A DNA stretch of 57,339 nt, counting the filler, from Sphacelaria rigidula (lineage: Eukaryota), in assembly GCA_964200075.2 (NCBI GenBank). It is 7 parts of 7 records of this genome, joined end to end, with 100 filler letters (N's around TTAATTAATTAA, not from the genome) between each part and the next. Parts side by side here need not be neighbours in the genome. Positions count along the whole stretch, not along the records: positions 8,208 to 16,314 come from CAXNAA020012276.1; 6 more parts are not named here. One strand, given 5' to 3'. Shown here in pieces: positions 1 to 57,339 of this stretch. The notes under the pieces were generated by a model, which was given only the letters and a program-made list of their open reading frames with translations, did no database searches and was not told where the DNA came from. A program made the position numbers and the translations under genes. Position 1 is the stretch's first letter. Each line of letters starts with the position of its first letter.

Positions 1-776
1 TTGTTTGGGCGCCCGGCGCCCACAAGGCCGCCCCCCTCTTTCACGCGCTCACCCCCCAGCCCCACCCCCCCCCCCCCCCCCCCCCCCTCCCCCCAGGAAA
101 CACCAGGAATACGGGAATTCTCAGAAATATTCGTGAGCAACACTCTTGCAACTCTGTCGGGTAGGGCGGTGAAATTTATGTGTTGGATGTAGGGTACGCC
201 CTGTAATACCAACTGATAACAGTACTCCGTAATATTTGCGTTTTCCATAAAAGTGCTCGTCGCTTCAGTTTAGGGCAAATTTTGCATGTTTTTGGGCCGA
301 GAAAATCGAGAGTAGCTTGGTTGTGATTCAGGGCAGCGAGCAAATCATAGAGGGCGTTTCAATTTCCATCCCGGTTCTCGACGTATATTTTGTTCGTCGA
401 GGATACGACCGTAGGTGGCCACCCGACGAAGCACGATTGGTAACAGGGGTGGTATTGGGTGGTATCGGCTTGTCACAACCTCATGTTTAGATAAAGCCTT
501 TTTTATCGGCGACATTGCCCAGATTAAGGCAGGTTTAGCGGTAAGGCAGGCGACTTTGCTTGGTATGTATGATGTTGACGTTAGGGCGGGAAAAATATAT
601 TTTCCGTTTGTACAATGTATAATGAAGATACTGCCGCGGCATACAGAGAGTAGCACAAGCACTTTGTAGGTAAATGCAGTAGGGCATTCTCGTTAAATAT
701 AAGTCAGTTCTGTTGTCTTCGCCTTTTTCCGTTGTGTTGTACATGTTCGCGACGACACGATGGAACATGTACACAG

Positions 777-860
777 ACGACTTCGCTCTTCCGGGTTCCA
801 GACACAGCAACCCGTCACGAGGAAGGGGCAGAGATTCATCACAGCGAGGGCGGGGCCGAG
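777..860 (+). CDS. MUS81: MUS81-like putative 5' exon (DFALPGSRHSNPSRGRGRDSSQRGRGR)
   Basis: ACACAG acceptor (or upstream in-frame ATG) and GAG|GTAGGT donor. The phase-1 join to 1246 keeps the RG-rich frame open. Confidence 0.55.
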
Positions 861-3800
861 GTAGGTGAACGTGTGCCTGACGATCACACTTGTAGACTGT
901 CTGTGGGGCAAATTCGTCGATCAACTGTAACTTGCAGCTGATATCACAGCGCCAAATGCTCGCGTTTCCTGGTTGAGAAAAGGTGGTACGTGCATGCGAG
1001 GCGCGTGTTTTCCGAGCATTGATGATACCACAGACGTTTCATCCGTCGTCATAACATGTGACCCATATTAGGTATGGTAATCCATTTCTCACCACCTTGT
1101 AATATCGATTAAATACATTTGTTGATTGGTGCGCATGAATTAATCTCCGAGGAATCCAGCTGTGGTCATTATATGCAAGGTAGACGTACGCTTACACTGT
1201 AAGGCACGTGTAATACTGGGCCGAATAAACGACACAACACAACAGGGACGAGCATGCGAGGCGGACGTGGCGGAGCTCGTGGGGGGCGGGGTGGGGGACG
1301 TGGCGGCCGGGGCGGTCGGGGAGGTCGGGGAGGCCGCGGGAAGGTAGAACCAGTGTCGACACAGTATAGTGACGACGAAGACGACTTTTCCACCCCACAC
1401 CAACCGGCTACCAATCCCAGGAAGAGGAGTGCCAAGGAGTACTGCCCCAGGTATAAGACTGGTGAGTGAGATATGGCGAAGTTACTGTCGCGTCCTGGGC
1501 ACTTTCTCTCGGTTACGGGCATCGTGGGATAGAGCTGGCGATCGTTTTTTCCTCCCTGGAAGCAACGCGTCGCGTTGCGTATAGAGCACCGTGTATACTC
1601 TGCAGCGCGACAGCTGTGCTCACATGCGCTACGACGTGATCTGTCTGCCAAGTCGAACCGAAAAGTATGCTGCTGTGATGGATGCATCCTCACAATATTT
1701 GCCGGGTCGCACAATGTCATTCATCCTGCCGCACGTCACAAAGCAGGACAGTTCACGGAAGTCTTTTTTTCGCTGTCCCTGTTCAGCTTTGCCCTCCCGC
1801 CTCCTCTCTCTATTACTCTCTCCCCTCCTATCCCCACCGCGCCTCTTGCCTTTCTGTCTCAGTTAACGTCTTGCATACCTCCCTGCCTGTCTGGTTTGCC
1901 CTTGCTCCATCCCCTGCGATTCCTATAGGCGCCCTTTGCTCGCTGATTCCTCTTGCTAGCCCGTTCTAACCACATATTGCGACCGCCCGTATCGCGTTGT
2001 TCTTCTCCATGCTTTCGGCGATCTCGCCCGCTGTCTCAGGTGCATTTGCCATACTGGCGGCGCTACTGCTTTTTGAACAGGAAGACGGCTCTTTCGATGC
2101 CGACAAGGACAGCATAGTCTCCATCGCCCAACCGTTCTCCACAGATGCCATGATTCCAGTAAGCCCAAAAGGTTGCTCTATCACAGATAAGGCATATGCC
2201 CATCATTGTGCACCCTTTCACCTCCACACCCAAATCTCCCCTGTACCCTTTCCAAACCCAATTCCCGCTTCAGGTGTCGTCAAATTTGAGCAGTCATGAG
2301 TATGCCACAACAAAACATAGCAATCTGCACACCCAGAAACAGTACCCATCGGGCTCATGTTGTTTCGCGTCCACCGCGTAATCTTCGTTCCCGTGTTTCG
2401 TCTCCGCATAAAACGCCCTTCTCGGGAACGTTATTCGGGCTGCTCGTGTACCATGTCCACACCAGCCCAGCATCGCAAGAGATCATAAAGATCGGTACGG
2501 CTCTTGGAGTGGGATCACAACTTTGGAAGATCATCATCTCGTAACGCGGAACAAGAGCGTTGGCAGGCACAGGTTCGCACTAACGGAAGCGGGCAGACAA
2601 CTCGCGTTGCGCCTCAAGCAGGTGATCTTGTATTTTTTGTCGTATGTTTGGATTTGTGGCGACCCAAGACGATAATGTAAGTGTTTGGGGCAATCCTTAA
2701 TTAGTGCGATGTTATACTTCACTGTGAGGGTAACTGGCCAACCGTGATCGGGAGGCTGCGGGTGAGATCTGAACCGACTGTGCAAAATTGGAAAATAATC
2801 GAATATCAAAGGCAAAAGGCAGAATGAATGGTCCACATGCACTCAAGCAGTCAGAACCTCTCGAGAAATCGAACACTGTCGAACCTCACACGCATGACTT
2901 CGTCGTCGCACACACTACAGCGCGATTGGCGTTGAAGCCGTGTTTTCGTGCTGTGCTCACTGTACACCTCCTTCGATTGCCTCCCCACAGACCGAGCCAT
3001 AACCACCAGGTCTGCCACGTCCACCTCGTTCTTTGCACGTTTGCTACGCTACATATCCGTTCAAGCTTACTCATTATAGAGGTGAAGCCCGGCCGGAGAG
3101 ACATGGCCCACCTTTCCTACCGAATCATGGTGAAAATAAACGATATACATAAAAATGCACTGATGTGCATAGGTGATGGTCCTTTACAGACACTTGTTGA
3201 GTTTAGCGACTTGTACACGGTCGGGTCCACATCACCTTCCCCTCCAGTGGACCGTTTCGTGCTTTATTGTGAGTGAATGAAGTATGTAGTGGCGAATTTT
3301 TTCTCCGGCTAGCGATCCACAAATATATGTGCACTTTTCCCCCCTCCGACATGTCCCCTCTGCCAATTTGTTTTTGTCCCCAACCAGTTTTACGACATCT
3401 GTGTCGCCTGCTTGACTTCGAGATTTTTTTTTTCAATATAAATCGGGGTGACTGGTGCCGGAATTTCAAACCGGGACCTTCTGCTCGATATCGCCATGAT
3501 AAAAACGCGACGAGCCTTCGACATACACTTGTGGCTATTTTCCCGCTCGATGAAGTAGTACCCGCATAGAGGGTACCAAAGATTCAATGAGCTGTCTGTC
3601 TGGTTTGCTGTTCGGGTTTGGTGATTATTTTCAGGGAGGGATACGTGACACGTGACGTTTTAACGTGTTACATTTGAAAAAACCGGAAAAAACGTAACCC
3701 TGAGCCATTTAACGCTACGTAAGGTTTGATGTTTTGGACGGGACAAATGCGACGTAACGTGATGTAACATGTGGACCTTGAAGCAGCGTCTCTCGGTGTT

Positions 3801-6800
3801 TTCCAGATGTAAAAAAAGGCTGTTTTTGTGAATTTTCAACGTGACACGTGACACGTTACATATTCACAAAACAAGCAGAGTTTTCGTCACCTTTGGAAAG
3901 TAAAACGCAATGTTAACGTTCATGCGAAGGACCACACGTTTTATCAAATTTTACGTAGCGTTAAATGACCCAAAGTCACGTGTTTTCGAATGTGTCACGT
4001 TATAACGTCACGTGTCACGTATCCCTCCCTCATTATTTTCAACTTGGTGAGCGGTGGTACTCTCAACTCGTCGCCGCCGAACCGTGGCGATCTGACTTTG
4101 TCCGGTCGCATCCACGTTTTTTTTTGGTGCTGCTGAGTGTACCCAGTATTCGCCACAAGATAGACGAGGTGCGGTAGGCGCCGAATCATGAGCGAGTGAG
4201 GAAGCGGTGTTCGATGGGCGTACGTAATATGCCAGACCGTTTTACTTTCCGTCTAATGAAAAATAACACCCTCTTAATAACACCCCCTTATTTGATTGCG
4301 TGACAGACAGCGGTGCCGCACGCCAGAGGGTACGCACCCAAACAACCTGCAGTTGCACCGTGAATCTGAATGCAAGCACTTCTTTACGATCAGTACAATT
4401 GTGCAGGGTTTCAACTTCTTTCACTTCTGCCCCTGGGGATTAATTACACTGTGTATGGGTGTAGTACACAGGGTAACGAGGGGGAAATATGGTGTAGCAA
4501 CGCATGAATGAAAAATGAGTCGTTTTGTTACAGAACAGCGTCGCGCCTAATGCTGCCGTACGGCCCGGCAAGAGAAGCATGCTATGCTGGAGCAAGGGTA
4601 AAGCGCGAGATGCTCCACAGATTCTGACGGGGCACATGTAATGTGCAGTTTCGATGCTAGGCAGCGTTCTTCTGAAGTTTTGGCACTTTTTGGATGCACG
4701 ATAATGTTGGCGAACTACATATTCTCCAATCTGACAGGTGACGGGACGCACACCACTCGTTCTCCTGAAAAATATTATTTCTTACTCCAAGACGAAATCA
4801 GCCTGAGAGGTACGGGTTGTCGTGCCAGTCCTCTTACCTAATGAACCTATTGCTGCTATCTTCGCCCAGGACCATGGTATCGCCCGCGGCGGAATCTGCC
4901 ACCCCAAGAAAAAAGGTTGTGCTGCTGCGGCTTCAGCGTCGGAATCCAGCGGTGATCGTCGGGGCGCGGCGTTCTCCTTCAGGGAGAGTGGCAGTGGTAG
5001 TGCGACCCCGGGGGAAAGCGCGGCCCGCGTGCCACCGGCGGCACCGCCGACACAACCAATGAAGGGTATGGGCACGGGGGCAAATGTTGACGAGGCGTTT
5101 GGGGGAGCAACAAACGGAGGGACTACGACCGGAAGGACTGCTGGTGCTGCTACTCCCCCTACCACTGCTCCTTCTGCTGGCGGTAGCGACGGCGGCGGCG
5201 AGCGATCTGCTGCGTCACTGGGATCGAAACGAGGTCGACAGCTCGCTGAAAAGTAGGTACCATTCGTTGGCATTCGGGGGACGGGGGCGATTGGTCCTGC
5301 TTCGATGTAGGCTAGTGTGTGGCTAGCTTCTGTACACGTGGAGTACGTCCTAGATTTCTCGGTGACATCGCCACCGGGTAGGACGTGCTGCTGCTTTCAC
5401 CCTGCTTTTGACGAGGAAAAGTCACGCTTGAGACACTTCGTGTGAACGCCATGCAAACCTAGGATGCGTGCACAGGATGGCATCACCGCTGCCCTGATGA
5501 GTCGGAACCGTGCTGCTCTTGCCGCGGCCGCTCGTCCGTCCGTCTACATTCCCCAGGGGCGAGGCAGGTTTCGCGAAGAAGCAAAGGCTGTATTCAAGGG
5601 GTGATGGGAGCGTCCGCACCAGCGAATTTAGCAAGAGCGGCAATGCAAGTGGGTTGCTGTCCCGCTTGCTGTCGTCACAAGGCAGCAGTGGGAAGAAGGC
5701 TCACAATGTGGACGAGGAGCTGGGAAGGCGGCGGGCAGGTGCGGACCTGACAGGGGTTCAGCTCTACTCGGACACTTTCTTAGGGACAAGGCGTAGCCCC
5801 AAGCATGCGCAAGCGAGCAGCGGGGATGAGGGGATCCCGGCAGGGGTGAAAATACCAACCATTTCGCTTCCGACCGGCTCCAAATGTCAGGCTGGCATAC
5901 GCAGTAGTACTAGCAGTAGCAGCACTAGCAGCGCCATCCCGGAGCCCAGGAGACTTGACGACCTTGAATTAATGGCTGCACGCGGAAGCACGCGAAACGA
6001 GCGTGTCTCATGCCCAGCAGTTGCTGCTTCGCCCGCCTCTACCAGCAGCGCACACCGCTCAGCGATTGCAGCATCGGGGGTTACGGGCAGGAAGGGAGTC
6101 GAGGCGGCGGTGGCGGCGGCAGCGGCGTACCCAACGCGTACTATCGGAGGGGGAAGAGGAGGCGGCGGCGCGGTGGTAGATATTGTGGATGTGTCGCTCA
6201 GCGATGACGAGGATGAGGGCGATATTAGTGGTGGCGGGAATACGGCCGCTCTTGCCGACGCTTTTGGGGGAGATGATTGTGTCGATGTTTCTTGTGTCGC
6301 CGGTGTGCATGCCGATGTAGCGGCGGACGTCGTGGAAGAGTCAGTTCCGATCTTGGCTGGTGGACGGACATCTTTCCGCGCGTCGGGGTGTGCTGGCGAA
6401 AAAGATACCGATAGTGGTGGCGGGGGACGAGCGTCGGGTGGACATAAAACAACAGTGCGAGCACCAGATGGCATTCGCGTCGGCAGTCCTTGTGGTGGCC
6501 GTGCTGATGATGGAATAAGGGTTACCGCTGGCTCAGCGCCCGGCCCCAGTTCGATTCACGTGCAGTTTCCTTCGATATATCGGTCATTGTCTCGGGCCCG
6601 CGGCGGTTCCGGCGACGGCGCAGTGGATTGGAGTGATAAGGGGCTTCCTCCCTGGTTACAGCGAGAGTTGGATGAGGGGACTGTCAAGCGTACAGGTGAG
6701 TTGCTTGTATTGACTCCTTTGTAGGGGAGATATTCCTTGTTGCACATATTCCTTGTTGTATTTTTTGCCTTCCTTCTTGCAACTTCTGTTGCTGCTTTGG

Positions 6801-7092
6801 ACTTGATCAAATACTGTGCGCGCTTTAGCGGCGCGGCGGTATTTTTGGATAGGTGCGTGACCCAAGCTCGCATGCCTGATACTGGCACGAAGAATTAAGT
6901 TCAATTATCCTGCCTTTTGGCCATTCCGCATCTTCCCCTCTCTCCCTCTTGCACTGATTTCCTGTGGTCATCGAGGCCAGATCGAATGATAGACGTGTTC
7001 GATTTGGTGCTTATCGTCGACACAAGCGAGCCCGCAGCCGTGAGACAGGTCATCGAGACGCAGGTCGCTGCCGCACGCGTCAAGCTTCAGCG
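777..7092 (+). CDS. MUS81: Partial MUS81-like structure-specific endonuclease, spliced: join(777-860,1246-1461,2040-2158,2466-2621,4870-5252,5557-6695,6981-7092); 3' exons lie beyond the contig end
   Basis: All six introns are GT-AG and phase-consistent (1,1,0,0,2,1). The joined protein reads KEYCPRYKT/GAFAILAALL...KDSIVSIAQPFS...YGSWSGITTLEDHHLV...HRFALTEAGRQLALRL, matching the Mus81 winged-helix pattern (YxP..sGayAiL...AQp...WssmktL...r.y.LT.eG..lA..L). It later reads FDLVLIVDTSE...ARVKLQR, the start of an ERCC4 domain. The 5' end is uncertain: in-frame ATGs at 743 and 767, or an acceptor at 776. Confidence 0.85.
1246..1461 (+). CDS. MUS81: MUS81-like exon: RGG tract and start of winged helix (KEYCPRYKT)
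   Basis: AACAG acceptor and G|GTGAGT donor; lies in ORF 1254-1469. Confidence 0.8.
2040..2158 (+). CDS. MUS81: MUS81-like exon, winged helix (GAFAILAALLLFEQEDGSFDADKDSIVSIAQPFSTDAMIP)
   Basis: CTCAG acceptor, CCA|GTAAGC donor, Mus81 WH motif. Confidence 0.85.
2466..2621 (+). CDS. MUS81: MUS81-like exon, winged helix (PSIARDHKDRYGSWSGITTLEDHHLVTRNKSVGRHRFALTEAGRQLALRLKQ)
   Basis: ACCAG acceptor and CAG|GTGATC donor; 156 nt, phase 0-0; not listed in the ORF track. Confidence 0.85.
3632..4031. mobile_element. hAT-like MITE in a MUS81 intron
   Basis: TIRs CAGGGAGGGATACGTGACACGTGACGTT / AACGTCACGTGTCACGTATCCCTCCCTC. Perfect 8-bp TSD ATTATTTT at 3624-3631 and 4032-4039. Internal ACGTGAC/ACGTTAC subrepeats. 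Confidence 0.85.
4870..5252 (+). CDS. MUS81: MUS81-like exon, low-complexity linker
   Basis: CTAAT branch-like site and TTCGCCCAG acceptor; AA|GTAGGT donor; phases 0 and 2 match both neighbours; lies in ORF 4822-5256. Confidence 0.7.
5557..6695 (+). CDS. MUS81: MUS81-like large exon, S/G/A-rich linker
   Basis: TTCCCCAG acceptor and G|GTGAGT donor; lies in the 404-aa ORF 5510-6724. Confidence 0.8.
6981..7092 (+). CDS. MUS81: MUS81-like exon, start of ERCC4 nuclease domain (DRMIDVFDLVLIVDTSEPAAVRQVIETQVAAARVKLQR)
   Basis: GCCAG acceptor and CG|GTGAGA donor; resembles the first strand and helix of ERCC4 (f.i.L.vD.RE). Confidence 0.8.
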
Positions 7093-7977
7093 GTGAGACG
7101 AATAGCGTCGCACACTTGGCTTTCTTGTCGCAGCTGTATATGTTTTTTTCTCGTTCCTCCGCGCCCTCTTACTTCGCCGCTCGTCAATCCTTCAGCCGTT
7201 ATGTATTGGGTCGTATGTGATTGATTTCCCCGGTCGACGTTTCACGCTTCATCGACTAGAAATTTCGCAATGCTCGTGAAGGTGATGTTATGTCAAGAAT
7301 ATCATGGTCCAAGGTCTGCCACCACAAAGAAAGTAGGAACACAACTTGATTCGTCATCTAGTGTGCGTTTCGCCTACCGACGCCGTCCCTCCGCGTGCGC
7401 TAGCGGAACGGTGACTCAAGCGCTTCAACTCTGCCCGCCCCGTTATGTTGCACACGTGCAATTCCGTCATATACTCCAGACAGCGGACGTTCGCCAGTTT
7501 ATCGCGGCCTAACTCGGGATTGGCGATGCACTGCGAGGGAATGCCTGTGAGGTTTGCGTAATTTCACCGTGCACGCAATCGTATCACGGTAGGTGCGCCG
7601 CCTGTTTCTTGCAGCGACGGTTTCGTTTGCGTCGGTCCCCCCTCCTCTTTCATTTTGACGGTCCCTTATGCCGCGAGGAAGTCCACCTTTAGATGGATAC
7701 GAAACAGGGGTCTCCGTCGTCAGACGCCGATTATCCTTGGTTGGCGCAGGCGATCAAGTTCTTCTCGTTTTTGCATATGCGTGCTCATGGTCCATTTGGT
7801 TATCGCCGTCTTTCAGCGTCTGTCTGTTCTACCGGTGTATAGTGATTCTTGGTCATGGGTGTGACGGCTTGGAAATGCGCCTGCAAACGTACTCCCGGCG
7901 GCTTCCCTCCCCTCTGCGTGTATAATTTTGCCACCCGTGTACATGAAATTTTGGCATGGGTGACCTTTTTTACATTC

Positions 7978-8107
7978 AACTATGTTTTCGTGAGATTGAG
8001 AGTAGCGGATACGATTGAGAGTGAGGAGCGGTCAATTAGTAGATTAATCGTTTCAGTTCCGAAAGGCCCCTTCACGAGGCCCGATACGCTTTCTGTAGTA
8101 GCTTGCC
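7978..8107 (+). mobile_element. Truncated copy of the ~300-bp AAC...GTT MITE family
   Basis: Matches 26186-26320 (AACTATGTTTTCGTGAGATTGAGAGTAG...); cut by the contig end. Confidence 0.75.
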
Positions 8108-8207
8108 NNNNNNNNNNNNNNNNNNNNNNNNNNNNNNNNNNNNNNNNNNNNTTAATTAATTAANNNNNNNNNNNNNNNNNNNNNNNNNNNNNNNNNNNNN
8201 NNNNNNN
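8108..8207. other. Artificial contig linker (Ns with central TTAATTAATTAA); also at 16315-16414, 24521-24620, 32726-32825, 40931-41030 and 49136-49235
   Basis: Six 100-bp spacers of the same layout separate contigs of non-increasing length. Confidence 0.97.
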
Positions 8208-8499
8208 CCCCGAGTTGGTCGGGATGTGGTAAAACAAACAAATCAGGGCTGTCAAAGGAGTAAAGAAAAGAAGTAGAGACTAAGGGAGAATCAAACAACA
8301 TCCCCAGGGACCCACGGAGAAAAACATAAAAAATTTCAGAAAGACGGCAGATACACGAGCAAGTATAATACTTGGTGGGCTACGCGATATGTTTCGCCGA
8401 CCTTTGATAGAGACAGAGGGAACCCTTCGAGTACCACAGGAAAGCGTTCGTTTGCATGACGCGCGTTGGTCCAATTTGCCATGCGCCTCTTAGCCCCTT

Positions 8500-10580
8500 C
8501 CTCTACGACCCGGTACGACCCGGAACCATCTTACGCAATTTTCGGCCATAATATCGCGTCTATTCCCAAGGTACAGTAGCACTCAGGGACACGGGGTTGC
8601 ACGCCGTTTCACGGATTGGCCTATCTTCTTCTCCCCCCCGACCATTTTTCTACACATGACGATGTCGCGGAGGCGCTCGTCGTGCTTGCGCGTGACGTGG
8701 CCGGCGTATATTACGATTTGTCTCGATACGGGTAACCTTGATGCAATCGCAGCCAGTTCTTTCGAGAATCTGGCGGTAGGTATCATGAGGTAGTGGGCGG
8801 CGCTGTGGGTTGAGATATGCTCGTCGAAGCACCTCAGCAGTAACCCGCGGTGGGCTCTGCGCAACGGGCTGAAATGATTGGGTGAGAGCGTTCAGATCAT
8901 ACAGCCGTCAAGCATGATTTCAATCACTTCTTCCTTAGGAAACAAACATTTTCGGCCAGGGCAATGTACGTGTTGTCGTATATCGGTCTGCTGCACTTGA
9001 CGGAGCATGTGCAGGCCTGGCCAATGCCGCGGTTGACGTCAGTGGTGATATCACCGACGCTGTTGATGGTACCGCCGAGATAGACGAAAAGACTCCACTT
9101 GCTTGCACCTTTGGCCTGCCGCCTCCACCTCAACCACATCCGCCTTCATGTTTGGGGAGCGCATGTGTATGGTTACCGTCCTCTTTCCTGCCACGACGAG
9201 ACCGCACACCGCTTAGACTTCGACGATGACCGTAATCATCTTTGCCAGGCTTATCTGAGATCACGACACGATGCCAGCGTCGTCGGCGTGCGGCATGACC
9301 CAAAGCACCTCGCAAAGCACGTCGTTGGTGTTCCCACTCCTGGTGGCGATACGAATGACGTAATCAACCATAGCCTTACCGGTCGAGAAGCGGTCGAGCG
9401 CCACCCTCACCATTACCGCGAAGAAGATACTGAACACGTGGACAACCACACAGCCTTGGCAGAGGCCCTCATTAAGGTCAAAATACTCTGAAGTCTCGCC
9501 GCTGTCAAGGCACCCGCACGCCTGCATGCCATGATGGAACTGGGTGATGATGGAAATCATCCTGACAGGGACGCCGTATCGTGCGAGCACCTCCAGAGAA
9601 AAGTGTGGTCAACTGATTCGCACATCTTACGGAGGTCGATGAAGAACATGTACAGCAGAATATTATTTTCTGTGGCCAGATTTTGAAGTCTGCGGATAAC
9701 GCACATCATGTCGACTTTCGACCGGCGGGGTCCGGAACCGCGCTGAGAATCAGGGAGGGTTCTCTTCCGTTCGCACTATTCGCTACGGCGAGTCGTAGCT
9801 ATCTGGAGAACTGCCTTGGCCTCGTGGAACCCTAGGAAGATGCCGCGGTACTTGCTACATTTGTGTGAGTCCTTTTTCTTGAACAGCACGAAGATGACAG
9901 CGTCCGTCCATTCGTGAGTCATCCTGCGATGGGAAGGGGGGGGGGGGTTATTTCGGACCACTTTTTCCACGATAGTCCCCTTCAAATCGCCGTCGAAAGT
10001 AACAACTGCCTGTTGTTCAAACGCGCTTGTCACCCATAATATCACTCACTCATTCCGTTTGACACCGGTTTCCCCCAAATGCGAGCGTATCGCGAGTTTG
10101 TGAGGTCGTCGCACGCACCTATGAGTCCATTTTTTCGTGGTATCACCCCCCCCCCCCCGCCCCCTCTCCTGTGTTACTACCTCCAGACGCTACACTATTA
10201 GCACGAGGTTGTGGAGGCACTTCAGTGTGGCAGAGTCCTCGGTGAGGCTGAGCTTGAGTAGTTCACCACACAGGTTGTCCGTCCCAACAGCCTTGCCGCT
10301 GGTCAACTTGCCCGGTGCTTCCTTCACTTCTTCTATCGAGGGCTCGGTCGCGAGCGCTGCGTTCCCCGGCATCTGTTCGATGGCATCGATGGCAGAGTCT
10401 TTGAGCGTAGGCGAGATTGCATTCAAAAGCTTCTCAAACCACTCTTTCCACATCTATAGGACATTAGATTTCCCGCAATAGCTCTGACGCGCTCCTGATG
10501 TAGATTTAGTCACACCCCTTCTTCCCTTCCATCTCCAAGGGCTTGATATGCTGGTACAGCATTTCCTGGTCTTCCGCGGG
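8500..10580 (-). mobile_element. Degenerate non-LTR retrotransposon (RTE-like LINE) reverse transcriptase
   Basis: Fragments EPSIEEVKEAPGKLTSGKAVGTDNLCGELLK (domain 0), KKKDSHKCSKYRGI (domain 1), LARYGVPVRMISIITQFH, GLCQGCV and PHADD (YADD variant). Frameshifts and an insertion near 9935-10170. Confidence 0.88.
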
Positions 10581-10779
10581 GTAGCTCCGCTGTCCTGGCG
10601 GTGTGTGTGTTGTCGTCCCATTTATTCTGGACACCGGTCTATGCCGACGTACTCGTTAGCACAGCAAGCCACACCCCAAGGTGGATGAGAATGTGACACA
10701 CTGATCCTGTTTTCGACTCGTTAACTCAAACAGTAGGGTCTCTCTTACACAAGGCACTCGTCAGCAGCAGACAGCTGTT

Positions 10780-11030
10780 GAGCCATCCTACGATAGGGAG
10801 GGGGGTATTTTGGGCCATTTGTTGCACGAAATTCCAGGTCAAATCGTCGTTAAAAGCAGCAACGGTTGCTCGGATAAGCTTGTTATAGATACGTGACNNN
10901 NNNNNNNTCTATTAACATCGTTTCGAACCAAATACAAGCGCACCGCGAGTGTGGTAGGTCGTCTGACACACTTATAAGCCTTTTTTTTCGTGCAACCAAA
11001 TACCCCCCCCCCCCTATCGTAGGATGACTC
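10780..11030. mobile_element. Sola-like non-autonomous DNA transposon (~250 bp)
   Basis: TIRs GAGCCATCCTACGATAGGG / CCCTATCGTAGGATGACTC; 4-bp TSD TGTT at 10776-10779 and 11031-11034. Confidence 0.8.
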
Positions 11031-12964
11031 TGTTATTGAAAGTAAGCACCGAGCTTTTTCGGAAAAGGAAATGCCAATTGACACAAAAGGGGTTATGTTA
11101 CTCGTGACTTACTCGTGTTATAGCTCGTCACGGCTTGCCGGCAGAAGATGAGACGTCGCGTAGAGCAGATGAAAAGCTGATGGTCCTTCTTGTGATAAGT
11201 TCTACGGTAGCGGTTTCTGGCGGTGGTCCGCAAGTGGCCGGAGGTGGGGAGCAGGGCTATATCCACTGTTTTCTCCACACCTTCTGCCTCGCTTACAATT
11301 TGCCATAATACCCTCATCAAGGCGCGTGCCTTGGGTGGGCGCGTGCCCCATACAGCCAATCGGATACAAGCAATCCAACTACAAAATCAGCCTGACGTGC
11401 CGTGCTGTGGCCAATCAAAGCGCCCGGAGTAACGTGCGTAATTGCCCGGCCGTAATGCGCAGACCAGTCTGCAGGTTCCTCCATGTAGGATCCAAAACAC
11501 ACATATCTACTTTACAAAGTACACATTCGCCTAGAATCTTGTCGTACCCGCCGATCGTTTGTAAATCAATCGTAGTATTCCTGTACTAGTTTAATTCAGA
11601 CCCTCAGTCATTTACCATCACATTAGCCCACCCTGGACCGCTCAAGTGCAGTCACTTTTCAGGAGGGACGAACTTGCATCGAGCCACACCTCTCCCACAC
11701 AGCAGAAAACAGAGAATCCATTTTGGAGATCGAGTGCTCTTTGGTACGGGGAACGGAAGGGGCGATCAACACAAAAAAACAAGAAAATACAAACACAAGC
11801 ACAAAGCAAAGAGAATATAAAATCGAACCGATACATTGATTCAGTGTCCTCATGTTCCGTGAGCTCTTCAGACGGAGTCATGGGAAATAAGAAAATCCCA
11901 GACCAACGATCAAAGCCATGTACCACAAAATGCAGTGTCTCCAGAATGTCGTAAGCATTTCCGGAATGAACACAGGAAATCAGAGACCAATCATTGAAAC
12001 GGTTATCCTATCTTGCCATAACTATATCATGAATAAACAGTTCACTCTTTTTCGGATGTCCGATTTGTTGTAGGTCATTGGTGGAAGAACAACCAAGCCC
12101 GCCAAGGTGCTATATCATTTCGATAACCAAGTTCATGCTAATCACTCGTCCCAGTCAATCAGCAAAAGCTAGCAACGTACAGCCGATTTCGTCGCGGAAA
12201 TGATAGTTTCCCGCGAAAACCATACGTTGATAAAAAAACCAACTAGCATGACACGGACAAATCAACCCATTTGACGTGAGTTAACTCTCGGTACATGTTT
12301 GTGAGAGCAACGACTTGCTTGGAACGTCTGGTTGATGATCCAGCCGTACAGCATTTGTTTTTCATCACACGACGATACGAAAACAACCGACCGGTTTGTG
12401 AGGTCAGGTGTCCGTACACGTCAAAAGACACGTGGTGGACAATATACAACCTTCGGGCCTACTACGTAGTTCCGAGGCGGATCACCCAACACATTTCTGA
12501 ACCACGACAAATACACAGGACAGAGAGGAGCAACGCAGCCCACTCCTCACAGTATTTGCCTGTTCGGACTAAAACGAGACTGGCCCGAACACAAACTAGA
12601 GTAAAACCCACAGCCGGTCCTACCGTCACGTCACTTCGTCCAATAATCCCTGATAAAAACAAAACACCACCGACCAATTCCAGGGGCGGGTAATTGTACG
12701 CAAAAATTGGTAAGAGTGACAAAAAATAGCGAGTGGCGGACTCTGAGCCTGTAGACTGTAGACTGTACCAACGGTCGAGTATCGACATGGCGGAACGGAC
12801 AGTTCCGAAAGAGCGATCTACCTCATCATGATACCTGATGGTCCTGTATGAGGAGACGTTTACAACCGATCTTACCGCGACTTCAATAACAATTCTTGAA
12901 CACCGCTATGTACGACGCGGTCAGTGGTGGCCTCGTTGTAACTTATCACTCACCAAGGTATAAA

Positions 12965-13860
12965 TCATCGCGTCGCATTACCCGTGACCCTCCTATAAAC
13001 GAGGTCGGTCACAGGCCGCAGGACTCGCAAAAAAAGTAGGCCAAGTGTTCTAGACTCGAGGGTCAGGAACGTTGGAACACTTGTGGCGAAATTCCCGACG
13101 AAGACGCAGAAACCAATACCAAAATAAATACAAAACCAGGGGCACGTTGGGCAACAGCGAAAACAAAAATCGTCAACATGAGGCAGAAAAACAACACGTG
13201 GTAACCGTCTTTGTGAACGGGAGCAGTTATCGTGTGTATGAAGCAAGCAGGGTCAAAATTTTCAGCCAAGAAGGTCAAAACATTTCAGGCAAACCCATGT
13301 CAATATAAAACTCAACGTGGTACGCACACAAAAAGGGGACACGTCATTGCCGATCCTGCAGGTGGAGGCGGTATGCGTGTACGGAGCGGTTGGGCAAGAG
13401 CGCAATTATTCCAGACGGGGAGGTCAGGTATATGCAGCGCTCGCTCCTAAACTCTCAACCGAAAAGGCAAAAATAAAGAAAAATACTGACAACACATGAT
13501 ACAAAGAAAAAGGACACGTCATGACCGGTCCCGAAGAGGGAGGCGGCATTCGCGTGCGGAGCGATTGAACAAGAGCGCAAATATTCCAGACGGGGGCGTC
13601 AGGTATGGCTAGCGCTTGCTCCGGGAACTCTTCCATCGAAACAAAAAAATAAAAATAAAGATCATGTAATAAACAAAGCAAGACAAGATGTGCGCACAAC
13701 GAGAAGAAAAAATGAAGAAATAAATAACTCGTGGCAACTGTTCCAGTAGAAGGAATGGTTGTGAATGTACGGCACAGAGGATGGAGGTTCAAGATTCCAG
13801 ACTCGGGGTCAGGAATGGAACGGTCGTCACTTGTACTTTGCCAGATGAACCCAGGATTAA
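12965..13860. repeat. Diverged tandem units with A-rich spacers and a conserved stem-loop core, downstream of the gypsy pol
   Basis: Core TTCYAGAC-N5/6-GTCAGG at about 13048, 13409, 13584 and 13795. Units 13337-13465 and 13512-13640 align end to end. Confidence 0.7.
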
Positions 13861-14199
13861 ACAAGAAAATTACCCATTGAACACAAAAAATGAAAAACAC
13901 AGCACAAGGCGAAAAGAGAAGAAAAGAAGAGCAGAAAAACAAAAAGCAAAGACAAAAAACAAATCAAAGCAATTAACGCAAAGGCAAAGAAAACCGAAAC
14001 ACAAAATCAAGGCCGAAGCAACAAAAAACAAAACACAACAAAAAAATACGAAATATAAAAACAAAAGACCAAATACCAAATACAAAACACGACATCAACC
14101 ACTACAAGTACGGGGCTAACCAGTACGAAAAAAATGAAGGGGGGAAGGGGGGGAACACATGGCTTTCCAACGACACTACAATGCAAGACAAGCGACTCG

Positions 14200-16314
14200 A
14201 ACGCGGTACACTACGCAGGGTGAATGGGGAAGCAGACTCGGATGCGGCATCATGAGTCATCTGCATCCCAAGCGGTGTCCGTGTTCCGTAGAACGGCTGT
14301 TTCGAGTTCGCCTTGGTCGTGTCGTTGGAGGCACGAGGATCACCTCCAAGCGGTCGGCTCCTCGGTGTAGTACGCACCATCCAAGCGAATCTTAAGGGGG
14401 CTCGGGTCATCAAGGAAACGGATCAAGTGGTCAGATGCAGGATCGACCAAATGAATTTTTCCCAACCACCACAGTGAATCCAAGGCCTTATACCAAAAAT
14501 ACGCCCATTTCGGCAATCGTTTTCCGTGAAAACACTGCATGTATCGTGAACGCGAAAGAAGGCTATATCCTGCCACAACAAACCGCGCTGAGTGTTCACG
14601 TGCCAGTTCTCGAGCGGCAGCTCCCTTGCGCATCGACCGATATCTCTGATTCAACGGGCGGTGTTGGACGGTATCTCCTACCCAGTACAGCGATATTTTC
14701 CGACGAAAATGACACAAATCAACCTCACGCTCCCATGTAACACGTATGATACCCTTCCAATGTGTTTGATACATTACCGCTATCTTACCTCCACGACCAC
14801 GAACCAGTTGGTGACCCGAAATCCCATCTACCTCAACGCGTTCCAGGGGTTCGTCCGCATCCTCGACCGTCATATGTTACGGCGGGGTTTTGATTGCGTA
14901 CTTGGTCAACACATACTGGCTAAGCCCTACCGGCAGTTGTTTGGGCATGTCAGAGGAGTCATGAGGGGGGATACACGGTTTGCATCGTAACATCGAGACG
15001 CGATTTTTCGGTTTCAAACCAGGTTCATCCGTGGGAAAATCTACATACAAGAGTTTCGCTCCCACCGGACTCTTGTCGGGTGCGGTAGCGCTCGGAGCAA
15101 CAGCTAAAAAATTTCAAAGACCAGTCCAATTCAAAGATATTTTCGCCTTCAACACTTTATTCAAAGATGATGATTTCGAGCTAGCCCCTTGATTGATGGT
15201 CTTCACATCGTTATACCTCCATACCCATTGGCCTACCTTCCACACCGGGCGGTTATGCACCACATAATCCAACATCGAGTTCGCCCTGGCTAAGTTGGCC
15301 AAATTGATTTATTTGGTTCTGTTAACCGACAAATGATACTCTGCAACATCACGATCCAGACTCTGATGTCCACCTGTATTTTTGCGTTTGAATACCGTTG
15401 AAGGTAACCGAGGCATGCATCCGATATGAATTTAAGTCAGCGACAATCCCGTAGCGGCATTGACTGAATTGTTGTAGTTCATCTGGACAAGGGGCAGGTG
15501 CAGATCCCAGTCCATCTGTCTCTCATTCGCTACAGCAGCAAGCATCTATGCTATCGTATGGTCCACTCATTCCGTTCCACCATTGGTGGAAGGGTGATAT
15601 GAACTAGTAAAAATGCGATGGATACCCAAAAGGTCACTGACGGCGGCAGAAAGCTTGCGTGAAAAATGCGGACCGTTGTCAGGTAATAAGCGTTCGGGCA
15701 CACCCCACAGTGGGATGTACATGTAGACAAGAATGTTGGCGGTACCTTCCGCGGTATAACTACTGGGGGGGATGGCGTGCATCACCGGATATCGACTAAA
15801 TCTATCCGTAAACAACAAAATATACTTATTCCCACTACCCGTCAGGGGCAAAGGACCAAAACAGTCCCACGAAATTACTTCACCAGGCCCGTTTGGGAGT
15901 GGCATGGAAACAATTGGCCAACGAAGTTTTTGGCGAGAAGTTTTTCGCGCCTGACGCAAAAGACAACGCCTCACCCACCAACGACAACACTGATCCATAC
16001 AAATCCACCAATAAAAATGTTCCAACACCTGGGAGGTCCTAATGACGCCTAAATGAGTCGATGCCTGTGAATGGCATTCGTGTAGAACCCATGGGCGCAG
16101 TAGCATCGGGACATAGATGCAGACGGGTTCATCACCTAGCAAGAGGGCATTTCGACTTGTAGGCTTCCCCCTTGGGAGGGCTGCTGACACTTTCTACGGT
16201 AGCCCCCCCCCCAAAAAGGGCATGGTTTTGGGAGACATAATCTTCGCGTAAATCGAAATGGGAAAAGCCGAGCACAACAAGAAGCTGGGAGTTCCCACGC
16301 TTGGGTTCGTTCTA
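14200..16314 (-). mobile_element. Ty3/gypsy LTR retrotransposon, copy 1: integrase (HHCC-like, DDE core), GPY/F region, chromodomain, Tudor-like domain; contains stops
   Basis: ORF 15567-16190: HECH...HLG...FYWW...SWDCFGPLP...FTDRFSR...PDNGPHF...YHPSTNGGTE. KISLNWTG near 15120. ORF 14340-14873: VEVDGISGHQ...YQTHWKG...TWERE. Confidence 0.92.
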
Positions 16315-16414
16315 NNNNNNNNNNNNNNNNNNNNNNNNNNNNNNNNNNNNNNNNNNNNTTAATTAATTAANNNNNNNNNNNNNNNNNNNNNNNNNNNNNN
16401 NNNNNNNNNNNNNN

Positions 16415-16500
16415 CCGTTGCTGCTTTCAACGACGATCTAACTCGAAATTTCAAGCAAAAAATGGCCCAAAATACCCCCCCCCCTATCGTAGGATGACTC
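16415..16500. mobile_element. Terminal fragment of the Sola-like MITE
   Basis: Ends CCCCTATCGTAGGATGACTC as at 11030 and 23755; truncated by the contig start. Confidence 0.75.
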
Positions 16501-17199
16501 AAATATCGAAACAGCGAAGCTGAACAACTATAAGTTCCAAGAACAAAAAATAATAAAATACACTGTCGAACATGATACACAATGGTAATGCATGACCACG
16601 ATCACCATGTCATATGCCACGAGTTTCAACAACAAAACTCATCAAGCATGCAACACACAACAACACCGCTTGGGGCGGTTATGCCTTTGTTCAAGGAATT
16701 AAGTTCAAAAAAGAAATACAAAGCGACGAGCAGCAGCACACGCTGTAGCGACCAGTTCGGTGACAGCGATCGGTAGCGGTGAAGTTAGCTGATCGAGCGA
16801 ACCACAGCACACACCGTGGGGACCTGATGAGAGGTGTGATCGGTACGGATGTACGAAAAGGGTTCGAAGCACTGGAGTGTTCGAAAGGTGTGAACCTTGG
16901 GCAATCCACAAACGCAACACGAAAGAGAAAGAGACAGAACAAAAATAAACAAGAAAAAACAGAAAGTACATACGCCAACACAAGACAATACAAAAAAGAA
17001 GCACACACACAAAGACAAAAACAAAACAAAACGAAACACACATGAAAAGAAACTGAACAAAAATACACATATATACTAGAACCTTCAGCGCGCGGAACGT
17101 CCGCAGAAGAGACACACGTCATTGGCTACTTGGGATACGGGGGCAACCGGGCAACACGGGACTTTCACGACGACTCCAACGACAACACGAGGCTCCAGG

Positions 17200-20100
17200 C
17201 AAAAGAAACTGGGTATCACACGAATTAATCGGAAAGCACAAGTACTATCAAGCTCCATCAGTGTCCCACGCCATGTCAGGATTGCGTAAGACAGCTTTGT
17301 CGATGTCGCCTTTGTCGTGTCGCTGTAAGCACCTAGATATTCGGCGGGCGGTTGACACCTTTGCGTAGTAGTCGTAGTCGAGGCAGATTTTGAGGGGGCC
17401 CGGGTCATTGAGCGAATGAAGCAAGAGTGGTCTACTGCAGAATAAATCAAACGAATTTTCCCCAGCCACCACCACGAATCCATTGCTTCGTACCAAATAT
17501 ACCCGCTTTGGGGAAAGCGCTTCCTACGAAAAGAAACTAATTGTTGCGAACGAGACACAAAGATATACCCGCCGATGATGAACCGCGCGGAGTGCTCCCG
17601 TGCTAGCTCACGAGCCGCTACTCCCTTCCGCATGGATCTATAGCGTGTGTGCAACGGATGGTGTTGTACGACATCTCGTACCCGATACAGAAGTGTTTCT
17701 CTCCGAAAATAGCGCAAATTGACTTCTCGTCCCCATGTAACACACATGATGCCATTCCAGTGTATCTGATACATAGCCGCTATTTTACCTCCTCGACCTC
17801 GAACTCATTGATGGCCCCAGATGCGATCCACCACCACACGCTCAAGAGGGCCGTTGGCGTCTTCAACCGTCATGGGATACGGCGGAGCTTTGGTCGCATA
17901 GTTGGTCAGGACGTACTAACTGAGACCTAGTGGCAATTGTTTGGGCATGTCTGTTGTATCATGTGGGGGCAGACACGGTTTACATCTAAGCATCGGAACT
18001 CGGTTTTTGGGTCTGATGTCAGATTAATCCAAAATAGTGTTTGCCCTGGCAACTTTCGCTGCATTGATTTAGTTCTGCTTGCGTACCACATCATATGCAA
18101 GACGAAACGATGACTAACAGAAATATAGTATCCCGTAATATCTCGATCCAAACTTTGGTGGCCTCCGAAAGGTTTCATGTCATGATGAAGTTACTGAACT
18201 ATCGCGAAAAAGTATGCTTGATACGGATGATGATGAAAAGTGTGCAGCTGAAAAGTGTGGGGGCTTTGTGGTTCCCAACGGGCAAGAGGAATTCAGCTGC
18301 TGAAAAAAGAAACGGGCAGTCTTTGGATAGATAATGCACAGCCAGTCTACAATCAGGTTCAGCTTGTTATTACCTGGCCCAATCGGCGTGGGAGAAATGG
18401 GTCAAACGTTCCTCAAGTACACTATCCGACGGTTTGTCCAAAATGAAGGGGTTCGTGTCACGGCTGTGCTGACTCGAATCAGGGATATTTGGATCATGGG
18501 TGGGGGGATTAGCTCGTGTATCTTCGAGCGGAACGTCGGTTTCGACTCTCACATCGACCAGTGTGTTGCATGATGTGGCGTCAGTGGGGACACCATCACC
18601 GGAAGGGGAGAGCAAAGCCGAGGTTTCGGCTATGGGAGGTAGGGGTGCCATGGATAGGATCGAGTTTATGAGAGCCTCGCGCCGCGGTGGGTGAGGGGGC
18701 GCAAGGGATGTATCTTGCACCGGAACGGGAGTCGGGATGGGAAGGTTCGGGCCAGCCGTCAGGGTGGGGTCGTCTCGGCGGTCCGTCGCCCTCGGGTTTT
18801 ACTCGTGATGAGATCTCGAACTCGAACTGGGAGGACAAAGTCAGTACAAACCGGGTCTACATCTGCAGTACAAGCGTTTCGATGACTAGTTGCACGGCAT
18901 TGATCATACCTATTCGTGTTTGTACTACTTCCACTCCAGACTGAACGCAACGATCGTGGTGGCATACTGCCTAGTACAGAAGTGTGTGCTGTAGTTGTCA
19001 GCCCACCAATACCAAGTGCCCGAGTTGTGGCTCAGTGAAAGTGGTGTGTAGAGTCCGCTATGACCGTTCCTGCCAATGAAATATATAATGTCTTCGACGG
19101 GATCCGTGGTGCGTCCCAAGGCCGGCTGTCGATGGCTTGAGTCGGTATGGGCAAGCGAGATAAATAAAAACAGCATTTGCGTTTTGAGGTCCTGTTTGAC
19201 ACTTCAGCGTGATGTTGTAAGAGGACAGGAAATCAAACCAGCGGTGGACCCGGGGGTTGTGTTCCGCCATTTAGCGAGGTTCACCATAGACTTATGATCT
19301 GTATAAATCACAAACCGGATGTTACACAAGTACTGGCAAAGTTATCACACTCCCCACACAATCGCGCCCGCCTCTTGCTCCATGATCTACCAGTCCTGCT
19401 CGTTTGGGTAGGTGATTCGACTCAAATATACAATGGGGGGAACATTAGCATCTGTGTAAAAGTTTTCTGTTCCAACGTGCAGTCGAACCCAACTTTGGAG
19501 GAACCCCAGTGAAGTCGGAACGGTCGTGAGCCATCTTCAGCTGCTGACCAGTCTAGACAAACCAAGATTGGTGGTATCGAAAGTGTGTCAAGCAGTTGAC
19601 GTACGTTTTTTTCGTATCCGACGTGAACACGAATTCCACTCCTTTTTGAAAAGGATGTGAGGGGTTTGAGGGTTTGGGCTAGATTCGGCAAATACTGTCG
19701 GTAGTAGCCCCAACCGCCAAGCAAGGAGCGTAGTTGACACGTATCCCGTGGCATGGGCATAGTTGAAAGTGCGGCAGCCTCGTTGAGGTTCGGGCTACGA
19801 GCTTTAGGAGAGATGAAGTGGCCTAAGAATTCGATGCTAGTCGCTCCAATGCCGGATTTGGACGGGGCGAGTTTCAAGTTGTGTTGTTCAAAGCGCGCGA
19901 AGAAAGACGCAAAGTGCTCGGCATGTTCGGGAGTGTGCTACCGCGTATTACCGTATCATTAGGGTATACATACATGACACTTGAAGAATCCAGTAGTCAC
20001 ACGGAACGTCACACGTTGACACGCCCGGGGGGCGTCGACGGCACCTTGTGGTGATACCAACCATTCGTACAGGCCTCACGATGCAAAAAACGCCGTCAAC

Positions 20101-23040
20101 TCTATAAATTGCGGGTCCGTGACAAGTTGGTGGTAGCTGATGCACTATTTTCGTTGTGAACGAGGCATCCATGATTGCCGTTCCACTGACTAGATCCGCT
20201 CCAAATTCTGGCAAGAAATCTGTGGACAAACCCTGCTTGTGATTGTGAACGATTGCACTGCAATACACACGCTGATGATCCTTCGGAACAAGATTTCTGT
20301 CCGAGGGTGGGTCCGGGCACGGAGTGTCTTTTACAGTTGTTGGGGAAATTGTCGAGTGTTGAATTCCGTACACTGTGATGGATGGACGATGCCTGAGAAG
20401 GGCAGTTGTCGTGGCTGGACGCGACAACTGTTGCGTTTGGTTTGGGACACTTGATCGACCGCAACAAGTAGCGCAGCATCTAGTACGGGCAAACAAGGGG
20501 ACGATTCGGCAAGGGGCGGAAGTGATTTGGCTATACCATTCAGCCGGTCGCCGCGGTGGCTCAGTTAGTAACCTCGGAACCTTCTGACGGTTGGGTCGTG
20601 GGTTCACATCTCGGAGCGATCTGGGGTTTTTCTCACACCATCTCGAACAGTGGAGAGCGACTATGTCGTGGGTACACAACATTCGACTTAATGGTCGACG
20701 ATGGAAAGGGACTGCTGATCCCCTCTCGCGATAAACAATGAAGAGAGGCACCGCAGAAGAAAGGTGGAGTACTAAAAACAAACAAAAAAAAACAACTCCT
20801 ATGTTGACCCTCCTCCTGTATGACCCCCCGGCTGGTGCGCCCACATATAACGAAAGGTGTAGACTGGCGTCCAGCATAGATTGAACGACAACACACACAC
20901 GACGACACCATTCAACTCGCCACCCTTGTCAGTTGGGGCCAACGTTGGTACAACAGGGGACGAGCGGTCAGACGTGGACGGCTCGCCGGTCACTACACCA
21001 TGTTTTCCTTGTGATGAAGGCACAGACGGAAGGTTTTCATGACAAGGAGGCGAACGCCCAATTGACAGCGAGGTATTTGACCGAAGAGATGACAACGCCA
21101 ATTTTGTGGTGGGTTCTAGCATTGTGTGTGAGGGGTCGGCACGGAGCAGGGTTGATCTGTTCGATATCTGGAAAACGCCGGCCTGGTCCACTGTACCGTC
21201 TTCATCTGAAGAAACCCACACTCCTTCACGATCGTGGTAGACGGGTGCAACTGCGTCATCAGGGATATTTATAGGGTCATCCGGAGGCGCCCGCCGAGGG
21301 TTACGCGTATAACGCACCAAACGTTCGGCTGCTCCGGGGACTATTGGGAATTGGTCAAGCGCAGTACGCCCTCAGTCACGCTCATGGTGCTCCACCGGCG
21401 CTGTAACTTGGGGTTCCCTCCCAACCCGCTGAGCGATGGAAAGCCAGGGTTCGTTACGGTTGCGCTCCGTGCACAAACAATTATCCTTACCAAAAAAAAA
21501 GGAGCCGGGCACCGACGTAATTTATTTCGTGGGTGTAACGTGGATCGGCTTGCCACCTAAGCGTCTTCGGGGGCTGGTGTGTGGCCTTGATTTTGATATC
21601 CTACGATGAACGGTCGCAGGGGTAACAGCTCCCGCGCCAAAAGATGTATCTGCTTCGGGTGCGGGAGGTATTACGCTACATGACTGCCGATCCCGCGAGG
21701 AGAAAGGTTCCAACCGGCTATGATTAATACCACTTGGATGTAAAACTGGATGAACAGCTCCTTAAATCACTGGGGTTGGTCATTGCTCAATTGGGAGTCA
21801 TGGAAAGGTGCAAGGGATTCTGCTGCCATGAAACCCATCATGACAGTCTGATCGAGCTCAGGGTACCCGCCCACGACCCTGAACCTGTGCTGGTCGACAC
21901 TGATTCAGGTTTATGATGTGTGTTCACTAGCCGAGCGAAAGAGGGGGGAGGGGGCACTTCCGCGGCATTTCGCCGTCAATAATTGGTTCCCTAATGTGGG
22001 CCTTTGGCAGACAGTGGGGAATGAACGCGAAGTATAATCAGAACGTTTAGAGGGCGGCAGCTCAGTTACGGGGGCAGTCGCACACTCGGGGCTACCCCAC
22101 TGTATGCTATTCGGAAACGCGGGGCTCTGTACATTTCCAAATCACCGTCAGGTGATGCGTTTAGCATCAGTGGAAAAACGGTTGTCTTCCTGGCGGGGTT
22201 CTGCCGGTGTGGCAGTTCCTGTTGTGAAAGGTAGACGAACGTCTTGTGGTTGTTCTTTGTTTGTGGATAAAAAGCGCCAGGCGGAGGGGGGGGGCAGGCT
22301 CGTGCGGACAGCGTCAGCCGGCTGAGTCTGATAGTAGGGCTGATGGTACTGGTTGTTGGGGGCGCGAGGTTCATTACCAAGGTGACGATTTCCGCGCCGT
22401 GGACGTTGGTGTGAATTGCGGGCGTCGCCAGATTGAGGGCGGCGGTAAGAACGCATACGCGCTTGCCAGGTCTACCAGCATTGAAAATATTTGGTCCAAG
22501 TAAAGTGGTTTGAGCACACCGAACGCGTTTGTGAAATGGTTCTCACAGGTGCGTATCAAATATGGGCACGCAATCGGTCGCGGGATAACCAGTTTGTTCA
22601 TGAAACCAAATGCCACAACATTAACGTGTATCCTTACGGGGGCGGATCAGGGCAGTCCCAATGATGGGATCGACGTGACGGGTCCATATCGGTGTTCCGA
22701 AATGGTTCGTGGACGTGCTGATTTGATGTGCTCATCGCCAAATGTTTGGTACGAAAAGCCGAGGAGTGAATCGACTGGTAATCATGACGGGGGTTGGTAC
22801 CGTCGCTGAAAACATTACCTAACCGACTGATAAATTCGTATATTATCCATTTCAGCCAGCGAGACGGACGGTGGGACGCATCCGTGCTGCCGAAAATTGA
22901 ATCAAGAAGGGCAAGGAAGTGAGAAAACGCAATGACGGACTTCGTTCTTCTCATAAAAGTCTGGATGTCAGGGGTTGGCTGCAGATGACGGGTTTTATTC
23001 GACATGCAGCTTAGTGCACACCGCACATTTACCCTGCCTG
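17200..23040 (-). mobile_element. Ty3/gypsy LTR retrotransposon, copy 2 (same family): degenerate gag region, RT, RNase H, integrase with the catalytic core deleted, chromodomain and Tudor-like domain
   Basis: RT: YHQL...TAFFAS*GLYEWLVSPQG (~20040-20150), KLAPSKSGIGATSIEFLGH, QLRSLLGGWGYYRQY. RNase H: RPFRLH, NPRVHRWFDFLSSY. The C-terminus at 17250-17870 is homologous to 14340-14873. The upstream (gag) boundary is approximate. Confidence 0.88.
20545..20906 (+). mobile_element. tRNA-derived SINE nested in gypsy copy 2
   Basis: A-box TGGCTCAGTTAG (20557), B-box GGTTCACATCTC (20601), (CA)n tail. ~10-bp TSD ACCATTCAGC/ACCATTCAAC at 20535-20544 and 20907-20916. A related tail lies on the minus strand at ~10600-10640. 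Confidence 0.75.
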
Positions 23041-23291
23041 TCACCTGATTAATGAGGTGTTCGGGCGAGGTGAATGTAGAAAATTAATAAAGGATTAAAG
23101 GAACGTCCGAAAGAAGAAGAAAATAGAAGAAAAAGACAGTTTGGGTTGTATGACACAATCGAAAGATCGCCTGGCATAAAGTGCTTGTTTTCATGCAGCA
23201 TTGTACAGAGATATCGACGATTGAATTATGCCGCCATGGGAAACAAAGAAAACAAATCTGTACTCACGAGGCACAGCGAACATCGACGTCA

Positions 23292-23755
23292 GAGTCATGC
23301 TACGATAGGGGGGAGGGTGTTTGATTCCACGAAAAAATTGGCTCGCAAATACTTCAGACGACCTGACACACTCGCGGCGCGCTTGTATTTGGGTAAATCC
23401 GGTGTCAAGCAGTATGAATGAGCATTATGTATCGGAAGCAAGCGCATTTGAACAACCTTTGCTGCTATTAACGACGATTTGAAGTAGAATTGCGTGGAAG
23501 AACACGGCCCAAAATACCCTCCTGTAATGCGTGAGAGGACCGCGTGCTTAGAGGGCCGCGCCGAGGCTCGAAACACCTCACGATCGACGTTTTCCAAAAC
23601 CAATCGGGCCAGGCCCTGCAGGTAACACGCCCGAGACCCCAACCCCAACCCCAACACTAACCCTAACCCTAACCATGGGGATGTTTAAACTCCGATGCGG
23701 TCCTCTAAGCACGCGGTCCTCTCACGCATTACATCCCCCTATCGTAGCATGACTC
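23292..23755. mobile_element. Sola-like MITE carrying a nested 211-bp element
   Basis: TIRs GAGTCATGCTACGATAGGGGG / CCCCCTATCGTAGCATGACTC; 4-bp TSD GTCA at 23288-23291 and 23756-23759. Confidence 0.85.
23523..23733. mobile_element. 211-bp TGT...ACA MITE with internal (CCCTAA)-like repeats
   Basis: TIRs of at least 32 bp, TGTAATGCGTGAGAGGACCGCGTGCTTAGAGG / CCTCTAAGCACGCGGTCCTCTCACGCATTACA; second copy at 51020-51230. Confidence 0.88.
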
Positions 23756-24244
23756 GTCAACCCGCCAAGTCCTGTTTTGAGCACTTGGGAAGTTTCGGCA
23801 ATTTGGAAAACAGTAACTAGCGCGATTCACAGCTCCACGTTGGTAAACTCCCGACACTCTGATGTATAGCTCAACTGGCGGTATCCGTCGGCGGGATCGT
23901 GAGGTCCGCTGCAATGAGCTGAGGTGGAATTTGGGTGGCATGCAGCAGTACAGGCGGGCAAGTGAAATACACTTGCAACCCAAAACAGTGCCATATTGAA
24001 AGTACACTACAGACCAAGTAGCACAGACAGTCTGACCCAGTACAGTGCGGTATTGTATCGACACACTATACAGAACCAGAGTGTGCAAGGTCATCTGCGC
24101 GGTGCCATAAAATGAAGAGGGTTCGTAAAGTACCTACAGTATCAAGTACAATCGAAAATATACACCTTGCGGGGTGACGTTTGTAGTCGGACGGCGTCGC
24201 ATTACAGTTCGGACGCACAGTTTTCCAACACAATACAGTAGTGC

Positions 24245-24520
24245 AGGCTACATGCCTAAAGATACCGCATGTACTGCAGGCAATGGTTCATCCGACATTC
24301 ACCTTGAGCATACGAATGCTGAAATACATCTTTTAGTTGCGCAGTGATGTGCAACTGCGAGTCGGCATAGAAACGTGAACGAGCGACATGGGTCGAGTGC
24401 ACAGCGCCGGAAGCAATGCTCTGCACCGAATACACGTGAGCGTGATCGGCTCCGACCACTCGCCACGGACCTGTCCACGTGGACATCAACTTTGGCGTCA
24501 CCCCTTGCCTCCGAACATGG
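24245..24520 (-). mobile_element. Fragment of a different Ty3/gypsy integrase C-terminus (GPY/F module)
   Basis: KLMSTWTGPWRVV...VYSVQSI...HVARSRFYAD; truncated at the contig end. Confidence 0.8.
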
Positions 24521-25544
24521 NNNNNNNNNNNNNNNNNNNNNNNNNNNNNNNNNNNNNNNNNNNNTTAATTAATTAANNNNNNNNNNNNNNNNNNNNNNNN
24601 NNNNNNNNNNNNNNNNNNNNCTGATCCCTTGAGACCACGGACTCATCCCGAGGAAGGGGAGGGGTTCGAAGTGTGAGGAAAAAAAAGGGAAAACAAAAAT
24701 ATCGTTGTCGTTCATCTATCTCTCCTCTTCTTGTTTCTCACTCATTTGTTTCTGGTCCTACCTTCGTCTCTGTCTCTGCCCTTCTGCCCGTCCCTCTGTC
24801 TGTCTGCTCTCCATATGTCCGTCTGGTGTTTGTCTATATCTATATCCGTCCCTGCTCGTCTGCTCCTGTCTCTTTCACCCTGTGATTGTGGTCCTTACTG
24901 GAAGGTCGCTCGAAGCCGTTTCCGCCTCCAGAGCCAGCAGAGGTGAGGGCCAACCGGGCAACGTAGTACGCAATTCCTGTGAATACAGAGAGGCTGGCTC
25001 AATGTCTCCTGCCGGTATCAGGCATTTACTCGTCAGAGCACGGCATGCGTGGAAATTTTACGTATGATCTTGCTTTTGTTCTTTGACCTGGTGCTTTTTG
25101 CGGTAGGTTGAGAATCTAATGTCTTGATTGCGATCGGCGTTTTCTACACGAGCTAACTTTCGCGAGTTTACCCGCGTGTTCACGTTGGGTACGTCTCACT
25201 CTGTGACCACGGCTGTACTTGCTAGGGATCAGCTGATGTGAGGTGAATCTATCAATCAGAAAGTCATCATACCGTCTATTAATTCAACTGTCAACTCTGT
25301 TTAGAAGGCACTGAGTGTTTGGCCCATCATCATAATATGTTATAATCTTTTCGACGAATATTATAGCTATCCTCGTGTGAACTATTGCACTGCAAAATCG
25401 GTATTATTATTATTTTTCAAATCTTCCCTTCATTCCTCTTTGTCTCATTATCTTTTGGTTGCTGTTTTTATTCTTGCTCTGTGTGTCGCCTCTGCCCCCC
25501 CCTCCCCCTTTTTTTCACTTTTTTTTCCGACACTACTTGTGCAG

Positions 25545-25821
25545 ACCCGTTGGGATCCCTCAAAGTTCAATTTTTACAAGGCAGATCCATTAGAATTCAT
25601 GTTCGAGTATGTGCCGAGCTTTCAACAAAATACGCGCATGAAAGTGACCGATGTACTCGGTGCGAGTAGCAATAGTGGTGGCCGTGACGAATCTGACGGC
25701 CCCGCCAGCGGCGATAGCAGTGTAGGCACGAAGGGAGAGCGAAGGCAGTTGCCTGCGTTACCGGGCGTCTCCGAGAGCGTCGGCGACAGTACGGGCGCGT
25801 CGCTCGTGGGTCAGGGGCAGG
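25545..25821 (+). CDS. VTC2: VTC2-like exon (TRWDPSKFNFYKADPLEFMFEY plus low-complexity insert)
   Basis: Long polypyrimidine tract and GTGCAG acceptor; G|GTGAGG donor. Confidence 0.8.
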
Positions 25822-28800
25822 GTGAGGGAGGGCAGCGCAAGAGACGGCAACATGGTGAACGAGAAGGTGGATGTCACGGTTGAATTTGAGCAAGAATACA
25901 CAGTCAGTGCTGCAAGAGCTTATTGACAGTTTGAACGGTGAAAAAATACAAGAGCTGGCTGACTATTCGTGGTATGCTTTGGTGTCGCAGGAGGCAAGAG
26001 TGCCGGTGGGAGATTGTTGCGGATGGGGCGGGGGCGAAAGGAACACATGCCGGTCTTTTCGGTCGAATGCGGGGACGTTTCGGACGCATCCCCGCCTGAG
26101 CATGCCGTCATTGTCAACGTCAGGCCGGTGGGACCCGTCAGTGTCTTGCTCATACCCGGGTGAGATGTCCACGCTCACAGCATTTAACTATGTTTTCGTG
26201 AGATTGAGAGTAGACGATACGATTGAGAGTGAAAAACGGTCAATTCATGAATGAATCGTTTCAGTTCCGAAATGCCCCTCCACGAGGCCCCGATATGCTT
26301 TCTGTAGTAGTTCGCCACTGAGGCCCTTGATATCCCTGAGTAGGATATCGACGTGTAGCTGTAACCACACACCAGTGATAGAGGCAGAGGAAAGCACACA
26401 CGGAATGAAAAATGGCCACGTTGAAGCGAATGATAAAGACCAACCTCAATCAGCGCTCTGTTCTCAATCTCACGAAAACGTTGTTGTGTCAAATTCGCTC
26501 CATAATATTGCACACCCTGAATAATATATGGTCAATAGATGCAACAGACGAGAAGTGTACCGTATAAAGTATAGACCTATTGCAACTATTACCGGTCGAC
26601 AATAGTCGCAATAGGCCTATATTTTGTGCAGTACGTTGCTTGTCTATTGCAACTATTGACCATATGTTGTTAAATTTGCTTTATATTATCGTGATTTTGG
26701 CAGCTCAACGTACATGCGTTACGTCACCACCAGCGACGCATATTGCAGGAAATCAAACGTACAAATCCAGTAGCAGTGTGCAACATTTTATCATTTATCT
26801 GGTCGGTATAATACCCGGACAAAGAGCATGTGTCAATTATTTTCTTTTTAGTGCCCGTTTGATGATCCCCCCCCCCCCCAGTTTTGTTTTGCATTTCCAT
26901 TTTTTGCTGCGAGTGGGCGCTCCCGACGCCGGGCAATATCACCACCGCCCGTATAGTAGTATGTTGTCGCTGAGCCGTTTTCTTTTTCCTTTTTTTCTTG
27001 CGTATTTCGTGACGCTTTCGACAATGTATCTTTGCAATCCTTCCGAATGGGTCCGTGGTCTCGAGGGAATCAACCCATCTGTTTGCCCGCCGGTTCACGC
27101 CTTATATGTTGGTATTGCCGATTGGGTCAGCACTCCTCCGCACCGTGCGACTGTCGTCAAACATGGTTTTCTCGTGTGGCACAGCGAAACACCCGACATC
27201 CTACGGGAGGCGAATGTTTGAGGACCGGAAGAAATGATCACCTGGGAGTGGTGGATAGGGAGACGTGGGAATCATATTGGGGCTGTTCATAACAACGTGG
27301 TGCCGAAAAGAGGTCTAGAATTCACCAGCTGGGGGTGTTGTTCAGCGTACGAGCGTCATATTGTGTATCATGAGGTATAATATGAATGCTGCACAAGCTC
27401 GGCATTAGCTCTTTCTCGTACGGTTGTGCATCATTTCAACAAATCCGTGTGCTTACGGTTGGTCTTGTCCGGCATCCTGACCATGACTGCCAGGGGTCGT
27501 CGTTGTCTGTTGAAGGATTCACAGTTCAGACCAATCATCGCCGGATCAAATCACCAAATTTACGATTTCTTTGGCCTGATTGCTCGAAAGAGAGAAAAAA
27601 AAAAAGTCGACCGCTGGTCAAGCAGGTCTCCGCGCAACTTTTGCGCGAATTCCACGTGCCTGGGCTTCGCGTACCTGGGTATCAACGCTGAAAACAAAGC
27701 AATCACACCTAAAATCAAGTAATTTCCGGACGAACCATTAACTCGTCCGACCCTTGGGAGAATTGACATCACTTTCACTTGAAAAAAGTGTGTAAAAATC
27801 ACCCGGATAATGCCCTCTTGGCGGTCAATAGTGTTCAAGTAGTGTGTGTGTGTGTGTGTGTGCTCGCTACGCCTTGTATGACGGCGTCGTTCGGTCGTCG
27901 TTTTCCTTTTCATACAGGTGATGGTGTTTGTTGTGCAATCACTACCGTGTGTACCCGTACCAAGCATGCATCATACATACGTTACGACAGCTCGCCTCAT
28001 CAACCATGGGCAGCTCTTGAAATGCGTATTTGGACGTTCCGCGGGAGCCTTGCGCCACCTCTCTCCTGCGACGACCCAAAAACGTACCATCCCCCCTCCT
28101 CCCCTCCCGAAACAGGACGGGGATAAGATATGTGAAATGTTTTTGTGCAATGTATGGGAGAAACGTGATGAGCGCCGGAATGTTGAAGGTATCTCTATCA
28201 GGAGTAGGAACGGTGTGCTCCGTCTCGAAATAGATGGTTGGTCGATGGTCAAACGACTAAGGCAAGCAACAAATGAGTACGCCCCGCCCCCCCCCACCCC
28301 CCCCCCCCCCCCCCCCCCCCCCCCAAANNNNNAAATAAAAGGTTGGTCGGACGCCAAACAACAAAAGGACACCCCCCCCCCCACCCCCCCCCCCCCCCCC
28401 CCCTCCTCCTCCCCTCCCCACTCGCGCGCGCCATGTGCGCTCGACTGGACTATGTCGATTAAACTTGCTTAAGCTTGTAAAAATACCCTCTCCAGCGTTT
28501 CCTCTGGATACAAGGTGCACTGTATCGATAATCTGAGTTCAATGTACATTTCTCTACGCTGGTTGCACGTGGAACCCCCCCTCCCCCCCGGAAAAGGGGT
28601 ATATTACATGGCTACGAACCGGGGTTGGAATCGCCGTTTCGTGAGGGTGAAGTTTCATGGAGTCATTGTAGAGTGTACATTTTTGCGAGGAGCTTCTGGT
28701 TCATTTACACCCCCGCCCGCTACCCGTTGGGGGGCGTTTCTGTTCTATTGTTTTCTCAGATACGCTCGATCTTTGCACCAGCGGGCGACCCCGGAAGCGC

Positions 28801-31800
28801 TGGCGGTCGCGATGGATTTTTCCGAGGCGCTGATGAGCACCTCCGGAAATTTCCGCCTGGGATTCAACAGCGGCGGGTCTTCGGCATCCGTCAACCACCT
28901 GCACTTTCAGGTCAGCTGCTTTTTGGTTTCTTGTTTTACTTCAGTGAGTACGTGTGTGTTTTGTGAATGGGTATTGTGCATACATAGCCTCTGGAGCAAG
29001 CGTCTCGCTTGGGATGTGGCCGTGTTCTTACGTTGAAAAAATGAGGGACTTATGAGAGGTATCTCAAACTCGGCTCCCGGTTTCCGGGTTTGTTTTGTTC
29101 TATTTTTTCAGGTGAAAGTGATGCCGATTCATCAGATGCTGAGACCCTTTGACCGCCAGGCCAGGTTCTGCTATGAATCTCAGTCACTTTCACTCGAAAA
29201 AATAGTGCGCAATTCAGAGCCAGCGAATAAACCAGGATACCGGGAGCCGAGTTCGAGATACTTTTATCAAGCATGATTGGGTCGACTGCAATAAGCTAGT
29301 GGTACGGCAAGATCTACCGGTCTACTCCACCGGTTCGAAGAAATTAGGTACCTTTTGACAGCTTCATGGATACCAGACCTCTTTTTGGAACAATAGCACT
29401 GCCTGACTTTTGAGGCCGGTAACCCTAAGGATATCTCCCAGCACTCCTCTCGGCCTACGCGTTCCATCCCCGATAAGCATTGACAATTAACCGTGTACGA
29501 CGTTGTTCTCAGCCCCTCAACCGTGTCATCAGACAGCTTCGGAAACCCGTTTTTGTTCCCCCGGCGTAAGGAGTCTCCCTGGTGTCGTATGAAAAAAAAA
29601 AACGGTATCCGAGACTGTCCAGTTCGTCAGATATTCATACCCGAAAAACGTTACGCTGACAAATAGACGCGTATCCGACTCTGCCTGTTGTTTCTTCGAA
29701 ACAAGATGTTTTCTTGAGTAGAGTTTATTGGGATTTTTGTTTTTCACCGCACTTTCGGTCGGAAAATGATGTGCTAAGACCACGCCTTACAGGAAAGTCT
29801 TTCAAGGGCAGGTCGAGTAGAGTATGTACTCTTCCCAACTTTCTGGTAGATTGGGTATGACCGCAAATACTCTCCCCAAATTTTGAGTAGATTGAGTATG
29901 ACCTCAAATACTTTACTCAAATTTTTTAGTAGGTCGAGTATGTCCTCAAATACTCTTCTCAATTTTGAGTAGATCGAGTACGGCCTCAAATACTCTCCTC
30001 AAATATTGAGTAAGCACCCTCAGTAATACTTGAGTATAGAGTATCACTTGGGTGTGGCCTTAATACTCTACTCAAAGTTTGAGTAGCTCGAGTACGGCCT
30101 CAAATATTCTACTCGAATTCGGAGTAGGTTGAGTATGGCCTCAGATACTCTTCTCAAAAATTTACGTAGATCGAGTACGACCTCGAATGCTCTACTTGAA
30201 TACTGAGTAAAGCACTCTCAGTAATACTCGAGTATAGAGCATCACTTGAGTATGACCTCAATACTCTACTCAAATTTTGAGTAGATTGAGTGTGATCTCA
30301 AATACTCTACTCAAAATTTTGAGTAGATTGAGTACGACCTCAAGTACTCTACTCGGCCTGCCCTTGAAGTATTTCCTTCTCCCTTTCTGCTGTCCGAAAC
30401 CGGGAGAATGTGCGTCGTCGAAAATCGAAAATTCGATGAATATGGACGAACTGCAGGGGTGGTGATGGTCGTAATCCATGATCAAATATGCTTGATAATG
30501 AAGCTCGCGGTAAGTAGTCGAGGGAGAATGGGTTGATTGATCTCTTCAGAATCGAATGTTTTGAATTTTTGCAGTCGTGTTATTTCTGAGGAATGAACAT
30601 GAGTTTCATGTGCTCTGCGAACTTGAAGGGATATATATATACTAAGACCTGTATTAAAAATGTCCGCCTGACGGTTGCCCTCATTTTTTTTCGTGATTTT
30701 TTCGTTCTAAGCTCGTTTCATTCGAATAAACATAACGGAAGTGCTCGTCGCTCCCGTCGGAATCCTCCTTGTGTTCGTCTGCTCTTTTGAGTTTCATCGA
30801 CAATCTCCCTCGCTAGCAGCCATACTTCGTCTGCCCCCATAAGTCTATTCGGTTACGTTTGTACGGAACCTCAACAGCGTCTGATCTTTTTTTTACCCCT
30901 ATCGCACTCTTCGACGTTTTTTAGTCAAAGCCACGATTTTTTTGTTCAAAAGTTGCCGCTTGCCCCCATGCGGCTTAACTAACGACTGCAAACAATGAGT
31001 CTAGGTGGACAATATTTCCGTTGTCGAGGAATTTACTGGTCGTCCCACCCACTTGATCGCAGATGAAGTCGATTCAGTTCTTCTGGACAAGGAAAAGGGA
31101 AAGTTGTTCATGCGGCGAGCCACTTCGCCGCCCTTTCTTTTGAAAACCACGCCTTGTCTCGGGCGGAAGAAAAAAAGGGTATATTTCACTTCGCTTTTTG
31201 TATATATATATATATATATATATATTCGCTCTTTCATTCTTTGCACTAGCATCGGCTGCGTGGTATCTTCCTAATACACCCGACTGTAGCATCTACACTG
31301 AAAACCGCCATACCCAAACGACCAAATGCCCATAACCAAGCCGACTCATTGGGCAGAGGAAATCCATCCAGTTTGTGCATTTATCATTCTCACCCATTTT
31401 CTCCTTCTCAAAAGGGATGCGTGGTTAATGGTCGAACTACTAGAATAGGGCAAGCAACGAACAAATACGCCTCCACTCAGTTTTCTGGAAAGTTATCCCT
31501 ACTGATGAGTACAGTATGCTCTCCCCTGTACGTCGACCCTTCCCACCCTTCGTCCTAGCAGTGTGCTGGTTGTTCACTTCAATAACTGTCGAAACCATTT
31601 TTTCGAAATTTGTCTGCACTCTTTTATCATTTAGTGGTTATTTCTCGCGTGTATTCCCACCCTCATTGCCACATGATGACACTTGACTCCCGGCAACAGG
31701 TAGCTACCGTCGGGACTATTACTAATATGTCTCAGTGCTGTGATGAGTTAGTCTGAATTTGTGAATGTAGTATGGATCACACCTAGGTTGCTTAGCGGTA

Positions 31801-32218
31801 GATGATAGTCTGCCTGTTGGTGAGACTGAGTCAGGGAGCAGGCAAGCTTCCTTTTTTAAATGAAGGGGAAAACTCTTGTTGGGAGAAATTTGTGCACGGG
31901 ACGCGCTTCACGGAACCTGAGGGAAAATGAGGAACGTGCCTTCTTCGACATCATGCCTTTCTCTGGTTTGATTTTTTGTTGCACCTTTTGCTGTACTCGC
32001 TTGACTGCGTCTTGTTATGTTTATTTTTATTTGCGTATGTGCGTCTTTTTCATCAGTGTTGGTTTTTTGAAGCAGGCTCGAGGGGAATGCCGTTGGAAGT
32101 TGCCCCAACGGTATTTGCGGCCGTGCTGGAGTTGCCTGTGGAGCCAAAATCTAAATATCAAGAGTCGAAGATAGAGGTGCACACCTTGGATGCTGGATCG
32201 TACCCGATTCGTGGATTG
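25545..32218 (+). CDS. VTC2: Partial GDP-L-galactose/GDP-D-glucose phosphorylase (VTC2/GDPGP1 family, HIT superfamily), spliced: join(25545-25821,25991-26159,28760-28910,32057-32218); first and last exons not in this contig
   Basis: Phase-consistent GT-AG introns (1,2,0). Motifs appear in VTC2 order: WDPSKFNFYK, HAVIVNVRPVGPVSVLLIPG/YARSLHQRATPEAL, NFRLGFNSGGSSASVNHLHFQ, CWFF...MPLEVAPT...SYPIRGL. An alternative phase-1 donor exists at 25855. Confidence 0.88.
25991..26159 (+). CDS. VTC2: VTC2-like exon (...EHAVIVNVRPVGPVSVLLIP)
   Basis: GCTGAC branch site, TCGCAG acceptor, GG|GTGAGA donor. Confidence 0.8.
26186..26485 (+). mobile_element. ~300-bp MITE (AAC...GTT termini) in a VTC2-like intron
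   Basis: TIRs AACTATGTTTTCGTGAGATTGAGA / TCTCAATCTCACGAAAACGTTGTT; further copies at 7978 and 43512. Confidence 0.8.
26980..27200 (-). mobile_element. SINE-related 3' fragment
   Basis: Reverse complement aligns with 44170-44300 (TTTGACGA...GAGTGCTGA.CCAATC...CCCTCGAGACCACGGAC). The same motif occurs at 24625-24672 and ~41140. Confidence 0.6.
28105..28285 (+). mobile_element. LINE 3'-end fragment in a poly(C) tract
   Basis: Closely matches 38580-38750 and 39875-40045; ends AAACGACTAAGGCAAGCAACAAATGAGTACGCCC. Confidence 0.8.
28760..28910 (+). CDS. VTC2: VTC2-like catalytic exon (FRLGFNSGGSSASVNHLHFQ)
   Basis: TTTTCTCAG acceptor and CAG|GTCAGC donor; HIT motif at 28896-28910. Confidence 0.9.
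29059..29261. mobile_element. ~200-bp TIR element (MITE, superfamily unassigned)
   Basis: ~35-bp imperfect inverted repeats GTATCTCAAACTCGGCTCCCGGTTTCCGGGTTT / AAACCAGGATACCGGGAGCCGAGTTCGAGATAC; no clear TSD. Confidence 0.65.
29803..30366. mobile_element. hAT-like MITE filled with ~39-bp TACTC/GAGTA subrepeats
   Basis: TIRs CAAGGGCAGGTCGAGTAGAGTA / TACTCTACTCGGCCTGCCCTTG; 8-bp TSD AAGTCTTT/AAGTATTT with one mismatch. Confidence 0.85.
32057..32218 (+). CDS. VTC2: VTC2-like exon (CWFFEAGSRGMPLEVAPT...SYPIRGL)
   Basis: TTTTTCATCAG acceptor and TTG|GTGAGA donor; 162 nt, phase 0-0. Confidence 0.85.
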
Positions 32219-34485
32219 GTGAGAAACGAGAGGAGACGACCGAATCATGAGAGTTGACTACCGGTTTATTTGTTGTACGTTTAACGCATCTACGCTATTA
32301 TGAACAGAAGCTGGTTCAGAGGAGAACAGTAATGGTTATGAAGTATGTGGTCGAAGGATTCATTCGGACATGAACCGAACGCGTAGGCGGCCACATCTAC
32401 GCCTCCTGGAATACTTTGTCCCGGTATACCCATGTTTGCCCGCTACGGTCGCAATACGGTAGTATTCCAAATACTGTACGGTACTTGACTATTCAACTGA
32501 TGTTTGACATTGACTAAGAATACTTCAGCAGGCTTTGTTCTGTTCGTCGCACCCCCCTCTGACGCTCGTGCTTGGTGCTTCGTCTCGAAAGAGATACGTG
32601 AACGATGGTTAAATGACCAAGGCAAGCGGCAATTGAGTAACCCCCACCCCCACCCCCCCCACCCACCGCGTGCTCCGTCTCGAAAGGGATGCGTGGCCAA
32701 TGGTCAAACGACTAAGGCAAGCAACNNNNNNNNNNNNNNNNNNNNNNNNNNNNNNNNNNNNNNNNNNNNTTAATTAATTAANNNNNNNNNNNNNNNNNNN
32801 NNNNNNNNNNNNNNNNNNNNNNNNNGGGTTTGACTGGGGTGGGCCGGCGGTTGGGGGGGGGGGGGTCTAGTGCCCTCCCCCCCCCCCCCCCATGAGAGAC
32901 CCAAAATTAAAAGTGAGCACGAAGGCGTCCGAGATTTTGTTTTGGTGCACCCCTTTTTTTGTGCGGTGCATATTGTAACCGCAGCCTTCGTACTTGGAGT
33001 TGAATCCTGAGCAGCCTTTGTAACAGCCGTCAAAAGCGATACACCGAACACTGACTGATCCAAAATCATCCAACAGGAAAAGATGTCTGGCCTGGCCGTC
33101 GGTGTTTCCTCTTGATAACAGTTGATGCGATGTCTTGTCGCCTATCGCTCTTGTACGATTATTATTATCATGATTCAGTCGGTAGGGCAAAATTGCCCAG
33201 GGCTGAGAGAGAACGCGCCATGCATCGCGTGGTTTGCAGCGTCTAGTGTGTGTTTACGCTGTCCGCTGTTTCGTTGTTTCGGACACTGAGGCGGTACACT
33301 TTTCCCATGAAAAGTCGAGGGGCGGCACTACCCCTGCTCCTCCCTCCTATTTCTGAGCGTTGGGTTTCAGGGGCGGGCGGGGTGTGGTTTGCAGAGTTTT
33401 CCGCCCTTTCGGCACCCTATTAATATAGACTATTGGGTTGCACGCTATATTGCTCACCAAAGGGTATGACGTACAGACTGTATCATGCCCTTTGTTGCTC
33501 ACGCCGGAGACTCTTCACGTAGGCATGCAGAGTAGTCTCCGTGCTAATGTCTCGTCGATTTGTCCGTGCCAGTTTCCAGTCTCGAACAGCTGCTGTTCAA
33601 GTTAAATCACCAACACCATTTTCTATTAAGCATTAAAATTGGTGTCACCAGCCACTGTGATTGTCTGGAGGTGTGAGATTTATCCTTCCTTGCCGTCACC
33701 GGCAATGGGTGCAATTTGAGTGTATTAATCATGCACCCACCGTACACGAAACAGGCGACAACAACTTCTAATTTACCTTTGCTTCAAGGATTTGGAGGCG
33801 TTTGCTCTTGCTCATCAGGTCAAACCGGTTTTCCGGTGAACCGTTTTTTTATTTAGGTAATAACGCCTCCTATCTACCAACCGTTTTTTGGGTAGGTTGC
33901 CGGTACCCACCTCTTTTACTCTGACCTCTCTCTAACCTCGACTGAGGCCCTGTATTATCAAATTGCTTTCGACTCGAAAACGTACGGTGGAATCGAATTT
34001 GCTCGTGCCTGATACGTCTACGGCATCCATGTTCTCGACCATTTAAGAAAATAAATAGCGTGGACAAAACAAAAACGAGCGAATTTGATTCGACTGCACG
34101 TTTTCGACACGAAAACATTTTTTGATAAGACACGGCCTGACATTGGTTCACGGCGATCTAGAACTCTAGCCGCTTTGGAACTGTTTCACGCCTTGTGGCG
34201 GCGCATAACACCCCGATACGTTGAGCTTTTCAAGCTAGATATGATCTACGCCGGAGGTATTCCCTGCACAAAGTAATAATTTACACAGCGCATTTGAACT
34301 ATTTACCCAAAAATTGACAAGATTTCCGGTGAGTATACAGTCTCAGCCCTGGAGAGCATTGGGCGTTGCAACTGGCATCCTATCGTTGAGGGTGTTATAT
34401 AGCATCATTTCGGCTACCCCGAACCTATTTCAGGAACGGATGCCAACTTACAAAACACACACACTGGCACACTCCGACTACAAGG

Positions 34486-34653
34486 ATGACTGAGGTGAAT
34501 CTGGTCAAGGTGAAACTCGATGGAGACCTCCGGATCATGGAGGTCCCTGCGCCTCCGCAATTCTCCTCGCTGGAAAAAGCGGTCGCTGAGGCCTACGCTT
34601 TGAACGAACTTGGTGGAATTACATTCACCTACAATGACTCCGATGGGGACCAG
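34486..34653 (+). CDS. Exon encoding most of a PB1 domain (probably the first coding exon of an unidentified gene)
   Basis: MTEVNLVKVKLDGDLRIMEV...FSSLEKAVAEAY...ITFTYNDSDGDQ has the beta-1 Lys, Arg and OPCA motif Y.D.DGD; CAG|GTGCAG donor. No downstream exon was found. Confidence 0.72.
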
Positions 34654-35780
34654 GTGCAGTTCTTTGGCTCGCTGAACAACCCGGTACATGCAGTACTAAT
34701 GAGTTCGGCACAGGAGGGAAGGAACGGGCTACCGCATTTGTCTATTTCCGGGTGCTACATGGACATGATGTTCGGGTCCTGTCCCCCTACCACATAGGCG
34801 CATGTCTTGCTTCGTACATTCGACACGAGTTGAGAATGTGGTCGGTGTTGTGGTGAAGTTCGAACTTTGAAGTTCATAAAACCGTGGGAAACAGCGTGTT
34901 TCAACGATGTTGTTCATGTACTTGCTGTTGTACATGTAATGAACTGTGCTGTTAGATATACCGACAATTTCATGTGAGATTCGCGATCGGTCGCGTGACC
35001 GCAACCACTTGAGTCACCGTCGGCTCGGGATACTTCATCATGGTGCAAGGACCACGCCGTCAACTAATTTCACCGGTTCTGGAGGGTGAGCGTCGGACCT
35101 CCTTTGCCGCAGGTTGTACCAGTATTTCTCTGACCTTAGCGCTTAATCCGCGGAAAGGCTCGACGAAAGAGCTTCAACTCTGTCGACCGTGTGTCCACGC
35201 AGTTTCGAGGAACGTCTCGGATGGCAGTGAGAACACGGTATAGTAGTACCATGGGACTACCCGCCACTGCAGCCGAGTTTGTTACATCTACCGCTCCTGC
35301 TCAGTCAGTTCTATCCTCTCTCGCTCCAGCCATTGCGACCCGCAAAGCACCAGCCACGGCTGCACTCTCTTCCGTACCGTCACATACATGGTTGCGCAGC
35401 GGTGCGTCGAGACCCTACTAGAATTGGATCCTGCGCGACGGCAGCGCGCAGTCGCTGACGCTCCATGTCCTGTTCACCAAGATGGACCAGCTGCACCCAC
35501 ATGAACAGTATAGTGTAGTAGGGGCATCGGCACGAATGATATGCTTACAGTAAGTGCTTCCTGCACACATCAAACAGTTTTAGGTGTATGAGCATACTTC
35601 CTGCTTACAACTGTACCGTACAGTTCCCAAGCTCCGGCAGGAGACAGTGGAAATAGAAGGAAGGTGTGTCGTGTTTTCTGTGACATGGATCACCCCTCGA
35701 TCGACTGGCGTGGTCAATCATTAAACGACTAAGGCAAGCTACAGATGAGTACGCCCCCGATCGACTGACGCCCAAGGAGT

Positions 35781-36290
35781 TGATCTCAGCTCACAGTGCG
35801 AATCTCGCGTCATGCGATGCATCTCTGTGTAGGCAAGATGGTGTCATGAGCTCTCCCATGACTTCTAAGCAGCTGTCGTCTTCTGCGGCATGCGAAAATC
35901 GAGGTGGCGTCTTTGAGCGACAGGCGGCAGGAGAAATGCTCAACTTGCCGCAGGTCCTAAATGAGTTCGATCCCGTTACCGTCATATTTGTACCTAAATC
36001 AGCTCACAGTGGGAATCTTACGCCACCCGATGCATCTCCGTGTAGGCAAGATGATTGCGTGAGCTCTCCTGTGTCTTTCGAGCAGCTATCATCTCATACG
36101 GCATACGAAAATCGATGTTGCGCTCTCAGACGACAGGAGAAACGCTGAACCTGCCGCAGATCCTGAAATAGGCCCTAGTCTGCTACGGTCATTATCTAAC
36201 CGATGGGTCACCCGTTGATCTTAGCCCACAGTGCGTACCTCGCGCCATGCACCTCTTTGTAGGCAAGATGATTTCATGGGCTGTCTAACG
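35781..36290 (+). repeat. Diverged tandem repeat, about 2.4 units of ~215 bp
   Basis: AGCYCACAGTG...TGTAGGCAAGATG recurs at about 35788, 36001 and 36223. Confidence 0.75.
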
Positions 36291-36949
36291 TCGGACGTAC
36301 GATAGCCCTCATGTTCGCGACCCGGCTCGTTTTCACTCAGTCTTCGTGGACACATCGTCCTCGGCATTGTGCCCCCTGCGGTGAGCACATATCTCCCACT
36401 TATGCACGCTCACTGATGGGTGGAGGGATGATGGGTGCCGGCTCTGCTGATGAAATCTCTATTGGTGTGAGGGTTGACGACGGTTGGAGGTCCATCTGTA
36501 CACTTGTGGGCATGGTATCTGTACGCGCAGCACCTGAGAACTGGAAACGCACCAGTCAGTCATCGGGAGTGCGTGCAGGGTGCCAAGAGTGGTCTCTACA
36601 TTAAAATCAAGTAAGGAACCTATCAACTCGGCTGCGACTGTGAGGTGGCCAAAGGTACTGTCTGCTGAAAACTCCAACAACCATTTCCCGTCCAGCTGAG
36701 GACCTCGGAGGCCAACGACTTCGGAGGATGCACCGGAGATGACTGAGGTCATCAGGGAATTGAACCGTCTATGTTGGCTTCTGGTTCCGGCTCGAGTGGG
36801 AGGCGGGGCATGGCATCGGGCAGCACGTGTCGAACTCCCTCTCGCCATCGGAGGTCCATGTCGTACTCCATGAGTCGGAGGGCTCACCTGTGAAGCTTGG
36901 TACACAACTCACGGCTTCGAAACAACTTCGTTGGTGCTGAGCAAATCGC

Positions 36950-39900
36950 GACAGCGGATGGAATACTTGGATGCTCAAAAACGACGAGTAATACAGCACC
37001 GAGAGCAGAGTTGGGAATGTATCCACTTCAAGCAAACGGAGACATGGGGAAATTAAATTAGGACGGAAATATAACGTGAAGAAGATGCAGAGAAAGAGAT
37101 TGCCATGCATAGTCGATAGGGCTTTATGGAAGAAAATGACATGAGGGCAGCAGTCTGGAATATGGTGGGATAGAGCAGTCGAGAAAGTATCAAAGGAGAT
37201 AGGACAAAACCACGACGAAACAATATGCATTGTTGAAGGTGCGGAGTACAATACAAAAGTAAGAAACATGATAGAAATAAGGGAAGAAGAAACGCTCAGA
37301 CGCAAACTAGACGAGGAAGAACAGCTGGAGATATACGGGGATCACAGGGGATAGGGTTGGAGAATATATCTGCATGGCCCAATGGACGCGGCGGAAAAAC
37401 TGGAACTGCGATTTCGGGGGGGGGGGGCTGGATCTGACAGGAAGAATAAAGATATATTTCCTCTGTGCCATAAGTAAAGTCCGTTATGACTACACGGGCC
37501 CTTAACCGTGTCCGATGCCGCCGGCGATAATTTCTCTGGAATCTTTGATGTTTCTTGGGTTGAAAACTGTTTTTTTTTCTTCTTCGCACCCCCCGGGCAT
37601 ACGTGAACGGCCGGAAAAAAAAGTAATCAGCCCCGAGAAGGCCATGGTTGGCCCCTTTTGCAGGGGGAAAAAGTGTCGATAAAAAAAGAAGTCAACCGTC
37701 CTCGCCGTCGCTGGGGCTTAACGCTAGATGGTCCCAAGCCTTCTTGAAGGCCTCCTTATAATATTTACCACCCTTTTTAAGGTTCCTGCCCTCTGTCGCA
37801 CCGTCATCCCAGTATGCTCCTCACTAAAGTCGTTTTCTAGGGTAGTCATTACCAACGCCAAAACGCGCCGCCATGAGGCCTAGAACACCCTTGGGCACCC
37901 TTGTTTTTCCTGGGGGAATGGCCAACGCTATCTTCACCGCCATTGCGTACCGGTGGCCCAACGACACTTCTGCGACCCGTTTACGTCTTGGTTTTGGGTT
38001 TACGTTATGGAGGAGTCTACATCGTGGTTGTGGGGGGTGATGGGCGTTCAAACGTGGAGAAAAGCATAAATTCTCGAAAAAATTCTCAAAATCCCACCAA
38101 AATTCCCACTTTTTATCCACTAATTCTTAGTAATTTCGGCTCAGATTTTTTTGTTTGTTTGTTTTAGCGAGCATCAGCACATCAACAGCTTTTCAAAAAA
38201 CCTAACTATAGCATCGTGGGCAACTCCGTTGGCGATATACGATCCGATCCCCATAACAGACTTTACTTATGGCACAGAGGAAGTATACCAGTGGTCGAAA
38301 GGATGGAGTAGATGCACAGAATTGCCCCTGTGGGGAAGCAATAGAGATCAGAAGTCATATAGTGGCAGAATGTGAACTATACAAGGAGGAAAGGGACGTA
38401 CTCCAGGGGGAAATGCGGGACGTGAACGAAGGTGTCATCGATACATTAGAGAGACCGCGGCTGGAACCCTCGGGGGTGAGTCAAAGTACGACCATCAATC
38501 AATCAAAATCAATCATTGGACAGTAGGGAGAAAATGATGGCTATACAATACTAGGAGATAGATGATGGCCACAGACGGCGAAACAGGACGGGATAAGATA
38601 TGCAAACGGTTTTTGTGTATTGCATGGACGAATCGGAATGAGCACCGAAATGTTGGAGGTGTCTCTACTCGGAGCAGGAACGATGCTGCGACTCGAGAGG
38701 TATGCGTGGTCAATGGTCAAACGACTGAGGCAAGCAAGAAATGTACGCCCCCCCCCCCGAGTAATATGGTGGCAGAATGTGAACTATACAAGGAGGAACA
38801 GGGCGTGCTAGAGCGGAAAATGCGGGACGTGAACGAAGGTGGGATGGAATCGTTTGAGGCATTAGACAGTAGGGAGAAAACGATGGCTATGCTAGGAGAT
38901 AGATGGTGACCAGATACGGCGAAACAGGACGAGGATGAGATATGTAGGGTTTTTGTGTAATGTATGGAGGAAACGTAATGAGCACCGGAATGTTGAAGGT
39001 GTCTCCATTAGGAGTAGGAACGGTGCTCCCTCTCGAAAGGGATGCGTGGTCAATTGTCAAACGACTAAGGCAAGTAACAAATGAGAACGCCCCCCACCCC
39101 CCCGCTGGGTCTGTTCCCTTTGTCTATGGGTATCACCAAGAATCAGATTACACCACACCCTTCGAGAGCGTTACTTCTTCCTGCTGCCATTTGCAAAATG
39201 AAATCCCCGGATTGCCACGGTGGGTCATCTGGGTCTTGCATTCATTTTTGACGTAAATATTACGCCCATGAAGCACAAGTGCCCATCCTGAGGGTGGCTG
39301 TCGTCTGTGTGGATAGACCAAGCCGAAGTACATTGCACAGGACAGTACAATGCAGTATAGTACAGCGCAGTACCGCACAGTGTTATCTTCTCTGTGCCCC
39401 CTGCAGCATTCCTTCCCTTTGTCTACGGGTATCATCAATTATTGGATTACTCCTTTCGAGAGCGCCATCTCTTTCTCCCGTCAGCTCTAAAAGTGACCAT
39501 TGATCGCGAGGGTGAGCCATCTGCGTATTACATTCATTTTTCAAGTCAATCTCTGCAGAGGGTCACCGCTTCCCACAACTGGCTCTAAAGTCGACCCCTT
39601 CGACCCCACGAGGGGCCCCATATCGGGAAATGACGCTCCCCCCCTTGCCCGCCGAAAGGATGAGGAAGTAGATGAACAGAGCTGCCTCTGTGGCGAAGGG
39701 ATAGAGAGCAGAAGTCATTTAGTGGCAGAATGCGAACTATACAAGGAGGAACGGGACGTCCTGGAGGGGGAAAATGGGGGGCGTGAACGAGGGTGGGATG
39801 AAATCGTTTGATGCATTAGACAGTAGGGAGAAAACGCTGGCTATACTAGGAGATAGATGGTGGCCAGAGACGGCGAAACAGGACGGGGATAAGATATGTA

Positions 39901-40055
39901 GGGTTTTTGTGTAATTTTTGGAAGAAACGTATTGAGCGCCAGAATGTTGGAGGTGTCTCCATTAGGAGTAGGAACGGTGCTCCGTCTCGAAAGGGATGCG
40001 TGGTCAGTGGTCAAACGACTAAAGCAAGCAACAAATGAGTATGAGTACCACCCCC
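36950..40055 (+). mobile_element. Cluster of LINE ORF2 3' fragments (C-terminal CxC...H...C zinc-knuckle type); the first is interrupted by a mariner-like element
   Basis: YLHGPMDAAEKLELRFR.G.LDL [insertion] YTSGRKDGVDAQNCPCGEAIEIRSHIVAECELYKEERDVL; further copies at 38765-39095 and 39655-40055. Confidence 0.85.
37457..38283 (-). mobile_element. Internally deleted Tc1/mariner-like DNA transposon
   Basis: 32-bp TIRs YTTCCTCTGTGCCATAAGTAAAGTCYGTTATG at 37457-37488 and 38252-38283, flanked by TATA on both sides, splitting a LINE ORF. The internal peptide RVPKGVLGLMAARFGVG resembles an N-terminal transposase HTH. Confidence 0.82.
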
Positions 40056-42184
40056 GTATCCATTACTTTGGACAGTCTAATTGTTGGAAGCTTCTTGTTT
40101 CTTCTTTTTGGTTGTTGGTATATGGAGCCTATCTTATTTAGACTGGAAAAAGAACGGAGGTGTCATGACACGATACTCACCACCTAGGTAGGGAGGTGCC
40201 AGTTCAGTGGGAACCGGGGCTAGAGAACCCAAACACAATCATTAGTATCGAAGCCATTGAGTTCAACATTACCAAGTGTAAAGTCAGGCACCGCACCAGT
40301 GGTCAGGTGGAATGTCATGAGCCGCGCAGGCTGCAAGACAACATGTGTTGCATGAAGGTCAGGCTTACATTTGTGAAGACCAAAGACTCCTCTGAGATAG
40401 CAGTCCGTGACAGTGTTGATGTTTCTTATATTATTGGCAACCGGCTGGTAGCTGCTAATCGCGCGTTGAGATAAGTTCCCATAAGACTGTGCCCGAGTAG
40501 GGGGGCACTGTCGGAATCAATCAGACTCAGAATGGCCGGTGTTCTGTCGGGCTAGACAACGCAAGAGTATGACACATGGAAACTACTCGACTGGACCACA
40601 ACCGATGAATCCGGAACAGCCAAATGTTTCATATGCCAGAGCATCGACGTGCGGAGATATTCCCTAGTCTCTTCTTGCCTGTCGCCAACGCGAACATCGA
40701 TTTCTCTTTGCCTCTCCTTTTGGACATAACGTGCCTCTGTGCGCTAAAAACATGCTGAAAAATAGGGGAATGTTCCCTGTCAGCTCCACCACTGTTTTCT
40801 GTCACACACACATGCCAACAAGGACGGTGCTGCGGAAATAACAGATAGATCCAATTTGAACTTAGGGGGTGTTGATCATCATTGAGTTTACCCACACCTC
40901 CCCCGCCAGCCGGGCTCCCGACGTGAACACNNNNNNNNNNNNNNNNNNNNNNNNNNNNNNNNNNNNNNNNNNNNTTAATTAATTAANNNNNNNNNNNNNN
41001 NNNNNNNNNNNNNNNNNNNNNNNNNNNNNNGGCGGGCCCGCTGCTGTTGGATGTATTGCGTCTGGTGGGTTTGTGAGGTGTGTAGTTTGTCTCGCTTGCC
41101 CAGGAGGCGGAAGAAAGAGATGAGTTAATGTTTTGAGAGCACGGACTCGTCCCGAGGACGAGAAGGGCTTTAAATTGAAAGTGTGAAGAGGAAAAAAAAA
41201 AAAAATCGCTGAAACAAAAGAACGCCGCAAGAGCAAGCCGTGAGGCGGATGTCCTGTAGTAGGCGTGAAATCAACATGTGTTTTTACTGTAGTTTAAACC
41301 TCTGGCAGTTATTTTTCAAGTGCAGCATGAAGCTGGGTGAAACGCGTGTATAAGCTTTCGGTGTCTGTGACATATTGTGGTAAGGCACGGTTGGGAATAC
41401 AGTATGCCGCGGATGATTTGGCTGTTGTCTTTGCTCCGCTTTGTAGCGAATCTGTTGGTGTGCTTGTCGCACGTGTGTTGCGGTTGCGACGGGTTGCGCC
41501 GATGGCGCACCATCAAGCATGGGGAGTTAAAGCTTGCTCTTCTTTTCGTTCTCCTCGTGTTTTGTTTTCGTCCTCCGTGTTGGTTATTTTTCATGAAAAA
41601 GAGACCTTCCCTTTTTCTTCATTCATCTTGTTCGCGACTTTTGGTTGATTTTGGCTGCTGTTGCTATCCCTGGTTGTTGGTTCCGTCGTCGTTTTGTGGT
41701 TTTTGGTGTAGTTGTGGTTCTGTTTGTTATAGGATGCTGGTATGAGTTATATCGCGATAAACCCCCGAAATACCAGCGCTAAAATTGTCGCAGAGAAGAT
41801 GGCGATACAGCGCATAAGAGGCTGTTTCGGACTACATGGAGCACCTCATATGGGGGGCATTGGCGAAAACGATCCCAAGCGTTGGAGTTTCCAGATGCTC
41901 GATGTGCTCGGCTTTTGACATGTTCATGCGCATGCAGATTTTGCCTCATCAAACCAACCACTCTTATGGGCTGGGCTGGCGCGGCATCACTGGCATAGGC
42001 ATTGATGTCGGTGTAGAGTGCGGTTCTATTCTGCAGTATCACGTTTTGTAGAGACACACACGCACACACATAGTCGGAGAGAGACGCGAGTGAATCCATT
42101 TCCCCTCACCTCGAGCACGAAGTTGTCACAGCAAATATTGATGGTAGTATGGGATGTGCTTACCGGGGGCATTTTCACGTTTGT

Positions 42185-42395
42185 CGAGAGAGACAAGACA
42201 ACAAGATACAGAGGGAGAGACAGAGAGGGACAGAAGGAGATGCAGAGAGAGAGAGACAGAGAGACAGAGAGAGACAGAGAGACAGGCAGGCAGACAGAGA
42301 CAGAGACAGAGACAGAGACAGAGACGGAGACAGAGACAGAGACAGAGACGGACAGATAGTCAGACACACACACACACACGCGCGCGCGCACACAC
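42185..42395. repeat. Compound microsatellite (GA)n/(GAGACA)n/(CA)n
   Basis: Directly visible. Confidence 0.95.
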
Positions 42396-43511
42396 GGAGA
42401 AAAAACGAGAGAGGCCCCCCTCTCCTCCTGCGCACACGAAGTTCTCATAGCAAACGTTTACATTTTCAAGTGTTTTTCTCCGTTCGGAACAAAGACATAC
42501 GATGTGATATGATGTCATATTGCGCCTCTACATACGGACTCATTGACTGACAGTGCGTACTGTGATTGTGGTCTTCCTCCAGGATGCTTCTTCTGACGTC
42601 AATCCCGCGACCATTGGCCCGGACGGAACCAAGCGCGGAGCCAAGGAAAAGCGGAGAAGAACTAGACGGATCTGGTTTTCTCCCATCTGAGTCTGCTCAT
42701 GGTTGGGCCGGTGGCGTTGTTGATGTTGTTGGCGTTATTGGGACTGTTGCTCTCGATCGAGGCGGCTCAGTCGACGTACTCTGTATAGTATTACTCGCCT
42801 GTGGTCATATTTCATGACCATGGCCGTGTCGTATGCAATTTCTATGCTTTTTGTTTGCAACGGAAGGGAGCTGAAGACAAGGGAGAAAAGGAAGACAATG
42901 TGAAACGGGAAAAAAATATGAATGAACATGCCTAGGGAGAGACACTGTAGAGAGGAAGAGTGAGAGCGAGGGAGCGAAATGCATGCAGGCTTTTTTTCGT
43001 CCGGTATCGAACATTTCAACCGTGATTGATGAAATAAGGGGAAAACAAACAAAAAATGGAAAGGAAAGGAAAGTGACCGAATGGAGAAGAGCTGAGCTAC
43101 AGTGTGCGCATAGCGAAATGTTTGCGGAAAAATGTACAAGCCCGAAACACGAGCAATGAGCAGGGAGGAACGACAAGAACAAACGAGGATATAATGTAGG
43201 TCAAGAAAAAGGCGGTATTAGAAACAGCGGGGGATAGGGAACGTATGGCGTGGTCCGCTGGTGATGATATATTTCGCTTCTTGCGTTGTGCTTCTCGTTG
43301 TGAGCATGGCAAGAAGCAATGGCTTCGATGGTGCGGGGGAGGGGAAGTGTTTCAAGATGTACGGCTTCTTTTTTTCAAAGGCATTTCTCATGACCGGAGC
43401 AATGGCCTGGACGGGGGGCGGAGGGGGGGTGTTTCAAGCCGTAGTTTTTGTTTCCGAGGGGCGGTTCTCATGACCGACGGTAGGCGTGTCTTCTTCATGC
43501 GTCCGATATTC

Positions 43512-43810
43512 AACGGCGTTTTCGTGAGAATGAGAGTAGAGCGCTGAATGATAGTGACTTTGATCATTCGCTTTAACTTAGCCATGTTTTCATTCCGTGC
43601 GTGCTTTTCTTTGCCTCCATCACTAGCGTATGCTTACAGCTACACGTAGATATTCTACTCAGGGATATCAAGGGACTCAGTGGCAAGCTACTACAGAAAG
43701 TATATCGGGCCTCGTGGAGGGCATTTCGGAACTGAAACGAATCATTCACTTATTGACCGCTTTTCACTCTCAATCGTGTCCTGTACTCTCAATCTCACGA
43801 AAACATAGTT
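43512..43810 (-). mobile_element. ~300-bp AAC...GTT MITE, reverse copy
   Basis: Reverse complement of 26186-26485; flanked by ATTC on both sides (candidate 4-bp TSD). Confidence 0.8.
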
Positions 43811-44013
43811 ATTCCTGAATCGGTCCCACGATGGTCGCACGCTTACTTTTTTCTTCTTCTTTCATATTCGCCGTCCGGTTAAAAAAATACGTAGCCATTC
43901 ATGATGTGGAGATGCTTTAGCTTGGTTCAAGTGATGAACATGTGAGGTTTTCACATATTGTACTCGGCTGTTTGGAATAAAATAGGTATGTGAGATATAT
44001 CCCCTTGCTGTAA

Positions 44014-44345
44014 GCCGCCGCGCCTCGGTAGTGCAATGGTCCGACTGCCGCCATTAGGGTGGAGAGAAGGAGGATTCGATTCCCGGTGGGTCGGGTATTT
44101 TCTTCGTAGTATGTGATCCTCACCGTGGAAAGCGTGAGAACGTGAGTACACAAAATAGTCGACTTCGTTTGTTTGACGAGAGTTGACGCGGTGCGGGAGT
44201 GCTGATCCAATCCGCGAGATCAAAATGCAAGGCATGTGCCGGGGAGAGATGGTGGCTTGATTGGTCCCTCGAGACCACGGACTCGTCCCGAGGAAGGGGA
44301 GGGGTTCAAAGTACGGTACATAAAATAATAATACAAAAAACAATT
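44014..44345 (+). mobile_element. tRNA-derived SINE
   Basis: A-box TAGTGCAATGG (44029), B-box GGATTCGATTCC (44072). The core CGTGRGTACACAA...TCGACTT is shared with the 20545 SINE; A-rich tail. Confidence 0.68.
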
Positions 44346-44704
44346 AATGTCAAGCGACAAGGTGGTCATGTGAGCGTCGTCCCGAGTTCAGAAGTGGGCC
44401 AATTCGAGGTCTTCACTTTTGCCGCGGTTGGTTAAAATATGATCATGTGACAGTTGTGTGCCCGGTTCAGAGATGATCGTGCCGAACCTCGCTCGCCTTT
44501 CATTTGAAGCAAACGCCTCCTTATATTTTTGTCACACCGTGTCGACGACAATGGGAAAATATCAACGATTTTGGGAGCAGGTGAAACCGTTTTTTTGGTG
44601 TATTGCGCTTGGTGCGTCATTATGTATGTGTGAACGCTCGGATTTTCGCTTTCCAATTCGTCTCGACGGTTGAAGGATTGTTCGGCTGTATATGATGTTA
44701 TCAT

Positions 44705-44759
<55 letters not shown>

Positions 44760-44786
44760 GCTACTACTGCTACTACTACTACTGCT
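44705..44786. repeat. (CTA)n/(CTG) microsatellite
   Basis: Directly visible. Confidence 0.95.
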
Positions 44787-46382
44787 GAGTGATGCTACGG
44801 TAGGGTTGCACTTTTCGAGCGAAACTGTTTCTCGGGGTGTTGCATGGATCATTTTGAGAATCGGCATCATTTTCATTTGAAAATGATGCCGATTCACGAA
44901 AAGGCCCCTATGTGCATTTCTATGTCCTGTCCTCGTAGATTTGGGTTGCACAGTAAGCCCCATATATTTGGGCTCCTACAAAAACGAGGCCCAGAAACAA
45001 AAAGTGCAACCCCTATCGTAGCACTGCTCTACTACTACTTCTAACACTGTTGGGGGACGGGTTGCTGTAATGATGTATCGTAGCGTTAGAAAACACGTAC
45101 ATGCTTCGCTGAATAGTGATATAGCTTATGTTTTGGGATAGTTGTCTTGTGTATGCAGGTGCTTTTGTGAAAGACACATCTTTATAGTGGCACATCAGAG
45201 ACTGATGCCTCGCATGTATGAATAACCAGAGCAAGCAGGTACAAGGTAGGAACGGCCCGAAAGGACCAGATTGCCGAGGACCCTGTAATGGCAACGGTAC
45301 TAGACAACTTGGGGTGATGCCAGGAAGAGCCTGACATTAGGGCGGACCAACATCCCCCGAGGAACTGGTCGCCCCCTAGCGACCACTTCTCATCTGACCC
45401 AACTTTTTGCCCACATATCACAAGAGGAAATCATCGCAAGCCTCGGAGTTTCTTCGGGATCAGGTGTGATATAATGTGACTGCAGCTCGTAGCCATGATC
45501 TTGGGCAAAGGTGACATTGAATGATGGACATTTTCATATTCAAATAGCGGAACATTGGCTGCCCCTTGGGTTGACGTTCTACGGAGAGCATGTATTTGAA
45601 TTCGTAAAAAAGGTAGTGACCCAACCATGGTATGTATTGAAGAGCTCGGCTCTTGGATTTTATGGTATATGACCTCAGTTTATGATGATTATGGGGCGGC
45701 GAAACACGTTTGAGCTGTAAGCAGTTCCCACGAACGCCACTCTCTTCTCATTTCCGGTTTTTGGCTGCAATCCAACAGTTTCCCCATCGGAGTATCTACA
45801 AACCGCGAGAAAGTGAATCCCAGAGATAATAGCAGTAGTAGTCGGGCTGCTGTTTTGTCTGGTGTGTTTTATTGATCGAGGCTTCGGCTTGTTTCGGTTT
45901 GTGTTGTATTTGCCTGTCTGTAGATGAAGCTTGGATGCAATCAATTGCGTGAAAAAACGGTGTTACTCTTGTCTGCATTTGCTTGTTGTCCCTTTTTGTG
46001 AAATACACGAGAGCGACTGTGGTCAGCCCGCGCTGCTGAGCTGAGTAACCAAGCAACGTACACAGAGGTCTGAACCTGGAATCAATCGTGGTGAACACCA
46101 TTACACCCTCCACAAGGTGCTTCACCCTTATCACATCACACAGGACGACATCTCCCAAGACAGCCTCCTCCTTAGCCTGTCTACCCTAGCGATACGCCTT
46201 CCTCACATTGGCGACACAAGAAAAGAACCCAGGCAAGATAGGCTGTAGAAATAAAAAAAAACTAGAACGAGAGCCGGCTGCTCCCTGACATCGGGAACAC
46301 TAGGGTCCTCCAAGGAACGCTACTCCAGGTGAGACGTATGCGTCATGTGCATAATTATTCAAGTTGAAATGTATGTTGGTCA

Positions 46383-46570
46383 ACGCGAAATTAGCCCCGT
46401 CAGTGTGCATCATATGTCACCCGCACGGTTAATCAAACAGCGAAGCGCAAAATAAGACTCCTCAGTGTGCATTATATGCCACCTGTACGGCTAGTCAGAC
46501 AGCGGAACGCGAAATTAGTCTCCTCATTGTGCGTTATATGTCACCAGAATGGCTAGTCAAACAGCAAAGC
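46383..46570 (+). repeat. Three 62-bp tandem units upstream of a gypsy relic
   Basis: CAGTGTGCAT-like anchors at 46401, 46463 and 46525. Confidence 0.8.
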
Positions 46571-46899
46571 CACACCTATCAACCAACCTTCCACCGGCAT
46601 AACGCAAGAGACACGGCAACTAACCAAGCAGGCCGACCTCTGGAAACGCGGTGTGAGTCGAAATAGCACAAAAAAAACATTTTACCCACCCTCCGAATGC
46701 AGTACCTTGTCATTCCCTACGATTTAGCAAGCGAAAGAAAGAGGTGTATGGAACGGTCTTACCGCATGCCAGCTCACAAGTGGAGAGGAGTTGAAAACTA
46801 CAGACAGTTTAATTTTCACACACCTCGGTACGCATGCAATGGAGAAAAGTGTCGACCGTCTGGTGAAAACAATATCGGAGAGAAGCGGGTTTCCTGATC

Positions 46900-49055
46900 A
46901 GTACAGTAACTCCTCCAGGGAGACACCAGAAAAAACCCCCGATTGTGACATCAAAGTGCATGCTAGGATAAAGCAGACGCTGAACAAGAGAACGATGAGA
47001 GTTGATCCCTAAGCAGCCTTTATAACAGCCGTCGAAAACGCGATTCACCGAACAAGGGTCCATCATCGTCGAAAACGAAAAACTCAACTTGTTGAGGCTC
47101 AAATAATGCTACATTCTGCGCCGTACCCTAAGGAGTCGGTAACGTTACACTCCAAGTTGACACGTGTTCAACAATTTTAAAAGCAGTTGCTGTTGATTCC
47201 AAATCGGAACTGCCTGTAATTCCTCTGAAAGATCATCCGGCCACGTCTGGTTTAGAGTCGCAGCCAGAGTAAATGGTACACCAGCTAAAAAAAAACACAA
47301 TCGATGCCGCGGCAGAGGTACCATGTATCAGCAAAAGTTTATAGATGAACACGGGCAATAATTGCAGCTGAAAAAAACCAGTACCGCCAGGTTCCATTGA
47401 TCTCAGATGCGGGGACGGTTTCCCCATGGAAATCCTAGGGTTCATGCGTTTCGAGCTGACGTTGGGGATAAAAACCCTGCCAGTAGAAGCGTTGGTATTA
47501 GTATGGGGTTGGATTGTTCACTACTAGACAATCCCATTATGAGCGCTTGCAAAGCTATACTCGACTGGCAGGCGGAAGAGTTGACATTCAGTGATTCCAG
47601 TATAAAAACCAAAGCATCACATCGAAAATAACACACTCCGACAAAACACATTGTACTGTAGTTATTGTGAAATGCTTTAACGACCCCGTTCCAATCTTTC
47701 TCTGAAAAAACAAATGCAGTGGGCCACCGCAATGGCAGTATGAGTCGAAACGGACAATACCCCGTCAACGATGACAGCAGGTATCGTAGAGCAACGCATA
47801 ATGACCGAGGGAGGCACCCGATCGCCTGATGTGCCCCAAAGATTCACGCACATCATTGTTGCAAAAACAGAAGCTCTATGCACGTGGTCGATAATAATTA
47901 AGACGGGAATGGTACAAATAACCAACACGTCGAGCCGACATGTAAACCCGAAACGCAATACGAGTTTAGGCTATATCACCTCAATACAAGAGGCGAAAAA
48001 CCGGAGAAACTTAACAATAATAATGATGAAATACAAAACCGGAGAAACTTCATGTTATTCCGGATACCCTCTCACGACTGTTTGTGTTTCAAGAGTGACA
48101 AGAAGCTGAAAGCAAGCCGTTGCTTACACATATATGTTGTACCGTGCCGGCGCAGCATACAGCTGAACCTCAGCACCAATGTCAAATATCAGCTGAGAAG
48201 TTCGATCGTTTGAAGCCGGTGCAAAGTGACCGTGAGCTGTTAGTCAACCGCGAAACAGTTGCAAAAAGAGCAAACACATGAGTGCGCACACTATGTCAGG
48301 GTTGCCAACTCCGAAAGAACGGTCCACAACCGGCCAAAATTTGCTGATGGGACACGTTCCGATAGGGCGGCAATAAGAAAGAATATCAGCAGACCTAGTC
48401 GAGTACAAAATAGCCTCGATGTCAAAAGCTGGAGTACTATTAATAGGTAAATAGGTATTGTCCGTAATGGACCACCTCGCAGGGTATGCCTTGCTCATTC
48501 CGGTACCAAATAAACAAGCCACGTCGATAGCCAAAACGTTTATCGATAGAGTTGTACCATATTTGGCATCCCGGAAAGCTGCATTTGGATCAAAGAGCCG
48601 AATGGGAAACAAGCTAATATACGCACGGCAACAAGAGCTGGGTTTCAACACAATTGTCGCGACACCGTTGCGCCCGCAAGGTAATTCAGTGTCGAAACGA
48701 ATCCACTCCACTTTGCACGCATTGTTAGCTAGGCATATGTAAGTTGGAAACAAAAAATGGGTATCCGTGCTTCCGTTCATCCAAATTGCGTACAACAACA
48801 CAACCTATCACATTGCAGTACAGGAGATACCGTATCTTGTATTGTTCGGAAAACAGCCCAGATTACCAATCGACATCATTCTCGGCATACTTTAGGGAAA
48901 CGAAGCGGCAACACCCCAAGAATTTTCCAAAGAAACACGGGAAAGTCTGCGGTTAGGATTTGAAATTGCAGGACAAGCTCTACGAGAAAAGCGAATGAGC
49001 AAAACAACGAAAACAAATTACAACCGTTCCCAGTCTTCAAACTCGATCAAAAGGT
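46900..49055 (+). mobile_element. Degenerate Ty3/gypsy relic: gag-like and protease remnants and integrase core; RT/RNase H apparently deleted
   Basis: CSLLDNPIMSACKAILDW (protease end); SVMDHLAGYALLIPVPNKQATSIAKTFIDRV, TPLRPQGNSVSKRIHSTL, WVSVLPFIQIAYN, LFGKQPRLPID. 46995-47070 also matches 32995-33070. Confidence 0.85.
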
Positions 49056-49061
49056 AACCAT

Positions 49062-49135
49062 GAGTCATCCTACGATAGGGGGGGAGGTATTTGGTTGCAC
49101 GAAGAACGAGGCTCATAAGTGTTTCAGACATCCTT
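49062..49135. mobile_element. Terminal fragment of the Sola-like MITE
   Basis: GAGTCATCCTACGATAGGGGGG at the contig end. Confidence 0.75.
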
Positions 49136-49237
49136 NNNNNNNNNNNNNNNNNNNNNNNNNNNNNNNNNNNNNNNNNNNNTTAATTAATTAANNNNNNNNN
49201 NNNNNNNNNNNNNNNNNNNNNNNNNNNNNNNNNNNGA

Positions 49238-49470
49238 TGTGTTACAGTAGGTTGAATAAAAAGGAGGGTTAGCTTCTCTATTTCATGTCCATGTCCGGGC
49301 TGTGTTATGGTAGGTTAAATAAATAGGAAGGTTAGCTTCTCTATTCCATGTCTGTATCCGGGCTGTGTTATGGTAGGTTAAATAAAAAGGAGGGTTAGCT
49401 TCTCTATTTCATGTCGATGTCCGGGCTGTGTTATATGATTAAACAAGAAGGAGGTTAGCTTTTCTATTTC
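49238..49470. repeat. 63-bp minisatellite, about 3.7 copies
   Basis: TGTGTTA anchors at 49238, 49301, 49364 and 49427. Confidence 0.9.
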
Positions 49471-49685
49471 GTGACAGTCTGTACATTTGTCTAGGTTGTG
49501 GTGGCTTGTTTTACAGCGCCGTTGCCACTCCACACCAACCCAGGAGCTGCTTGGGGGGGGGGGGGGGGGAGGGGGGGGGGGGTCCGGGGATTTTTTTTTC
49601 CCCCCCCCCTTGCGTGGGCTAGGAAGNNNNNNNNNNTTTGGGTGGGTGGGGTTTTTTTGGGCGCCGCGGGGCCCCCCCCAACCAC

Positions 49686-49716
<31 letters not shown>

Positions 49717-51019
49717 AAGGTAGTGTGGGTCCAGGGATATTTTTTTCACCCCGCCCTTGCTGTGGCTACGAAGGAGATGGAGGGACGGGACAGCGAATCG
49801 GATACTGCGGACGACGATTCCCATCGGGTAGATGAGACTGGGGTTGGGATCGAGGACCGGCGCTCTACCCTTCTGGTGGTGGTGTATCTTTTGTAGGGAC
49901 TAGAGTAGTGGAACTGGAGCAGGATATCCTTACCTGGTTCATCATCTATCTGCTTCGTGTAGAAGCTACGACCATGCGTGACACCTGCCTGCTCAGGCCG
50001 CTTCGTACTAGTCTGGGAAAATCCCGTCTCCCAAACGTCTTGGTGCCTTTTTCAGTTTTTTTCAAGTCATTCCTTCCAAGATCGCTCACTCCTCGTTGTC
50101 TAAAACATCCTGGGAAAGTTCGGCCTGGAGCTTTTCCCGGACAACTTCTCTCGACGAAAGCAGTTTCCGAAACCGCGTCTTGGGGGGTATCGTATCCGGG
50201 CAACAAAATCGGTTTCTTGAAATTGAGTCACTTCTTGGGCCCTTTGATAGCGGGTCGGTACGATACCACCATTGCAAGAATATTGGAAAGGAATCTGGTT
50301 GGGCAGATTGATTAGAAAGTTACAATGTGGACTTGTTCAGATAGGGTTTACGCGAAGAGGCAATCGGTTGACTCCGAGGGAAGCACGAACCTAGCAACGG
50401 TAGGAGGGCAGGCAAGGGTGTCACACGTAACCCGGCACAACCACTCATGAATTTGAGAGTCCCACTGGCCTCGGCTGAAGAAGAATGTACAGGTCAAGAT
50501 CAACCGCACGTACGTAAGCCGTGCTTGACTTTGATCGAATCTATTTGAATTCGAGTGACAAGCGATCAGTTGGTTGTGTCAGACGCGCGCCTAAATCACC
50601 AGCGCAAAGGGGTGGCGAGGGAAGGTTTTCGATTGTGGAATGACACGCACTCGACTATCCTTTCTCCAATCTTGAACGGATTTTCGTCCAAGAGTGCTGT
50701 GTGTATGTTAGCAAAGAGCTAGCGCTGGAGCTGAATACATGTGTGGCAGCAGGTATCTGTGTACATTTTTGGGGAACTCGTTTTCAAGTTATTGTGTTCC
50801 TCAATCGTGTTTTTTTGTACAAGTGAAGAGATTTTGGATCGACGACCACCACTGCAAGAAACGCCGTGTTTTCTAAGCTGTTTGCACAGCCGGCTTGGAT
50901 TTTGGTTGGAATGTATTTGTTCGATTAGACTCAATCGCGGTCGTTGTTGGTGCGAATCTGTATGCAACCCGACTCTCCAAACCGAGTTCTTTTGTCCGGT
51001 GGGGAAGACATGTCCTCAT

Positions 51020-51230
51020 TGTAATGCATGAGAGGACCGCGTGCATGGAGGACCGCGCCGTAGGTAAACATACCTCAGGATCGATATTTTTCAAAACCAA
51101 TCGGGTCAGTCCCTGCAGGTACCACGCCCCTGACCCTAACCCCAACACTGACCCTAACCCTAACCCTAACCATAGGGATGTTCAAATTCCGATGCGATCC
51201 TCTAAGCACGCGGTCCTCTCACGCATTACA
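51020..51230. mobile_element. 211-bp TGT...ACA MITE with internal (CCCTAA)n, second copy
   Basis: Same length and TIRs as 23523-23733; flanks CTCAT/CTTAT are a possible 5-bp TSD with one mismatch. Confidence 0.88.
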
Positions 51231-52419
51231 CTTATATCCCTGGACAAAGTTCGGTAGGTTTGTACACCAAGGTAAAGGCCCCCGCTCGCGTGACACTAGC
51301 CGTAGAACAGTGACCTCTGTATTGTCTATTGCGTACAGTTGTATGTTGTTCCAGGGCTTATTTCGCAGGTGAGGACCTTCAACCCTTTTGGGATTGGACC
51401 CTCGAAACGACCAAGTAGGTTTTTGGGAGGTGGTCATCGTTGGATAGCTTACGCCGCCACGCTCAATGAAGCAAGTTCCGAGGATCATGAACCTTGCGCT
51501 AGTATGCGGCATTGTGCAGTTACAGTTCAGTAAATTACTACACTAATGATAAAATACATCCAGTCACAGACACCACAGCTTGGGATGTACAAGTTCACGG
51601 ATCTGCACTGGCTGCGAGGTTGAAACACTACTCATCCACCATCAGAAAACATACACAACGATACCTGAGCACATCGAACAACCCTTAGTCGTTTTGTTTC
51701 TCGTGACAGTACTCGTATGCTAGGATGAATGAAGTAGAGCAGAGTAGTACAGCACACGTAAGTGTAGACAACAACAGCCCTGGAGGAGTCAACAACATTG
51801 TAGTGGTGTATACTGTAAAGTGACAGGGTGGTGTCGCCACGGCTAGTTGTAGGAAGAACATGGACGGCCGAATAGACAGAACGCAAGCCAGCCGGCACAG
51901 CGCGGAAAGCAAATATATTCTTGACGCTAGTAAAAGCGGAATGTACACTGAAGCCAAGGAAAGATGAAAACCATTTCTGTCAGCGCTCGAGAGGTGGAAT
52001 GCTTCGCTGCCAGCAGCCCAAGGAATTTTCCTGTCGCATTCTCGGGAAAACGATAAATGATATAATCCTTATCCCTCCTCGAGTTTCCCCCAGCGAGTGT
52101 TTTCGTTTCGTTTACCCCGAGTACGTCTACGTCGTAACCACGGCTCGATCCCTCACGACCTCGAGAAATGTGCATCAATCAACTAACGGGCGCAAAGCCT
52201 CTTTTCGGAACATCACCGGCTTATGTTTGGCGCCGGTAACCCCGATGCAGCAGCAGCAGCAGAGTAGCTCCTTTCCGTTTGCTAGCACCACTCACGACAG
52301 TATTTACAAAGCACATACCGTGTACTCCGCAGTCCTCAACCACTAACTCACGTACTCGTTTAACCGAAGCGTCCGTATTCGACATATTTACGGAGAGTGG
52401 TCCGCCGTGGGGCCACCTG

Positions 52420-52885
52420 AGGGGGTGTACTCATGATTCTGCACGCCGTAATCATAACACCACTGACATCGCCTTACATTCCTACAAAGCCGGGATGGAG
52501 CACGCCAGGCTTCGCCAGACGAGGCCAATAATCATTCCCCATGCGCGAAGCGCCGTGATAGCGCCGTGATGTGTTCGGTGGGTCGCCTGAGGAGTGAGCT
52601 GCACCCTGCTAAGACTCTTCGGCTGAAAGCATACTGATGACGATGTTGTATATGGATGACCCCTCCGAATAAGTTGCTTCATTTTCTGGTACCGCCACTT
52701 CCAGAGACAGTCACGGGCTACACACTACCTCATGGGTGTATCACTATTTAAACACTACGTAATATAATCATCCCTTTTTGCGTAGATTTGAGGTTCTCCA
52801 CCCCGCACAATATGATCGAACTCCACCTATCATACTTACCTAAAAAAATGCACGCGAGAAAAAAACGGTAGCCCGGTTGCCTACC
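52420..52885 (-). repeat. Interspersed repeat, probably a non-LTR 3' end; plus-strand copies at 55465-55916 and 57298-57339
   Basis: Shared blocks GGAGAACCTCAA, CCCATGAGG.AGTGT, TCTCTGGAAGTG, ATGAAGCAACT, CACGGCGCTTCGCGC, TCCATCCCGG and terminal GAGTACACCCCC. Confidence 0.75.
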
Positions 52886-53363
52886 ACGTTAAAGTATTCT
52901 AACTCGACGTTCACGGATGTGGACACGGCTTCCCAGTTTCAGATGCTGCAGCAATTGATAGCTCAGACAGCAGTCGAGCGTCTCTCGATGATGGCGATGA
53001 TTGAAATGCGCCATGTTTTTATTTTAAAAAAACGTGGCGGTCCCACGTCACTCTCAATCTCTGACTTACGCAAGGAGATACACTCGGCGTTCTATGCTCT
53101 ACCGAGGAGTAGACGAGGACAGCAGTAAGTTAGCTGTCATAAGGAAGTCGGCAGGAAGTGACCAAAGGGGGAGCTGCTTTGCCTGCCTAGCTCTTCCCAA
53201 TCTGTAAAATTCGCTAGGAAAAATCACCGGTGCAAATCACCCGCTATTCTCGAAGTCTCTTTTTCTCGAATAACTCTTATTCCTGGAACGCACTTCACGA
53301 ATCGTGCCTACTGATGAATCTACGTAATTGGCAGAGTGCAGGGTATATACTACGTATTCCTCA

Positions 53364-55455
53364 CCACCCCCGCCTGCTCAATAGTTCGGACATGCCACAG
53401 TACATGCTCTCTGGGCTTTGGAATCCTAAGAACCACTCATCAGAAAACGAGCATATTCCTCAGAGGTCTTCGCGTTCAATGCTATGGTGAGGATGCCCAC
53501 GTGTTGCTCTCCTGAGTTAACGTGTTTCACAAGGATGATGCCACTGTCGACGGCATCCCCAACGACGTGGGGTTCGACATCGATGTGCATTGCCCGCCGG
53601 TTGCTGAACCAGTTGTTTACCATTTTCACAGCGCCCTGATTGTCCTCGTGATGAGGGATCCCGGTGTCGGCGGACGGTGCCATGGAATATTTCAGCTGTC
53701 TGAGGAAGCGCAGCTCGTTGATTGCTTCTGCGAGTGCGATGTACTCCGACTCTCATGTAGTCGAAGCGGTGAGCTTCTGTGCCCGGGAGAACCAGCTGAT
53801 GGCGCCTCCGGCCAGCATAAACACCGCTCCTGACATGGAACGCCTGGTATCGGGGAAGGTCACGTGATCCGCGTCGACCCACGCGGAAAGCTTGGTGTAG
53901 TTTATCGACGTTCGTCCGTACATGATCCCGCAGTTTGTGGTGCGCTTCGGGTACTGCATGACCTTCATAACTGCTTTCCCATGTGCCGGTCCCGGGTTGT
54001 CGCTGAACTTGGCGACGTTGTGTGCTGCGAAGGATAGATTGGGCCTTGTCATGGTGGCAATCCACATCAGTGCTCCCACCGCCTCTCGGTAGGGGATACC
54101 CCGCATCTCGTTCACTTCTTCTTTGTTTCCTGGCCCGTCTGTCTTCGAGAGCGCAGCTGCTCCAGTGGCAACCGGGATCTTGCTCGTTTTGACGATCTTG
54201 TAGCGCTCGATCACTTTTTTCGCGTTCTGGCGTCGGGCAAGAGCCACCGTTCCAACGTTGAGGTCCCGGGAGACGTGGCACCCGAGGTAGTATGAGATTT
54301 CCCCCAGGTCCTCGATGGGGAAACCCGATTGCAGATCTGCGAGTGCCCTTTCTTCGTCCTCCTTCGTGGCGCTGACCAGGATCGTCCACGTAGACGATTT
54401 TGATGACTGCCACGCGGCCTTCTCGCTTCTTGCGATAGAAGTAGGGGTAGGCTTACGATCTCTCGAAACCCTTGCGGAGCACTGCTTGGCCGAAATTCTT
54501 CAACCACAGTAGTCCTGCGTGCACCAGGCCGTACACGACCTTGCTGAGTCGTCTCACTTGGTTCTTGGACTGACGGTATCCGTCGGGTAGCTCAATGTAC
54601 ATTTCTTCCTCGACTTCCGCCTCAAGGTAGGCCATCTCTGCATCTAGTTGGCGTCCTTCCCAGTCCTGTATCGCCATGAGCGCAAGTGCCACCCGGATGC
54701 TGGACTGCGCCGGTGTGGGAAAGGAGGACTCCTGGTAGTGAATACCGGGTATCTGGCGGAAGCCTTGGGCGACGAATCGGCACTTGTACTTCTCGATCTG
54801 CCCGTCCTTGTTGATCTTCCTCTTGAAGACGAGTCTCGTGCCAAGAAGAGTTTTGTCCTCGGGGCGGTCTACCGTTTCCCAATCCTCGCGAGAGTTGTTC
54901 CTCCATCTTGCGTTGCAAGGATTCTCCCCACTGGGTCCATTCTTGGGATGATTGTGCCTGTCCCAGTGTCGTTGGTTCCTCTGATAGCTCGCTTGGTAGT
55001 GTGTCGATGGCTGCTGTTTCTTTGGCCATAGCTTCCTCCACCTTCCTGCTCTCCGTACCCACGGTCTTAGCTTTCATCGCGGAACGGAGCAGCGCGGTTA
55101 GCCATCCTCCACGTGTGCGTCGCGGTAGGATGGCTGGAGTTTCGCCAGTGTGGTACCTTGCCAATTTGCGTACGGCTGCGGTCGTGGCCGTGGTGGTCGT
55201 TGTGCTAGGTCTTTCTTCGTCCTCTTGCTCGGAGATATCCGGCTCAAGCTCTGTCTCTCCTTCGGAGGTGCACTCGGTAATGGCCTCCAAGGTTGTCGGA
55301 GTGAACGACCGGCGTGAAGGTGCGTGCTTATACCCCCCCCCTCCCGTCAGTCTGGTCCGGCGAAAATCCGGCGTGCTCCGTCCCGGCTTTGTATTGACGG
55401 ACCCCCGATGGGGTTGGCGTCGGTTGGTGATGACGCTATAAAACACGCCACCCAC
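53364..55455 (-). mobile_element. Ty1/copia retrotransposon relic: RT and RNase H with frameshifts, PPT and the start of the 3' LTR
   Basis: RQLDAEMAYL...EEEMYIELPDGY...LSKVVYGLVHAG, IVYVDD, PYREAVGALMW, AWVDAD...RRSMSG...GAISWFSRAQ, EDNQGA...HIDV. Purine-rich GAGCAGGCGGGGGTGG is followed by TG at 53363 on the minus strand. Confidence 0.93.
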
Positions 55456-55464
55456 TGCGTAAGC

Positions 55465-55916
55465 TAGGCAACCAGGTAACCGTTTTGATTGGCGCGCTTG
55501 CGTTTTTTTTGCGGTACTGTAACCATGATATTAGTCGAGCTAGATCATGTCGTGCGACGTGGGAGAACCTCAATTCCGCACAATGGGGATGATCGTACCA
55601 CGTAGTGTTTGAATGGTGAGAACCCCATGAGGCAGTGTACAAGGCGTGGTTATCTCTGGAAGTGACAATACCAGAGAATGAAGCAACTCGTTGTAGGCTG
55701 TGATCCAAATGCAAGATAATCAGTAGGCTGCGGGCGGAACAATCTTCGCAGGATGCAGCTCACACTTCACGCGACACGCCAGATACACCACGGCGCTTCG
55801 CGCTTGGTGATTGAGTGCGAACCTTGTCCAGCAAAAACCCGGGGTGTTCCATCCCGGATTGTAGGGATAGTCAATGGTCTGGTGACTATGTCATGCATGA
55901 TCACGAGTACACCCCC
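55465..55916 (+). repeat. Interspersed repeat, homolog of 52420-52885
   Basis: Same conserved blocks; ends GAGTACACCCCCTCCCCCT. Confidence 0.75.
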
Positions 55917-57339
55917 TCCCCCTCAATAGCGCCCCATGAGGCGCACCGCATATATGTTTGTTTTTCGTAATGCGCGACTTGCAGTACCCTATAAATATTG
56001 CTCATTGCCGGCAGTCACCCACCTAACGTATTCGCTAAAAGGAAGTAAGTACAGCATAATGGTCGCATCCAGAAAATTCGCCGACGAGCAAGACTTGTTC
56101 GCTTTTTGGCCGTGAGGATGGAAGAGCCGGTGAACATTAGCTTGTGACCGTAATTGCGCCAATCAGAAAACTGCGGGTGCATTGTTATGTTACAAAGGGA
56201 AGACCCGGATTGGCAACTAGACCTCGAGACCCCTGCACAGATGGCCCAGATTGCCTTATATTGCCCGTGGCCAATATGACTTCAAAAGTATGACTGTCAA
56301 GTGACGCAGTAGGCCCATTTATATGGGCACGTGGATGTTGAGCGTTTGTTTTACAATAGAACGTAGTGTGGGAGAACCGTTGAACGGCATTGAGCCACGA
56401 GTCAAGTGAATGCACCTCTTAGGTGAGCCATTTGCGTGGGGTACATGCTATCATGCCTTACAAGTGGTCCACGCTCGCAGCCGCTACCGGTGCGATACTA
56501 GCTAACAATGTACGCTATACATATACATGATATACTTCCGTGGTCCTGGGACTGTCAGGGCAGTCCTGGCTCACCCCAAGTATGCACGATTTGATGTTGC
56601 CTGCGTCTTACATCGTTTCAACTGCACTTTAATACTGTGTGCGCTGTTGCTGCTGTGCCGTCAGTACAAATATTTTTCATCAGCGGCTAAAATACAACGG
56701 TATACAACAAGCAGCGTGTCATTGATGTTCACTGCAGTGTACTGCGCACTGTTTGTATCTCTGCTTAGGGTTCCACAATAACAGTACGGTGTAATGACGG
56801 TACTATAGGGACCAGGTAGGGGGCAAAAATTGCGCACAGAGCAAAAGGTACCTCCTTTGTTGTGCGTCCGATGGTTGACTGATTGTTGCCCAAATGTTCG
56901 AAACCATCTTGACCGCCAAGCGGGCAATATGGGCCAACTGGTAGGGGGAATGATAACCATCCCGACCAAAGCTATCGAAATGATGACTCCACCACTGTCA
57001 GGCCTGTCGCCCGACCTAACATTTTCATGGCAACACGCATGGTTGACCTGGAAAGGTGTCTCCTACAATCTGCCCCCCCGCCCCCCCATACACACACATG
57101 AAGCACCCACCCCTCGCTGGGAACCCCCTGGATACTCCTGGAATGTCGACCGAAGGAATTATTCCTTGATGAAACTAGCGGTCTAAGGATTAATTTACTC
57201 CGTCCAAAGTGATGGAGTTGTGGCGGATAGTTTTGCTGTGAAGTTTCGACATATGTCAGACCAACCATAAGTAATTTCCCCCCCTAAATCGTTGAACGCC
57301 CATGAGGCAGTGTATAAGCTGTGGATGTCTCTGGAAGTG

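Follow-up and report, generated by a model that had tools for sequence, protein, structure and literature searches.

The window analyzed here, a 57,339-nucleotide (57-kb) stretch from Sphacelaria rigidula, is built from contigs of ~8.1 kb with N44+TTAATTAATTAA+N44 spacers between them. Because these spacers fall at positions 8108-8207 and then every ~8.2 kb, features on either side of one are not real neighbours. The integrase end that concerns us lies on contig G000:C12276 (window 8208-16314), on the minus strand, within a decayed Ty3/Gypsy integrase frame that runs from 16313 to 14250 as a single reading frame whose 5' side is cut by the contig end. There are seven internal stops in this frame (15569, 15548, 15434, 15311, 15116, 14879 and 14342). 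Thus, the 'ORF 14340-14873' named in a sequence-only reading is a stop-to-stop fragment of a dead copy, and its status as a stand-alone gene is ruled out. Nor is the stop at 14340 the genuine end of the module, as sister copies extend 30 codons beyond it, with a tail in which a strand is predicted and one motif is invariant. The window integrase aligns with a stop-free sister copy (L035) as a single tblastn HSP (16151-14259, 72%) and with an outside relative, P0238, at 51% across 626 columns.

From its N-terminal side, the integrase comprises an H2C2 zinc-binding domain (15939..16112; Pfam PF17921, E 1.7e-09), the rve catalytic core (15591..15893; Pfam PF00665, E 2.5e-09), and a GPY/F-type C-terminal region (14973..15251; GPW in sister copies) that probably adopts an SH3-like fold. 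Next comes a chromodomain (14676..14846), group II-like with one of three cage aromatics and with a nearly invariant RGRGG hairpin, and then a basic linker helix with invariant arginines (14598..14648; helix 77-93 in the AF2 model). A short strand and helix, seen in AF2 models (14526..14573), open the second module, whose core is a predicted Tudor/PWWP-like beta barrel (14379..14522) recognized by Foldseek as PHF19-like and by a PDB profile search. The barrel of the window copy lacks two codons relative to sister copies. A conserved tail, made up of a further strand and short helices (14250..14378), ends at the terminal stop (14250-14252) and is broken in the window copy by the stop at 14340-14342. 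All of these features are on the minus strand, and the chromodomain and barrel peptides share one frame in the places where the sequence-only reading had put them.

Downstream of the integrase, on the same strand, lies an internal 3' region of ~2.6 kb (11623..14249) that matches sister loci at 83-90% in blastn, with no conserved ORF noted. Within this 3' non-coding region we observed a direct repeat of ~160 bp (77%; window 13326-13657), which is also present in sister copies. The 3' LTR (10642..11622, minus strand; ~730 bp without an insertion) has the TG...CA ends of Ty3/Gypsy LTRs, and a primer-binding-site-like sequence follows the 5' copy. Matches start at the 11622 boundary in 5 of 29 loci, with unrelated flanks. 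At the far end they stop at 10639-10649 and are followed either by unique flanks or by a common primer-binding-site-like sequence, the latter found next to the LTR end in 10 of the 29 loci. A 251-bp inserted element with terminal inverted repeats (10780..11030; no strand assigned) sits inside the LTR and is absent from the site in all five sister copies examined, which read across it. Position 11031 was ruled out as an LTR end, being the insertion site of this element. A similar small inverted-repeat element occurs within another family copy (L011), and similar ends are found where the next contig begins (16415-16502). That contig also holds a second, more decayed family copy (17257..20135, minus strand), with reverse transcriptase (RT), RNase H, and integrase pieces and a chromodomain plus Tudor-like block. 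By eye, a LINE-like RT fragment adjoins the LTR (9776-10453), and other Gypsy RNase H/integrase pieces gave short matches at 36755-36943 and 48518-48877.

Copies of this family are numerous in the S. rigidula genome: at least 150 were found (all 150 candidates that were scored matched, from 1107), at 68-92% identity, the window copy itself excepted. A second family in the genome stands at ~45-50% identity. Among 29 close sister loci, 11 gave one same-frame alignment from the region of the catalytic Glu to the barrel; the other 18 had frameshifts at differing places or alignments that stopped short. Stop-free natural frames span the module in L004 and L015 (551 aa each), L035 (745 aa), and L038 (583 aa), the last two of which were picked from nine stretches selected for long open frames. 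In these less-decayed copies, a chromodomain and then a Royal-family barrel follow in frame with the integrase, as had been claimed. The Pol order protease-RT-RNase H-integrase was found in P0007 and P0238, in L032 and L033 of the same genome, and in the second window copy. Outside the genome, a profile run against 1.84 billion representative sequences returned 741 matches at E 0.001 or better. All named outside relatives are brown-algal, from Ectocarpus (7 of 52) and Nemacystus, and in 25 of the 52 outside proteins rve shares one polypeptide with 90% or more of the chromo-Tudor block. No relatives were found by a scan of viral contigs, nor did any viral model match in Foldseek at an E-value of 0.001 or lower. 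Judged from the named relatives, the host is probably a brown alga, and the integrase end described here belongs to a dead copy of an abundant brown-algal Ty3/Gypsy family.

Both blocks are kept in 45 of the 52 outside relatives, a detection that is partly circular because the profiles came from 43 rows that include 41 of those proteins. The blocks are spaced 53-54 residues apart in 41 of the 45. Six of the remaining relatives have a chromodomain only, after which they diverge or end, and one has the barrel only. Between two subfamilies, the chromodomain and a core segment both had a pN/pS of 0.12, compared with 0.15 in the barrel and 0.05 in the helix (16 non-independent pairs of natural open frames), with pS at 0.69-0.83 in the four segments, such that synonymous sites are close to saturation. 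Within a young subfamily (six pairs), pN/pS ranged from 0.15 to 0.91, as expected for decaying copies. We therefore observe purifying selection on the module comparable to that on the integrase core. Four arginines (R26, R83, R89, and R93) are invariant in all 13 non-redundant rows (sequences <70% identity). The linker helix has a median net charge of +4 over residues 76-98, and the barrel a median net charge of 0.

The two modules were modelled together from 43 natural sequences with AF2 at a pLDDT of 88.4 and a pTM of 0.79, and the second module alone at 87.4 and 0.80. The predicted chromodomain is a three-stranded sheet followed by a helix (strands 16-26, 32-40, and 47-50; helix 51-66). Beyond it come the long helix 77-93, a short strand and helix, four strands over 126-166, and, at the module end, one more strand (183-188) and short helices. 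Both the pTM and the fixed spacing suggest that the chromodomain and helix pack on the barrel. Residues 11-67 matched Chp1 in VIA (Z 7.8, rmsd 1.7 over 53), tied with Chd1, HP1, and Rhino. Pfam Chromo recognized sister L002 at E 5.9e-4 and the best relative at 5e-6, and phmmer gave chromodomain matches as well (MPP8, Polycomb, and Swi6, E 0.04-0.5).

For the barrel, the top ten Foldseek rows are all PHF19 or PHF1 Tudor domains (E 0.005-0.008, probability 1.00, 29-32% identity, rmsd 1.8-2.5 over 47-52 columns), with the best PHF19 row at E 4.6e-3, probability 1.00, and rmsd 2.5 over 51 columns at 29% identity. VIA aligned the barrel with PHF19 at Z 5.2 and rmsd 2.1 over 55, and a barrel profile run against 177,635 PDB sequences found the PHF19 Tudor only (three of three matches, E 0.01). 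At the head of the VIA list stands a TraI domain (Z 6.2, rmsd 5.9), level with rows for UHRF1, Spindlin, Papi, RDM15, Agenet, and PWWP domains. All fold matches of the module have E >0.001 or Z <8. Among 38 members, no Tudor or PWWP Pfam model reached the cut-off on the barrel; the commonest weak match was myosin SH3 (10/38, best E 0.0054), along with Agenet (3/38, best E 0.0057) and PWWP (2/38, 0.073). Pfam was blank on the window ORF 14340-14873 and on the second block of L002, and phmmer with the 210-aa block matched no PDB chain; the module is thus seen by profiles and folds only. ESM Atlas leads were all <0.9, with a Chromo cluster at 0.86. PWWP domains have a helical bundle after the barrel and an aromatic ahead of the PWWP motif. 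Here, only short helices follow the barrel, and position 134 is without F, W, or Y in 43 rows. PWWP rows do occur among the weak Foldseek and VIA matches, and the W-x-K and WW positions are, to our eye, reminiscent of the PWWP pattern. As modelled, and at weak E-values, the second block belongs to the Royal family as a Tudor/PWWP-like barrel that bears an extension of its own. The SH3-like/Tudor barrel proposed from the sequence is therefore predicted, and the pair of blocks goes beyond chance resemblance, given the AF2 folds, their Foldseek and VIA matches to chromodomains and Tudor domains, and their conservation among relatives.

In alignment, both methyl-lysine cages appear incomplete. With the register taken from MPP8 and Swi6 alignments, the chromodomain positions equivalent to HP1 Y24, W45, and Y48 are aromatic in 0/13, 13/13 (W), and 1/13 rows, in agreement with the sequence-only reading, which had noted that the central W is kept without its two partners. 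Three cage aromatics define group I chromodomains, and the reduced pattern is that of group II (PMC3350952); with one of three kept, ours is not of the classical group I type. The cage of the PHF1 Tudor consists of W41, Y47, F65, and F71, and binding by MTF2 is weakened where one aromatic is missing (PMC7492083). When mapped by sequence alignment to PHF19, with the fourth position extrapolated beyond the aligned stretch, the equivalent barrel positions are A/G/S/T in 13/13 rows, W in 13/13, F in 12/13, and P in 13/13. Two of the four positions of a PHF1-type cage are thus aromatic and two are non-aromatic in every row, which speaks against the earlier idea that the barrel's aromatics form a histone-mark pocket. 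Other tryptophans of the barrel fall outside the cage positions. Tyr129, two residues upstream of the lost Trp, is kept in 12/13 rows and could rebuild the pocket, the conserved candidates being Y129 (12/13), W137 (13/13), F156 (12/13), and D158 (12/13). The nearly invariant RGRGG loop (window 14790-14804) aligns to the ARKGGG loop of Swi6, which has been described as a histone-tail mimic. RGRGG is also an RG-type motif adjoining a Tudor-like barrel.

The genome holds other Gypsy lineages with related ends. Our own guess was that the CDD Tudor model of PMC12477816 is PTM-like, and hence we searched with PF21743 (PTM/DIR17-like Tudor), which gave 118 matches among 150 scored, here called lineage B. 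Over 25 loci of this lineage, a weak (20-27%) integrase match was found in 11, and most of the others share an upstream block. Lineage B has an Ectocarpus relative (P0271), and its integrase is only 24-27% identical to ours. It split from our family at 100/100 in a tree without an outgroup, and its Tudor was missed by our barrel profile (best E 1.3). Taken together, the split, the integrase identity, and the lack of a profile match rule out that our family is the PTM-like Tudor lineage. We treat lineage B as a probable proxy for Gypsy-10. By eye, a conserved, cage-less chromodomain-like block precedes the Tudor in lineage B (L120:1189-1416:+, L122:1195-1419:+, P0264-P0271). In profile-profile comparison, this block and our chromodomain shared 37 ungapped columns in register at E 0.038 and a probability of 1.4%, with a chromodomain-chromodomain control lower still (0.3%); a PDB profile search with the block gave nothing relevant. 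A third Gypsy lineage, lineage C (L142-L168), has an integrase that stops just after the chromodomain helix, and a related-looking piece lies at window 24256-24510, at the end of the third contig.

The barrel is also found outside integrases. P0117, P0128/P0229, and P0122 are non-integrase proteins of 612-832 aa, each known from a single gene call, with no informative Pfam or Atlas match. P0117 and P0128, which resemble each other from end to end (29%, E 6e-57) and have no integrase, finish with the barrel module but have neither chromodomain nor long helix; P0122 has the complete chromodomain and barrel unit at its end. The N-terminal part of P0128 found nothing in the ESM Atlas, JGI metagenome scans for P0128 and P0117 turned up no locus, and searches of the S. 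rigidula genome with P0117 or P0122 recovered the shared module only. Matches of the non-integrase proteins that bear the module start at the short strand and helix (14526..14573). The point at which P0117 and P0128 begin to match suggests a natural boundary of the barrel, and that the barrel is mobile.

Chromodomain integrases are a textbook case of retrotransposon targeting, with H3K9me as their best-known ligand. For the family described here, we consider mark-independent chromatin tethering, mainly through basic residues on nucleosomal DNA, to be the leading mechanism, with a probability of roughly 0.55. In working elements, the integrase would end in a chromodomain, a basic helix, and an extended Tudor/PWWP-like barrel held in fixed geometry. 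This unit would tether the integration complex to chromatin, and so bias the landing sites of copies, mostly without reading one trimethyl-lysine mark. The conserved arginines of the RGRGG hairpin and linker helix would contact nucleosomal DNA, and the two reduced pockets may add weak or low-methylation tail contacts or host-factor contacts. Tethering of this kind leads because the cages are incomplete while the arginines are invariant. It is also favoured by the weakening of MTF2 through one missing aromatic (PMC7492083), by the reported lack of H3K9me and H3K27me3 in Ectocarpus (PMC12477816), by the precedent of a Tudor pair that binds nucleosomal DNA whatever its methylation (PMC13285377), and by the presence of nucleosome-bound Chd1 chromodomains among the tied top VIA matches. 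Counted against it are a barrel that is not basic, the weak fold matches, and Tyr129, which may restore a pocket. We also count against it that, according to a preprint, brown-algal chromodomains occur in centromere-targeting and dispersed elements alike and so do not tell the two apart, which puts their role in targeting in doubt (10.64898/2025.12.07.692804).

A second possibility is specific mark recognition. If the barrel did recognize methyl-lysine through a rebuilt pocket (Tyr129, Trp137, Phe156, and Asp158), it could read a repeat mark like H3K79me2 or H4K20me3 and steer insertions into repeat-rich chromatin, with the chromodomain as a scaffold. The near-complete conservation of these four residues fits this idea, as does the fact that the best matches are the methyl readers PHF1 and PHF19, and H3K79me2 and H4K20me3 are repeat-associated in Ectocarpus (PMC12477816). 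However, every row has a small residue or Pro at two of the canonical cage positions, the MTF2 cage with three aromatics binds weakly (PMC7492083), and Tyr129 may not face the pocket; we consider such a reader unlikely, though deserving of serious attention. Alternatively, the module might supply extra SH3-like C-terminal domains that hold the integration complex together, bind the element's own DNA or RNA, or engage a Gag or RG-rich partner in assembly, with no part in site choice. In VIA, residues 79-203 align with extended Tudor domains (Z 5.0-5.5), whose ligands are methyl-arginine peptides, retroviral two-domain integrases are among the weak Foldseek rows, and the barrel also ends the non-integrase proteins P0117 and P0128, which have Arg/Ser-rich stretches. 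Against this, the integrase of lineage C in the same genome ends directly after its chromodomain, so Gypsy integrases in general do not need the barrel, and the position and pairing of the domains agree with known targeting domains (PMC3350952). A role confined to structure or assembly therefore seems doubtful to us. Least probable, and in our judgement very improbable, is that the second block has no kinship with Tudor domains and is just a generic SH3/KOW-like barrel, leaving no two-reader unit. Matches to TraI, Spt5 KOW, a designed SH3 barrel, and myosin SH3, and E-values that are weak throughout, could be read this way, but the PDB sequence search gave the PHF19 Tudor alone (3/3), all of the top ten Foldseek rows are PHF1 or PHF19, and the VIA rows are mostly Royal-family.

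A bolder proposal, which we regard as a long shot, is that tandem chromo-Tudor integrase ends were built twice independently in brown-algal Gypsy elements, with a PHF19-like barrel here and a chromo-like block plus PTM-like Tudor in lineage B. The barrel would then be portable, having also passed to non-integrase proteins, and, in a host devoid of H3K9me and H3K27me3, would read some other feature, for example, H3K79me2/H4K20me3 nucleosomes, via a rebuilt pocket together with DNA contacts. The conserved two-domain end, with both its pockets reduced, offers a small soluble construct and named residues for testing.

Ectocarpus Gypsy elements form four lineages, three with a C-terminal chromodomain and none of them chromoviruses, and Gypsy-10 has a C-terminal Tudor (PMC12477816). 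This placement indicates that our family is probably not a chromovirus either, and that the chromovirus framing of the sequence-only reading is probably wrong. Lineage IV elements, such as Gypsy-12_Ec32, have an N-terminal YbiA-type NADAR domain and lie near Chronos with low support (PMC12477816). We found an N-terminal NADAR with the same C-terminal block in P0037 (Ectocarpus sp. CCAP 1310/34), P0238, and P0245. The L035 integrase is 63-66% identical to those of the NADAR-bearing relatives and groups with them; in our tree, which has no outgroup, the family and the NADAR-bearing elements form one 100/100 group of nine rows against two to three lineage B rows. Because the NADAR-bearing relatives carry the same block, we link the family to Ectocarpus lineage IV, to which it is probably related. 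A NADAR search of the S. rigidula genome gave two matches (L100 and L101), both on a long and possibly bacterial contig (G000:C4) that is not among the family's listed contigs. The local family thus seems to be without NADAR; the 5' part of the window copy is lost at the contig end.

We found no description of an integrase with both a chromodomain and a Tudor domain in the open literature, including the texts of PMC12477816, PMC11541908, PMC5348765, and 10.1101/2021.11.30.470311. The tandem therefore appears to be undescribed, although a Tudor on a brown-algal Gypsy integrase has already been published for a different lineage (PMC12477816). A lineage reported to have only a chromodomain seems to bear another Royal-family domain, one that escapes standard profiles. 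The presence of this domain in a lineage IV-like family would mean that Tudor-type barrels joined brown-algal Gypsy integrases at least twice.

Among known systems, our family shares a C-terminal chromodomain with lineage IV, whose text description gives the chromodomain only (PMC12477816). Like our family, the Gypsy-10_Ec32 lineage is a brown-algal Gypsy whose integrase ends in a Tudor-type barrel, but it is a separate lineage with the Tudor in place of a chromodomain (PMC12477816). The Ectocarpus centromeric retrotransposon ECR-1 also has a Gypsy integrase with a C-terminal chromodomain; unlike ours, it keeps all three cage aromatics, and we found no mention of a second domain for it (PMC11541908). 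Group II chromoviruses (plant Tekay, Reina, and Galadriel) likewise have a C-terminal chromodomain without the first and usually the third cage aromatic (PMC3350952). They differ in that a single chromodomain is described (PMC3350952), and the Ectocarpus lineages are reported to be unrelated to them (PMC12477816). Finally, the PHF1/PHF19/MTF2 Tudor has the same predicted barrel, at 29-32% identity over ~50 columns. Ours differs from it in having two of the four PHF1 cage positions non-aromatic and in the additional strands and helices that enclose the barrel.
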